Shown here piece after piece: positions 1 through 64,000 of a stretch of DNA of 64,000 bases. A program made the position numbers and the translations under genes. The notes beneath the pieces were generated by a model, which saw nothing but the letters and a program-made list of their open reading frames with translations, was not told the DNA's origin and did not search any database. This DNA comes from Eledone cirrhosa (taxonomy: Eukaryota). The stretch's first letter is position 1. The number at the start of each line of letters is the position of its first letter. The stretch is from assembly GCA_964016885.1 (NCBI GenBank), contig OZ024747.1, positions 91,450,001-91,514,000 of the forward strand, written 5' to 3'.

Positions 1-317
1 CCAAAGTCACTCTCCTCACCAAGAAACCTTGGTGGGGTTGCCAGTTTAGTCGCCAACGACCCGACCATGGGACAGGTTGTACTGGGATACATGTTACTAG
101 TAGCACCAACTGGTTACCTGACATATATATATATATAAATGGGTGTGAATATATACATGCATATATATATATATATATATATGGGTGTGTGTGTGTGTGT
201 ATATATATATATTGGTGGGTGTGTGTGTATATATATATATATATGTGTGTGTGTGTATATATATATATATGTATGTGTGTGTGTATATCTATATATCTAT
301 ATATCTATATATATGGA

Positions 318-380
<63 letters not shown>

Positions 381-479
381 TAAAATAACAGATTTGCTCT
401 ACGGATCTTATATATTTGATATATATTTATCCTTATCGAGCCCTCTTAGGATTTTAGTCTTCAAATTTATTATTATTAC

Positions 480-513
<34 letters not shown>

Positions 514-827
514 TGGATGTGTGTTTATATATATATATGGATGTGTGTGTGTGTATATATATGTGGATGTGTGTGTGTGTGTATATATCCAGGGTCACCG
601 TGTCTCCTGTATTCTTATACCTCTAGTAGTTCATCTCCATGGCGTATGTTGGTGTAGGCAATGTTTTCAACTCAGTCTCCAGTGTCCACACCACTGATAT
701 TGTCCAATGGAAGGATAAGGGCCAATACAGAATGGTGTCAATATATTTATATACTGTCAAATCTAGAATAGCCTATTTGGTGCATTGAACCTATGCAATG
801 TCATGACCGTCAAAAATCTAGTCATAT

Positions 828-1001
828 TGGATTGGCAGTATTGGTAGAGCGTCAGACGCCGTCGTTTGCAACATAGTTATTGCCCTTTATGTTCTGAGTT
901 CAAATCCCGCCAAGACTGACTTTGCCTTTCATCCTAACGGGGTCGATGAAATAAAATGCCAGTAATGTACTGGGTGATGGTGGCCTTATGCCAAAAGTAG
1001 A

Positions 1002-1005
<4 letters not shown>
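828..1005 (+). mobile_element. tRNA-derived SINE (window family A)
   Basis: TGGATTGGCAGTAT..GTAGAG A-box-like head, GAGTTCAAATCCC B-box, core TTTGCCTTTCATCC..CGGGGTCGAT, tail GTAGAAACA; many copies in window. Confidence 0.8.
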
Positions 1006-1043
<38 letters not shown>

Positions 1044-1133
1044 GTATATATATATATATATATATATCCAGCGAACCTCAACCGTTAAGGTTGTCTTTAT
1101 GCGGGTATGTCAATATTTATATAAACAAATTTG

Positions 1134-1199
1134 TATTTTATCTGATGAAAGCGCACCAAAATTTGCCTTGGTTGCCCTTGAAATATATATAATAAAATA
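1134..1199 (+). ncRNA. Minimal type I hammerhead ribozyme in (TA)n-bounded cassette 1068-1333
   Basis: TATTTTAT-CTGATGA-stemII(AAG..CCAA..TTGG..CTT)-GAAA-TATATA-TA-ATAAAATA; stem I 8 bp perfect, palindromic stem III. Confidence 0.75.
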
Positions 1200-1824
1200 A
1201 TTATGGTTTTATAAATATAGTTTCCATTTATTAATATATTGAATATTTACGCCACTCATCTGTTGAGTGGTTTATATCAGTTATAAATATGTTTAAGCTT
1301 GTTGAATACCAACAAATTAAATATAGCTTCTGCATATATATATATATATATAGCAATTGCGTTATGTTGCTTACCAATGGGTTGAACTCATGGTCCAGTT
1401 ATTTACTTAATGCAATAAATTAAAGCACTCGACGCTATGCAAACAATCCACCGTATATGTAGTATCCCGTTGCTGGTGCGGCAACGGAATGAAATATTCA
1501 TTAAAAACAACAGAAGACACTCAGGACTTGAGATTTCCTTTAAAATTCTAATCCTGCGAAAACTATACATATCTCAATGTCTCAGTTTCAATATCAGAAC
1601 ATATACAAAACTTATGCGATTTCATCAGGTGTTGATTGCCGAATTATATAAGATAACAGGATTACGGCGATCACAAACAGAAATTAGTGGATAGATTTGG
1701 TTCAGGGATGGCTTGACGATTCGGTGTTACTGTAACTGCAATCTACCGCCCTTAGAATAGTAATAATAATTAAACCCTAGTAAAATTCCTCTGGTGCTTG
1801 TGTTTTTATTGGCAGCATGACCCT

Positions 1825-1897
<73 letters not shown>

Positions 1898-2128
1898 GGT
1901 GTTCAACCAACCAGCAGTGCTTAAGTGACTGTAAACAATAATTGCAGCTTTTAGTCCAGTAAAATCTTTACATACGCTAAATTTGAAATTTAAAAATTCT
2001 GTCTAGTCATCATGGTGTAGTAGTCAATGCAGCTGCCTGGTCTACACATGTTACGTAGTTTAATTTCCTGCACGGGTCTATTAGTGAATGAAGCATCATT
2101 TTTATGTCAAGTATATTATTAATACAAT

Positions 2129-2332
2129 GTGGATTGCCAGTATAGGTAGAGCATCTGACACCCTGCTTTGCAGCATAGAGTTTTGGCCCTTTATGTTCTG
2201 ATTTCAAATCCCACCGAGGTTAGCTTTGCATTTCATTCTTACGGGGTCGATAAAATAAAGCGCCAGTAATGCACTGGGATCGATTTAATCAACTTTCCCC
2301 TCTCCTTCCCCTCTCCTAAGGTAGAAGCAATT
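2129..2332 (+). mobile_element. SINE family A copy
   Basis: Same head, B-box and core as 828-1005. Confidence 0.78.
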
Positions 2333-3903
2333 AATAATACGATTTTCAAAATTCACAAGAAAAATATTTAATGAAATAATCATTTTAAAATGTTACAGTT
2401 GGAAATCTAATGTGCTGACTGTTCTAGTTGTTAGGTTCCAAGTATATTTAGTTTCAATATGAAAAACCAAACGAATATAATCACCAACAAACATGAGAGA
2501 GAGAGAGAGTGAATGAAAGAGAGTGAGACAAACAGAAAGAGAGTGAGAGGAAGACAGACAGATACTAGAACTGATTTGGTACCTTTTTAGCGATCCAGAA
2601 AGGGTGAAAGGCAGCGTTGAACACTCGGTTGACTAATACGAGGAATGGATGCTGACGCTCTAACAACTCTACCCATTCGTCGCCTCATAAACAAAAACAA
2701 ACCAAACCAAACAATCCTGTGTCTCTATTCTGCAATTTAGAAAAAGAGAAAGAGATGTTGCTGTTATTACACAGAACTAAATTTCATGCTTTACTATATT
2801 TATGTTATTTCCTATTTTGAAAATCACGTCTTTGATATTTATATATAAAAAAAAAATACACTTGTAATATTTTGGAGTGGATTAAAAAAACATTTTTGAG
2901 CAGCAAAAACAAATGATAATGTTTAATTGTTCTTCAGAATTACATTAATAGAGAGATATGTGAACAGCCATTTCACATGAATTCGTTCGAATACACTTAA
3001 GTTTATTAGAGTGCAAACTATATAAATTGCAATACTTAAGAAAAAAATCTGCTTAAATAACCAGGTCGGCTGATGAGCCTAACATCAGCAAAGATATACG
3101 TACACATCAGATTATAACATTGTCTAAATCAGTGGCTTTTATCCTCAAGTAGGTAATTGTTCTATAAAATGTATTACTGCTAAACAGATAGATATCACAG
3201 ATTCTTCCTACCGTACAAAGATGGGGCCATCTTTATAAATATATCCGGTTAAGGGATCAAGGATTAAGAGGTTATAATTCTTGTCAATTCTACATAATAT
3301 TATATTCACGCCCGGTAAAAATCAATGGAATGTTGTTTTCTAAATCATTGGATTATGGGATAAGCTGTAAATCTGTTTCTAAAACTAGGTAATCAGACTA
3401 GCACAATGACATCAATCTGTACCTATGATTACAGTAGTAACAACTGATTAATATTGATTCTGAGAAATGATCAGTGATCTTTCTTGTCGAAGATTACTTA
3501 CACAAAACCATCGAATACTTGTGTGCATTGTTCTAAGCATAGCACTGACTGAAAGAGAATTGATTCTGCAACTCTCAGTGCAATTAGTCATCTGACACAC
3601 ACAGCCTGTGTGTGTGTGTGTGTTTATATATATATATATATATATACATACACACACACACATACACACGCACACACGCACATACATACATGCATACATG
3701 CATACATGTATACTTGCATACATGCATACATACATATATATACATACATACATCAAAATAGAACCAGTGTGAAACTGGTTAAACCATTCCTCAACAGAAT
3801 ACACGATACTTGGGGTAGTGGATTATGGCTATATTATAAAGAGTCAGGACCTGACGGCTAAGCTCTTGCCATTTGAGCGCAGCCGTCCGCTCCCAACACA
3901 TTG

Positions 3904-3945
<42 letters not shown>

Positions 3946-4469
3946 GGTGGCCCAGAATTCGCTTGTTAGTTATATTTCTTAACATGCTTATTTTATTGTT
4001 ATTGTGATTTAATTTATTATTTTACTTCTTAATATGTTTAGCAGGTTTCTTAATTTATATTTTCATTTCTTAATGTGACTCACAGGTTTTTCATTTATAA
4101 ATAATCTATAAATAATCAAGTGAGTCTGGCCCAAGCTGTATATGTGTGTGTGTGTAGCTGTGTGTGTATATACATTGAAATATAGTATGCGTTCAAACAG
4201 AAAAGTTAAAAATTATTAACTGGCGTGTTGAAAGATAGGGTGAGGGATAGTGCAAAAACGAAAGAAAAGATGAAAGAAAAACAGTGGGGGTTGCAGCATG
4301 AGGGAGGGGTATTGAATGAACTGGATTTGAAAAATTAGAAGAAAAGTAATAGGAAAAATAAAACATCATTGAAAAAATATGTCATATCTTATAAATATAT
4401 AAGCACAATATTAAATATAATTATGCATTTTATGAAGAAAATACAAAGGAAACTGTAGAATGATATATA

Positions 4470-5366
<897 letters not shown>

Positions 5367-5383
5367 TATATACATATATATAA

Positions 5384-5489
<106 letters not shown>

Positions 5490-6213
5490 ACCAATAGAAA
5501 ATATATCATGAGTTTGTAGTGCATGCAGCTGATTATGATGGCCGCGATTATTTATGTGGATCAATTGATGTAAATATAAAAACAGAACGCTGTACTGGCA
5601 ACTGAATAATATGGCAGCTATTCACTGAACTAAGGTTCCTATCACGAGGAGATTATTTCTCGTTTGATCTCTACTTAAAATATATAGTTATACATTGTCT
5701 TTGGATCCAAGCCTCTTGAAGGAGCTGTAGAGGTTCTAATCAATAACACACAGAAGCTACAAATAAACAAAGAATTAAAGAGGCTTTAATCAACACAGAA
5801 GTCACAGTTAAACAACTGATCATGGAACAGAGGTGCCTCTATGACTACTCCACGCATGCGTAATTCAGACGTTTGGACCAGTTATTGAGGAACACGGCGT
5901 TCGCTTTAGTTTTGCAGCATTTTTCTATTTGGAAACAGGGTGTTAATCCTGAAATATTATGTTAAAATATACTGGCTAAAAAAAAAATTAGTTTCTTTTG
6001 TTTTGTTTGTCATCCTTTGCCCTTTCAATATTTCTGCAGCATTGTACTGGCTTTCTGAAATACTTATCGATCAATTATGATATAATTCACAAAGCTTCAT
6101 ATTAAATATAGGCAAGTCCCTAGCAGGACTAAAAGGCTACATCCATGATGCTCATGCTTACGTATCAAGCGATGGCATTACTCGAAATCGAGTTGCAGCC
6201 ATCATATATATAA

Positions 6214-6293
<80 letters not shown>

Positions 6294-6295
6294 TA

Positions 6296-7094
6296 TAAAA
6301 ACAAATAACGAAACGAAATTAAATTTCGTTTCGTTTGTAACTCACTTTTGTATGACTGACGCTTAAACAATTAAGTTAAAAATGTACATCCACATATGTA
6401 TACTGAAATACTAGTATGCATATGAATACACACACGTATACATATGTAGATGTACCGTATGACTCTAAAAACCGGTTTGTCTGTGTGTTTACATACAGAA
6501 TAGCTGGACACTCACAGTAAAGTGACCAGTGAAAAACTCGGTACATCTACATATGTATACGTGTGTGTATTCATATGCATACTAGTATTTCAGTATACAT
6601 ATGTGGATGTACATTTTTAATTTAATTGTTTAAGCGTCAGTCATACAAAAGTGAGTTACAAACGAAACGAAATTTAATTTCGTTTCGTTATTTGTTTTTA
6701 TCGTCTCCGTTGAACCGGTACGTACTCACGCTCTATGCAAATTAGTCTGCCCACTACTAATTTTCATAGAAAAAGCATATAACGATATGTGCTTTTACGA
6801 TTCTCTAGAGAGGCCGGAAGATAGGTTAATATTGCTGATGAGATGTAACAACATCGAAACTAGTTCAATATTCCTTGTCTGGTTTTCTGGAGAATAGAGG
6901 AAAGGTGTTTCCTCAAAAACCAGTATGACTCTAAAAACCGGTTTGTCTGTGTGTTTACATACAGAATAGCTGGACACTCACAGTAAAGTGACCAGTGAAA
7001 AACTCGGTACATCTACATATGTATACGTGTGTGTATTCATATGCATACTAGTATTTCAGTATACATATGTGGATGTACATTTTTAACTTAATTG

Positions 7095-7096
<2 letters not shown>
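6296..7096 (+). mobile_element. Non-coding HHR-bearing retrozyme-like/PLE-terminal cassette: 466-nt unit repeated ~1.4x with 5' inverted arm
   Basis: 6457-6630 repeats at 6923-7096 (offset 466); 6296-6457 is the reverse complement of 6539-6700; flanked by (TA)n on both sides. Confidence 0.75.
6828..6872 (+). ncRNA. Minimal type I hammerhead ribozyme (canonical)
   Basis: AATATTG-CTGATGA-GATGT(aaca)ACATC-GAAA-CTAG-TT-CAATATT; all stems perfectly paired, palindromic ACTAGT stem III. Confidence 0.9.
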
Positions 7097-7186
<90 letters not shown>

Positions 7187-7729
7187 TTGAGGGGGATGAG
7201 GCTGCATGGTTACTGATAACGAGTGTTAGAAAAGGGAACACAAACAAGAGATAGACATTTTCCCATCATCAGTTGTCTACACACAAACAATTTATAAAGT
7301 AATAAATGAAGATATACACTTAGTTTTGACTTGACAAGATAATTGAAAGCTCAATATTTTGTTACCGTCTGTAATCATGTAGACAAAAGGAATCAGAGGT
7401 AAAAATTCAAGAGGTAAAATCCAAAGGATTGAAAATAAGCAGTCTCATAGAGTATAGGAATTGAAAGAATAACCCAAAAATTTGCAGGGATTAAAATATT
7501 TATTATTAGACGTATTATATTGATCCTCTCCTGTTGAATTCCCATGATACTCTTTTGTTTTTCACTCCAAAGAACATTCTCACTCATTTGTTTATTCCCA
7601 ATGAGTTTCCTGAAAACTAATCGATATTTAAACGTTGGGTTGGCATTATCGATCATATTTTTCGTTAACAAAACGTAAGTCGAATAATAAATGTTTTGAT
7701 CCCTGAAAATTCTTTGGTTAATCTTTCAA

Positions 7730-7771
<42 letters not shown>

Positions 7772-7799
7772 TGCTCTCTCTCTCACTCTCTCTCTCTCT

Positions 7800-7857
<58 letters not shown>

Positions 7858-8312
7858 TCAGTTTAAATGTTTTCTTGTTTAAATGTGATGTTGGATTGTT
7901 TATGGACCTGTTCGTTTGTGATGCAGATATTGCGATAACATTTATATGCACATATATACATACAAACATACGTAGATACATCCATCCATGCAAATATCAT
8001 GCATACATACATACATCATACATATGTAAGAACATACATATGTGCATAATACATACATCCATTTTATATGAACTCATTATACCCTTAGTGATATAGAAAT
8101 GTTAAACACACTTCAATATTTCATGTGAGAATTCAGTAAAGTCAGGCATGAATTATTGAGCTCTCTTCACCCTTTGTTGGTATCCTTCTGGCCCAAGGGC
8201 ATAACAAAATGACTTTTATTATCCAAATGGCAAAGGTGTTCGAACAGCGAGAGATTATATGTTTAAATGTACACACACATATATACATGTGTGTGTGTGT
8301 ATTTGTGAGGGC

Positions 8313-8435
<123 letters not shown>

Positions 8436-8513
8436 TTATTTATTTATATATAAACATATCTAAACATTCACATATATACATGCATAAATACCGACACAAA
8501 CACATACAGACAC

Positions 8514-8603
<90 letters not shown>

Positions 8604-10311
8604 GTATATATATACACACACACACACCACACACACACACATTCATAACAGACATATATTTATTAAAATTGGTTGTCGTCCACATATACCTACGTATGTT
8701 GTATCCAAGTAGCTAGACATACAACATATTAAAAAACCACCAACAACAACTTTACACTCGGGATGAGAGATTGTAAAACCCCAGTTGTATTGTCTCGACG
8801 CTACTTTACACCCTAATACACTGACATTATAGAGTGATTTTATCTTTTAATTCGGTCGACATCATTTGCAATTCCTTCGTGCATTGATTATGACCTTAAA
8901 TACCATATCAACTATTTCTCTTCGCCCTTTATATAGATGTATCTTCGACCAGATATATCATCCGATACATACTTCTATACAACCCCCCAAATATCTCACG
9001 AGCTATGTCTCGCAGGAGAATCATTATCGGATTCAACGGGGTCAACAGTTATGTGATGGTCAATGTTGATAACGGATTCCAGTGTAAAATAGTTGACTGG
9101 GGAGAGAATCTCAATGGGATATTTTTGTGTCGTGCATAAATTAATTTAATCCCAAATAAAAACAATTTCTTTTATTTTTCTCTCATTCCACACATTTATC
9201 TAGATTTCAGTGCTACTTTATAACCTTGCTCTCCTTAGCTTGTTTCACTTGATCTGTTATTCTCGCCCATATTGTGAGTTGTTTTGTTTTAAATGGCTAT
9301 CACCACAAACCTGATAGATGTTACGAAATGTTACTGCTCATATGAAAATCATGAATCCTCTGAATACATCTTCATCACTAAGGCTGTATTCCACCAACAG
9401 CATCAACACTACCACCACCAACGAACCAACAAGAAAGAATCTACCAGGATTCAAAATTTTCTAGAAACAGCAGTCAAATCTCCCTCAAATTACATCCCCC
9501 GTTGCTTTAGAAAATGACATGCTGATTAATGTCGTCCAGTGTTCCCTACACAAAAGAATAAAGACGTAATAGTCATGCTTGGAATGTCGTTGATAATAGG
9601 ACTGCTTGGTTATGGCTAACCCTGCAGCGAAACAATGGAAGCAACAACAAACACAACAACGACGACGAAGTTCAGTTAGCCTACAAACATCACTACTAAC
9701 ACTACATATAAACATTAACATATAACTTCGGGGTGACTTTTTAATATTAAACAACCGTATAAAGTAGCGGTCAATATTGTGGCCTTTTAATGTTTTCCCT
9801 TTAATAAACTGAAATACATAGAGAATATAATAAGATTGAATATATTTCGAGAATACCATACGATGGTATTCTTTGGTGAACCGTCTCATCTTTCAAGTTG
9901 TCTTGCTCTGTTGAGCAGCCATTGAGATTTCATTTGAAATCAACGTCTGTCAATTGTAAGGCATATATCAAGTGGATGCAGTTTGACGTTTAATTCTACG
10001 GTAGAGAATACCCATAGCTTGATTAGATATTAACTCACTACACCAAACACAACCTCAATCTCTCATCATTTCAGTTTAACACTTGGCAATAACTGTCTCA
10101 CTGTCAATCAGTATACTAAATTTATTCTTGCCACTAGCACTCTTCATCTCTCTCACACACGCATTCACTCTCACTCCCCCACACTTTCTCCCCCCCCCCC
10201 CCACGCACTCTCACCCCCTCCCTCTCACCCCACACTCTCCTGTTATTTCATTCCCTGATAAATATTTCTGCCAGTGTATCAGTATGTCATCGCTTCTGCA
10301 GCACCCATTAT

Positions 10312-10450
<139 letters not shown>

Positions 10451-10489
10451 CATATGAGGTGGATGTGTATGCGTTAGTTTCTAGAGCGT

Positions 10490-11165
10490 CTTTGGATAAT
10501 GCAAGATGAGAGATTTCCACTCTGCATTAGCGCAGTCTCTCCCTGCCACGAGCCTGTTCTCAGTCCCTCCTCCACGGGCCTCAACACGTCTGCTTCGTCA
10601 TCACTTCCTTATGACCTTCACTTGAGAGAGAAAAGAGTGTCACATTTGTCATTCCGTGGGCATGCACAGCTCAGGGCTGAGTATATTCCCCCAGCGCAGG
10701 GTATTGGCAGCATATAGCTTATTCCGCTTCTCAGCTCGACCATTTTATAACCTCATCACTCGTTATTTCGTCACACCAAGACATTTTCAGTATGACATGT
10801 AGGCAGCGTCAGTGAAAGAGTGAAATGCCTCTAAAGATTCTGCTGATCATTTTCTACATGGTGTAAGTGTAAGTCATCTATCGGCACGATGACTGTTGTA
10901 TACAGTTAGAGTTTGGTGTCTTGGCTGCTATAAGAATTTTACCACACAAGTTTTACGCGATTAGTTATCGAGTTGACATATGGAGTGTGATGTTACAGCT
11001 GATGTACGCAAATGATTCAACGATCTCCATCTTCTCTCAGCTGGATTGGTTGCTGTTGTACCTCCTCGATAACAATCAGCTTCGTCTTTGAACTATTAGT
11101 GCTGACAGTGGTGATCATGTATTCCATTACCGATGGCTTGATATGTATTGAAAAAGTGGTCGATA
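10490..11165 (-). pseudogene. Degenerate RTE-clade LINE 3' fragment (RT thumb/C-terminus)
   Basis: Minus-strand motifs read by eye: NSSKTKLIV, MEIVESFAYISCNI, TKL*LYTTVIVP, FH*RCLHVILKMSWCDEITSDEV. Confidence 0.6.
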
Positions 11166-12243
11166 CCCACAAAACAATTCATTATTTTTATTTTTTATTT
11201 TTATATTTATTTTGTATCTAGCCCCTATCATTAGGACTCATGTAGTTTTGACTTATATATTTATAGTAAATATCAACTAAATGAAAATAATTTATATAAA
11301 ACATTAATTTTTTAACAATATATTTTAACTATATATATTTTTTAACAATATTTTCAGTAAGTTATTTACTATATTGTATTATTGTATTTTATTATATTAT
11401 ATATATTTGAAAAGTATCACCTTAAGTCTTTAGACATTATAATCCTTGTGTATTTTTTGATTAACACATATATATAATTAAAAATTCAGACTTCTTTAAG
11501 TTTAGTTATAAGGCCGGTTGATCCTTTAGGCACTCAAACTATTTAATCATAAATTCTTTAATAATTATAACTATAATTATTTTATAAATTATATTATATA
11601 AACTGTTGTCAATATTATAAATAATTTTGGTAACGATTACCTTCGTGAGGGTATAAAAGCATTATATATCTTCTTTCTCGTGTTTCGTAAATCTTTTAAA
11701 TTTGTTTTCATAAAATTTGAATTTTAGAAATTAAACTTGATAGTATAATATAATATTAATACAAATACCTATTAACTTTTAAAACCTAAAATATTACTCA
11801 TTACTCTGAAATAACTTAAATTAAATATTTTGAATATTAACGGTCAGCTAAATAAGTTTGGATATATATTGCATATATGGATAATTGTCTATAAACTTGA
11901 ACATAAATTACTCCCCTTTGTCTCTCTCTCTCTCTTTAATCATCTTTCATTTGTTTTTCGGGGCACCTACTAAATATATTATCACATCAGCTCTTTCTTC
12001 CTCTATGCTTTCCTTTTTTTTCTCTTTCTTCAGTAGTTTTAAAAAAAAAAAAAATGTTTAACTGTTATATTGATACCATGTATTTTTTAAGCTGTATTAC
12101 ACGCACCCTCTCTATTGTTTGTATTATATATTTTTCTCATGTTCTCAATATTAGGGTATAAATATTGAGTTTTGTCATATGTTAATCACTACCATGACTG
12201 AACCTTAACCATCTATTATGTCAGGATATGTCATGCATCATCT

Positions 12244-12310
12244 TATTTTATCTGATGAGGACGTACTGTTGAACTTAACTCAGTACCTCTGAAATATGTA
12301 TAATAAAATA
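12244..12310 (+). ncRNA. Hammerhead ribozyme at end of AT-rich PLE-like 3' UTR (~11220-12450)
   Basis: TATTTTAT-CTGATGA-GGA.GTACTG..CAGTAC.TCT-GAAA-TATGTA-TA-ATAAAATA; same stem I as the 1134 copy. Confidence 0.75.
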
Positions 12311-12845
12311 TACTTGATCACAACAATATCTATTTTGTTAATATTTTGAATTAATATTAATAACTCTGGAAAACCATTACTGTTGAGTGCTTCCAATTTA
12401 TTGTAAAACTCATTCTTTGATGTATTCATTGAATCTTGTTTAACTTTTAAATATATATATATATTTCTTTGCCAAAACGAAACCATGGTATAAGCACGAG
12501 TTTTAGGTGAAATTATATTATTTTAAAATGTATTTTTTGCTTGCAATGCTTACTTTTAATATACTGTAAATTTGTAACCTAGATATAATTTTGGATACAT
12601 GTAGCTCTACAAATAATAGTTTTTAAGTTATATGGTATTTCAGCTATTTATGGAGTAATAGGACTAAAATAGTATATTTTAGTCTATTGTGTGTGTTTAC
12701 ATACATGCATACACACAGATATATGTATGTATGTATGTATGTAGGATTTTGGACACCCTGCAGGTCAAAAAACAAAACCTGACAAAATGCAGAAGAACTC
12801 ATAAGAGTCAACGGCCATCCAAAAGTGTGTAAATATGTATATACA

Positions 12846-13168
12846 CATGCACCGCGCGGTTAAATCACTAGGAGTGAAGGTCCCCTAGCCTTTGTCATGG
12901 CATTCTTCTAGGAGAAGGCAACCCAGGAAACTAGGATAACTCCGATATAAAACCTGCGGCTCAGTGGTTACCGATGATATTGATCTTTTCTTCTTTTCGG
13001 GTTATAGCTACTGTCGCTCAGAGAGTGGGATTGGCTCAGTGCACAGTCTTTCCTCACTTTAAAAATTATCTACACGCACAGGCATTGCACGATAGAATTA
13101 ATTAATTATTATTAATAATGGTATATCGTGCAATGACCATACTCGGTAACGAGGGGGCTGCCATCATC
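12846..13168 (+). mobile_element. RTE-related non-autonomous repeat (family B); related pieces at 1-110(-), 6130-6205, 41530-41870, 45100-45465(-)
   Basis: Shared blocks CTAGGAGAAGG..CTC.GATATAAAACCTGCG and GAGTGGGATTGG..C.GTGCA; RTE assignment is inference. Confidence 0.5.
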
Positions 13169-14099
13169 ATGTATGTATGTATGTATGTATGTATGTATGT
13201 ATGTATGTATGTATGTATGTATGTATGTATGTATGTATATATGTATATATATATATATGTATAAACTCTATATATAAAAACTCTATATTTCTCTCTTGCC
13301 TGATCTTCCTTCGGTGTAAATTTAAAGGACTACAATGCATGCAACTTCTAATAGTAACACATCTTTTTTTGACCACGACTAATCTCGGAGAGTTAAGCCG
13401 CCGGTGTTTTGGGGGGAACTTTGAAATATCATCAACTATTCATTGCTAATGATCTTGAAAACAAAAAGCATACTACGTTCTTTTCCAATCCAGATGATGT
13501 ATATTCTAAGATGGAAAGTAGTTAGGATTTACATTCAAATGAAACATATGATAGCTGTAAGGTGTTATAAACTATTCATAATCGCTTTACTATCATAGAC
13601 GAAAAATTAGGAATCTAACAAAACGTTTATAACTGGAAACATGTAACATAAAAGTTTAGGATCCCTAGACTTTTTTTAGAAATGTATTGTTCGTACTGGT
13701 GTTTACAGAACTAAGAACACATCGAAACTGACACCACCACCATGGTTGTTTAATGATTTTTATTATGCAAGAAACCTCAGAATATGTCAAATACTCGTGT
13801 TAATATTATTTGCTAGAGAAAACAATAAGAGTTTCCCTTGCGTATTTCTTCATTGTCATATACAAAAGAGGCATGAGAGTATGCACAGTTTACAGTAAAG
13901 AGCAACGAAGCAGTCCATTGTGGGTTTACAACAGCCCATGGATCATAGTTTCATTTCTTTCCTTTTCTTCCTACCTACATAGAGATCTGCAAATATGGGT
14001 ACTGCTTTTTCCCCTGTGATTAAATCAGCCACAAATCCCTCCCAAGATACATACCAATATACTTATCTATGTATCATCACATATATTAACGGTATTACA

Positions 14100-14880
14100 T
14101 ACTGTGCAATATTCCATATTCCCGTATTGTATCACATATACTTCAGTTAAAGTTTACAGCTATGCCTTACATGTGGCTGAAAGTCATTGTCTAAGATCTA
14201 AAATGTGCTATTCTAGGTATAGAGTATTTGTTTGTGTAAATATTCCTGGACGAGACATCCTCTACAATCGTCGGGCTCGCAGTTGTCAATTCTACCTCCA
14301 TGGTAGATTACATATACTTCAGCAACCTGCAATAAACATAGACAAGTAAATTGATCTAACGTTTACACAAAGATCTGCTGTTCCTATGACGCTAAACTCC
14401 GCCAGCTGCAGACTGCGCATCAACATGAGATATTCTTCTCCTCAAAGTTCGATCATCAGCAGCAGAGTTTAAAGAACTGTTAGCTAACTTCAAATCAATT
14501 GGCAGTGGATATCTCACATAAATCATCTTAGTTCCCCGTAACACATCCGAATGTATGGTGCAGACAGTCCCCACTCTCGAACCAGCATGCCCACCATGAA
14601 AACGCACACATCTATCTACCATCAACATCAGACACATTAAAATGTTAACACAAACATATCAATTGAACATTCAGTCCGCTAAATACACAAAGTAGAAGAC
14701 TTTCTGCGTCAAAGACACCATAAGGCCACGCATGAATATACACCTGGTGTTACTGGATTACCTGAGTTTTAATGGGATTACCGGGACGCAAAGTCCCCCA
14801 CGCTTATTCGGTCATTTGGTATCCCTGTCTTATCAACACCATCACATGATCTGAATCAACCAACGGAGGGTCCTTCTTAA
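14100..14880 (+). pseudogene. Possible highly decayed Gypsy-type protease/pol fragment
   Basis: DLKCAILGIEYL resembles the retropepsin ILG.DFL motif; AEFKELLANF and SRRLS follow in the expected order; many stops. Confidence 0.3.
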
Positions 14881-15653
14881 CATGCTCCTAAACCTTTATT
14901 TCAATAGTACCTACATCTCCACAAACACGCGTACGCACACAAACACACGCACGCACGCAAACGCGCGCGCATACACGCACGCGCGCAAACACGCGCACGC
15001 GTAGAACACACGCGCACACCGCACACACCGCACACACGCACACGCACACACGCACACGCCACACACACCGCACACGCACACACGCACACACGCACACACG
15101 TCACACGCACACACGCACATGATCTGAATCAACTAAACCTTTATTTCGATAGTACCTACATCTCTACAAACACACGCACACAAAAACACGCACATACCAC
15201 ACGCTACACGCACCACACGCTACACGCACCACACCCCACACACACCCCACACCACGCCACACCACACACACACACCACACACACACACACACTTATGTAC
15301 ATGAATTATAAATCAACCATATTCATTCGGGAATGCGCGTGCACGCACACCACACAGACAACACATACACATATCTATCTATCTATCTACATAGAGAGAG
15401 AGAGAGAGAGAGAGAGATTAAAGAAAATATAATCACACTCATACACTTGATTGCTGTGGTAAAACAGGAAAGTGAACCTAAACTGATAAAAAACAGTGAA
15501 ACTGAAAATGAAATTAATGATATAGAACTAGAATTTAATGAGAAACTCATTTCAAAACATTGCCTTCCTAACATCATTTCTATATTTAAATAATTTTCTG
15601 ATTAATTGAAACCATATCGACTTCCTTCATCTTAAAGCTCATTAGCTAGAAAT

Positions 15654-15842
15654 AATTGTTTCTACTTTTGCCACAAGGCCAGCAATTATCCCAGTGCATT
15701 ATTGGTACTTTATTTTATCGACCCCGTAAGGATGAAAGGCAAAGTTAACCTCGGCAGGACTTGAACTCAGACCATAAACGGCTGTAACTCTATGCTGCAA
15801 AGCAGGGCATTAGGCCCTCTACCGATACTGCCAATCCACCGC
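15654..15842 (-). mobile_element. SINE family A copy
   Basis: Reverse complement of family consensus (TTTATCGACCCCGTAAGGATGAAAGGCAAAG...GAACTCAG...CCAATCCACCGC). Confidence 0.85.
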
Positions 15843-16483
15843 AATATCGCGATGTAGTACACAAATAAGTTTGTGTTCCCACTTTCGCTTTATCACAGAC
15901 AAAACATGTGCAGGTGTGCCATGTAAGTTACTTTAGATGAGTAGACAAAATTTACTAACACTCCTCTCTTTAACAAAACTTTAACAAAACTTCACCATAT
16001 TGTATTAACCCATAAATATAAGTGTTAAAGACATATATACGAAACTTTATTATAAATATTGCACAACAGACTAGAGGAATAGCCAAGTGTCTCCATCCAA
16101 TTTTATCGAGCCAAATAGAGAGATAAATGGTTTTTACGCATCCATCTGCAATCTTTCTAATTTAAGATTGCAGGAACTCTTCTTCTCTCTTTCTAAAAAT
16201 CTATATATTCAATAGCGAATAGTGTTATTGGATGTAATTTGAATGAATGCAACATGAATAGTGAGGAGCTTGTGGTTGTTGGTCGTTTAGCCCTGGGTTA
16301 CACCTAATAGAGCAAATTTATGACCAAATGCGTTCAGGCCATGACTATCGAGTTTTTATACGCACACGTACACACACGTACACACACGCAGACACACACA
16401 TACAGACATAATCCTTTATTCATGAGGAATATTTAAGGAAGATTTGATTGCTCGATCTACCTGCCTAAATCTGTATATATATA

Positions 16484-18420
16484 GTTATACTTGGGGAGGG
16501 TCATATTTGTGTAATATTGCCAGAATTAATAACAGAACACACTCACTGTTTGGTAGGTTATCGCTTTTCGCTTCTGTGTCTTTTATATCGGTAATCTAAT
16601 TTATTCGGTCCTCAATGTTGCCATTGACTGACCAACGGTCAAAAATAATACAGATACAATATAGACACAAACACATATATATAGTTTATCAAAGTTCTTT
16701 CGTTGCACATCTGCAGCATCGTCAGTGGTGCTATAGATTCCTCCCGTTGCATTGTATTTCTACGCCATCTTTATTTAGTCTGTTTATATATTTATTTATT
16801 TATTTATTTATTTGTTTGTTTATTTTATTTTGTCTTCTTTGCGCATGCGTTTGCGTGTGTGTATAGTGTTTTGTTTGATGTGTGTTCGTGATTGGGTGAC
16901 TGTGTATTGGTTAATGTATTCTATGTTTACTAGTGTGTGTTTATATGTGTTTGTTGTTATTGTGCTTGTGTATGTATTTATTTATTTATTTATTTATCTA
17001 TTTATTATTTATTTATACTTCTCTTAGGTCAGTGTTGTTTGTTTGGGTGTTGTTGTTATTCCATTCATTCTGTTTAGTCTTGGCCTTCTAAGTTCTATTT
17101 CACTGGCCTCTCTGATTTGCCTATCTGCTGGGTCATTTCTATGTTTAGATATTATTCTAATTTCTATGTTGTCTATGTTACCGTCGTGTTGTTGTCTGGC
17201 ATGTTCGTATAGTACTTACCCGTTTTTTCGTCCTTTTAGTTCCCCCCAGTGTTGGTCTATCCTTTCACCTATGCTACGAGTTGTTTCGCCTATGTATGTT
17301 GTTGTTATGTTTCTGCAAGTACCCTCTGTACATCTTATGCTATAGACTACGTTTCTAGTTTTACAGTTTATCCGGGGGTTTACCTTACATATGATACATT
17401 TCCTATTAGTACAGTGGGTTTTCTTAAAAGGGTAGGTTTTGCTGATCAGGGATTTTATGGTGGTTCCTGGCTTTTCTACCACCTTAATCTTTAAGTGGGT
17501 CTTTCGCAGGGCCTTTCTACACTGGTTAACTAATTTCCCTCCAGGGGTAGCATCCACAAACATAACACTCTGGTATCTCTGGTTGTCGTACCATGAGGTG
17601 GCTTTCCCTATCTTATGTCTAGCCCTATCTAAGCTATTCCAGGATTTGCTCCTGTATAGTGGGAAAATTCCTTTCATGTCCAGTTCTATGAGGGTTTTAT
17701 ACTTCTCCATGGCTCCTTCGTATACTCTGACTCTGTCTCTTTGGTTGTAGCCAGAGAACTGCATGCGGTTGGTGAAGTGTTGGATGTGTCTTTCCATTTC
17801 TGTTGGGTCGCACATGCGGGACACATTCTTCATCACTCGTACCAAATCTGCGATCAGAATATTAAACTTAGCACTACTGGACATTGCTGAGTTTTTGAGT
17901 ATCAGGTATTTGGAGGCCATGGGTTTAGCATAGTGTGAGTGGAGAATTTGGGCTCTCTCGTCTATAGTGTTAATCCAGAGTTCCGTGTCTAATACAGGTA
18001 GTCTATTGTTAGGGCGTTTGGAAGGATAGTCGATAGTTACAGTTATACTCTGGTGTATGGAATTAGCTATCTGCTGGATGCTTTCCATTGTGCTACGTTC
18101 TAAATCAAACTTGTTAGTACTCTCTAGTGGGGATGTTCTTATAACTATATTGATATTGTCTACGTAACGAGAGTACATGATGAGGTCTATGGAACTCTCA
18201 TTAAGGAGATCTTTAAGTCTCCTTTCCCACCATACCATAAAAAGGTTGGCAACATCACCAGCTATGCTGACGCCAATGGCTGGTCCCTCATTTTGGGTGT
18301 AGATCTTATCGTTGAACTTGAATATGTGGCCCTTTAGGGTAGTTTTGATACTAGCCCTGTGTTCTGTTATTAATTCTGGCAATATTACACAAATATGACC
18401 CCCCCCCCCCCAAGTGTAAC
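16484..18420 (-). mobile_element. Penelope-like element, 5'-truncated (RT C-half + GIY-YIG + 3' UTR + HHR) with 5' inverted copy of its 3' end
   Basis: ORF 17216..18463; 18358-18420 is the reverse complement of 16484-16541; 3' end abuts TATATA. Confidence 0.88.
16688..16729 (-). ncRNA. Hammerhead ribozyme in PLE 3' terminal region (slightly degenerate)
   Basis: Minus strand ACCA-CTGACGA-TGC..TGCAAC-GAAA-GAAC-TT-TGAT. Confidence 0.55.
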
Positions 18421-18463
18421 AATATTTGTTTCGACACACGATTTCATATAAAAAACCTCGCAA
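17216..18463 (-). CDS. Penelope-type reverse transcriptase C-half + GIY-YIG endonuclease (true coding begins ~18355; degenerate)
   Basis: [25 protein letters not shown] (YVDD-like), [17 protein letters not shown]...[16 protein letters not shown]. Confidence 0.88.
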
Positions 18464-18477
18464 AACTAATTCATCGC

Positions 18478-18605
<128 letters not shown>

Positions 18606-18620
18606 GATATATATGTATAT

Positions 18621-18835
18621 ATGTATAATAGAAAAATACTAGGAAGTTTCGTTTACGTATAAAATATATTTTTTGTCACATTTTTTGAGCAGATCGATAG
18701 TGGAGTTGGGTCCATAACTCATATGGGTGACCGTGAGCCAATCCTCTGCGAAACGCGCGTAACAGGTCGACACAAAATAAAATATCTTTTATATGTAAAC
18801 GAAACTTCCTCGTTTTTTTTTACTATTATATACAT
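18621..18835. repeat. Inverted-repeat cassette next to (TA)n with 3' half of an HHR (GAAACGCGCGTA)
   Basis: Arms 18621-18677 / 18769-18835; GCAGA..TCTGC stem precedes GAAA; CTGATGA lost at the inversion junction. Confidence 0.6.
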
Positions 18836-19859
18836 TCTGCCTTTGCATAGAGTGCTTGCTTTGATACCAACACCAGTAATTCACTGAACCACCTACACTA
18901 TATATATATAGTATTTAGTATAAGCAAAGTTTCATACAATTAACATATATGTACTACCATTGGTTTCAGGGTCCAGCCATGGCCATCACTGTATAATGGA
19001 GGAGGCACTTTTGAACTGGCCCTTCATTTAGGCACGTAGTGTGTGAGTGTTGGTATAAAGCAGTGAGGAGATAGAAATCATGTTGTTGCCTATATGCGAG
19101 GGAGTTTGTGTGCATGTCAGCTGACCAACATAGACAATGATAGAGGCTGACATGTTAGGTCTATGAATAGGCGGAAAAGTGTGTGCATACGTAACTTCAC
19201 TCACGCCTTCTCCATTCTGTCTGCAGGGGCTGTGGGGGACGCCATCAATATGTTTGCCCGACTTGTCACTTTTTTTAGTCAACTGTTGCTGTCGTTAAAT
19301 AACTAGGTATTTGTAGGTTAGCATTGATAGTCGTTTGGTTTTCTCCATCTTAGAAACATCTTACACATCTCTTCACATATAAGGATTTATATAATTTTGT
19401 ATTTTCTATACATGGCCATACAAGCATACGCACAAGTGGAGACGATCTTTATGTGATATAGGAGGATGTCACCTTTTCAAATTGTAAGTTGAAATTATTG
19501 CATAACTGAAAGAAGATGAAGCACATTGTACCAGGTACAAACTCTGTTCCTACGTAAAGCTCTTAATATGTTAAATTATTTCAGGAAATATATATAATTC
19601 TTAAAAGAGATACTTCAAAACTTTTCAAACCTTATATATATACGAACGTTCGATCATCGCAGGCAGACAGAGGTAATTGTTACAAACACTATAAATATTT
19701 GCTCAACTAAAGCAAATGACAGACAATCTGTTTATAAAACGCCGCACCTTACGATAAATGTTGTAAATAAAATGTGCAGACTTTATCAGAGTTTGTAGGA
19801 AATAGAAGCAGTTCCTAGCTTGTACAAAAATAGCAATTTATGACAAATATGACGTACAT

Positions 19860-19908
19860 TTACAGATGCACATACACACGTAGTATATATGTGTGTGTGT
19901 ATCTATAT

Positions 19909-19965
<57 letters not shown>

Positions 19966-19985
19966 TACACATATATATGTACGTG

Positions 19986-20017
<32 letters not shown>

Positions 20018-20094
20018 CATTATATATATATAAATATATATATATACACATACACTATATATATATATATATATGTGCACATACACTATATATA

Positions 20095-20162
<68 letters not shown>

Positions 20163-20166
20163 CATG

Positions 20167-20221
<55 letters not shown>

Positions 20222-20440
20222 GTATACATGTATATACATATATATATATACATGTATATATATATATATATATATAAACGTGTGTATATATATATATATA
20301 CATGTATATAAATATATATATATATACGCGTGTATATATATATATACACGTGTATATATATATATATATATACGCATGTATATATATATGTATATATATA
20401 TACACATATGTATATATATATGTGTGTGCGTGTGTCTGTG

Positions 20441-20470
<30 letters not shown>
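19860..20470. repeat. Compound (TA)n/(CA)n microsatellite; representative of dozens of similar tracts
   Basis: Direct reading; such tracts generate the spurious YI/CV ORFs. Confidence 0.95.
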
Positions 20471-20471
<1 letters not shown>

Positions 20472-20600
20472 CCAAAATTAAGATAAATCAAATGAATTTA
20501 ATCTAAATCAAAATTATGGGTGTCATGCCAGAAAGACATGCGCCATATCACCCGCAAAATAAGCTCTAAGATTCTAACGAGTAGGTCCGAGCATTTTATA

Positions 20601-21132
20601 ATAACTAGAAATTGATTAACATATAAATAAACATGAATAATCACAGGAGATAATTTTTACAAGTGTGTAACCACACATAGCTAGGTAGGTAACTAAATAA
20701 AGTTGACCAGAACTTAAAAAATAGATACCTTATAATATGATTAATCTTCCCTGTATATATTCCATTAAAGAAATATATTTCACCAATTAATCGGATGGTA
20801 AACCACGGAAATGGAGACTTGGATTTTCAACAAGGAAGAAGTTCCAGCGATCCGTGTTTACACTTCAAGTTCAAATCAGCGACTGGCCAGCAACACGTGG
20901 TATATCTATTAGAAATACACACACCATACTAGCTTCGTCCGATTAATTGGTGAAATATATTTCTTTAATGGAATATAAACAGGGAAGATTAATCATATTA
21001 TAAGGTATCTATTTTTGAAGTTTTGGTCAACTTTATTTAGTTACCTACCTAGCTATGTGTGGTTACACACTTGTAAAAATTATCTCCTGTGATTATTCAT
21101 GTTTATTTATATGTTAATCAATTTCTAGTTAT
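20601..21132. repeat. ~195-bp inverted repeat cassette ending in (TA)n (PLE-terminal type)
   Basis: 20601-20795 is the reverse complement of 20938-21132 with few mismatches. Confidence 0.85.
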
Positions 21133-21147
21133 ATATATATATATACA

Positions 21148-21185
<38 letters not shown>

Positions 21186-21319
21186 CTGCTACTATAGTTC
21201 ATAATAATCGTTCGGCTGCTGTCTTCTTGGAACTTAGTCCACGCTTTGCTTTTTTCCATCCACTGAATTATTTTTGTATAAGTTCCCTGTGTCCACGCAT
21301 TGCCTGGGAACTTAGCTGA

Positions 21320-21381
21320 GAATAGACTTCCCTGATGACGAAAGGATTTCTCCATGCGTCCTTCGGAAACCATGTTTATTC
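21320..21381 (+). ncRNA. Degenerate hammerhead (cleavage-site region deleted) in (TA)n-bounded cassette 21183-21575
   Basis: GAATAGAC.TTCC-CTGATGA-CGAAAGGA..TCCTTCG-GAAA-CCATG|TTTATTC. Confidence 0.45.
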
Positions 21382-21572
21382 CCTTTCAGAAACTAATTAG
21401 TTGGAGTGAAATTTTAGTAAGTAAGTTAATTTTTATAATTTTCTTATTTTACGTCTTTCATATTATTGTTCTGCATCCCCTTGCATTGAACTACAAAGTT
21501 ACTAAGACAAAACCAATATATTTGCTAGCATAGGTATGCATCTTTAGATATATGTTGGTAGATATACTAATT

Positions 21573-21697
<125 letters not shown>

Positions 21698-22075
21698 TAA
21701 ACATTACTAGTATTTTATCGACCCCGTAAAGATGAAAGGCAGTAGAATAATATTCTGATGAAATATTAAAATTCGAAAGCACTCATTATCAAATGAATAA
21801 TACTAACTCAGTAACAAGTATCGTAGACTATAGCCACGTGACTGTACATACTAATTATACTAATATTAATCTTAGTTTTAATTCTAATCATAATTTTAAG
21901 TCTAACACACCAATCCTTCTACACTTCCACCTTCACCTAAACGAACAATAAAACACAAAATGTATACCGTCTTTAAACAGGTTTTATCTCGTGTATTCTA
22001 GCTTCCCCTCGCAGCTCCCTATATCTTTCTCACCTTATCTTAATCTCGACCCTACGCCATACGATAATAATAATA

Positions 22076-22262
22076 ACTGTTTCTACTTTAGGCACAAGGC
22101 CAGCAATTACCCAGTGCATTACTAGTACTTTATTTTATCGACCCCGTAAGGATGAAAGGCAAAGTCAAACTCGGCGGGATTTGAACTCAGATCGTAAAGG
22201 GACGTAACTATGCTGGAAAGCATGGCGTCCGACCCTCTACCGATACTGCCAATCCACCACCC
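22076..22262 (-). mobile_element. SINE family A copy adjacent to (TAA)n
   Basis: Full-length match to family; (TAA)n at 22264-22338. Confidence 0.85.
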
Positions 22263-22280
22263 TACAATAATAATAATAAT

Positions 22281-22338
<58 letters not shown>

Positions 22339-22523
22339 GGGAAGAAGACGCACGAGGTGGTAGAAGGTCATGAAATCGCTCCCGTAAGTTTTGAATTTTT
22401 AACATATTTAAATCATTTGTGAAATAACAACTCTTAGTACAAATGCTACGTAAAGCATCCGGCTTGAGCCCCAAAAAAATTCGGACCCAAAATATATTGT
22501 TATAAGGCTCAAATATTCAAATA

Positions 22524-22890
22524 TTCAACTTTGTATTGTACATTGTATATTCAAAAAAGAAAATGGCTACAAATGGAAGAAACCCCCCCCCCCCCCCCCT
22601 CCTCTGTCTACACTATATAGAACAGCCAAACAACACCAATCTCACCAACACCAGAAACTAGATACACCACCTACCCCATCACCTCTCTTTGTACACTAAA
22701 CACAACAGCCAGATAACGGCCATCATTACTACCACTATCCCACCATCACCGCCGCCACCACTCCTTCATTGCTACCACCGCTACAACACCATCACTACAG
22801 TAATACGATCACATCACCACCACCACTGCCTCGGTATCGACATCACCACCACCACTGTCTCAGTATCGCTACCGCCGCTGCTGTCTCCCA
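22524..22890 (+). repeat. Direct repeat copy 1 (~370 bp, CAC-rich)
   Basis: Homologous to 26564-26935 (TCAACTTTGTATTGTACATTGTATATTCAAAAAAGAAAATGG...). Confidence 0.85.
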
Positions 22891-23239
22891 TTGCTTCTGC
22901 TAGTTGCTGCCACCACATTATAGAATTCCTACTAAAAAAGAGGAAGGCATCAAAATATATAGATAGACTCAAAAGAAAAAAGAAAAAACAAACATCAAAA
23001 CCAAAACAACACAGCAACAACAGCAAAAAACGAGAAAAACAAACAGAGAAAAACAAAAACAAAAAACAAAAAAAAACGTAAAGAAAATAAGAATGAAGAG
23101 AGGAACAAGCGGACGGGCAGAGAAGAGAGGGAAAACCTAAGTCAGACATTCGAACACTACATTACAATGAAACTTATGCTTATTCATTTTGGGTTTTTTT
23201 TATGCCTGCCTGTTTGTTTGTTTATTTGTATTCGTCTAC

Positions 23240-26200
23240 AGCGTGGTGATAATGCCACACAAGTGCCAAATGGAACGGCGCAACCACCGGAAACGGTGAA
23301 TCCACAGATGGCTATGTAACCATACATTCGCCAATCCTGGATAAGAGTGTTTAAATATCGAACCTAAACAGTTCGAATAACGGTGAAATGGAGACTAGAA
23401 CGTCATGTGACAGACTCTCACCCAACAGGTGCCGCCTGGCTCAGCAGCAGGAACCTGACTGTCAACCAAATACTGCTGGTGTTGGAGGAAGAAGAAGAAG
23501 AAGGAAAGGGGCCAGAACCAACTGGACGAAAGAATTGAATAGAACTGTTATGCAATGTTACCTGAAAAGTAACCCCAAGGAGAGGGGCTATAGGAGACGG
23601 ATGCATAACATCTGGAACGAGATTGGTCTATTTAAATTAGATGAACAAAAATTGGCCGGGCAGACTCGGGTAATAAGAACTAATGGGTGGATAAGCGAGC
23701 TGGAACTGGAGGAACTGAGCAGAGAGAATAGCTTGGAGATGGAGGGTGTAGTATGCCAGACAAACGAGCCAGTGGGAAATGAAGGTGTAGAGGTCGAGAG
23801 AACGGAGGAACCACCCGAAGCAGACAATGATCTGAACACTGAGATAAATAATACCTGGAACAGAGATACGGCCACTGAGGAGATGAATGCTGACGGGCTG
23901 GGACAAGATTCGGTTGACATCCTAAATTTAGTGGTAGATGAATTGAACAATGATAGCGGGAGACCTATGAACCTAAGATTTGTAGACAGGAAAAAGTTAA
24001 AAGAAACAACAGCTAAGGTAAATAAAGTCATCCCATACCTTGAGGCGAGGAGCCTTCACCAGTGCAACAATATCCTCAAAGCAACAGCAAATACGGTGAG
24101 GAAACTACTTGGTATAAAAGCGAGAGGAAACAACAGACAAGAAAGAGCAGAGCCTTGGTGGAAGAAACGACTAAGTGGTCAAATCAAGGAAATGAGAAAT
24201 GACATAGGAAAGCTTGAGTCACTACAGAATGGGACACTAAAAAACATAGGCACTAAAAATAGACTGGAAATAAAGTACAAAACTAGGAGGAAAAAGCTAA
24301 ATATTATCATAGAGGAACTGAAGCAACGCATTGTAGCAAAGAGTGCAAAAATCAGGCGATACGAGAACAGAGTCAGTCAGTATAAACAGAACCGCATGTT
24401 CGACAACAACCAGAAGATGCTGTTTGGACAGCTTGAGGGGAAAGAAAGAGGCAACGACTTGATCCCTGAGGCGGAACAAACTAAAACATTCTGGAGAGGA
24501 ATATGGGAACAGGATGTTAGACATAATAACCAGGCAGGGTGGATTGAGACAGTACAGAGGGAGATCGGTGAGCAGGCACACCAACAAACTGATTTGAGTA
24601 TCACAGTTGAAACTCTTAAGGGGCAGGCAAAAAAACTAACCAACTGGAAATCACCAGGCCCAGATGGTATGCAGCGGTATTGGATTAAAAATTTAACATC
24701 CCTCCACCCGAAACTGACGGCCATGTTCAATGACTGCTTGGTGTCGGGTGAGGTGCCAGAGTGGTTGACAAAAGGTACCACAGTTCTGATAATGAAAGAC
24801 CGAATCAAGGGTAATGATGTTACCAACTATAGACCTATCACATGTCTGTCCGTAATGTGGAAACTGTTGACGAGCATTGTGTCTGAGGAAATCTACCATC
24901 ACCTCCACACAAACAACTTGTTACCGGACGAACAGAAAGGATGCCGAAAGAAGTCACGTGGTACAAAGGACCAGTTACTTATTGATAAGATGGTAATGGG
25001 GAATTGCAGGAGGAGACACACTGATCTTGCCATGGGATGGATAGACTACAGAAAGGCATTTGACATGGTGCCTCACTCTTGGATCACCAAAAGCCTGGAG
25101 ATCTTCAAGGTGGCAGATAACATCAGACAGTTGCTGGGCAGGAGTATGGGGTCCTGGGAGACAGAGTTGACATCAACTGGAGAATCCTTGGGAAGCGTGA
25201 AGATCAAGAGAGGTATCTTCCAGGGAGATAGCCTGTCCCCTCTGTTGTTTGTCCTTGCCCTGATGCCCTTGACCATTATGCTGCGAAAAGTGAGAGCAGG
25301 ATACAAGTTGGGAAAGGGAGAGCTTACCATCAATCACCTCCTCTTGATGGACGATCTTAAGCTCTTCGGGAAGAGTGAGAAGGAGTTGGATGTGCTTGTT
25401 GACACTGTCCGTATTTTCAGCAGTGATATATGTATGCAGTTTGGTATTAGTAAGTGTGGAGTCATTGTGATGGGGAGGGGTAGGTTGAGCAGAAGTAACG
25501 GAATCCAGATACCAACAGGTGAGATGATAAAGGAAATTGACTCTGAGGAAGGATACAAGTATTTGGGCGTTCTGGAGGCTGATGGCATAAAGAACAAAAA
25601 AATGAAGGAATTGTTAAGAACTGAATACATTCGGAGAGTAAGGAGCGTATTGAAGTCACACCTGAACAGCAGAAATGCCATAAGCGCAGTAAATTCCCGA
25701 GCTGTGTCTATTATTAGGTACAGTGCGGGAACTCTGAGATGGAATGTTGCTGAACAAAAAGAAATGGATAGGAAGACTAGGAAGCTATTGACTATCTACA
25801 ACATGTTCCACAAGAGGAGTGATGTCGATAGACTCTACCTAAGGAGATCTGAGGGTGGAAGAGGTCTTATCAGCATAGAGGACTGTGTTCAGATGGAGAA
25901 AAACAACCTATACAAATACGTGACTGATAGTAAGGAGCCAATGCTCAGAACTGTACTGAAGGAGGGGACAGTAGGCCAGGGGATGTCCAAGGAGAAAGAG
26001 CAGCCTTCAGGGAAAATCCCTTCATAGTACCTTCTTTGAGAAAACTGAATTTAGAGATCCACAGACATGGAACTGGTTGAGAAGAGGAGACCTAAAAAAG
26101 GCTACAGAAGGAATGTTAATGGCTGCGCAGGAGCAGGCCCTCAAAACGAAGTGGTTGAAACACCATATTTACAAGGAGGAGGCTAGCCCACTGTGCAGGA

Positions 26201-26563
26201 TCTGTGGAGAGAGGAGACTGTGGCTCACATTGTATCCGAGTGTAAACACCTAGCCCAGACCCACTATAAGGGCTGGAGACATGATGTGATGGGCAGGGTG
26301 ATCCACTGGCACCTGTGCAAAGTAAACAATTTACCACATTCTGAGAAATGGTATGAGCATAGGCCAGAGGCGGTGATGAAGAACGATCAGGTGAAGGTGC
26401 TGTGGGATTTTAGGATACAGACGGACAAGAAACTGGAACACAATAGACCTGACCTGGTGGTTGTGGACAAAGAAAAAAGAGCGTGTCTGATTGTGCATGT
26501 GGCCTGCCCATTCGACACGAGAGTGCAAGAGAAGGAGAGGGAGAAAATTAACCGATACCAAGA
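23240..26563 (+). mobile_element. R4/Dong-clade (REL endonuclease) non-LTR retrotransposon 1, 3'-truncated
   Basis: Single long ORF: N-term WTKELN..VMQCYLKSNPKERGYRRRM, RT (YRPITCL, WIDYRKAFD, GIFQGDSLSP, LLMDDLKL), CCHC (CRICG..ETVAHIVSEC), RHD, RPDLVV. 5' boundary approximate. Confidence 0.88.
23388..26027 (+). CDS. R4/Dong-like RT polyprotein (879 aa to first disruption; zinc knuckle/REL continue out of frame to 26563)
   Basis: ORF track plus RT motifs; downstream ORF 26193..26612 carries REL motifs. Confidence 0.9.
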   Translation: METRTSCDRLSPNRCRLAQQQEPDCQPNTAGVGGRRRRRKGARTNWTKELNRTVMQCYLKSNPKERGYRRRMHNIWNEIGLFKLDEQKLAGQTRVIRTNGWISELELEELSRENSLEMEGVVCQTNEPVGNEGVEVERTEEPPEADNDLNTEINNTWNRDTATEEMNADGLGQDSVDILNLVVDELNNDSGRPMNLRFVDRKKLKETTAKVNKVIPYLEARSLHQCNNILKATANTVRKLLGIKARGNNRQERAEPWWKKRLSGQIKEMRNDIGKLESLQNGTLKNIGTKNRLEIKYKTRRKKLNIIIEELKQRIVAKSAKIRRYENRVSQYKQNRMFDNNQKMLFGQLEGKERGNDLIPEAEQTKTFWRGIWEQDVRHNNQAGWIETVQREIGEQAHQQTDLSITVETLKGQAKKLTNWKSPGPDGMQRYWIKNLTSLHPKLTAMFNDCLVSGEVPEWLTKGTTVLIMKDRIKGNDVTNYRPITCLSVMWKLLTSIVSEEIYHHLHTNNLLPDEQKGCRKKSRGTKDQLLIDKMVMGNCRRRHTDLAMGWIDYRKAFDMVPHSWITKSLEIFKVADNIRQLLGRSMGSWETELTSTGESLGSVKIKRGIFQGDSLSPLLFVLALMPLTIMLRKVRAGYKLGKGELTINHLLLMDDLKLFGKSEKELDVLVDTVRIFSSDICMQFGISKCGVIVMGRGRLSRSNGIQIPTGEMIKEIDSEEGYKYLGVLEADGIKNKKMKELLRTEYIRRVRSVLKSHLNSRNAISAVNSRAVSIIRYSAGTLRWNVAEQKEMDRKTRKLLTIYNMFHKRSDVDRLYLRRSEGGRGLISIEDCVQMEKNNLYKYVTDSKEPMLRTVLKEGTVGQGMSKEKEQPSGKIPS

Positions 26564-26935
26564 CTCAACTTTGTATTGTACATTGTATATTCAAAAAAGA
26601 AAATGGTTATAAATGGAAGAAGAACCCCCCCCCCCTCCTCTGTCTACGCTATATAGAACAGCCAAACAACACCAGAAACTAGATACAACACCTACCCCAT
26701 CACCTCTCTGTGTACACTAAACACAACAGCCAGATAACGGCAATTTCACCACCACCACTCACTACTGCCATCATTACCACCACTACCCCATCACCGCCGC
26801 CACCACTCCTTCATTGCTGCCACCGCTACAACACCATCGCTACAGAAATACGCTCACATCACCGCCACCACTGCCTCGGTATCGACATCACCACCACCAC
26901 TGTCTCAGTATCGATACCGTCGCTACTGTCTCCCA
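26564..26935 (+). repeat. Direct repeat copy 2; interrupts the 3' end of R4/Dong element 1
   Basis: Homologous to 22524-22890, with indels. Confidence 0.85.
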
Positions 26936-27758
26936 CATCTCCCCGCCGCCACCACTCCTTCAATGCTACCACCACTATTCCCCTGTTAACTTGAGAGAGA
27001 AAGGGGAAGGTGGTGGTATCACTAGACAAGGGAGAGGCTAGCAAAAGATATAAATAGATTGACTTAGTGACCTGGCCACATCAACAATTATGGGACTGCT
27101 GGCTCACCCCTTCCTCACCAACAATATAAAAAGCCCCGGCACCACCACCGACATAGCCAACAACAATAACAGCCAACCACAACAAAAAGTATATTATATT
27201 ATTGTAATGCACTGGGTGATTGCTGGCCTTGTGCCTGGAGTGGAGACAATTATTAATAATTTCATTCTTAAGCCACGCAATGCTTACATTAAGGAACCAC
27301 TCATGATAATAACAATTTAAAAAAACAAAAAAAGAAAACCCCGCGACCAAGAAATACCGGGATGGCGGCCGGCGGGGAATAGCCGTGTCTCTAGGGGAGA
27401 AAGACCCCTCTAGTCTTGGTTGACACTCGTTCTAGAAGTGGTAACACGAAATGATTACCCCTTGGCGGATAAGGATAAAACGCGACAAAATAAAGTAAAT
27501 GTCTAATGATAAAATCTCATACCGGATCGGCTGTCACCCGGGTAAAAAAGGTCCGCGTCCCTCAGAGAGGAACCAGACTGGGGTCGAAAAATCAGCTAAT
27601 GGTTCAAACCTTCCCATCACTTCGGAGCTGGAGACCTCCCATAACCGGAATACTCCTACTGTTGGCCCTCCATGCTCACCACCAAGAAATCCAAAGAAAA
27701 AGAGAGAAAAATGGTCAAGGGAAGATAATAAAGAAGTCCTTGAGGCTTCTACACTGCC

Positions 27759-29042
27759 ATGTACTACCCATCAAATACATCGAATACAGAACAGACATAT
27801 ATCAACTGGAAAAAGAAACATCCCGAAAAAAGAGGCTATATTGACAGCAACAAACTAGCCAATATACGAAGAAATATTGTAAGAAAAAAGTTACTAACTG
27901 ATATAGAAATTGATCAGATCAAGCTATTAGCACAAAGTCAGCGAAGGGAAAATGAAACATGTGTCAGTGAAAACGAGGTAAACTGTAACACTTCGAATCC
28001 CAGGGTTGGGGCGGAATCACTGGCAACAGAAAAAATTAAAGAAAGGATCGAAAAAGTGGAGGGAGTGCATGCCCAGGATGAAACTCCAAATGAAAATAAT
28101 GAGATCGTAAATGATAAAGAAATGAATGAGAATGAACTTGCCAACTTGAAGGATGAAATTATGATCGAATGGATGAAAATGAAAGAATCTGACATGGGGC
28201 AACGAGACACCCTCCCTAAGATCCAGAACTCCAAACAGAACCAAAAGATAATACACAAGACTAACATAATTCTCAAAAACATTATCATCACAAACAAACT
28301 AAACATTACTGATTTAAATCATCTCTATTATGCATCGGCTAAAGTCACCACTCACTTATGTGGAGTGAAGATGAAAAAACAAAGGAATTCCCACAAGAAA
28401 TCTACTTGGCAAGAGAACATCAATCGCCAAATAAACCTTCTCCGATCTGACATAGAAATTTTAACAAACTATAAAGTAGGTGAACATGTTAAACAAACTA
28501 AACTTAGAAAATTGAAAAAAAAGTATAGTATAAAATCAACATGTGACATAGACATGCTGATAGAAATAATCAAGCAAAAAGTGTCGGCCAAAGCTGCTCG
28601 TATAAGGCGCTTTGAAATACGATCTAGATTCTATAAGGACAATAATATCTTCAAAAACAACCAAAGAAACTTCTACAGAAAAATTGGTAAGTCAACAATA
28701 ACTGCTAAATCAATACCACCCAAGGAGGAAGTGCAAGAATTCTGGGAAAAGATCTGGGCCGAAGAAAAAGTTCATAACATACATGCCCCATGGATAGACA
28801 GACAAATGAAAGATACAGCTCACCTTGAGGAACAAACATGGGAAAATATAACAGTTGAACAGTTGCGCTTGGCTCTAAGAAAAACCAGCAAATGGAAATC
28901 CCCAGGAAAAGACAAAATACAAAACTTTTGGATAAATGCCTTCACAGAGTCTCATGAGCTGTTAGCCCAACTTTACAATGAAATAGTTAAGGAGCCAGAA
29001 AAGATACCTTCATGGCATTACATTCCTGCTTCCGAAGAATGA
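27759..29042 (+). CDS. R4/Dong ORF N-terminal segment (frameshifted; begins ~27499)
   Basis: Parallels element 1: KLANIRRNI, IKQKVSAKAARIRRF, FWEKIW, WKSPGKDKIQNFW. Confidence 0.82.
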   Translation: MYYPSNTSNTEQTYINWKKKHPEKRGYIDSNKLANIRRNIVRKKLLTDIEIDQIKLLAQSQRRENETCVSENEVNCNTSNPRVGAESLATEKIKERIEKVEGVHAQDETPNENNEIVNDKEMNENELANLKDEIMIEWMKMKESDMGQRDTLPKIQNSKQNQKIIHKTNIILKNIIITNKLNITDLNHLYYASAKVTTHLCGVKMKKQRNSHKKSTWQENINRQINLLRSDIEILTNYKVGEHVKQTKLRKLKKKYSIKSTCDIDMLIEIIKQKVSAKAARIRRFEIRSRFYKDNNIFKNNQRNFYRKIGKSTITAKSIPPKEEVQEFWEKIWAEEKVHNIHAPWIDRQMKDTAHLEEQTWENITVEQLRLALRKTSKWKSPGKDKIQNFWINAFTESHELLAQLYNEIVKEPEKIPSWHYIPASEE

Positions 29043-29082
29043 TGAGACAAACAATCCCAAAAATTACAGACCGATAACTTGC

Positions 29083-31137
29083 TTGACCACAATGTATAAA
29101 ATTTTAACATCAGTCCTAACTGAATACACATATGACCACCTGATAACAAATGACCTATTTCCCATTGAGCAGAAAGGGTGTAAACGAGGCTCATATGGCT
29201 GTAAGGATCAGCTTCTGGTTAACAAAATGATACTGGAAGATTGTCATAATAGACACAAAAATCTATCGATTGCTTGGATAGATTATAAAAAAGCATTTGA
29301 TAGTTTGCCACACAGTTGGATTGAAAAATGTTTAGAGATTTTCAAAGTATCCCCCGTTGTCAGGAGGTTTTTGTCATTCAGTATGAAGACATGGAAAACG
29401 ACACTCCTTTTGAATAGTGAAACAAAATCACTGGAAGCTGGAGAAGTTAATATTAAGTGTGGAATTTTTCAGGGTGACTCTTTATCACCGCTTTTATTCT
29501 GCATCGCACTTATACCATTAAGTAAAATGCTCAATGAAACAAAACATGGATATAAAGTCTATGACAAAACCATTAATCACCTGTTCTACATGGATGACCT
29601 GAAACTATTTTCAAAAAATGATGAACAATTGCAAGGGCTATTATCCACTGTGAAGCAGTTCAGTGATGACATTAAAATGGAGTTTGGACTAGATAAATGC
29701 GCCAAAGCAACGTTCACCAGAGGAAAGCTGCTGAAGAGTTCAGACATTAATCTTGATCGGGGGAACGTGATAAGAGAACTTGATCAAGAAAAAACTTACA
29801 AATATCTAGGTGTTTGTGAAGGAGACGGAATCAAGCACTCGACAATGAGGGAAAGGATAAGGAAGGAATGTTACCGCAGAGTGAGAGCAATCTTAAAAAC
29901 GGAATTGAATGCAAGGAATAGGATCGATGCCATAAACACGCTTGCCATACCAGTAGTAACCTACAGTTACAATGTCATCAACTGGTCAAGCACAGAGATC
30001 CGTAGGCTCGATACAAAAATTCGAAAATTCTTAACCATGCACAGAATGCATCACCCTAAAGCAAATATAGATAGAATATATCTCCCTAGGAAAGAAGGAG
30101 GACGTGGGTTAATCCAGTTAGACATTGCGTTGAAAACTGCAACAATTGGATTATCTACATATCTAAGGGAATCACATGATTGGATGATCAAACTCGTTTT
30201 GAAACACGAAAGCATCAAAAGATCATATTCCATTACAAAAGATGCACAAAGATACAGTAATGGACTACAAATTTCAGAAGTCCCATTTACTGGTGAAATG
30301 GAAAACACAGAAAAAGCAAAGCAGGTAAAAGTAACTGCAAAGAAAGAACTGCTACAGAAACTGGCTAAGAAATGGCAAGAAAAGCCTCTGTATGGAAAAT
30401 ACCCAGAGCGAGCTAACAATCCTGATGTTGACAAAACTTTAACCCATCAGTGGTTGGCATCCTCTGGACTGAAATCGGAGACTGAAGGACTGATTATATC
30501 TGCACAAGATCAGTGTCTGCCAACAAAAAATTACCAAGCCAACATAATAAAAAATGGGTGCAGCCCATTATGCCGTGTATGCAAAAAACAACCAGAGACC
30601 ATTGACCATATAATTTCAATGTGCAGTCCTATAGCTCCAACCGAATACCTAAACAGGCATGACAGAGCTGCACAATACATACATTGGATAATGTGTAAGC
30701 ATTTTGACCTGCCCCATCAAAAGAATTGGTGGGAGCATCAACCACCTCCCATACTTGAAAAAGATCACATCTCAATCTTGTGGAACTTTAGCATCCAAAC
30801 AGACCGAAAAATAGATGCAAACAGACCTGATATAATATTGAAAGACTTTCAAAAGAGGGTTTGTCTGCTAATTGATATGTCTGTTCCAATAGACAAGAAT
30901 GTATCTATAAAAACATTTGAAAAATTGAGCAAGTATAAGGACCTGGAGATAGAAATTGGAAAAATGTGGAAATTGAGAACTAAAACAATACCAGTGGTTG
31001 TAGGCGCTCTGGGAATGATACCTAAGGGGTCTAATGATTACATATCGCAAATCCCAGGAAACCCGCGTATAGGAGAAATACAAAAGATAGTACTAATGGG
31101 AACTGCCCATATACTAAGGAAGATTCTGTCAATATAA
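29083..31137 (+). CDS. R4/Dong ORF: RT + CCHC + PD-(D/E)XK restriction-like endonuclease
   Basis: EQKGC, WIDYKKAFD, GIFQGDSLSP, FYMDDLKL, CRVCKKQPETIDHIISMC, RHD, RPDIIL..LIDMSVP..EKLSKYKDL. Confidence 0.93.
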   Translation: MTTMYKILTSVLTEYTYDHLITNDLFPIEQKGCKRGSYGCKDQLLVNKMILEDCHNRHKNLSIAWIDYKKAFDSLPHSWIEKCLEIFKVSPVVRRFLSFSMKTWKTTLLLNSETKSLEAGEVNIKCGIFQGDSLSPLLFCIALIPLSKMLNETKHGYKVYDKTINHLFYMDDLKLFSKNDEQLQGLLSTVKQFSDDIKMEFGLDKCAKATFTRGKLLKSSDINLDRGNVIRELDQEKTYKYLGVCEGDGIKHSTMRERIRKECYRRVRAILKTELNARNRIDAINTLAIPVVTYSYNVINWSSTEIRRLDTKIRKFLTMHRMHHPKANIDRIYLPRKEGGRGLIQLDIALKTATIGLSTYLRESHDWMIKLVLKHESIKRSYSITKDAQRYSNGLQISEVPFTGEMENTEKAKQVKVTAKKELLQKLAKKWQEKPLYGKYPERANNPDVDKTLTHQWLASSGLKSETEGLIISAQDQCLPTKNYQANIIKNGCSPLCRVCKKQPETIDHIISMCSPIAPTEYLNRHDRAAQYIHWIMCKHFDLPHQKNWWEHQPPPILEKDHISILWNFSIQTDRKIDANRPDIILKDFQKRVCLLIDMSVPIDKNVSIKTFEKLSKYKDLEIEIGKMWKLRTKTIPVVVGALGMIPKGSNDYISQIPGNPRIGEIQKIVLMGTAHILRKILSI

Positions 31138-32416
31138 GTACATCACAAGTCTAAACACTAAAGATGCATGTGTGAATATGTATGTTCTTTCTTGAACATG
31201 GCGGACCTTGTTGTCTCTTGAGGTCACTGGTTGTGACTTGGTGATAACTCGTATGAACATAAAGCAAGATAAATGCAACTATAATAATAATAATAATAAT
31301 AATATAAAAAAAACTACACAACTCTTCAAAGGATAGTCATGCTTCAATATTGTAACTACTGACATTGGTTGATATAGGGATAGTTCTTGCTTGCGAAGAG
31401 CATATGTCTAGATGATTAAACAGGTTTATAAGAAATAATGTATTAACTATAACGATATCATTTTTTAAGGATAGACTATGTTGTGTGTATGTGTGTGTAT
31501 ATTTTGAATACATGATGATGTCACCGGATTCATACTGAACCCGGTCATTGAAATGATCATAGTATAATAAACCTTTCAAGGATTTACATATGTCCATCCT
31601 CCTGTTATTTTATAATATATATATATATTTATTGACAGGTTTATTGCATAAGTTTATTTTAAAAACTGCTCGGTTGAGACCTTATTCGATTTGTGCTATT
31701 TATGCAATTTTTTGCATGGTATACACACACTGAATTCATTTGCCAAAATCTGGGGGTTTTCCCCTTGTGAATTCCACATGTGCTTTTTACGCGAATCTGT
31801 GTCATTCACAAATTTGGTACAGAGCAAAATACCTGTTGATAACGTGATATTCTTTGTTCGATCATTATACCTAAAGCTTATAATTTTAAGCAGACAGTAT
31901 TTTGATTTAGGTGTCATAGAAACCCTGCATTTGGATTTTAACATCAATTCCAATGGGTCCAGGTCTGTGTTTTTTATCTTTTATTTTGTTTTGAGCTGTT
32001 TAGCTTGATTTGCTTTTTGGCTTAGGTGGTTGATGCTTTCTTGACCACTATTTCAGTTTTGTATGGCGTCTTAACATATTGTTTAGCTCTGCTTTTTTAA
32101 CTATGGAGCGCTTGCCAGCATCATTTCTGATTTTTGCGTTTCGTTTCGTTTTTTCTACCCGCCGAAATGCGATTCTTGCTAAATCTATATTTATATATAT
32201 ATATAGATAGGTAAATATACACGGGTGTGTATGATTGTGTATAGAAGATTATATTAATAAGAGGAATTCCAACTTTGTCTGATTTACTCGTTTTATTTAC
32301 AATCCTTTAAAATATATATAATGGTATTATAATGAAATAGTATGATAGAATATTAAATTCTCAGTGTTAATTGAACAAGTACTTTCATGCTTTCGCAATC
32401 TTCAGGTTCATGATAT

Positions 32417-32845
32417 GTGGTGACAATCGAGTTTGCAATTTTCAACTGTAATGAGATGGGTAAATGTCAATCCATACACGCCGGCACATGTCAATCCATA
32501 CACGCCGGTCAATATATGAAAACAAAAACTGGAAAAATATTCCCAAATGCAAATATGAACTGCAAAAGCAGAAATCTAATTTACTGCATTAAATGCCCGA
32601 ATTGTGAAGAACTATATGTCGGTCAAACTGGAAATGCACTATCGGAACGTGCACGGGTACACCGTCAACAAATCAGAGACCCAAATGTCCGTCAGATACC
32701 CCTAAGCGGCCACCTGGCAACATGTGGTCAGGGAATATTTATAATATTCCCATTCTACAAATTACACAGCCCAAGTGAAATCAAGAGAAAAATCAAAGAA
32801 AAGAATTTTATTGATAAATTCAAACCCAAGCTAAATGAACAATAA
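32417..32845 (+). CDS. GIY-YIG endonuclease domain of a Penelope-like element (5' truncated)
   Basis: MNCKSRNLIYCIKCPNCEELYVGQTGNALSERARVH...RKIKEKNFIDKFKPKLN. Confidence 0.88.
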   Translation: MVTIEFAIFNCNEMGKCQSIHAGTCQSIHAGQYMKTKTGKIFPNANMNCKSRNLIYCIKCPNCEELYVGQTGNALSERARVHRQQIRDPNVRQIPLSGHLATCGQGIFIIFPFYKLHSPSEIKRKIKEKNFIDKFKPKLNEQ

Positions 32846-33219
32846 TAACGCCTAGGGGTATTACTTCTACTACCACTATGACCACGACCACTAACAACAA
32901 CAACAACAACAATAATAATAATAATAAAAGTGATGTTGATGGTGATGATTAATAGAAAATGCTATTTTCATCATTTCAAAAAGCAAAACAATTGATACGT
33001 TGGATATGACTATTGGTCGTTAGCATGCTCAACCAGCCGTGACGCTTAAACCAATCAGCTGTAGTAATTCAGTGAAACTACACACTGATTGGTCGAAATA
33101 CAGTTTACAGGGCTTTGCATTCTGGAGCCACTTTTCTCTGTATAAAATGTATAAAAGGTAGGAAATTTACCCATCTCATTACAGTTGAAAATTGCAAACT
33201 CGACTGTCACCACATATCA

Positions 33220-33258
33220 TGAACCTGAAGATTGCGAAAGCATGAAAGTACTTGTTCA
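33220..33258 (+). ncRNA. Minimal hammerhead ribozyme (antisense copy at 32372-32410)
   Basis: TGAAC-CTGAAGA-T.TGC(gaaa)GCA.T-GAAA-GTAC-TT-GTTCA; palindromic AGTACT stem III. Confidence 0.85.
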
Positions 33259-33375
33259 ATTAACACTGAGAATTTAATATTCTATCATACTATTTCATTA
33301 TAATACCATTATATATATTTTAAAGGATTGTAAATAAAACGAGTAAATCAGACAAAGTTGGAATTCCTCTTATTA

Positions 33376-33406
<31 letters not shown>

Positions 33407-33420
33407 AAGTATTAGTTCCT

Positions 33421-33541
33421 CAACAGTTAGTTCACCATTACTGAGAACAATTGTTCACCCTATTCGGTTAAACCGGATCATCAGCCCAGTTTAACCGAAT
33501 AAGGTGAACAATTGTTCTCGGTAATGGTGAACTAACTGTTG
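33421..33541. repeat. 53-bp-arm hairpin cassette after (TA)n with HHR-like core on minus strand
   Basis: Arms 33421-33473 / 33489-33541; minus strand ACTGGG-CTGATGA-TCC..GGT-GAACAATTGTT-CTCAGT. Confidence 0.65.
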
Positions 33542-33654
33542 TGAAACTACTTCTACCAAACTCGTCACATGGACTGAGTGCTCTACTACTACGGTTATAA
33601 CCCACCAGTCTTCTACTTATATATATATATACTTATATATGTATGTTTGTTTGT

Positions 33655-33860
33655 TTGTGTGGCCTCCGTAATTTGTCTGAGTGTTGTATGTGTGGATAAC
33701 ACTGAGGTGCTTTTCTTCTCCCCAAGTTATCGCCAGTGTTGCTTTAATGTCTCTCCTATACTACCGGCTGTCTCTTCTATGTATGTCGTTGACTTGTTTC
33801 TATGTCGTCTCTCTCTACATCTTATCCTATAGACTACATTTCTAGTTTTACAATTTATCC
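33655..33860 (-). pseudogene. GIY-YIG fragment of a PLE related to 17216-18463
   Basis: [14 protein letters not shown]...TTYIEETAGSIGETLKQHW. Confidence 0.75.
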
Positions 33861-33918
33861 ATTCCCAGATATAACAATATCGGTTTCAACATAGAATTTC
33901 ATGCCAAGAATCTTGCAG

Positions 33919-33988
<70 letters not shown>

Positions 33989-33991
33989 GCA

Positions 33992-34095
<104 letters not shown>

Positions 34096-34641
34096 TAGAC
34101 TTGGTCTTGAAACATTCACGGAAGAACATTGTAAATATATTGAATTATATCTCAGTAACTTGCTGATTCTACTAGTATTCCTTGAGTAAACAAAAATAAA
34201 TAACAAAAGAAAGCATTTTTATTCTTTATGTCACAAATTCACTGATGAATTAATGCATTGGCCGTGTGAATATGTGTATAGCTAAGGAGGACTGAAGAAA
34301 AAATAATAAAAAGCTCTTAAAATTATTAATATGACTGTTTGAGAAACTACCCAAATATATATGTGCAATATGACAATACGAAAATAAGTGTTCTGTTTTC
34401 AAAACGAATATGTATAAACAAACATACATACAAATAAATGTATGTGTATGAATGTTGGCATGATGTATGCCTGTATATATATACATGTATTATTCATATA
34501 TATATATATGAAATATTGAATATCAACAGCTCTGTCACTATGATGTTTCCAAACATCTGATAAATCTCTCTCTCTCTGTCTTTATATATATATATATATA
34601 TATATTAAAATAACAGATTAAAGTTTAAGCAAAGAATCGCT

Positions 34642-34674
<33 letters not shown>

Positions 34675-34676
<2 letters not shown>

Positions 34677-34838
34677 TTGTTTCTACTTTAGGCACAAGGC
34701 CAGCAATTACGCAGTACATTACTGGTACTTTATTTTATCGACCCCGTAAGGATGAAAGGCAAAGTCAACCTCGGCGGGATTTGAACTCAGATCGTAAAGG
34801 GACGTAACTATGCTGGAAAGCATGGCGTCCGACCCCCT
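34675..34838 (-). mobile_element. SINE family A copy (5' truncated)
   Basis: Near-identical to the 22076 copy. Confidence 0.85.
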
Positions 34839-35245
34839 ATAATGATAAGTAGTCATGGTGGTGAGCATAATGGTACTTTTGCTCTTTCTATGCCACGTGT
34901 CGGCAGTATGTTTAACCAGTTTTCAATTTGAAATACATTGACTGCAGGAATATATTTGAAATCATGAAGTTTATATTTATTTGCATGGGTGCACAACGAA
35001 GATTTTTTTTTTCTCTTCTGAGGTTTAGAATCTTTATAAATCCTGCCTTATTTAGGTAAAACATTAATCCGTACACCCGAATCAACACACATACGCACAT
35101 ATATATACATTATACACACACACAGACACACACACACACACCACACCACACACACATATACACACATATATACACTCGCATACAAATATACACACACATA
35201 CACACAAATATACACACACATACACACACACACACACACATACAA

Positions 35246-35276
<31 letters not shown>

Positions 35277-36237
35277 CGCAAATGGTAAATGGATACAACA
35301 AAGCAAACAACACAGTAGAATGAAGAAATATATTAGTTTAACGCTTGATATAGTAGGATAAGGTTACGTACGTTTCGGATAATAGTCATTCATAAAAAGA
35401 AAGAATGAAAGATGAAGTAGATAGAAAAGAAGGAACGGGAATGAAATTGAAAAGAAATTACGTGTGTATTCAGTCAACGCTATTTCAGAGCTCTCTCTCT
35501 TTCTCCTACTCTTTCTTTCTCTCTCTCTCTCGCTTTCTCCTTCTCTCTCTCGCTCTTCCTCTTTCGCTCTCTCTCTCGGGGTTAACCACAGTAAGTAAGG
35601 TACTCAATACATAGCAGAGAATATACATTTTTAATATAGATATGGTTTCCTAGAATGAAACAGTTCTAGTCCTGTAGAAGCACTATATATATATATATAT
35701 AATATATATAAAGATAACCAAGGACGTGGGGTAAGGAATCAGATGGACTATAACGCACCAGAGTACTCAATACTTAGGGTATTAGAGTGGGTAATAGGTA
35801 AATGTTTAACCCGAACTCTGCCGTCGGGGTTAAACATTTACCTATATATATATATATATACATACACACAAACATATATATAGAAAGAGAGTGTGTTTGT
35901 ATAAACGTGTGTGCGCCTAACTTATGTTGCATTTCATATTGCCCTTGCAATTTGTAAGCTGTGAGATGTTTTTTCCACTTTAGTGTAATTATTACTTTTA
36001 TTTTAGCGCTGCAGTTACGTGAAATAATCTAATGATTTATGTAATAAACTATTGTAAATTCACTTAATGAGAATTTACTTTACTGAAAAAATTAATGTCT
36101 ATAAGAGTCTGTACTTGAATAATTCAAAATTAAAGAAAAACGAAAATGTGTATGTGTATTATATAAGAGTAACACAACTGGCCAAGTCAATTTGCACAAA
36201 TAGAGATATCTGGGTGATTACAAATACATATTACGAT

Positions 36238-36285
<48 letters not shown>

Positions 36286-36659
36286 AGAGAAACTACTATA
36301 TAAAGTTATATGCTGAAACAAATAGTGAAGACAACGATATATAATGTTCCTATAATCACTAGTATATATCATCGTTAGCTGAAAGGCTGACACATTATAT
36401 GTGTGTCAATTACGGAGGCAATTCGGAAGGAAATGGATTATTTGGAAATATTAGTGAACTGGCATTAAGTTCAGAAAATAGGATCTCTGTTAACTATAAG
36501 AAATTACTTTCATTCTGAAGTCACTCTTTTAGGGAAGTGCTCTTTAAGTGTACGTGTTTGTAAACCAAATATAATAGCACTAAAAGTACCCAGTTACTTG
36601 TATTTAAAGGTCTTTCAAAATGAGATATTATACATTATTACACAATATTATTACAGATA

Positions 36660-36772
36660 GGGCGGTGGATTGGCAGTATCGGTAGAGGGTCGATCCTTAC
36701 GGGGTCAATAAAATAAAGTACGAGTAATGCACTGGGGTAATTGCTGGCCTTGTGCCAAAAGTAGAAACAATT
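36660..36772 (+). mobile_element. SINE family A copy, internally deleted
   Basis: Head GGCGGTGGATTGGCAGTATCGGTAGAG joined directly to ATCCTTACGGGGTC tail. Confidence 0.75.
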
Positions 36773-37323
36773 ATTACAGATAAATTACTATAATTTCACT
36801 GGAAATAATACTGACCAATGCTTTTATTACGCTCTCCATGTGAAAATATACTAGTCCTAATATAAGACAATTTCTTGACCGGCATTCTCAATTTTTGTCA
36901 ACATCCTGACAAACCAATGCATTTACTTTACTTTAAAATGTGTTTTGAAACTATCTCCTATATAATTAATGGTTAAGGATAGAATGAATATCTAATCACA
37001 TAGATCCTTCTCCCCCATTCAAAGCTTTCAATATCTCAGGAAACAGGAACCTTCCTGAAAACTATCAAACAATACAAATAATTTTATATAAATAACTTTA
37101 CTCGTTGGTTAGCAATGGTATAGTCTATAGAAGGTTGTTTTCTCTATGCGGTCATTTGATTCGCAATAAATAGCAGCCAAATCTCTTTGAAATTAATTTC
37201 TATTGGTTTTAAAAAGTAATGAAACATTTGATAATGAAGTATTTAAACTATTCCAGAAACGAAGAAACGAGATAGCAATGACTGAAATACCTGGCTGCTC
37301 TGGAACTAAACAACAAGAATATG

Positions 37324-37401
37324 CCAGGTGTCCCCAAAACATGTATACACACTTCAACAGCATTCTAATAACTGTGTATATATTTTTTGGGACATCCTGT
37401 A
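37324..37401. mobile_element. Small MITE-like element (Tc1/mariner-type ends); second copy at ~47030-47123
   Basis: CAGGTGTCCC...GGGACATCCTGTA ends; shared internal CACTTCAACAGCATTCTAATAA. Confidence 0.5.
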
Positions 37402-37879
37402 TTATTTTCTACGATAAAAGAATGGTAGCTGTATATGAGAAAAGAAGGTTACATTAGAGAAGAGGTGTATAATCATTTTATCTAATTCCAATTAATTTAA
37501 CGTAGATTATTACCACATTGTTATCACATCATTGTGAAGAAATAGACAGAATCTTCTTCAAGAAGTCTCTCAAGTATTATATCTCAGATGATATAAATTT
37601 CTTTTATAACCAGATATTACAAGTGTGCCAACGCGAGAGATACTACAGTCAATTTAGGTGCTAGAAATAATAGCCTTTTATCCCTAAAATAACACTCTGA
37701 TACCTTAAAAAGATATACTATATCTAATTTAAAATGACATGGTCCCAACTGAGGATAGACATGAGGCTAAACCTCATTAAATGTCTCAGCAAAGATCCAG
37801 TTTATGAAATCGCAGGCAACTAATGAAAATGTATTACCTCCCATTATACAAAAACTATGTTTTATTATCGATGGATTTA

Positions 37880-38037
37880 GGGCGGTGGATTGACATTCGT
37901 TAGAGCGTCAGACAAAATGTTTAACAGTCCTTTATTATCTGAATTCAAATCCCAGCGACGTCAACTTTGCTTTTCATTCTTCCATAGTCAATAAAATAAA
38001 GTATATTGCTGGCCTTGTGCCTAAACTAGGAACAATT
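37880..38037 (+). mobile_element. SINE family A copy, diverged
   Basis: GGCGGTGGATTG head, GAATTCAAATCCC, TTGCTGGCCTTGTGCC tail. Confidence 0.7.
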
Positions 38038-38953
38038 ATTGATAAATTGTTTTCTATGTTCTGTTGAAAAAACAGGAAACAAATATTTAGTAAGTCAGCC
38101 TTTATTAGCTCATAAAATACAATATATCATTAAACATTTGTCTCGTGTATTTCTCGTGTTACATTTAAATGTTCATGTACCTCTCTATGTTTACGTTATT
38201 TTATTTATTTTAGTAATTTATTTTGGTAAAACCTTTAAATGTCTTCATCGAAAGAAAATATTTACAAAACTTTCCGCTATCTCAAATTGTAGCCTGAATA
38301 GGAGAGAAATACTAATAAGCTTTATGAATAGCAGATTTACATAAATAAAGGGTAGCTTTTATATCTGAGATTTTCCAACGAAAATATATTGAACACCAAA
38401 CAAAAAATCTCATTTAACATTTCTTCAGGTTGACATCAATAATCATGTGTGAGAACACCATGTTAGTTTTTAGTCGGATAACATTTCATGCTTTTCATTT
38501 AGTATATAGATTAAAGATAATGTATCAATAGTATCGATTCAATCGAATAAAGAGGGACAATCTCTTGTTCTTTTCATGTTAGAGCTATTCGAAAAGAGTC
38601 CATCAGCGAGATTACAAAAAATCAATTGTTAATTATACACCCATAAAACAATAAGATTATTATTTTATAAACAGTTTTTAACATTTGATAATATCTAGCA
38701 AGTAGTCCAGATAAATCACAATAGATTTCTTGGTTTATTTTCCGTTTATTGTATAGAAATCTATATTAGATGAAAGTATTGGATTGTAAATCTATTGAAA
38801 TTGCATTTGTAATAGTAATGAGTGGGTGAAAATGATCGTAAAGAGTTGATAACCAAAATATTTAGTTACACTTCTCTAAATCCAAATATGTGTATAGTTG
38901 TCATAAACTTTGTGACTTCACCATGTCGTTACATTTCTCATTATAGCCTGCCG

Positions 38954-39264
38954 CAGGGCCGGATTTAACGGGGGAATGGGAAGGAAGCAATTGCTCCGGA
39001 TCCCCTGAAGTGGGGGTCCCCACCAGCGACCGCCGTAGCAATATATTTGTGCCATCAGCTGAGCTTTTTAGTTTTAGGATGGTTAAAACTTTTGAATGTA
39101 ATACCTGCAAGCATAACATTTCAGTTCCAATTATTTGCGCCAAGCTAACTTTGATATGTAAAATGTGTGAAAGTGAGGTTGCTATGTATTCTAATTTTTT
39201 GTATAGGAAGACCCTCTCCAAACATGAAGTACTCCGGGCTCTCCAAGGTCTAAATCCAATACTG
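38954..39264. mobile_element. Possible hAT-type MITE
   Basis: CAGGGCCGGATTTA ... TAAATCCAATACTG imperfect terminal inverted repeats. Confidence 0.4.
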
Positions 39265-40609
39265 ACCAGTCGACACTTTTGTTGGCATCTTTAAACTTCG
39301 AAGTCACTTCAGGCTAGCTGTCACTGTTGAACTATGCTGGTTGTAGGGATACTCAGTAGGTCCTAATATCATCAGCCCCGCTATCATTATAATCACTCAC
39401 ATCAAGGCTTTTGCTTCAATATATATATTTTGCTTTTTCATGTTCATATATTTAATTGTATAGTTCAAAGAATGATTATCATAAATATTTGTAAATATTG
39501 GTCTTCCTATTCTGTAAATAGTTGATTTCATAAATAAATAATGTGGGTCTATAAATACAACAATATTTCTTATTCATTGTAATCTCGTTCATCAAATCAC
39601 TTTTTATCAGTGTAATTTACATGATATCAATCTGTTTCTCACAGTTTATGGGTCACAAACCAACATTAGACATTTGTAGTTACTAGAATCTTACAAAGAA
39701 ACATGGTTATTCTACATAAAATTCGCAAGCTACGAAGCAGATATTTGAGACTATAAATGCTAAATTATTCAATTCGATGACTAATTCGTGTGTTCTAGCT
39801 AAATGCTATGTCTAATAATGTTACACCAATATTTTTACCGGGACGAATATTTAGAATAATAAGCTCTAAAATTTACCGTATTTTTCGTTAACACATTTAA
39901 AATAATGTCCAATGATCTTTTACTTTTTTTTTTTTTATTATAAATTCTAGGTTCTAGATTCTGCAAGTCAATTATTTATCACCAACAATAATAATGTAAC
40001 TTCGCTTCTAGTTGGTTATTTAAAAATTGACTTGTTATGTTATGTCGTATCATAATAACAGTAATTCAGCAAGAAAATGGTAAATGAATACGACATAAGA
40101 CACCACAATCAATAGTCTATCGACATAAACAAAGAGCAACAGTTAAATTTTCAACTTAAAAAAAAAAAAAAAATCATGTCCACAGAACTCAGTTATAATG
40201 CAAACGCAATCATCTTTTCTGTCAAGCAGCTGTCTAGTAAGATATGAACATTCCTTCGACCATATGCATATGAAATTAGAATCAATTCTTAGAACCTCTA
40301 GTTGTGTTGAGGCACATATTTCACTTAAGATTTGGAAGGAATAAAAATAAGTGTGGCTTAGATGACATTTCTCAAAGGTTAATGATATTTAAGGGGAAAA
40401 CAAAACGGACATTGATGACTGTAGCCAAACTAGAACTAGAACAATTGTGAGATTCTGCGAGCAAAGATATGGGAGTGTTTTTAGATATACATATTTAACT
40501 TGATTAATAGAAACATATACAACAGGAAGAACAGGTGAGTATACTTGCAATTTCATATACGCTCACAAATATAGACATGTGTGTATGTATGTATGTTTGT
40601 ATGTGCGCA

Positions 40610-40640
<31 letters not shown>

Positions 40641-40646
<6 letters not shown>

Positions 40647-40970
40647 TAAAATAACAGTGCTTTCACCCTTAACGTCATCTTCTGAAACTAACAAAGTCAA
40701 TCTGTGAACGCGGAATTTCAAAAAACGTTGCAGCCGGAGGAAGACAGGAAGACGATACTTTAGTTCGTGGAAACGTTCCCTGGCAAAGAACGGGAAAAAA
40801 ACGAATATAATACGTCATTATTTGGAAGGGTGAAAGCAGCGATTCTTTGCTTAAACTTTAATCTGTTATTTTAATAAATATTTGCTCTACGGATCTTATA
40901 TATTTGATATATATTTATCCTTATCGAGCCCTCTTTGGATTTTAGTCTTCAAATTTATTATTATTACTAT
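40641..40970. mobile_element. Rearranged PLE terminal cassette (family C) in (TA)n; other pieces at 376-480, 34604-34642, 42178-42220
   Basis: Shares ATTTATTAAAATAACAG, AAGGGTGAAAGCAGCGATTCTTTGC and TTATCGAGCCCTCT..GGATTTTAGTCTTC with 42261-43768. Confidence 0.75.
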
Positions 40971-41153
40971 ATATATATATAAATATAAAGGATAACAAAA
41001 TATCGTTATAGGTAATCCAATTAGAGGTTGTGAATACTTCTTATTATGGATAGTTTTAGCGTACGGCGTTGCTTGACGCAAAAAGAGGTTTACGTAGATG
41101 ACGAATTTATGATTTCACTTGTATTCACTTGTAAGTTTATCTTGGAGTAAAAA

Positions 41154-41498
41154 AATTGAAAAAGTGGAGAATAACATGGTCAACAGTACAAAAAAGGGGA
41201 TTTATTTGCAGTCTAACAATTGTATCACTGATAGAGTTGTCTAAACATTGCTGAACACTAAAAGCAGTGCCACGCAATTTTAAATACGATGTTAACTCTA
41301 TTAGATCTTCGGAAACTGTTAAAAAATATATATATAACCGGCAAATTTACAAGTTCAAATTACATCACCAATAATAATATGAATAATAAAGATATAGAGA
41401 ACATTTTTTAGACAACTCTATCAGTGAAACAATTATTAGACTGCAAATAAATCCCCTTTTTTGTACTGTTGACCATGTTATTCCCCACTTTTCCAATT
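41154..41498. repeat. ~92-bp inverted-repeat cassette ending in (TA)n, with HHR 3'-half-like GAAACAATT(G)TT
   Basis: 41154-41245 is the reverse complement of 41407-41498. Confidence 0.75.
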
Positions 41499-41874
41499 AT
41501 ATATATATATAGAGAGAGAGAGAGAGGAAGACTCGGAGTCTCTAGCTTCACAAAAAAACTTTATTGGGTGGCCGTTGATTCTGCTGAGTTCCTCTGCCCT
41601 AGAAGAAGGTCACTCTGATATAAAACCTGCGACTTCGTTTGGATCCAATGATATAAACCAGTTCTTCTTGTTGGGCAAATGCATTTGATGTTCAGATAGT
41701 GGGTTTGGCTCTGTGCACGGCCTTTTCTCACTTAAAAAGCTTCAAGCAAAGGCATCGCTTGATATGTGACATTTATTGCGATGCATGGCATTGCTGGTCA
41801 TAGCAAGTCGCTACCAGGACTAATCGTGATGCTCATGGTTAAGTATCAAGCGATGGCATTACTCGAAATATTTT

Positions 41875-42155
41875 CTAGGGCGGGTAAAATTCCCGAGATC
41901 CATGGACGAGTTCTCTCCAGCGGTCTCTGTCCCTCATTATCGCTGCCATGTCCTGCGTCTCCAACAGACCAGTGTCTGTCCTTAGGGCATCAACATGCGT
42001 TAATCTTGGTCTTCCTCTTCCAGTGTGTCCATGTAGGCGCTCCCACAGGAGCACTGAGTTCAATGTGAACTCTGGATGTCGGTGAGCATGTCCAGCTAAC
42101 CTCAGTCTTCTCTGTGTCACTTTTGAGCTGATTTTTGGGAGGCTCCCATACAGCT
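41875..42155 (-). pseudogene. RTE-clade LINE C-terminal fragment
   Basis: LYGSLPKIS.KVTQRRLRLAGH..RH....VLLW....G..GRGRP....D......M.DRD.WR. Confidence 0.75.
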
Positions 42156-42212
42156 CGAAATATATATATATATATATATTTATTAAAATTTAGTCTTCAA
42201 TTTTATTATTAT

Positions 42213-42260
<48 letters not shown>

Positions 42261-42264
<4 letters not shown>

Positions 42265-43768
42265 ATAATAATAAATTTGAAGACTAAAATCCAAAGAGGG
42301 CTCGATAAGGAAAAATATATATCAAATATATAAGAAATGTAGAGCAAATATTTATTAAAATAACAGATTAAAGTTTAAGCAAAGAATCGCTGCTTTCACC
42401 CTTAACGGGATCTTCTGAAACTAAAAAAAATCAATCTGAACGCAGAAGTAAATATTTCAAAAAACGTTGCAACCGAAGGAAGACAGGAAGACGATACTTT
42501 GGTTCGTGGAAACTTTCCTGGCAAAGAACGGATAAAGACAAAGATAATACGTCATAATTTGGAGCGGTGAAAACAATTACACGCAAAGACAAAACCACGT
42601 TTATGGTATAAATGAAGTCGTAGACTAATATTCTATTAGGTGGTTCGTGGAGACGTTCTCTGGCAATGAACGGAAAAAACGAAGATAATACGTCACTATG
42701 TGGAGCGATAAGAACAATTACACGCAAAGACAAAAGCACGTTGAAGTCGTAGACTTAAATTCTATTAGGAAACCGAATGATTCCCGGCTTCAGAGTAAAG
42801 AATAAAGTAAATAAATTACAGTAATTGAAATTAAATAAATACATGCACGCAACCATATATGTACATACACAAGCATACGAGAAAACACACGCAATGGGTA
42901 TGCCGATACAAGCACGTACACAAAAAAAGAAAACACGCACGCACATACAGACCCCACGCAACGCCTGTACCCGCACGCACACGAACGTATACACCAAATA
43001 CACATAAAAATATATATAAAAAATATATATATATATATGTGTGTGTGAGTGTGCGTGTATACATATAATTATATAAACGTATAGAAATATACACACATAA
43101 ATACGTATAAACGCGCTCACACACATACCAGCTGTAAATACACATATGTACGCAGACGTACGTCTACCAAAACACAAAGTAGACATATACACACACTCTA
43201 CATACGTACGAACCCGCATACTCACACAGACGCAAAACTCACGTATACGCATAACCATATGCACATGTAGCAGTATATATAATATATACGCCATAACATA
43301 TTCAAGCAAATATACGTACGAGAAAGTATACGTACCTTCACATTACATACAGGTAAAATATACTTACCTATACAAATAAGTAATTGTATAAACATAACAT
43401 ATACTTAGCTACCACATCAAGACGTAAAATATTCGCGTATAGTTCGTACTATCCGTTAGGGTATAATGTGGGGCTGTAACACATAAAAGGTTTGTGCAAT
43501 TTATGTTTACAAGCCGAAATTGCCTCAGATTTGGTCTTTGGCGTAGAGTATTTCCAGGGCCTCAGCGGCGCAGAGGTCACAATTCTAGTCTCCGACTTCA
43601 GTTATACCATATACGTGTTTTTGTCTTTGCGTGTAATTGTTCTCTCGTTCCCCATAATGACCTATTATCTTCGTTTTTTCCGTTCATTGCCAGAGAACGT
43701 CTCCACGAACCACCTATAAGGGTGAAAGCAGCGATTCTTTGCTTAAACTTTAATCTGTTATTTTAATA
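42261..43768 (-). mobile_element. Penelope-like 3' fragment family C: 5' inverted arm, GIY-YIG C-tail, low-complexity UTR, tandem repeats, variant HHR
   Basis: Minus strand ~43490-43580 reads DLCAAEALEILYAKD...EAISACKHK (cf. 62630 ORF); 43585-43768 are inverted copies of internal/terminal segments; ends in (TA)n. Confidence 0.72.
42372..42422 (-). ncRNA. Hammerhead-like fold with variant core CAGAAGA and full stem III
   Basis: AGTTT-CAGAAGA-T.CCC(gttaa)GGG.T-GAAA-GCA(gcgattctt)TGC-TT-AAACT. Confidence 0.6.
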
Positions 43769-44599
43769 TATATATACACACACAATATGTTTGATTATAT
43801 TGATCAATGCCTTGAGTGTTGCAGGTTTAAGAAGACAATTATGAGGTCTAATACATGGATCAAAGCAGGTTTGAGAAGACAATTAAGAGGTCTAATGCAA
43901 CAGAAATACCCTATTAGCTATCACATTCTTGATGATTATCAAGCTTAGAATTAACTTGCTCTTTCAGTTAGAAAATTGAATTTTTGCGTAATAAATTCTA
44001 AAAGTCGTGGAAATACCCTATCCTGTTATTTCTCATTAGTTTTGTTTCTTTTCTTCAACAAAAAGAAATAGAAATTCACTAACAATATTTCGAATGTCAT
44101 TCATTACATCACAACTTATCTAAATTATCTGAACATCTACGATTGAACAACTCGAATTATTTCCATTAATTTAGTTTTACTAAAATTCTTAGGAGCTACA
44201 TTTTTTAATTATAAAATTATATGTACGTTGATCAAGGTAATTTCAGAATATTTTGTTTCGCTGATGAGTGCTACAAGACTGAAACCTGCCCGTAGCCGTC
44301 TACCAATAAAGATTAGAATTTTACCTTTATGCACGAAAATCAAATTTTCTGCAAAATTATCTATTAATTTCTTGCAATTATCTGCATTTTTATTTGGGGG
44401 TTGGTAACAACAGCTAGTAATATTTTTTTGGCATTTGCCAACAGAGATGGAGAGAGGGACAAGAAGATAGAGAGCGTGAGAGAAAGAGGAAAAGTGTGAA
44501 AGCGAGAGAGGATGGTGGAAAAGACAAATAAACGTTTCTCTATACAAGCGAACAGTAAAGAAGTATTCAGTGAAAAATAGTTTTATTTATTAGAAGCCG

Positions 44600-45100
44600 A
44601 TTTGCAGCATAGAGCTTCGGTCCTTTATGGTCTGAGTTTGTATCTCATCGAGGTTAGCTTTGCCTATTAACCTTTCGGGGTCGATAGAATAAAGCACCAA
44701 TAATGCACTGGGGTCGATTTAATCGACTTTGCCCTTCTCAAAAATTGTTGGCCTAAATCAGAAACCATTATTAGTCAGGTAAATAAGGCGGTGAATTGGC
44801 AGTATCGATAGAGCATCCGACAAAATGTTTCACGGCATAGAGCTTCGGTCTTTTACGGTCTGAGTTCAAATCTCGCCGAGGTTAGCTTTACCCTTCATCC
44901 TTACGGTGTCGATAAAATAACGTACCAGTCATGCACTGGAGTCGATTTAATCAACTTTCCCCTCCCCAACAATTGTTGGTCTTGAACCTAAATCAGAAAA
45001 CATTATTAGTCAGGTAACGAAGATGATGGACTGACAGTACAGGTAGAGCCTTGGACAAAATGCGGCGTTTTAGGTTCAAAGTTCAAATCCAGCAGAGGTC
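44600..45100 (+). mobile_element. Tandem cluster of 2-3 SINE family A copies
   Basis: Copies at ~44600-44772 and 44786-45012, plus a partial head at ~45025-45100. Confidence 0.75.
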
Positions 45101-45699
45101 ATAATTTCATTATGTGGGGAAAGGCCTTGCACTTGACCAATCCCACTCTCTGAGCATCGAAAACACTACCCGAAAAGGAGAACTGGTCAACATCATGGGA
45201 TACTTCCGAAGCCGCAGGTTTTCTTTCAGAGTTTCCCTCTCCTAGAAAGGTGTTGTGACAACAACTTGGGGCTTTCACTCCCAGGTGAAAAAAACAAACA
45301 AAAAAAGAAAAACTACTATTTGGATGACCGTTGACTCTAATGAGTTCCTCCGCCTTTTGCCGGGTCTTGTATTTCATCCCACAGGGATGGTGGGGTTGCC
45401 GGTTTAGTCGCAGACGACCCGACCATGCGACAGGTTGTAGTGGGTTACAAGTTACCAGTAGCACTCAAGAGTGACTCGATATTATACATACATACATAGG
45501 GTGTGTTGGATAATATAATCGATTACAAGCATAAATCAATAAAATCTAAACATTGGAAATATACGCATATTTCTAAGAGTTCAAATCCAATGACTTTTGA
45601 AAATAGTATTACAGAGGCAGGACATGTCTCAATGACAAATGCAATGTTATATATAGTTGAAAATACAGTTGAAAACCACACAAGATGAATCTACGAAAT

Positions 45700-45887
45700 A
45701 ATTGTTTCTACTTTTGGCACAAGGCCAGCAATTATCCCAGTGTATTACTGATACTTTATTTTATCGACCCCCGTAAGGATGAAAGGCAAAGTTAACCTCG
45801 GCGGGATTTGAACTCAGATCATAAAGGGCCGTAACTCTATGCTGCAAAGCATGGCGTCCGAACCTCTACCGTTACTGCCAATCCGCC
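45700..45887 (-). mobile_element. SINE family A copy with 18-bp target-site duplication
   Basis: ATGAATCTACGAAATAAT at 45685-45702 and 45902-45919. Confidence 0.88.
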
Positions 45888-46384
45888 ATTGAATCCACGA
45901 AATGAATCTACGAAATAATGATTAGGAAAGTTTTGGTAAAGTTTTCATGACTTTCATTGCAAGATCAACATTTGTTGAAAACGACGACTGTGTGTCTATA
46001 AAACAACATTATACCGACACACTACATTATATCTACATACTAACCAGTAAAGCGATTCAATTATTACAGAAAATTTCATATATCGTATAGCAGTGATATT
46101 AGAATCTAACGTATGATAAATGTTATGTTTGATAAGCTGATATTTATTTATATTTGAGTTGATGGCGATAAGCAGAGAAACATTGTCACTCCACTCCACT
46201 TCTTCTCTCTATCGATCTCACCAGACAGGTCATTCTATAGGTAGAAATGTATATATGCTTTATATAGCTATGATGTAAAATTTTGTCACCAATCATTTAG
46301 GTATTAATGTATGCGTTAATATATATACATATATAATATATGTATAATATGTTTAAAATATATATATAGAATATATATATATAT

Positions 46385-46575
46385 AATTGTTTTTACGTTT
46401 AGCACAAGGCCAGCAATAACTCAGGGCATTACTGGTACTTTATTTTATAGACCCCGTAAGGATGAAAGGAAAAGTTAACCTCGGTGAGATTTGAACTCAG
46501 AATGGCAAGGGCCGTAACTCTATACGTCAAAGCATGGCGTCCGACCCTCTACCGATACTGTAAATCCACTGCCCT
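46385..46575 (-). mobile_element. SINE family A copy
   Basis: Reverse-strand match to family consensus. Confidence 0.82.
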
Positions 46576-47771
46576 CATATTATTATATATATATATATAA
46601 TAATATATATATATAATATATATAATAATATATATATATAATATATATAATGTGTATATATATATATATATTATTTGTGTATATATATAATATATATGTA
46701 TATATATATATATAATATATAATGTGTATATATATAATATATGTGTATATATATATAATATATATGTCTGTATATATATAATATATATATGTGTATGTAT
46801 ATAATATATATGTGTATATATATATAATATATATATGTGTATATATATAATATATATATGTGTATATATATAATATATACATATATATATAATATATATA
46901 ATATATATATATATATAATGTGTATATATATATAATGTGTGTGTATATATAATATATATAATGTGTATATATAATATATAAAAAATACATTTATAATATA
47001 TAAAAAATATATATAAAATATATATCGTGTATGTCCCCCAAAAATATATATACACTTCAACAGCATTCTAATAATTATTGTCTGTACATGTAATAAAAGT
47101 GTGTATACATTTTTGAGGGACACTAAAAGAAAAAGAAACAAAATTCACATCCACCTGCAATTGTCGATCTCAATTTGTGTGCCTTCTGAAAGAACGTCTA
47201 TCATTTGGAAAAATGAATCACATGAATTGAACTTTGGAAATAATTAATGGAGTTTTGCTATCGGCGTTCAAGAAGAAGAAATGAACTATAATAAACCAGA
47301 GATAAATCTTACCGAACCGTAATTAAGCTAGAATTAAACATCGAAGCTAAATTTCAGCAGAAGACCACAGAATGTTTAAAACAAATAGAATATGAATATG
47401 CAACACGCACAAACGCGCACACACGAACGCGCACACACGAGCGCACGCACACACACGCGCACACACGCACACACATACACACCAAAATACTCACACACGC
47501 GCATGAACACGCACACGCACACGCACACACACACACACACAACCCCCCCCCCCCCCCCCACACACACACACGGAAAACTAATAAATTTAACATGAAAAAT
47601 CTTTTGAAAAACTGTTTTAAGCGAAACCAGTCAAGTACAGAAGTATGAAAGCTCTTCTTTTTTAAGTAAATAATATTGTTTTCGTTGTGTACTACACAAG
47701 TGACATGTATATAAAACAAAATTTCTCTCACTCGCTCTCGTTCTCCATCTCTTTATCCATCTATCTATCCC

Positions 47772-47995
47772 AGGAGAGGAAAGGAGTACAAGCTCTTCGT
47801 ACTCCTGGAGATGAGGGTTGCACATTTTTTTCGGGGGTATGTGTTACCCATATAAACTGTCTCCCTCTATTGGGGAAAATCGACTAACTTTTAAATTCCA
47901 TCTGTGATAACATTTTACACGTTTTTATTGTATGTAAACTTCCCCCTTTGTATTTGTCCCCTTCTTTTGTGCCCCTGTGGCTAATAAAGAAATAT
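47772..47995 (+). mobile_element. Tx1-like element 3' UTR remnant in TATC repeats
   Basis: Homologous to 54930-55155 (GTTGCACA..TTTCGGGGTATGTG; GTGGC.AATAAA). Confidence 0.75.
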
Positions 47996-48064
47996 ATCTA
48001 TCCCTCTATCTGTCAATCTATCTAACTGTCAATCTATCTAACTGTCTATCCATCTATCTGTCTA

Positions 48065-49002
48065 TGACGGCCAAGGTATTTGCGCTCACCCAGAAGTGGG
48101 CCGAGTGCAAACTATCATTGAAAGGTCAAGCGGAGGTGGCGAATACTTTTATAGCGTCCGTCATCTACTACCGCTTGACCGTCGTGCCAAAACGCTCACC
48201 AAAATGGAGCGCGCGCTCTTCCAATTCCTTTGGAAGAAACGGGCTCCTTTGGTGAGAAGATCCTTCTGCTGCCAACACCCTTCAAACGGAGGGCTGGGGA
48301 AGCCGTGGCTGACGATGCGCAAAAACGCGCTCAGGCTGCGGCACCTCCACGTATTCCTCACCAGACAACCGGTGTGGGCCGCGTTCGTGAGGCGAGCCTT
48401 CCCACGACTCTTCTCGCTGACCGAGCTGCAGTCCTGGGTCAAGCAAAGACCGAGGAATATGGGCGACTCACAGGCGCTCACAGTCCTCTGGCAAACGGAC
48501 CCGGCGATCATTGGAGACTCCACTTCGACATTCTATAGAGGGTTGGTCCGCAGCAAGTGCGACGACGCGCTCGGAGAAACTCTGGACGTAGAGGAGGACG
48601 AACTGGCCAGTCTGTTTGGTAGGACCTTCCGCCCGGGACCAATGGACAACTTCCAAAAGTCCCTGGCCTCGCAGTGCTACCGAGGAGCTCTACCAGTTCG
48701 AGACAAGCTGTACAGACACGGGCGCCCAGGCAGGGACCCTTCGAAAAAGATCTGTCCGAGATGCGTGCGCGACGAGGAAACCGTCGCGCACGCATTTGTA
48801 CACTGCACGGCGTTACCGACCTGTGGGGCTATGTAGAACGACTATTGTCGCGGGTGGGACCAATCCAGTTGACCACCGAGTCCATTGTCATGATCAAACC
48901 GCCACCCTCCTTCAAAAACGAGGGAGAGGCGGTTTTCCTATGTGTTATGGCTATGGTGAAAGAGGTTATATGGTGGACGAGGTTAAAAGGGCTGAATTCA
49001 GA
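48065..49002 (+). pseudogene. Tx1-like ORF2 internal fragment (sister subfamily of 52670-54925)
   Basis: VFALTQKWAECKLSLKG...CPRCVRDEETVAHAFVHC...EVIWWTRLKGL; frameshifted; flanked by TATC-type repeats. Confidence 0.88.
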
Positions 49003-49447
49003 CACCTGTCTATCCATCTATCTGTCTATCCATCTACCTGTCTATCCATCTACCTGTCTATCCATCTAACTGTCTATCTATCTAACTGTCTATCCATCTA
49101 CCTGTCTATCCATCTACCTGTCTATCCATCTATCTGTCTATCCATCTACCTGTCTATCCATCTATCTGTCTATCCATCTACCTGTCTATCCATCTAACTG
49201 TCTATCTATCTAACTGTCTATCCATCTACCTGTCTATCCATCTACCTGTCTATCCATCTATCTGTCTATCCATCTACCTGTCTATCCATCTATCTGTCTA
49301 TCCATCTACCTGTCTATCCATCTAACTGTCTATCTATCTAACTGTCTATCCATCTACCTGTCTATCCATCTACCTGTCTATCCATCTATCTGTCTATCCA
49401 TCTACCTGTCTATCCATCTAACTGTCTATCTATCTATCTATCTATCT
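49003..49447. repeat. 16-bp minisatellite (ATCCATCTACCTGTCT)n derived from (ATCT)n
   Basis: Direct reading. Confidence 0.92.
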
Positions 49448-49649
49448 TGATAGAGTAAGACACGCTTCGCATCGGCTCCGCTATTCCATCGGGATTTACC
49501 CTTACTATTGTAAGTACCGGATAAATTTTTTAGTGCAACACATTTGGAACACTAACCCCTGTTATTTAGGGAAACATTTTTGCATTTACCCCCTTTTTAG
49601 GGGGTAAAATAAATATCTATTTTTGCCGAAAAATTTCTTTCTTGGTAGC

Positions 49650-51486
49650 ATGGCGGAAAAGATGGCAGACATGTCTGCCATTAGCTCTGCCACGCCCCCC
49701 AAGTCTGAAGAACAAAAAATAATTACAACAAAATTAGACATTGAAACAAACAAACAAAATGAAAAAACAAATGTTAAGGAAAATGAGCAAACAGAAAACA
49801 AACAAACAGAAAATAATACAAATAACGACAGGGCAACTTTCGCCCAGAAAACAAAGCAATCCATTACATACACACCAATTGACCTAACTGCCGCCAGAGA
49901 AAAACTGGCCGAAGCAAAGAAACATATTGTTTTGGGGGAGAACGGAATGTTTTCCATTAACTCCCCCCCAGAATTCAAGAAAGCCAGAGCAGAAAACACA
50001 GTTATATACAGAACTATACTGAACCAGACAAGAAAGCCAGCACAGCCCAGCCAAATGGAAATAGAGTTAGTCCTAAAAGACTATATGAAGAATATTCTCT
50101 TCATACGAAAGGACCGACTCTATGGCAGCATTTCGGTCCTAACAAGAGACAAAGAAACGGCGGAGAAGCTTTCCCTAAGCCCACTCTCGTCGACAACATA
50201 TAGCTTCTATCCCTCCTACATGGGTAGAAGAACACAGAGAGTAAAAGTAAAAACAATGCTGCCCACAATGGACTTCTGGTGGGCTATTGCTGGCTTCATT
50301 GATATGGGCGAAGACACTATGCTGTCAATGGGGAAGGCAACTGGAGATGCGTTCCTGGGAATGGGCCTCGACATACTAGTCCAAATGAGGCCCGAAAGAA
50401 TAGCACAAATCCCGGATCGCATCTGGCTGGATGACCTTACCCCAATAGACATAATTGTAGAGGGGAGAAGACCAGCATGCTATTTATGCATGGAAAGGGG
50501 ACACGTTAAGGCTAACTGCCCGAAACGTATCCCCCAAAAAGGACTATTGCCCACACCCACCACAAACAGTACACCAGCACCACCCACCTCCAAAAATACA
50601 CTAATACCACACACAGCAAACAAAATACAGACACCACCAACCACAAACACAACACAAACATCACCACCACCAGCACCAAACACAAGCACGACACAAAAAT
50701 CACCACCACCAACCACAACACAAACATCACCACCACCATCACCAACCACAAGCACGACACAAACATTACCACCACCACCACCACAAAACCCATTCCAAAC
50801 AAATAATAAAAAAAACAGTAACAAATCTACCCCTCCCGCAAAAAAAAAAACAACCACACAACACGTCCCTCCCACCTAGCGCTGAAGAGTTTCCCCCAAC
50901 TTCTGAAGAAGAAGGAGGAGAAGCCTTCAGACAAGTTAAAAGAAAAAAAAGAAAACACACACCCAGCACACCACAAATAACCCACACACAAACACCAACT
51001 CCAATCAAAAACACCCCACCCTCAACAAACAAAAATAAATCTGCGCCTCCCCTCTCCGAAACATTGACAGCATCACAAAAAAAGACGTTGCAATACACAT
51101 ATATAAATAAAGAAAACAAAAAACTGGTTAAATTAATAAACAATAACCCTATGGTGCAGACCGAAGGGCCAAACTTTATCTCAACAGAGAACTTCACCCA
51201 TTTAAAAATGATAAAGGTCCCTCTGGACCTTTATCGTTCCTTAAAAGAACAATTTAGACGGGACGTGAGCCCCCCCTGTTTAAAACCGTTGAATCGCGTC
51301 CTCTTGAAAGATTTCCCCATAACCGCCCCTCTCCCTGACACAACTCCAAATACCCCAACCCCACCACACACGTGTACCCCCACACCACCACAAAACATCC
51401 CTCCACCCAACACACCTGATGCCATGGAAATTACGCAACCCGGAGAGGTAAGTGCTTTTCTTTCTTCACTTTCAACACCAAAATAG
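49650..51486 (+). CDS. Tx1 ORF1 (gag-like, CX2CX4HX4C knuckle, Pro/Thr-rich); one frameshift in the A-run near 50845
   Basis: ACYLCMERGHVKANC; ORF 49623..50879, then the frame of 51064..51486 reads open from ~50881 (AEEFPPTSEEEGGEAFRQVKRKKRK). Confidence 0.8.
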
Positions 51487-51491
51487 ATCAA

Positions 51492-52895
51492 TTGAGAGTT
51501 GGCTGTTTGAACGCGCGTGGCCTGAGCTCAGCTTGGAAGCAAGCAAAGCTTCTAAGTGACCTCAGGTCACAAAGTATAGATGTGATGGTTGTTTGCGAGA
51601 GTCGGATCAGCAGCGTGAGACAGCTGGCGCCCGCCTTCGATGACTTTGAGATGCACGCATCTCTCTGTCAACCCGGAGGCGGGGGGGGGGGGGGAGTTGC
51701 CGTACTGCTGGATAAACGTCTGACTCTCGACGTACAGATTGTTCACTCGGACCCGGGGGGTCGATTACTGGTGCTGGACGTCGGAGGTGGTGAAGGCGGG
51801 GCTTTCAGACTGGTCGGTCTTTATGCTCCCTTCGGGGCGGAGAGAGCCGACTTCTTCCAACGTCTGGAGACTTTTCTAGGAACGTCGCGTTCCCTGCTTT
51901 TAGTGGGGGACTGGAATGGAATCCTAGATGCGCGTTGGGACTATGCAGGGGCATGTCCCGATAGAGGGGGGTGTAGCAGCCTCAAGGGGTTACTCGATCG
52001 ATTCGACCTGGTCGATAGATTTCGACTAGATTGTCCAACTGCGCCAACCTGGACCTGGGCAAACCGCAGTGGACAATCTAGATCGTACCTAGATAGGTTT
52101 TTGGTTAGGAGTAAGGATAGGGACGTATTTAGTTGTCCAGAACTGATCATGGTTGGCTATTCAGATCACAAATTAGTGACCTGCGTGGTCAACCTTGATA
52201 GAACGCATAGACAGGGTCCCGGTTACTGGAAGATGAACTTGTCCTTACTGACAAAGAAAGATTACAGAAACCGGATTAGTAGCTTAGTTAAGATGCGGTT
52301 GACGGGAGCGATCGTCAACAGTAGGTGGTGGATATCTCTAAAGAGAGAGATTAGAGTAAGTTCGATAGGTTACAGTAAGGAACTAGCGGCGAATAGAAAT
52401 AGGAGGGAAAGGGAGTTAACAGATAAACTAGAAGAGGCGATTAGGAGCGGAGACGTAGCCAGAGTGTTAGCGACGAGAACGGCATTGAGCCAGTTCTTTG
52501 ACGCGAAGCACGAAGGCTGCGTTGTCCGAAGTAAAATACGTGCTTTAGGAAACGAGGGGACCAAAGCTGTTAGCTGGGCCCGCGTGACAGAAGCCAAGAG
52601 TGGGATTAAATCCACCATTCGGTCTTTGCGAGACCAGGATGGACGGGTGATCCTTGAACCTGAGCGAATGTGCGAGACCTTTCAAAGCACTTTGCTCGAC
52701 TGTTCGGAGGTGGCGGGGGGCCGGACGGGGATGTGGACTTCGGTCCATACCTCGACGGTCTACCGCGTCTTTCGAGCGGCGAAGCGGAGTGCTGCGAAGG
52801 GCCAATCACAGCCACTGAAATCGGGGAAGCGCTCAGCCAATGCAGCAGACGCAAATCCCCGGGTCTCGATGGTCTACCATACGAACTTTATTTAG
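51492..52895 (+). CDS. Tx1 ORF2 N-terminal APE endonuclease (frameshift ~52680)
   Basis: RVGCLNARGL, VVCES, LVGDWN, SYLDRFL, YSDHKLV, GPGYWKMN. Confidence 0.92.
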   Translation: MRVGCLNARGLSSAWKQAKLLSDLRSQSIDVMVVCESRISSVRQLAPAFDDFEMHASLCQPGGGGGGGVAVLLDKRLTLDVQIVHSDPGGRLLVLDVGGGEGGAFRLVGLYAPFGAERADFFQRLETFLGTSRSLLLVGDWNGILDARWDYAGACPDRGGCSSLKGLLDRFDLVDRFRLDCPTAPTWTWANRSGQSRSYLDRFLVRSKDRDVFSCPELIMVGYSDHKLVTCVVNLDRTHRQGPGYWKMNLSLLTKKDYRNRISSLVKMRLTGAIVNSRWWISLKREIRVSSIGYSKELAANRNRRERELTDKLEEAIRSGDVARVLATRTALSQFFDAKHEGCVVRSKIRALGNEGTKAVSWARVTEAKSGIKSTIRSLRDQDGRVILEPERMCETFQSTLLDCSEVAGGRTGMWTSVHTSTVYRVFRAAKRSAAKGQSQPLKSGKRSANAADANPRVSMVYHTNFI

Positions 52896-54925
52896 CTATG
52901 CCGGTCTTGTTCTCCGAACTCCTCGAGGCTGTCTATTGCAACTGGCAACAGAACGGGAGAATTCCCTGTTCTGTGACCAAGGGCGTGGTCACGCTAGTGA
53001 GGAAGGACGAGAGCAAGGGGGACGACTTAAGTAACTTTAGGCCCATAACTCTGCTGAATGCAGAGTTACAGATTTTGGCCAAGGTGTTGGCGAAGAGGTT
53101 GGCGCTTGTGGTGGGTGGTTTGGTGGGAGACGCGCAGACATGCGCTATCCCGTCCAGGTCCATTCACGACAACCTCCACCTCATGCGATACATCATAGAG
53201 AGGGTTGGCTACGAACCCGGCTTTGGTGGGGCCCTGATCAACTTGGATCAATGTAAGGCGTTCGATAGGGTCGACCATGGTTACCTGGATGCGGTGCTAG
53301 CGGCGGCGGGCTTCGGACCCGTTTTCAGGGGCTGGATTTCTGCCATGCACAGTGGCAACATCTACTCTAGGATTAAAGTAAACGGCTACCTCTCGGAGCC
53401 GTTTCAAATCACCCGATCCATCAGACAGGGGTGCCCCCTCTCCTCCCTTCTGTACGTATTGACTCTCGAGCCACTGCTGCGGAAGTTGGAGTTGCTGCGG
53501 GGCATACCCCTGGAACCGGGATTGCACAAAGCGGTCTCGGCCTATGCCGACGACGTAACAGTAATGGTGGCGGACGCCTCGGAAATCGGGGCGATCGCCA
53601 CCCTACTGGAGGAATACGAAAGGCTGACGGGGGCTAAGCTGAACCAGGACAAGTCAGTCGGTTTGCAACTCGGAACGTGGAGGGGCAAACCGATGCCGTT
53701 AGACGGTGTCGTCGGGCGGTGGACGGAGGGCCCGGTGAAGCTGCTCGGGGTCTGGTTCGGACCGGACCTCCAGGTGGAGAAGAATTGGGGCGAGGTGACG
53801 AGCAGGGTGTTTGCGCTGACCCAGAAGTGGGCCAAGTGCAAACTATCACTGAAAGGTCGGGCGGAGGTGACGAACGCTTACATAGCGTCCGTCATCTACT
53901 ACCGCCTGACCGTCGTGCCTTGCCCCAAGGAAAAGCACACCATCATGGAACGCATGCTCTTCCAGTTCCTCTGGAAGAAGCGGCCTCCCATGGTGAGGAG
54001 ATCCATCTGCTGCCAGCACCCTTCGAAAGGAGGGCTGGGTATGCCGTGGCTGTTGATGCGTAGGCACGCATTGAGGCTACGGCATCTACAGGTATTCCTC
54101 AACGGTCAGCCGGTGTGGGCCCCGTTTGTGAGGCGAGCCTTCCCACAGCTCGTCTCGCTCACCGAACTGCAATCCTGGGTGAAGCAAAGACCGAGAAAAC
54201 TGGGCAACTGGCACACTGAGTGTGCCCAGGCGCTCACGGCTATCTGGCAAGCGGACCCGACTGTCAGTGGAGAATCCACCTCGACATTCTATAGAGGGTT
54301 GGTGGCTAGCAGGGGCGACGACACCCTTGGAGAGTCGCTAGGCATGGAGGAGGACGAACTGGCCAGCCTGTTCGGTAGAACTTTCGGCCCGGGACCCATG
54401 GACAACTTCCAGAGGTCCCTAGCCTGGCAGTGTTATCGGGGGGCTCTGCCCGTTCGAGAAAAGCTCTACAGACACGGGCGCCCGGGCAGGGATCCCGCGA
54501 AAAAGATCTGTCCCAGATGCGTGCGCGACGAGGAAACCGTTGCGCATGCACTGGTACACTGCCCGGGCGTTGCCGATCTGTGGGGCTACGTCGAACGACT
54601 GCTGTCGCGTGTGGCGCCGATTCGATTAACCGCCGAGTCTGTGGTGAACATCAAGCCGCCTCCTCCCTTCAGAAATGAAGCAGAGGCGGTCTTTCTGTGC
54701 GTAATAGCCATGATGAAAGAGGTTGTGTGGTGGACGCGCCTGAAAGGTCTGAGGTCGGGTGACTTTCTCTCCGGCCATCACCTGGTTTACTTCTTCCGAT
54801 ACCACTTCGGAAGAAGAATCAGGATGGAGAGAGAAGTGCTTGGTCCCAGACAGTTTTATGAAAGGTGGGTGAAAGAAGCGAGAATGGCCCGTGTAAATGG
54901 GCCTTCTCTCTACATTGTTCTGTAG
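52670..54925 (+). CDS. Tx1 ORF2 reverse transcriptase + C-terminal zinc finger
   Basis: KSPGLDGLPYELY, NFRPITLLN, LDQCKAFDRVDH, RQGCPLS, AYADDV, CPRC...ETVAHALVHC. Confidence 0.94.
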   Translation: MRDLSKHFARLFGGGGGPDGDVDFGPYLDGLPRLSSGEAECCEGPITATEIGEALSQCSRRKSPGLDGLPYELYLAMPVLFSELLEAVYCNWQQNGRIPCSVTKGVVTLVRKDESKGDDLSNFRPITLLNAELQILAKVLAKRLALVVGGLVGDAQTCAIPSRSIHDNLHLMRYIIERVGYEPGFGGALINLDQCKAFDRVDHGYLDAVLAAAGFGPVFRGWISAMHSGNIYSRIKVNGYLSEPFQITRSIRQGCPLSSLLYVLTLEPLLRKLELLRGIPLEPGLHKAVSAYADDVTVMVADASEIGAIATLLEEYERLTGAKLNQDKSVGLQLGTWRGKPMPLDGVVGRWTEGPVKLLGVWFGPDLQVEKNWGEVTSRVFALTQKWAKCKLSLKGRAEVTNAYIASVIYYRLTVVPCPKEKHTIMERMLFQFLWKKRPPMVRRSICCQHPSKGGLGMPWLLMRRHALRLRHLQVFLNGQPVWAPFVRRAFPQLVSLTELQSWVKQRPRKLGNWHTECAQALTAIWQADPTVSGESTSTFYRGLVASRGDDTLGESLGMEEDELASLFGRTFGPGPMDNFQRSLAWQCYRGALPVREKLYRHGRPGRDPAKKICPRCVRDEETVAHALVHCPGVADLWGYVERLLSRVAPIRLTAESVVNIKPPPPFRNEAEAVFLCVIAMMKEVVWWTRLKGLRSGDFLSGHHLVYFFRYHFGRRIRMEREVLGPRQFYERWVKEARMARVNGPSLYIVL

Positions 54926-55158
54926 GTGAAGAAGTGAAGAGGAAAGGGGGAGCGCCTCCTCTCTGGGCTTCCCCCGCGAAAAGAGTTGCACACTTTTCGG
55001 GGGTATGTGCAATCCCCAACACGCCCCCTCCCTTTTGAGGACTTTTTATTGTTATATTATTATTGTTATTCCTCTTTTCTTTACTCGATTTATGTAAACT
55101 CCCCCACTGTGTAAATGTCCCCTTCTTTTGTGCCCTCGTGGCAAATAAATAGAAATTT

Positions 55159-56088
55159 ATCTATCTAACTGTCTATCCATCTACCTGTCTATCCATCTAC
55201 CTGTCTATCCATCTAATTGTCTATCCATCTACCTGTCTATCCATCTACCTGTCTATCCATCTAATTGTCTATCCATCTACCTGTCTATCCATCTACCTGT
55301 CTATACATCTAACTGTCTATCCATCTACCTGTCTATCCATCTACCTGTCTATCCATCTACCTGTCTATCCATCTAACTGTCTATCCATCTACCTGTCTAT
55401 CCATCTACCTGTCTATCCATCTACCTGTCTATCCATCTAACTGTCTATCTATCTAACTGTCTATCTATATAACTGTCTATCCATTTACCTGTCTATCCAT
55501 TTACCTGTCTATCCATCTACCTGTCTATCCATCTAATTGTCTATCCATCTACCTGTCTATCCATCTACCTATCTATCCATCTACCTATCTATCCATCTAC
55601 CTGTCTATCCATCTAACTGTCTATCCATCTACCTGTCTATCCATCTACCTGTCTATCCATCTAACTGTCTATCCATCTACCTGTCTATCTATATAACTGT
55701 CTATCCATCTAACTGTCTATCTATATAACTGTCTATCCATCTAAATGTCTATCCATCTACCTGTCTATCCATCTACCTGTCTATCCATCTAACTGTCTAT
55801 CCATCTACCTGTCTATCTATATAACTGTCTATCCATCTAACTGTCTATCTATATAACTGTCTATCCATCTAAATGTCTATCCATCTAATTGTCTATCCAT
55901 CTACCTGTCTATCTATATAACTGTCTATCCATCTACCTGTCTATCTATATAACTGTCTATCCATCTAACTGTCTATCTATATAACTGTCTATCCATCTAA
56001 CTGTCTATCTATATAACTGTCTATCCATCTAACTGTCTATCTATATAACTGTCTATCCATCTAAATGTCTATCCATCTATCTATCTAA
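55159..56088. repeat. 16-bp minisatellite with variant units forming 32-bp higher-order pattern
   Basis: ATCCATCTACCTGTCT grading into alternating ATCCATCTAACTGTCT / ATCTATATAACTGTCT. Confidence 0.92.
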
Positions 56089-56096
56089 TAATATTT

Positions 56097-56895
56097 TAAA
56101 CGACTGTATGTAAAATCCCCAGCATGTGTATTTGTATTGTCCCCTTTTCTTGTGCGCCCTTGTGGCAAATAAAGAAATATATCTATCTGTCTATCTATCT
56201 GTCTATCTAGCTATGGACGCCCTGGCAGAGATCCTGCGAAAAGGACCTGTCCAAGATGCGAGCAGGATATCGAAACCGTTCTGCACGCAATTGTTCAGTG
56301 CCCAGGGGTGACCGACTTGTGGAATTATGTCGAACAGCTACTGTCACTTGTGGGACGCATCCAGTTGTCAGCCGAGTCCATCATGAGGATTACCCCGCCA
56401 CCTTCATTTAAGAATGAAGGAGAGGCGGTCTTCCTCTGTCTGCTGGGTATGGCGAAAGAGGTAATATGGTGGACGAGGTTAAAAAGACTGAGGGCAAGCA
56501 CCTTTCTCTCCGGATAACAACTCATCCCCTTCTTTAAGTATCACTTAAGAAGGAAGGTGAGAGTGGAGAGAGAGGTGCTATACCCCAGTAAATTCGCTGA
56601 AAGGTGGTTGAATGTGGCGAAAATGGCCCGGGTGAATGGGCCTTCTCTGTATATAAACCTGTAGGTTGGGGAAGACGGGAACACCTACAAAACGTGTTCC
56701 TGGCATTAAGGGTTGTTCTATCCACGGGGTGTAAAACAACCCTGCAGTAGTGCCCCCCTCTAATGGGGCTTTCAATTGTTTTATTTCTATATAGTTTATT
56801 GTTATTTATCATTGTTAAAGATTTATGTAAAACCCCCGCCGTCACGTTTGTAATGTCCCATTTTTGTACGCCCCTGTGGCAAATAAACAAAGATA
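56097..56895 (+). mobile_element. Two further Tx1-like 3' fragments (56097-56178; 56212-56895), each ending AATAAA + TATC repeats
   Basis: DLWNYVEQLLS...EVIWWTRLK homology; conserved 3' end TGTAAAA.CCC..TGTCCC.TTT..GCCC.TGTGGCAAATAAA. Confidence 0.82.
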
Positions 56896-56977
56896 TCTAT
56901 CTGTCTGTCCGTCTGGCCGTCTGTCCATCTGGCCGTCTCTCTATCCGTACACACACATATATATATATATGGATATG

Positions 56978-57029
<52 letters not shown>

Positions 57030-57034
57030 ATATG

Positions 57035-57102
<68 letters not shown>

Positions 57103-57116
57103 ATATATATATGGAA

Positions 57117-57151
<35 letters not shown>

Positions 57152-57186
57152 AGATATATATATATATATATGGATATATTTATGGT

Positions 57187-57244
<58 letters not shown>

Positions 57245-57269
57245 TATATATATGTGGATATATATATGG

Positions 57270-57328
<59 letters not shown>

Positions 57329-57544
57329 ATATATTATATATTTATATATATATATATATAAAAATGAGGTAAATATCTCACTGAGTACTAAGTACCCATC
57401 AACCCATCAACAAGTCTGTAATATTCCCGCTTACACTAGCGGTTGGGTCACGTGTGGGTAACTTTAACGGCCATAACTCATACGAGCTGGTAGTTGGCAT
57501 TATATTTACGGACCATGGGACATATGTCCTATAGAAAGGAAATA

Positions 57545-57623
57545 GCTATCTGATGAAATCTACTTTCCGTTGGAAATTCTATGAATTTCCAATCTTTTGT
57601 GGATGGAAACCGCCGGTAATAGC
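57545..57623 (+). ncRNA. Hammerhead ribozyme with extended stem II in non-coding (TA)n-bounded cassette 57361-57705
   Basis: GCTAT-CTGATGA-ATCTAC..TTGGAAATTC(tat)GAATTTCCAA..GTGGAT-GAAA-CCGcCGG-TA-ATAGC. Confidence 0.78.
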
Positions 57624-57701
57624 ATTATGAACAGGTAGATATTTAAATCATTTTTTAATTTATTTAAAGGATTGTTTAATGTTTGTTTGTTCTGCTCATC
57701 A

Positions 57702-57756
<55 letters not shown>

Positions 57757-58145
57757 TATATATATATATATGTTGATAAATCTACCAAAATATACGGTAG
57801 TGTCCAATCCGTATGAAGAACTCAATGTAATCCAAATATCATGAAAAGAGAAGATGTATTAAAAATTTTTTCGATGAAAAACACAGGAAATCAGAGTCAA
57901 GAAAAATTAATAAAAATAATGAATAAAAAAAAAGAAACAGTTCCTTATATTCAAAAATTCATTATTTTACAATCGTTTCTAGGATATATGTGTGTGTGTT
58001 GGTATGTATATCATATAGATCTATTTAACATTTTTACAAACTATCAGAGGGTATATACATACCTACACATATATATGCTGTCTTCAGAAATAATGATATT
58101 TGTTTAGTGAAAAAAAACAACAAAGATTTAATATAATAGGTCTGT

Positions 58146-58481
58146 TTGGGAACAGGTTTTGAATTATATAAATGTAAAATTAACACTAAGGACTCAACTT
58201 ATTCATATATAGGAGCTATTTCTAACCAATTAGCTAATACAACATCCTTAGCTGAAATAATTAATAATTATAGAAAAAAGAATATCGATTATAACCTGAC
58301 CTGGAGTGTGCTCAAAAGGGCCACCCCTTATCAAAATAATAGATATGAATGTAGATTATGTTCCCAGGAACTTTTTGAAATAATGAAATCTAAGGATATC
58401 CTATTAAATAAGCGACAAGAATTAATTATATCATGTAATCATAAAATTAGAAGAACTTTTAAATATTATAAACCTAATTAA
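58146..58481 (+). CDS. PLE GIY-YIG endonuclease fragment
   Basis: YKCKIN...YSYIG...LTWSVLKRATPY...CRLCSQE...LLNKRQELIISCNH. Confidence 0.75.
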   Translation: MGTGFELYKCKINTKDSTYSYIGAISNQLANTTSLAEIINNYRKKNIDYNLTWSVLKRATPYQNNRYECRLCSQELFEIMKSKDILLNKRQELIISCNHKIRRTFKYYKPN

Positions 58482-59217
58482 TATACACTTTACAAATTAT
58501 TATAATAAATTTTTTTATTTTTTTAAATTAGTTAACCTATAATTAATATTCTACTACTAATGAACTGCATAATTTTATTTCCCTTTTACAGCTATCTTTT
58601 CCTAAAATTTATACCAATAAGTATACATATAAACTATTTTAATTTCAGGTTATGAATCTATATTCCTTGTAATCTATATAAATTTGTTATTTCTCACTAA
58701 TACATTTATCCCCCCCCCCAATTTTTTCCCTTCGTTTTTAACAACACTCTTCAATTACATCTAACTCTTATTTTTCATATCTATATGAATTAATATAAAT
58801 TTATCAATATAAATATACCTATCAATTAAATTAATTTATTTTCTTTTTATAGATGTAAATTCCTTATGTTTAAATAAGATTGATATTTTTCACTAACACG
58901 TTTATCGTAAAATGTTATTCTCCTTAGATTTTAACATTAGCATTATTCTTTTATAACATCAAATTTTCGTGTACCTTTCACAGGCTTGACCTATTTTCAT
59001 CGCCAAAGTAATCTTTTCATTCAAAATACTCTTTCCATTCAAAATACTCTTTCCATTCAAAACTGAAGTCTGCTTTCCTCTACCCCTAAATTAAATTTCT
59101 ATTACTACTATTTTATCATCTTGACAACTTACTACCTTTCTATTGGTCAATTCAAAACCTGTTCCCAAACAGACCTATTATATTAAATCTTTGTTGGGTT
59201 TTTTCAATAAACAAATC

Positions 59218-59355
59218 TCATCATTTCTGAAGACAGCATATATATGTGTAGGTATGTATATTCCTTCTGATAGTTAGTAAAAATTTTTCATAGATCTATA
59301 TGATATACATACCACCACACACATATATATCCTAGAAACGATCGTAAAATGATGA
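59218..59355 (+). ncRNA. Hammerhead ribozyme with ~100-nt stem II (antisense copy ~57960-58098)
   Basis: TCATCATTT-CTGAAGA-[long hairpin]-GAAA-CGATCG-TA-AAATGATGA; 9-bp stem I. Confidence 0.78.
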
Positions 59356-59406
59356 ATTTTTTAATATAAGGAACTGTTTCTTTGTTTTTATTCATTATTT
59401 TTATTA

Positions 59407-59528
<122 letters not shown>

Positions 59529-59695
59529 ATACAATAACAGAGATAGTTTAAAGCTAAACTCTGACTGGTAACCATCTCACTCAACAAACATTAGGTTATA
59601 TTAAAATATAAACCCAATTTAAGTGTTTGGGGTGCTAACAATATGTATAATGTGGAAAAACCAGTTGTATTATTTTATGAGATATAATTAAAGTT

Positions 59696-59766
<71 letters not shown>

Positions 59767-59856
59767 GTATATATAATATAATATATCCATATATATATAT
59801 TTCGTTTCTGAATTTGTTTAGCAAGATTCTTTATCTGAAAACGTCTATTGAAAACG

Positions 59857-60042
59857 ATATTGTTATACTTTGGAAGGGTCATGTTGCCAATGAGAAACAC
59901 ACGCACCAGTTGCTTTCACTTCAATTTATTATAATAAATTAAAAAATTTTGGAATTTATAAATTTATTATAATAAATTGAAGTGAAAGAAAGTGGTGCGT
60001 GTGTTTCTGATGGTACCATGACCCTCCCAAAGTATACCAATA
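59857..60042. repeat. ~80-bp-arm inverted repeat cassette at (TA)n
   Basis: 59857-59940 versus 59961-60042. Confidence 0.8.
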
Positions 60043-60052
60043 TATATATGTG

Positions 60053-60112
<60 letters not shown>

Positions 60113-60269
60113 TATATATATATATATATACTCTGTCATTACTACCACAGAGGTCAGACGAGCCATTGATTAAAGAGACGAGTAGATCGATACAGATCGA
60201 ACCTTGAGTTGACTAATAACAAAACGCGCGTCACCAACCAATAAATGTAATGAAGGAGTAACCATTCGT

Positions 60270-60337
<68 letters not shown>

Positions 60338-60346
60338 TTATATATA

Positions 60347-60399
<53 letters not shown>

Positions 60400-60408
60400 T
60401 TATATATA

Positions 60409-60473
<65 letters not shown>

Positions 60474-60482
60474 TTATATATA

Positions 60483-60547
<65 letters not shown>

Positions 60548-60695
60548 CATATTTATTTTTTTGATACCCAGATGATTTCTAAAGAATGAAACAGTTCTAG
60601 TCCTGTAGAATCTCATCTATATTAAAACTTTTATACTCTGCTATGTATTGAGTACCTTACTTACTGTGGTTACCTCCGATTAAACCCGGAATAAC

Positions 60696-60761
<66 letters not shown>

Positions 60762-61225
60762 GAATAATCGAGAATCGGAATTTCAGCCCACGAAATCACG
60801 ATAAACAATATCCGATATATGTGGCAGAGGGCTCAATAATTTGGAAAAATCAGAGCTATAACTATCGTTAAAATACCAACACATAGAGGTCATGCCTAAA
60901 ATCACCCATGCAGCCGAAAGTAAACGACCAGGAAGATTCGGGTCACTCAAATAAAATATCAATAAATTAATAAATTAAATGAATGTAAAACTTACCCGGA
61001 CACGCTAGAAAGATGGTAAATCTAGCTTATTGGGTTTCTGCAATTCCTTAATCTGAACACCATCAGCCCAATAAAAAATATATATATATATATATGGAAA
61101 GTTATATTTAAATTGTTGGGTTAACAACGAGTAAATATTTATAACTGATATAAAAGCACTCAACAAGTATTTGGAGTATATTTATGATATTAAATAAATG
61201 GAAACTATATTTATAAAACCATATT

Positions 61226-61291
61226 TATTTCGTTATATATATTTCAGGGATATCATATTAACAATATGTTATGCCATCTTCAGACAAAATA
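61226..61291 (-). ncRNA. Hammerhead ribozyme (same family as 1134-1199)
   Basis: Minus strand TATTTTGT-CTGAAGA-TGG..CCT-GAAA-TATATA-TA-ACGAAATA. Confidence 0.72.
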
Positions 61292-62629
61292 CAATATAAA
61301 CAGTCTTATAAATAAATAGATACGACATACCTTTCAATCACCTTGCATTTGGGAGGTTGATTTGGTAGTAAAAAATATTGAGGAATTGAGGACAGTTGTA
61401 AAAAGAAAGAGATAAAGAGAGAAAGAAAGAGAAACGAAGAAAAAGAAGAAATGCATGTGACTAAATAGAGGGATATAGATAGATAAAGAGAAGAACTTCA
61501 TGTAAAGAAACAGAGAGAAATATAGAGAAAAATAGAGAGAAATATATATAGAGAGAGGAAAAAAGAAAGAGATAGATAGAGATAGATAGAGAAATTAGGA
61601 AGTTGAGTATCGGTTGATACATTTATTTATTTATTTATTTATTTATTTAGCTCTAGTATTAACGTAAAGAGAGATGTATGTAGTTAAGAGAGAAAATAGC
61701 CGTTATATAGAGAGAAAAACGAGAAAATGAAAAAGAGAAAATGAAACATAACCAGACATAAACGATGCAGAATTTAAAACCGCTATGTTTTATCCGTAGA
61801 AAATATTAGTTCGTATAAAACAGGCATTATAATGTAAGTATCAGTATTCATGAATGAGACATGTATCTATAATGTGTCAAAAGTAATGATCTTATGTCTA
61901 GTTTTTAAAAATTCATATGTTTATATCATAATTATAAACAAACTCCCAATTCACACGAAAACATTCTCATTGTGCTATAAAAATTCAAGTATACATATAT
62001 GTGTGTATATATACACATATATATATAGAGTCTATATTGATTTTAACAATACTATTCTTGTCTTTATTCTACCTGATTGTCGATCAAGCAGAAATAGAGA
62101 ACAGATTTCAATATATTAATAAAAATAAAAATAAAAATAAAAATAAAAATAAAAATATCAGAGACAAGAAAATAAATAAATAAATAAACAGAAAAACTAA
62201 AACATTTAATATTAAAAATAAAAAATATTACAAAATATTAAAAAATATTAAAAAATAATATTAAAAAATAATACAAATAAAAATAAAACACAGAGATCAG
62301 CCTTTCAAAGTTAATTGACAATATATTGCCAAGATCATCATAAGCATCAGAGTCGAAACAGATAAAACAAAAATTGTTTACCAAATCCTGTCTAGCAGAA
62401 ATCATTCCAAAAGTTTAGGATACCCATTTGGTCTACATATGTTCTTATATATAATATAGAAGTTTATCAAGTTTAAAATTTAATTCGATATATTTGGAGC
62501 ATCAGCTTTTAGGGTAGTTTAATTATTCATGAAGAATGTTTAAAAAGAATGTTTTAATAAAAAGAAGAAATCGAAAGATTTATCGGCTAGTTTCATAAAT
62601 AATTACAAATCAAATCAAAACAAACATAA

Positions 62630-62983
62630 TTACATTTTAAATTTAAATTTATATTTAAACGTTGAGTTCAATCTATGTCTGCAGCAACTGAATAAATTTG
62701 TCCGTAGATTAAGGGAATTTTTAGATTTTAGTATAAAGAATATCTCCTCCGCACAGAGGTCACATGTCTCAGAGGATGAATTAAAAGGAATCCCCCTTGA
62801 AACTATATTCCAAGTCGTCGAATATCTAACGTTATCATGCCTAAGTTGCCAGAGTACGCCTGATAGTGCTGTTGAAGATTTTTTGGATGGATCTGTGAAA
62901 GAATTCTTGTGGTTGTTATAGCGAAGTTTAAATTCCGTCGATGTAGAACCAACGTAGTTAAAAGAATTAAGATCATTACTTTT

Positions 62984-62986
<3 letters not shown>
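62630..62986 (-). CDS. PLE GIY-YIG endonuclease fragment
   Basis: YVGSTSTEFKLRYNNHKNSF...STALS..LW.L...W.I.....F.....CDLCAEE...LNLRTNLFSCCRHR. Confidence 0.85.
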
Positions 62987-63023
<37 letters not shown>

Positions 63024-63082
63024 ATATATATTTGAAATATATATATATATATATATATTTATTTATTTACGTAGACCACGGA

Positions 63083-63116
<34 letters not shown>

Positions 63117-63132
63117 TCCGTGGTCTACGTAA

Positions 63133-63163
<31 letters not shown>

Positions 63164-63188
63164 CTCCGTGGTCTACGTAAATAAATAA

Positions 63189-63234
<46 letters not shown>

Positions 63235-63268
63235 CATATATATATATATATATTTCATATATATATAT

Positions 63269-63341
<73 letters not shown>

Positions 63342-63535
63342 GTTATTTCGGGTTTAATCGGATGTAACCACAGTAAGTCAGGTATTCAATACATAGCAGA
63401 GTATAAAAGTTTTAATATAGATGAGATTCTACAGGACTAGAACTGTTTCATTCTTTAGAAATCATCTGGGTATCAAAAAAATAAATATGAAATATCTATA
63501 TATATATATATATATATATTTATAAATATATATAT

Positions 63536-63622
<87 letters not shown>

Positions 63623-63670
63623 AGGACGATTGGTTACTCCTTCATTACATTTATTGGTTGGTCAGAATCG

Positions 63671-63803
<133 letters not shown>

Positions 63804-64000
63804 ATTGCATTTGTGTATTTTCCTCCAAAATACTCAATTATCAGACATGTTAAGGGTGTGTAGAATCTATTTTTACTGTATGTCTGTAAAACGGAGTATG
63901 TCATCATACCTTAATGTTTCGTGCGATCGATGCCATCCATAACACAATCACCCTAGCAACCAATCACAGGTCTAGGAAGAGCACCATCCAGACCACTAAC

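Follow-up and report, generated by a model that had tools for sequence, protein, structure and literature searches.

A two-armed hammerhead retrozyme insertion with Penelope-type ends in (TA)n in the genome of Eledone cirrhosa

What kind of element is the short, non-coding sequence at positions 6295-7095 of the window (the whole stretch of 64,000 nucleotides analysed, which belongs to a chromosome-scale contig of a 3.0-Gb genome), which enzyme placed it between two (TA)n tracts, and from what form of RNA was it copied? The best explanation, to which we would assign a probability of about 0.7, is that it is a short insertion of a retrozyme mobilised by a Penelope-like element (PLE), copied from a 466-nt monomer template by a Neptune-type enzyme. 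Mobilisation by a PLE is the firmest part of this reading and is very probable, while it is probable to a lesser degree that the main template was a circle or nicked monomer.

Two repeats define the anatomy of the element. A direct repeat (6457-6633 and 6923-7099) has an offset of exactly 466 nt and 99% identity, with a single mismatch in the common part, at 6621 versus 7087, and an inverted repeat of 163 nt (6295-6457 and 6539-6701) contains one mismatch. Tandem-repeat calls at 6204-6297 and 7095-7183 place (TA)n on both sides, with target tracts at 6204-6294 on the left and 7096-7183 on the right. If unit position 1 is the first base past the hammerhead cut, the element comprises an inverted arm of 0.35 unit on the minus strand (6295-6457, unit 302 to 140) and a direct arm of 1.37 units on the plus strand (6457-7095, unit 58 through 466 to 230), the two overlapping by 1 nt at 6457. 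The outer end of the inverted arm is the long start site and that of the direct arm the short one, and the copy is the outcome of two short runs, the one begun at the long site being 163 nt and the one begun at the short site 639 nt in length. The features reported in the first-pass annotation, namely the 466-nt offset, the inverted segment, the (TA)n, one hammerhead and the lack of an open reading frame (ORF), are all present on re-analysis.

The single full unit (6458-6923, plus strand) has 35% GC and a fold far stronger than that of shuffled sequences (z -10.8 in linear form, -8.9 as a circle), in part owing to perfect hairpins. A long hairpin (6541-6612, plus strand) lies immediately 5' of the short start site, and a 13-bp hairpin (6661-6689) lies inside the "tail" of about 70 nt that separates the two fixed 3' ends (6630-6701, plus strand; unit 231-302). 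There is no ORF in the unit, and no reverse transcriptase (RT) plus GIY-YIG frame in particular; the longest stop-to-stop frame in a 4-unit concatemer of 35% GC is 80 aa.

Elsewhere in the window there is an internally deleted DNA transposon with 111-nt terminal inverted repeats and TA flanks (4464-5372), which we take to be Tc1/mariner-like. LINE-type frames with RVT_1 matches, unrelated to the retrozyme, are found at 23355-26027, 28987-31137 and 51420-54925, the last also having APE endonuclease and zf-RVT matches, and two related 16-nt tandem arrays (49004-49446 and 55158-56087) flank the LINE at 51-55 kb.

The hammerhead (6828-6872, plus strand) is the sole match to a type I pattern search of the 64-kb window. 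It is made up of stem I (6828-6834 with 6866-6872), CUGAUGA (6835-6841), stem II (6842-6855), GAAA (6856-6859) and a 2-bp helix III with a palindromic loop, followed by GUU, after which the cut is predicted between 6865 and 6866. The motif folds with a z of -2.7 relative to shuffles, and an Rfam scan of the element returned no match at the gathering threshold. Its initial description as a perfect hammerhead holds for the core, but not for position 6827, where the window has T and the 213 other unit copies covering this position have A. Stem II pairing is intact in 100 of 100 cores among those listed, and one lineage carries a stem II pair changed from A-U to U-A (47 units versus 284, none mismatched), a swap that is one inherited event rather than many. 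Both the unit and the swap also occur in contigs from four sequencing runs of unspecified kind (organisms A, B and C). A self-closing contig of 496 nt (X5; 466+30) was considered as evidence of a circle and dropped, as a tandem array gives the same closure.

With a palindromic helix III of 2 bp, such a hammerhead likely needs to act as a dimer; the short-helix-III form has been described as dimer-requiring (PMC4209133), and cofolding predicts that two unit copies are able to pair through helix III. Because the window copy has a single hammerhead with a 2-bp helix III, it cannot release a monomer alone. Nor does it have the two or more consecutive hammerhead-bearing units by which Li et al. (2026) recognise active copies, which other loci of the family do have. 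The copy in the window is, in itself, an unremarkable dead-end insertion.

The family to which it belongs is, judged by sequence, a young, non-coding, hammerhead-bearing non-LTR retrozyme in (TA)n. There are at least 249 unit matches genome-wide at 96-100% identity, with 39 of 123 candidates scored, and a whole-genome pattern count found 7,800 exact hammerhead cores against 0 for a control pattern. Junctions of the long end with (TA)n number 1,952, and those of the short end about 1,200 (597 on the forward strand, the reverse-strand figure of 1,653 including overlapping matches). The cores recur at 466-468-nt spacing, and one arm of the longest array observed consists of 31 units. One hammerhead per tandem unit, a non-coding, low-GC, structured monomer and forms ranging from dimers to large multimers are features that characterise retrozymes, and the earlier assignment to a non-LTR retrozyme family is upheld by copies that are numerous, non-coding, hammerhead-bearing and without an attached coding body. 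When sister families are included, related cores number 39,551, mostly from a sister family of about 65% identity. This sister retrozyme family (L099:7579-9901, L100:2890-3500 and L083:2690-3264) has units of roughly 420-510 nt with the same octamer, hammerhead and end anatomy, the hammerhead core being retained and the stems different. The family and its sisters thus constitute a sizeable and recently active part of the Eledone cirrhosa genome.

The octamer just mentioned, ATGCAAAT (6735-6742, plus strand), is a possible internal promoter element. In 22 of the first 30 superfamily loci a motif of the form ATGCAA(A/C)T precedes the core by 52-99 nt; the other loci are for the most part truncated or rearranged at this place. 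We assume this octamer to be of the kind found in snRNA-type promoters, a putative element here, and on its sequence the arrays are perhaps transcribed from it. An snRNA-type promoter has been reported for newt satellite 2, according to a sentence citing that work (PMC2220036). An octamer-less lineage has still spread to 7 loci: the cluster A336G/A340G/A341G destroys the octamer and is fixed in all units of one lineage (L208, L219-L225; 7 loci, 69 units, a 468-nt unit), where it resembles an editing scar. One of these loci, L225, begins at its 5' end with two units of a different type. There is no overall A>G excess, with 7 A>G versus 13 T>C among singletons and 5 versus 3 among array-fixed changes.

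Retrozyme insertions consist of two arms joined 5'-to-5' (head-to-head), with both 3' ends facing outward into (TA)n. There are two fixed outer 3' ends, at unit ~302 (long) and unit ~228-233 (short), and each arm takes one of them. Unit similarity was the sole criterion for a set of 29 loci (28 and the window), of which 20 are two-armed with a long and a short end. The first 141 Mb of contig C1 contains 99 long and 63 short junctions, forming 30 pairs within 16 kb; long/short pairs facing outward account for 29 of 30, against 1.3 pairs expected by chance, and the exceptions on this contig are one long-long pair, which represents two separate insertions, and one short-short pair. Similarly, 45 of 51 two-armed insertions in the de-duplicated set of fetched loci combine a long with a short end, while five have one odd end, one has two short ends and none has two long ends. 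TA-rich DNA abuts 124 of 135 3' ends. The 139 5' ends are scattered, and the inner junctions mostly show an overlap of 0-4 nt or short filler. We see no surplus of 5' ends at the hammerhead cut (among 94 arms at least one unit long, 8 against 6.1 expected, p 0.26), and a correlation of arm lengths (rho 0.47) was set aside as biased by locus size and selection.

This layout differs from what was first supposed. Copies with different permutation points had been expected, but among the fetched loci 129 of 135 3' ends fall at the two fixed sites (69 long, 60 short, 6 other), a proportion biased by the many loci that were fetched by an end. The inverted piece is a second, independently primed arm. 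The combination of 5' truncation, an inverted 5' copy, a tail at one end and a (TA)n target is that of PLE insertions: in EN+ PLEs the 5' copy is inverted and a tail of 30-40 bp is often present at one end alone (Craig et al. 2021, PMC8557442), and in vitro a PLE cuts and extends both strands, with two adjacent internal RT starts bounding the tail (Frangieh et al. 2024, PMC11167929).

This genome has 10,596 GIY-YIG candidates, of which 50 loci were fetched. These include several PLE families in which RT is followed by CxxC and then GIY-YIG, and which have hammerheads with a palindromic helix III. Open RT plus GIY-YIG frames of 938 aa (L089:4809-7622) and 1,096 aa (L091:1775-5062) occur among them, the former between 1.07-kb direct pLTRs with degenerate hammerheads. 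We apply the label Neptune-type to the candidate helper on the basis of sequence, that is, a C-terminal GIY-YIG preceded by a CX2-5CxxC motif, a combination described for Neptune and Nematis (PMC8557442). Coding Neptune-type PLEs (L094, L098 and L100) likewise have two arms with one long and one short end in (TA)n, and in the PLE family found at L228, for which 30 loci were fetched, both ends are visible in four, all four of which follow the long/short grammar. With Penelope-type ends, (TA)n targets and a grammar common to the coding PLEs of this genome, the proposal in the first-pass annotation that a (TA)n-inserting PLE enzyme mobilises the unit gains support. A PLE carrying the unit's own sequence as a pLTR homologue was not found in the 50 loci, a small sample of the 10,596. 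Of 118 family loci, some of which overlap, 12 contain PLE protein matches.

The best pointer to a Neptune-type helper is a chimeric two-armed insertion at L228:2153-5889 (contig C1, about 41489650-41493390), with (TA)n on both sides. Here 2.7 retrozyme units with a long end face, head-to-head, a 39-nt piece of that retrozyme type, which joins, over a 1-nt microhomology, a 5'-truncated PLE of the L095 family, which ends at its own short site. The insertion thus follows the long-plus-short rule across two different RNAs. It suggests a helper of this type as a single case, one that a deletion between neighbouring insertions could mimic, and no further chimera was found in the 30 loci of the L228 PLE family with 1.5-kb flanks. 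Locus L202, where a unit abuts a PLE ORF fragment, was rejected as a chimera, having no PLE 3' end and no (TA)n on the PLE side.

Which RNA the enzyme copied can be approached through variation among units. The arms of one insertion usually have a common haplotype, their majority sequences being identical in 19 of 28 insertions compared with 9.7% of 756 cross pairs. Among 27 arrays of at least three full units, nine have no substitution among their full units, the units differ by 1.3 within arrays and 7.0 between them, and 16 distinct array-wide haplotypes are present. Identical full units extending over both inverted arms number 18 in L208, 14 in L037 and 16 in L055. The assembly contains nine copies of the L033 haplotype, which all belong to L033 and are spread over both of its arms. 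Of 334 joints at the cut site, 333 lack an indel. Two arms that start at the long site end at unit 1-2, and the only two clean subfamily switches among 100 arms (L225 and L058, small numbers) both fall in intervals that span the cut site. Uniform arms and clean cut-site joints favour a circular or nicked monomer as template; the ligated circle and the nicked monomer with paired ends are inseparable by sequence, because the circular fold pairs unit 1-30 with the 3' part of the unit.

Mosaic arrays, on the other hand, indicate a further contribution of multimers, template jumps or DNA exchange. Recurrent variants are present in only some units in 11 of 27 arrays, and the mosaics L206/L207 and L226, together with L218, which has one duplicated 4-unit block, did not arise from a single monomer circle. 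In the A>G-rich mosaic L226:2071-9493, markers remain linked across the cut in 15 of 15 cases, and the linkage is broken between unit 277 and 328, a break that lies near the long start site. In L047 and L044, unit variants recur with a period of 2 (3 in one L047 arm), which is compatible with dimer or trimer templates. Two of three private-haplotype tests failed: the L208 marker is found in 7 loci, including a 25-unit array, and the L217 marker in 13, which shows that there are long homogeneous arrays to serve as sources. For the rolling-circle origin first proposed for a permuted copy, a 1.4-unit copy is no proof by itself; such an origin may be read from the long homogeneous arrays elsewhere, yet mosaics exist.

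The same PLE machinery and start sites could instead have used an uncut linear multimer transcribed from an existing array, with the hammerhead playing a minor part in insertion. In vitro, uncleaved RNA is the dominant substrate of an anole PLE and hammerhead mutants leave insertion unchanged (PMC11167929); in our data, the plus arm of L040 resembles a copy of part of the unit series of its minus arm, linkage in L226 is unbroken across the cut, long homogeneous arrays are available as potential sources, and clean joints are what uncut RNA would give. However, the nine-copy haplotype confined to L033 calls for a monomer bottleneck or else for a source that the assembly lacks, the 16 array-wide haplotypes in 27 arrays fit poorly, and stem II covariation, arms that end at the cut and switches that bracket it suggest that cut RNA was used, all of which leads us to consider an uncut template unlikely.

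More doubtful still is that a PLE inserts just one or two units per arm and that the arrays later grow as satellite DNA by unequal exchange, a type of growth discussed by Li, Clavereau and Pollet 2026 (10.64898/2026.07.22.740005). The block duplication in L218, the adjacent common variants in L053 and the within-unit recombinants in L206/L207 are as expected of such exchange, but the 18, 14 and 16 identical units of L208, L037 and L055 would need near-instant expansion at many dispersed loci, with both arms expanded and the ends remaining exact, which makes it highly improbable as the general explanation. The idea that the unit is simply a pseudo-LTR that 5'-truncated insertions of a coding PLE have left behind is largely refuted, for although pLTRs too have fixed ends, a tail, an inverted 5' arm and a hammerhead (PMC8557442) and the search for a parent covered a small sample, the unit forms head-to-tail arrays of up to 31 copies without an ORF, 30 of 30 long-end loci lead into more unit only or stop, no coding body is attached to the unit copies, and PLE protein matches lie within 60 nt of units in just 2 of the 118 partly overlapping loci, the unit being a UTR in neither.

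Returning to the PLE-mobilised retrozyme with a monomer template, the cycle would begin with transcription of arrays, perhaps through the internal octamer promoter. The hammerhead would then cleave as a dimer to yield 466-nt monomers with paired ends, as nicked or ligated circles. A PLE enzyme would open a TA tract on both strands, and the DNA 3' ends so made would each prime reverse transcription at an internal site, unit ~302 or ~228-233, rather than at the cut end. By passing the cut site repeatedly, RT could build up to about 31 units, and it might sometimes jump to another RNA, after which the two cDNAs would be joined tip to tip by end joining. We also propose, tentatively and at somewhat less than even odds, that a dimeric Penelope-type enzyme primes both strands at two fixed RNA sites and rolls round the hammerhead-made circle, and that the two sites can load different RNAs, in which case L228 would capture retrozyme and helper in one event. 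Were this so, the genome would provide evidence that a telomerase-related RT carries out rolling-circle reverse transcription, and the helper of an animal retrozyme would be named.

In the cited papers, the copying enzyme of animal retrozymes and the circle as its template are proposed rather than demonstrated. The present family supplies precise start sites, the rule of one long and one short end, a candidate helper family that has young copies, and arrays that are very young, and with such start sites, helper and arrays the question becomes testable in the existing in vitro PLE assay.

Animal non-LTR retrozymes, their circles and PLEs as proposed helpers are already known (PMC7229834; 10.64898/2026.07.22.740005). 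Among titles and abstract openings in the literature, a scope outside which subscription papers and supplements lie, there were no two-armed retrozyme insertions and no retrozyme/PLE chimeras. Like the metazoan retrozymes of Cervera and de la Pena 2020 (PMC7229834), the Eledone family has non-coding tandem units with one type I hammerhead each, GC below 45%, thousands of copies and co-occurring PLEs, and it shares a short helix III with their axolotl motifs, which are cut as dimers; its 466-nt unit, however, exceeds their 170-400 nt. In that work circles were detected by northern blot and a PLE helper was only proposed, and the terms "inverted", "rolling" and "target site" are absent from its main text, whereas here the anatomy of the insertions is defined and the RNA circle is predicted.

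Our reading is concordant with that of Li, Clavereau and Pollet 2026, who regard animal retrozymes as non-autonomous PLE derivatives, and whose consensus lengths of 51-972 bp cover the 466-nt unit. Their evidence is co-occurrence and pLTR homology, the accessible portion of the main text being without analysis of ends, arms or chimeras; the Eledone family, unlike theirs, is without sequence homology to the PLEs sampled.

The closest resemblance is to the EN+ PLEs Neptune and Nematis (PMC8557442, PMC11167929, PMC4209133), with which the family shares 5' truncation, an inverted 5' copy, a tail at one end, a (TA)n preference, a hammerhead with palindromic helix III and two internal RT start sites. 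It differs from them in having no ORF, a tail of about 70 nt rather than 30-40, and multi-unit arms. Moreover, start-site use in vitro was equal between strands (PMC11167929), whereas the two arms of the retrozyme insertions almost always differ. Non-autonomous Chlamys PLEs such as MRC1 (PMC8557442) resemble their helpers at the 3' end and belong to a group mostly without canonical hammerheads, in which respects they are unlike the Eledone retrozyme; like it, they are non-coding, multicopy head-to-tail and PLE-mobilised.
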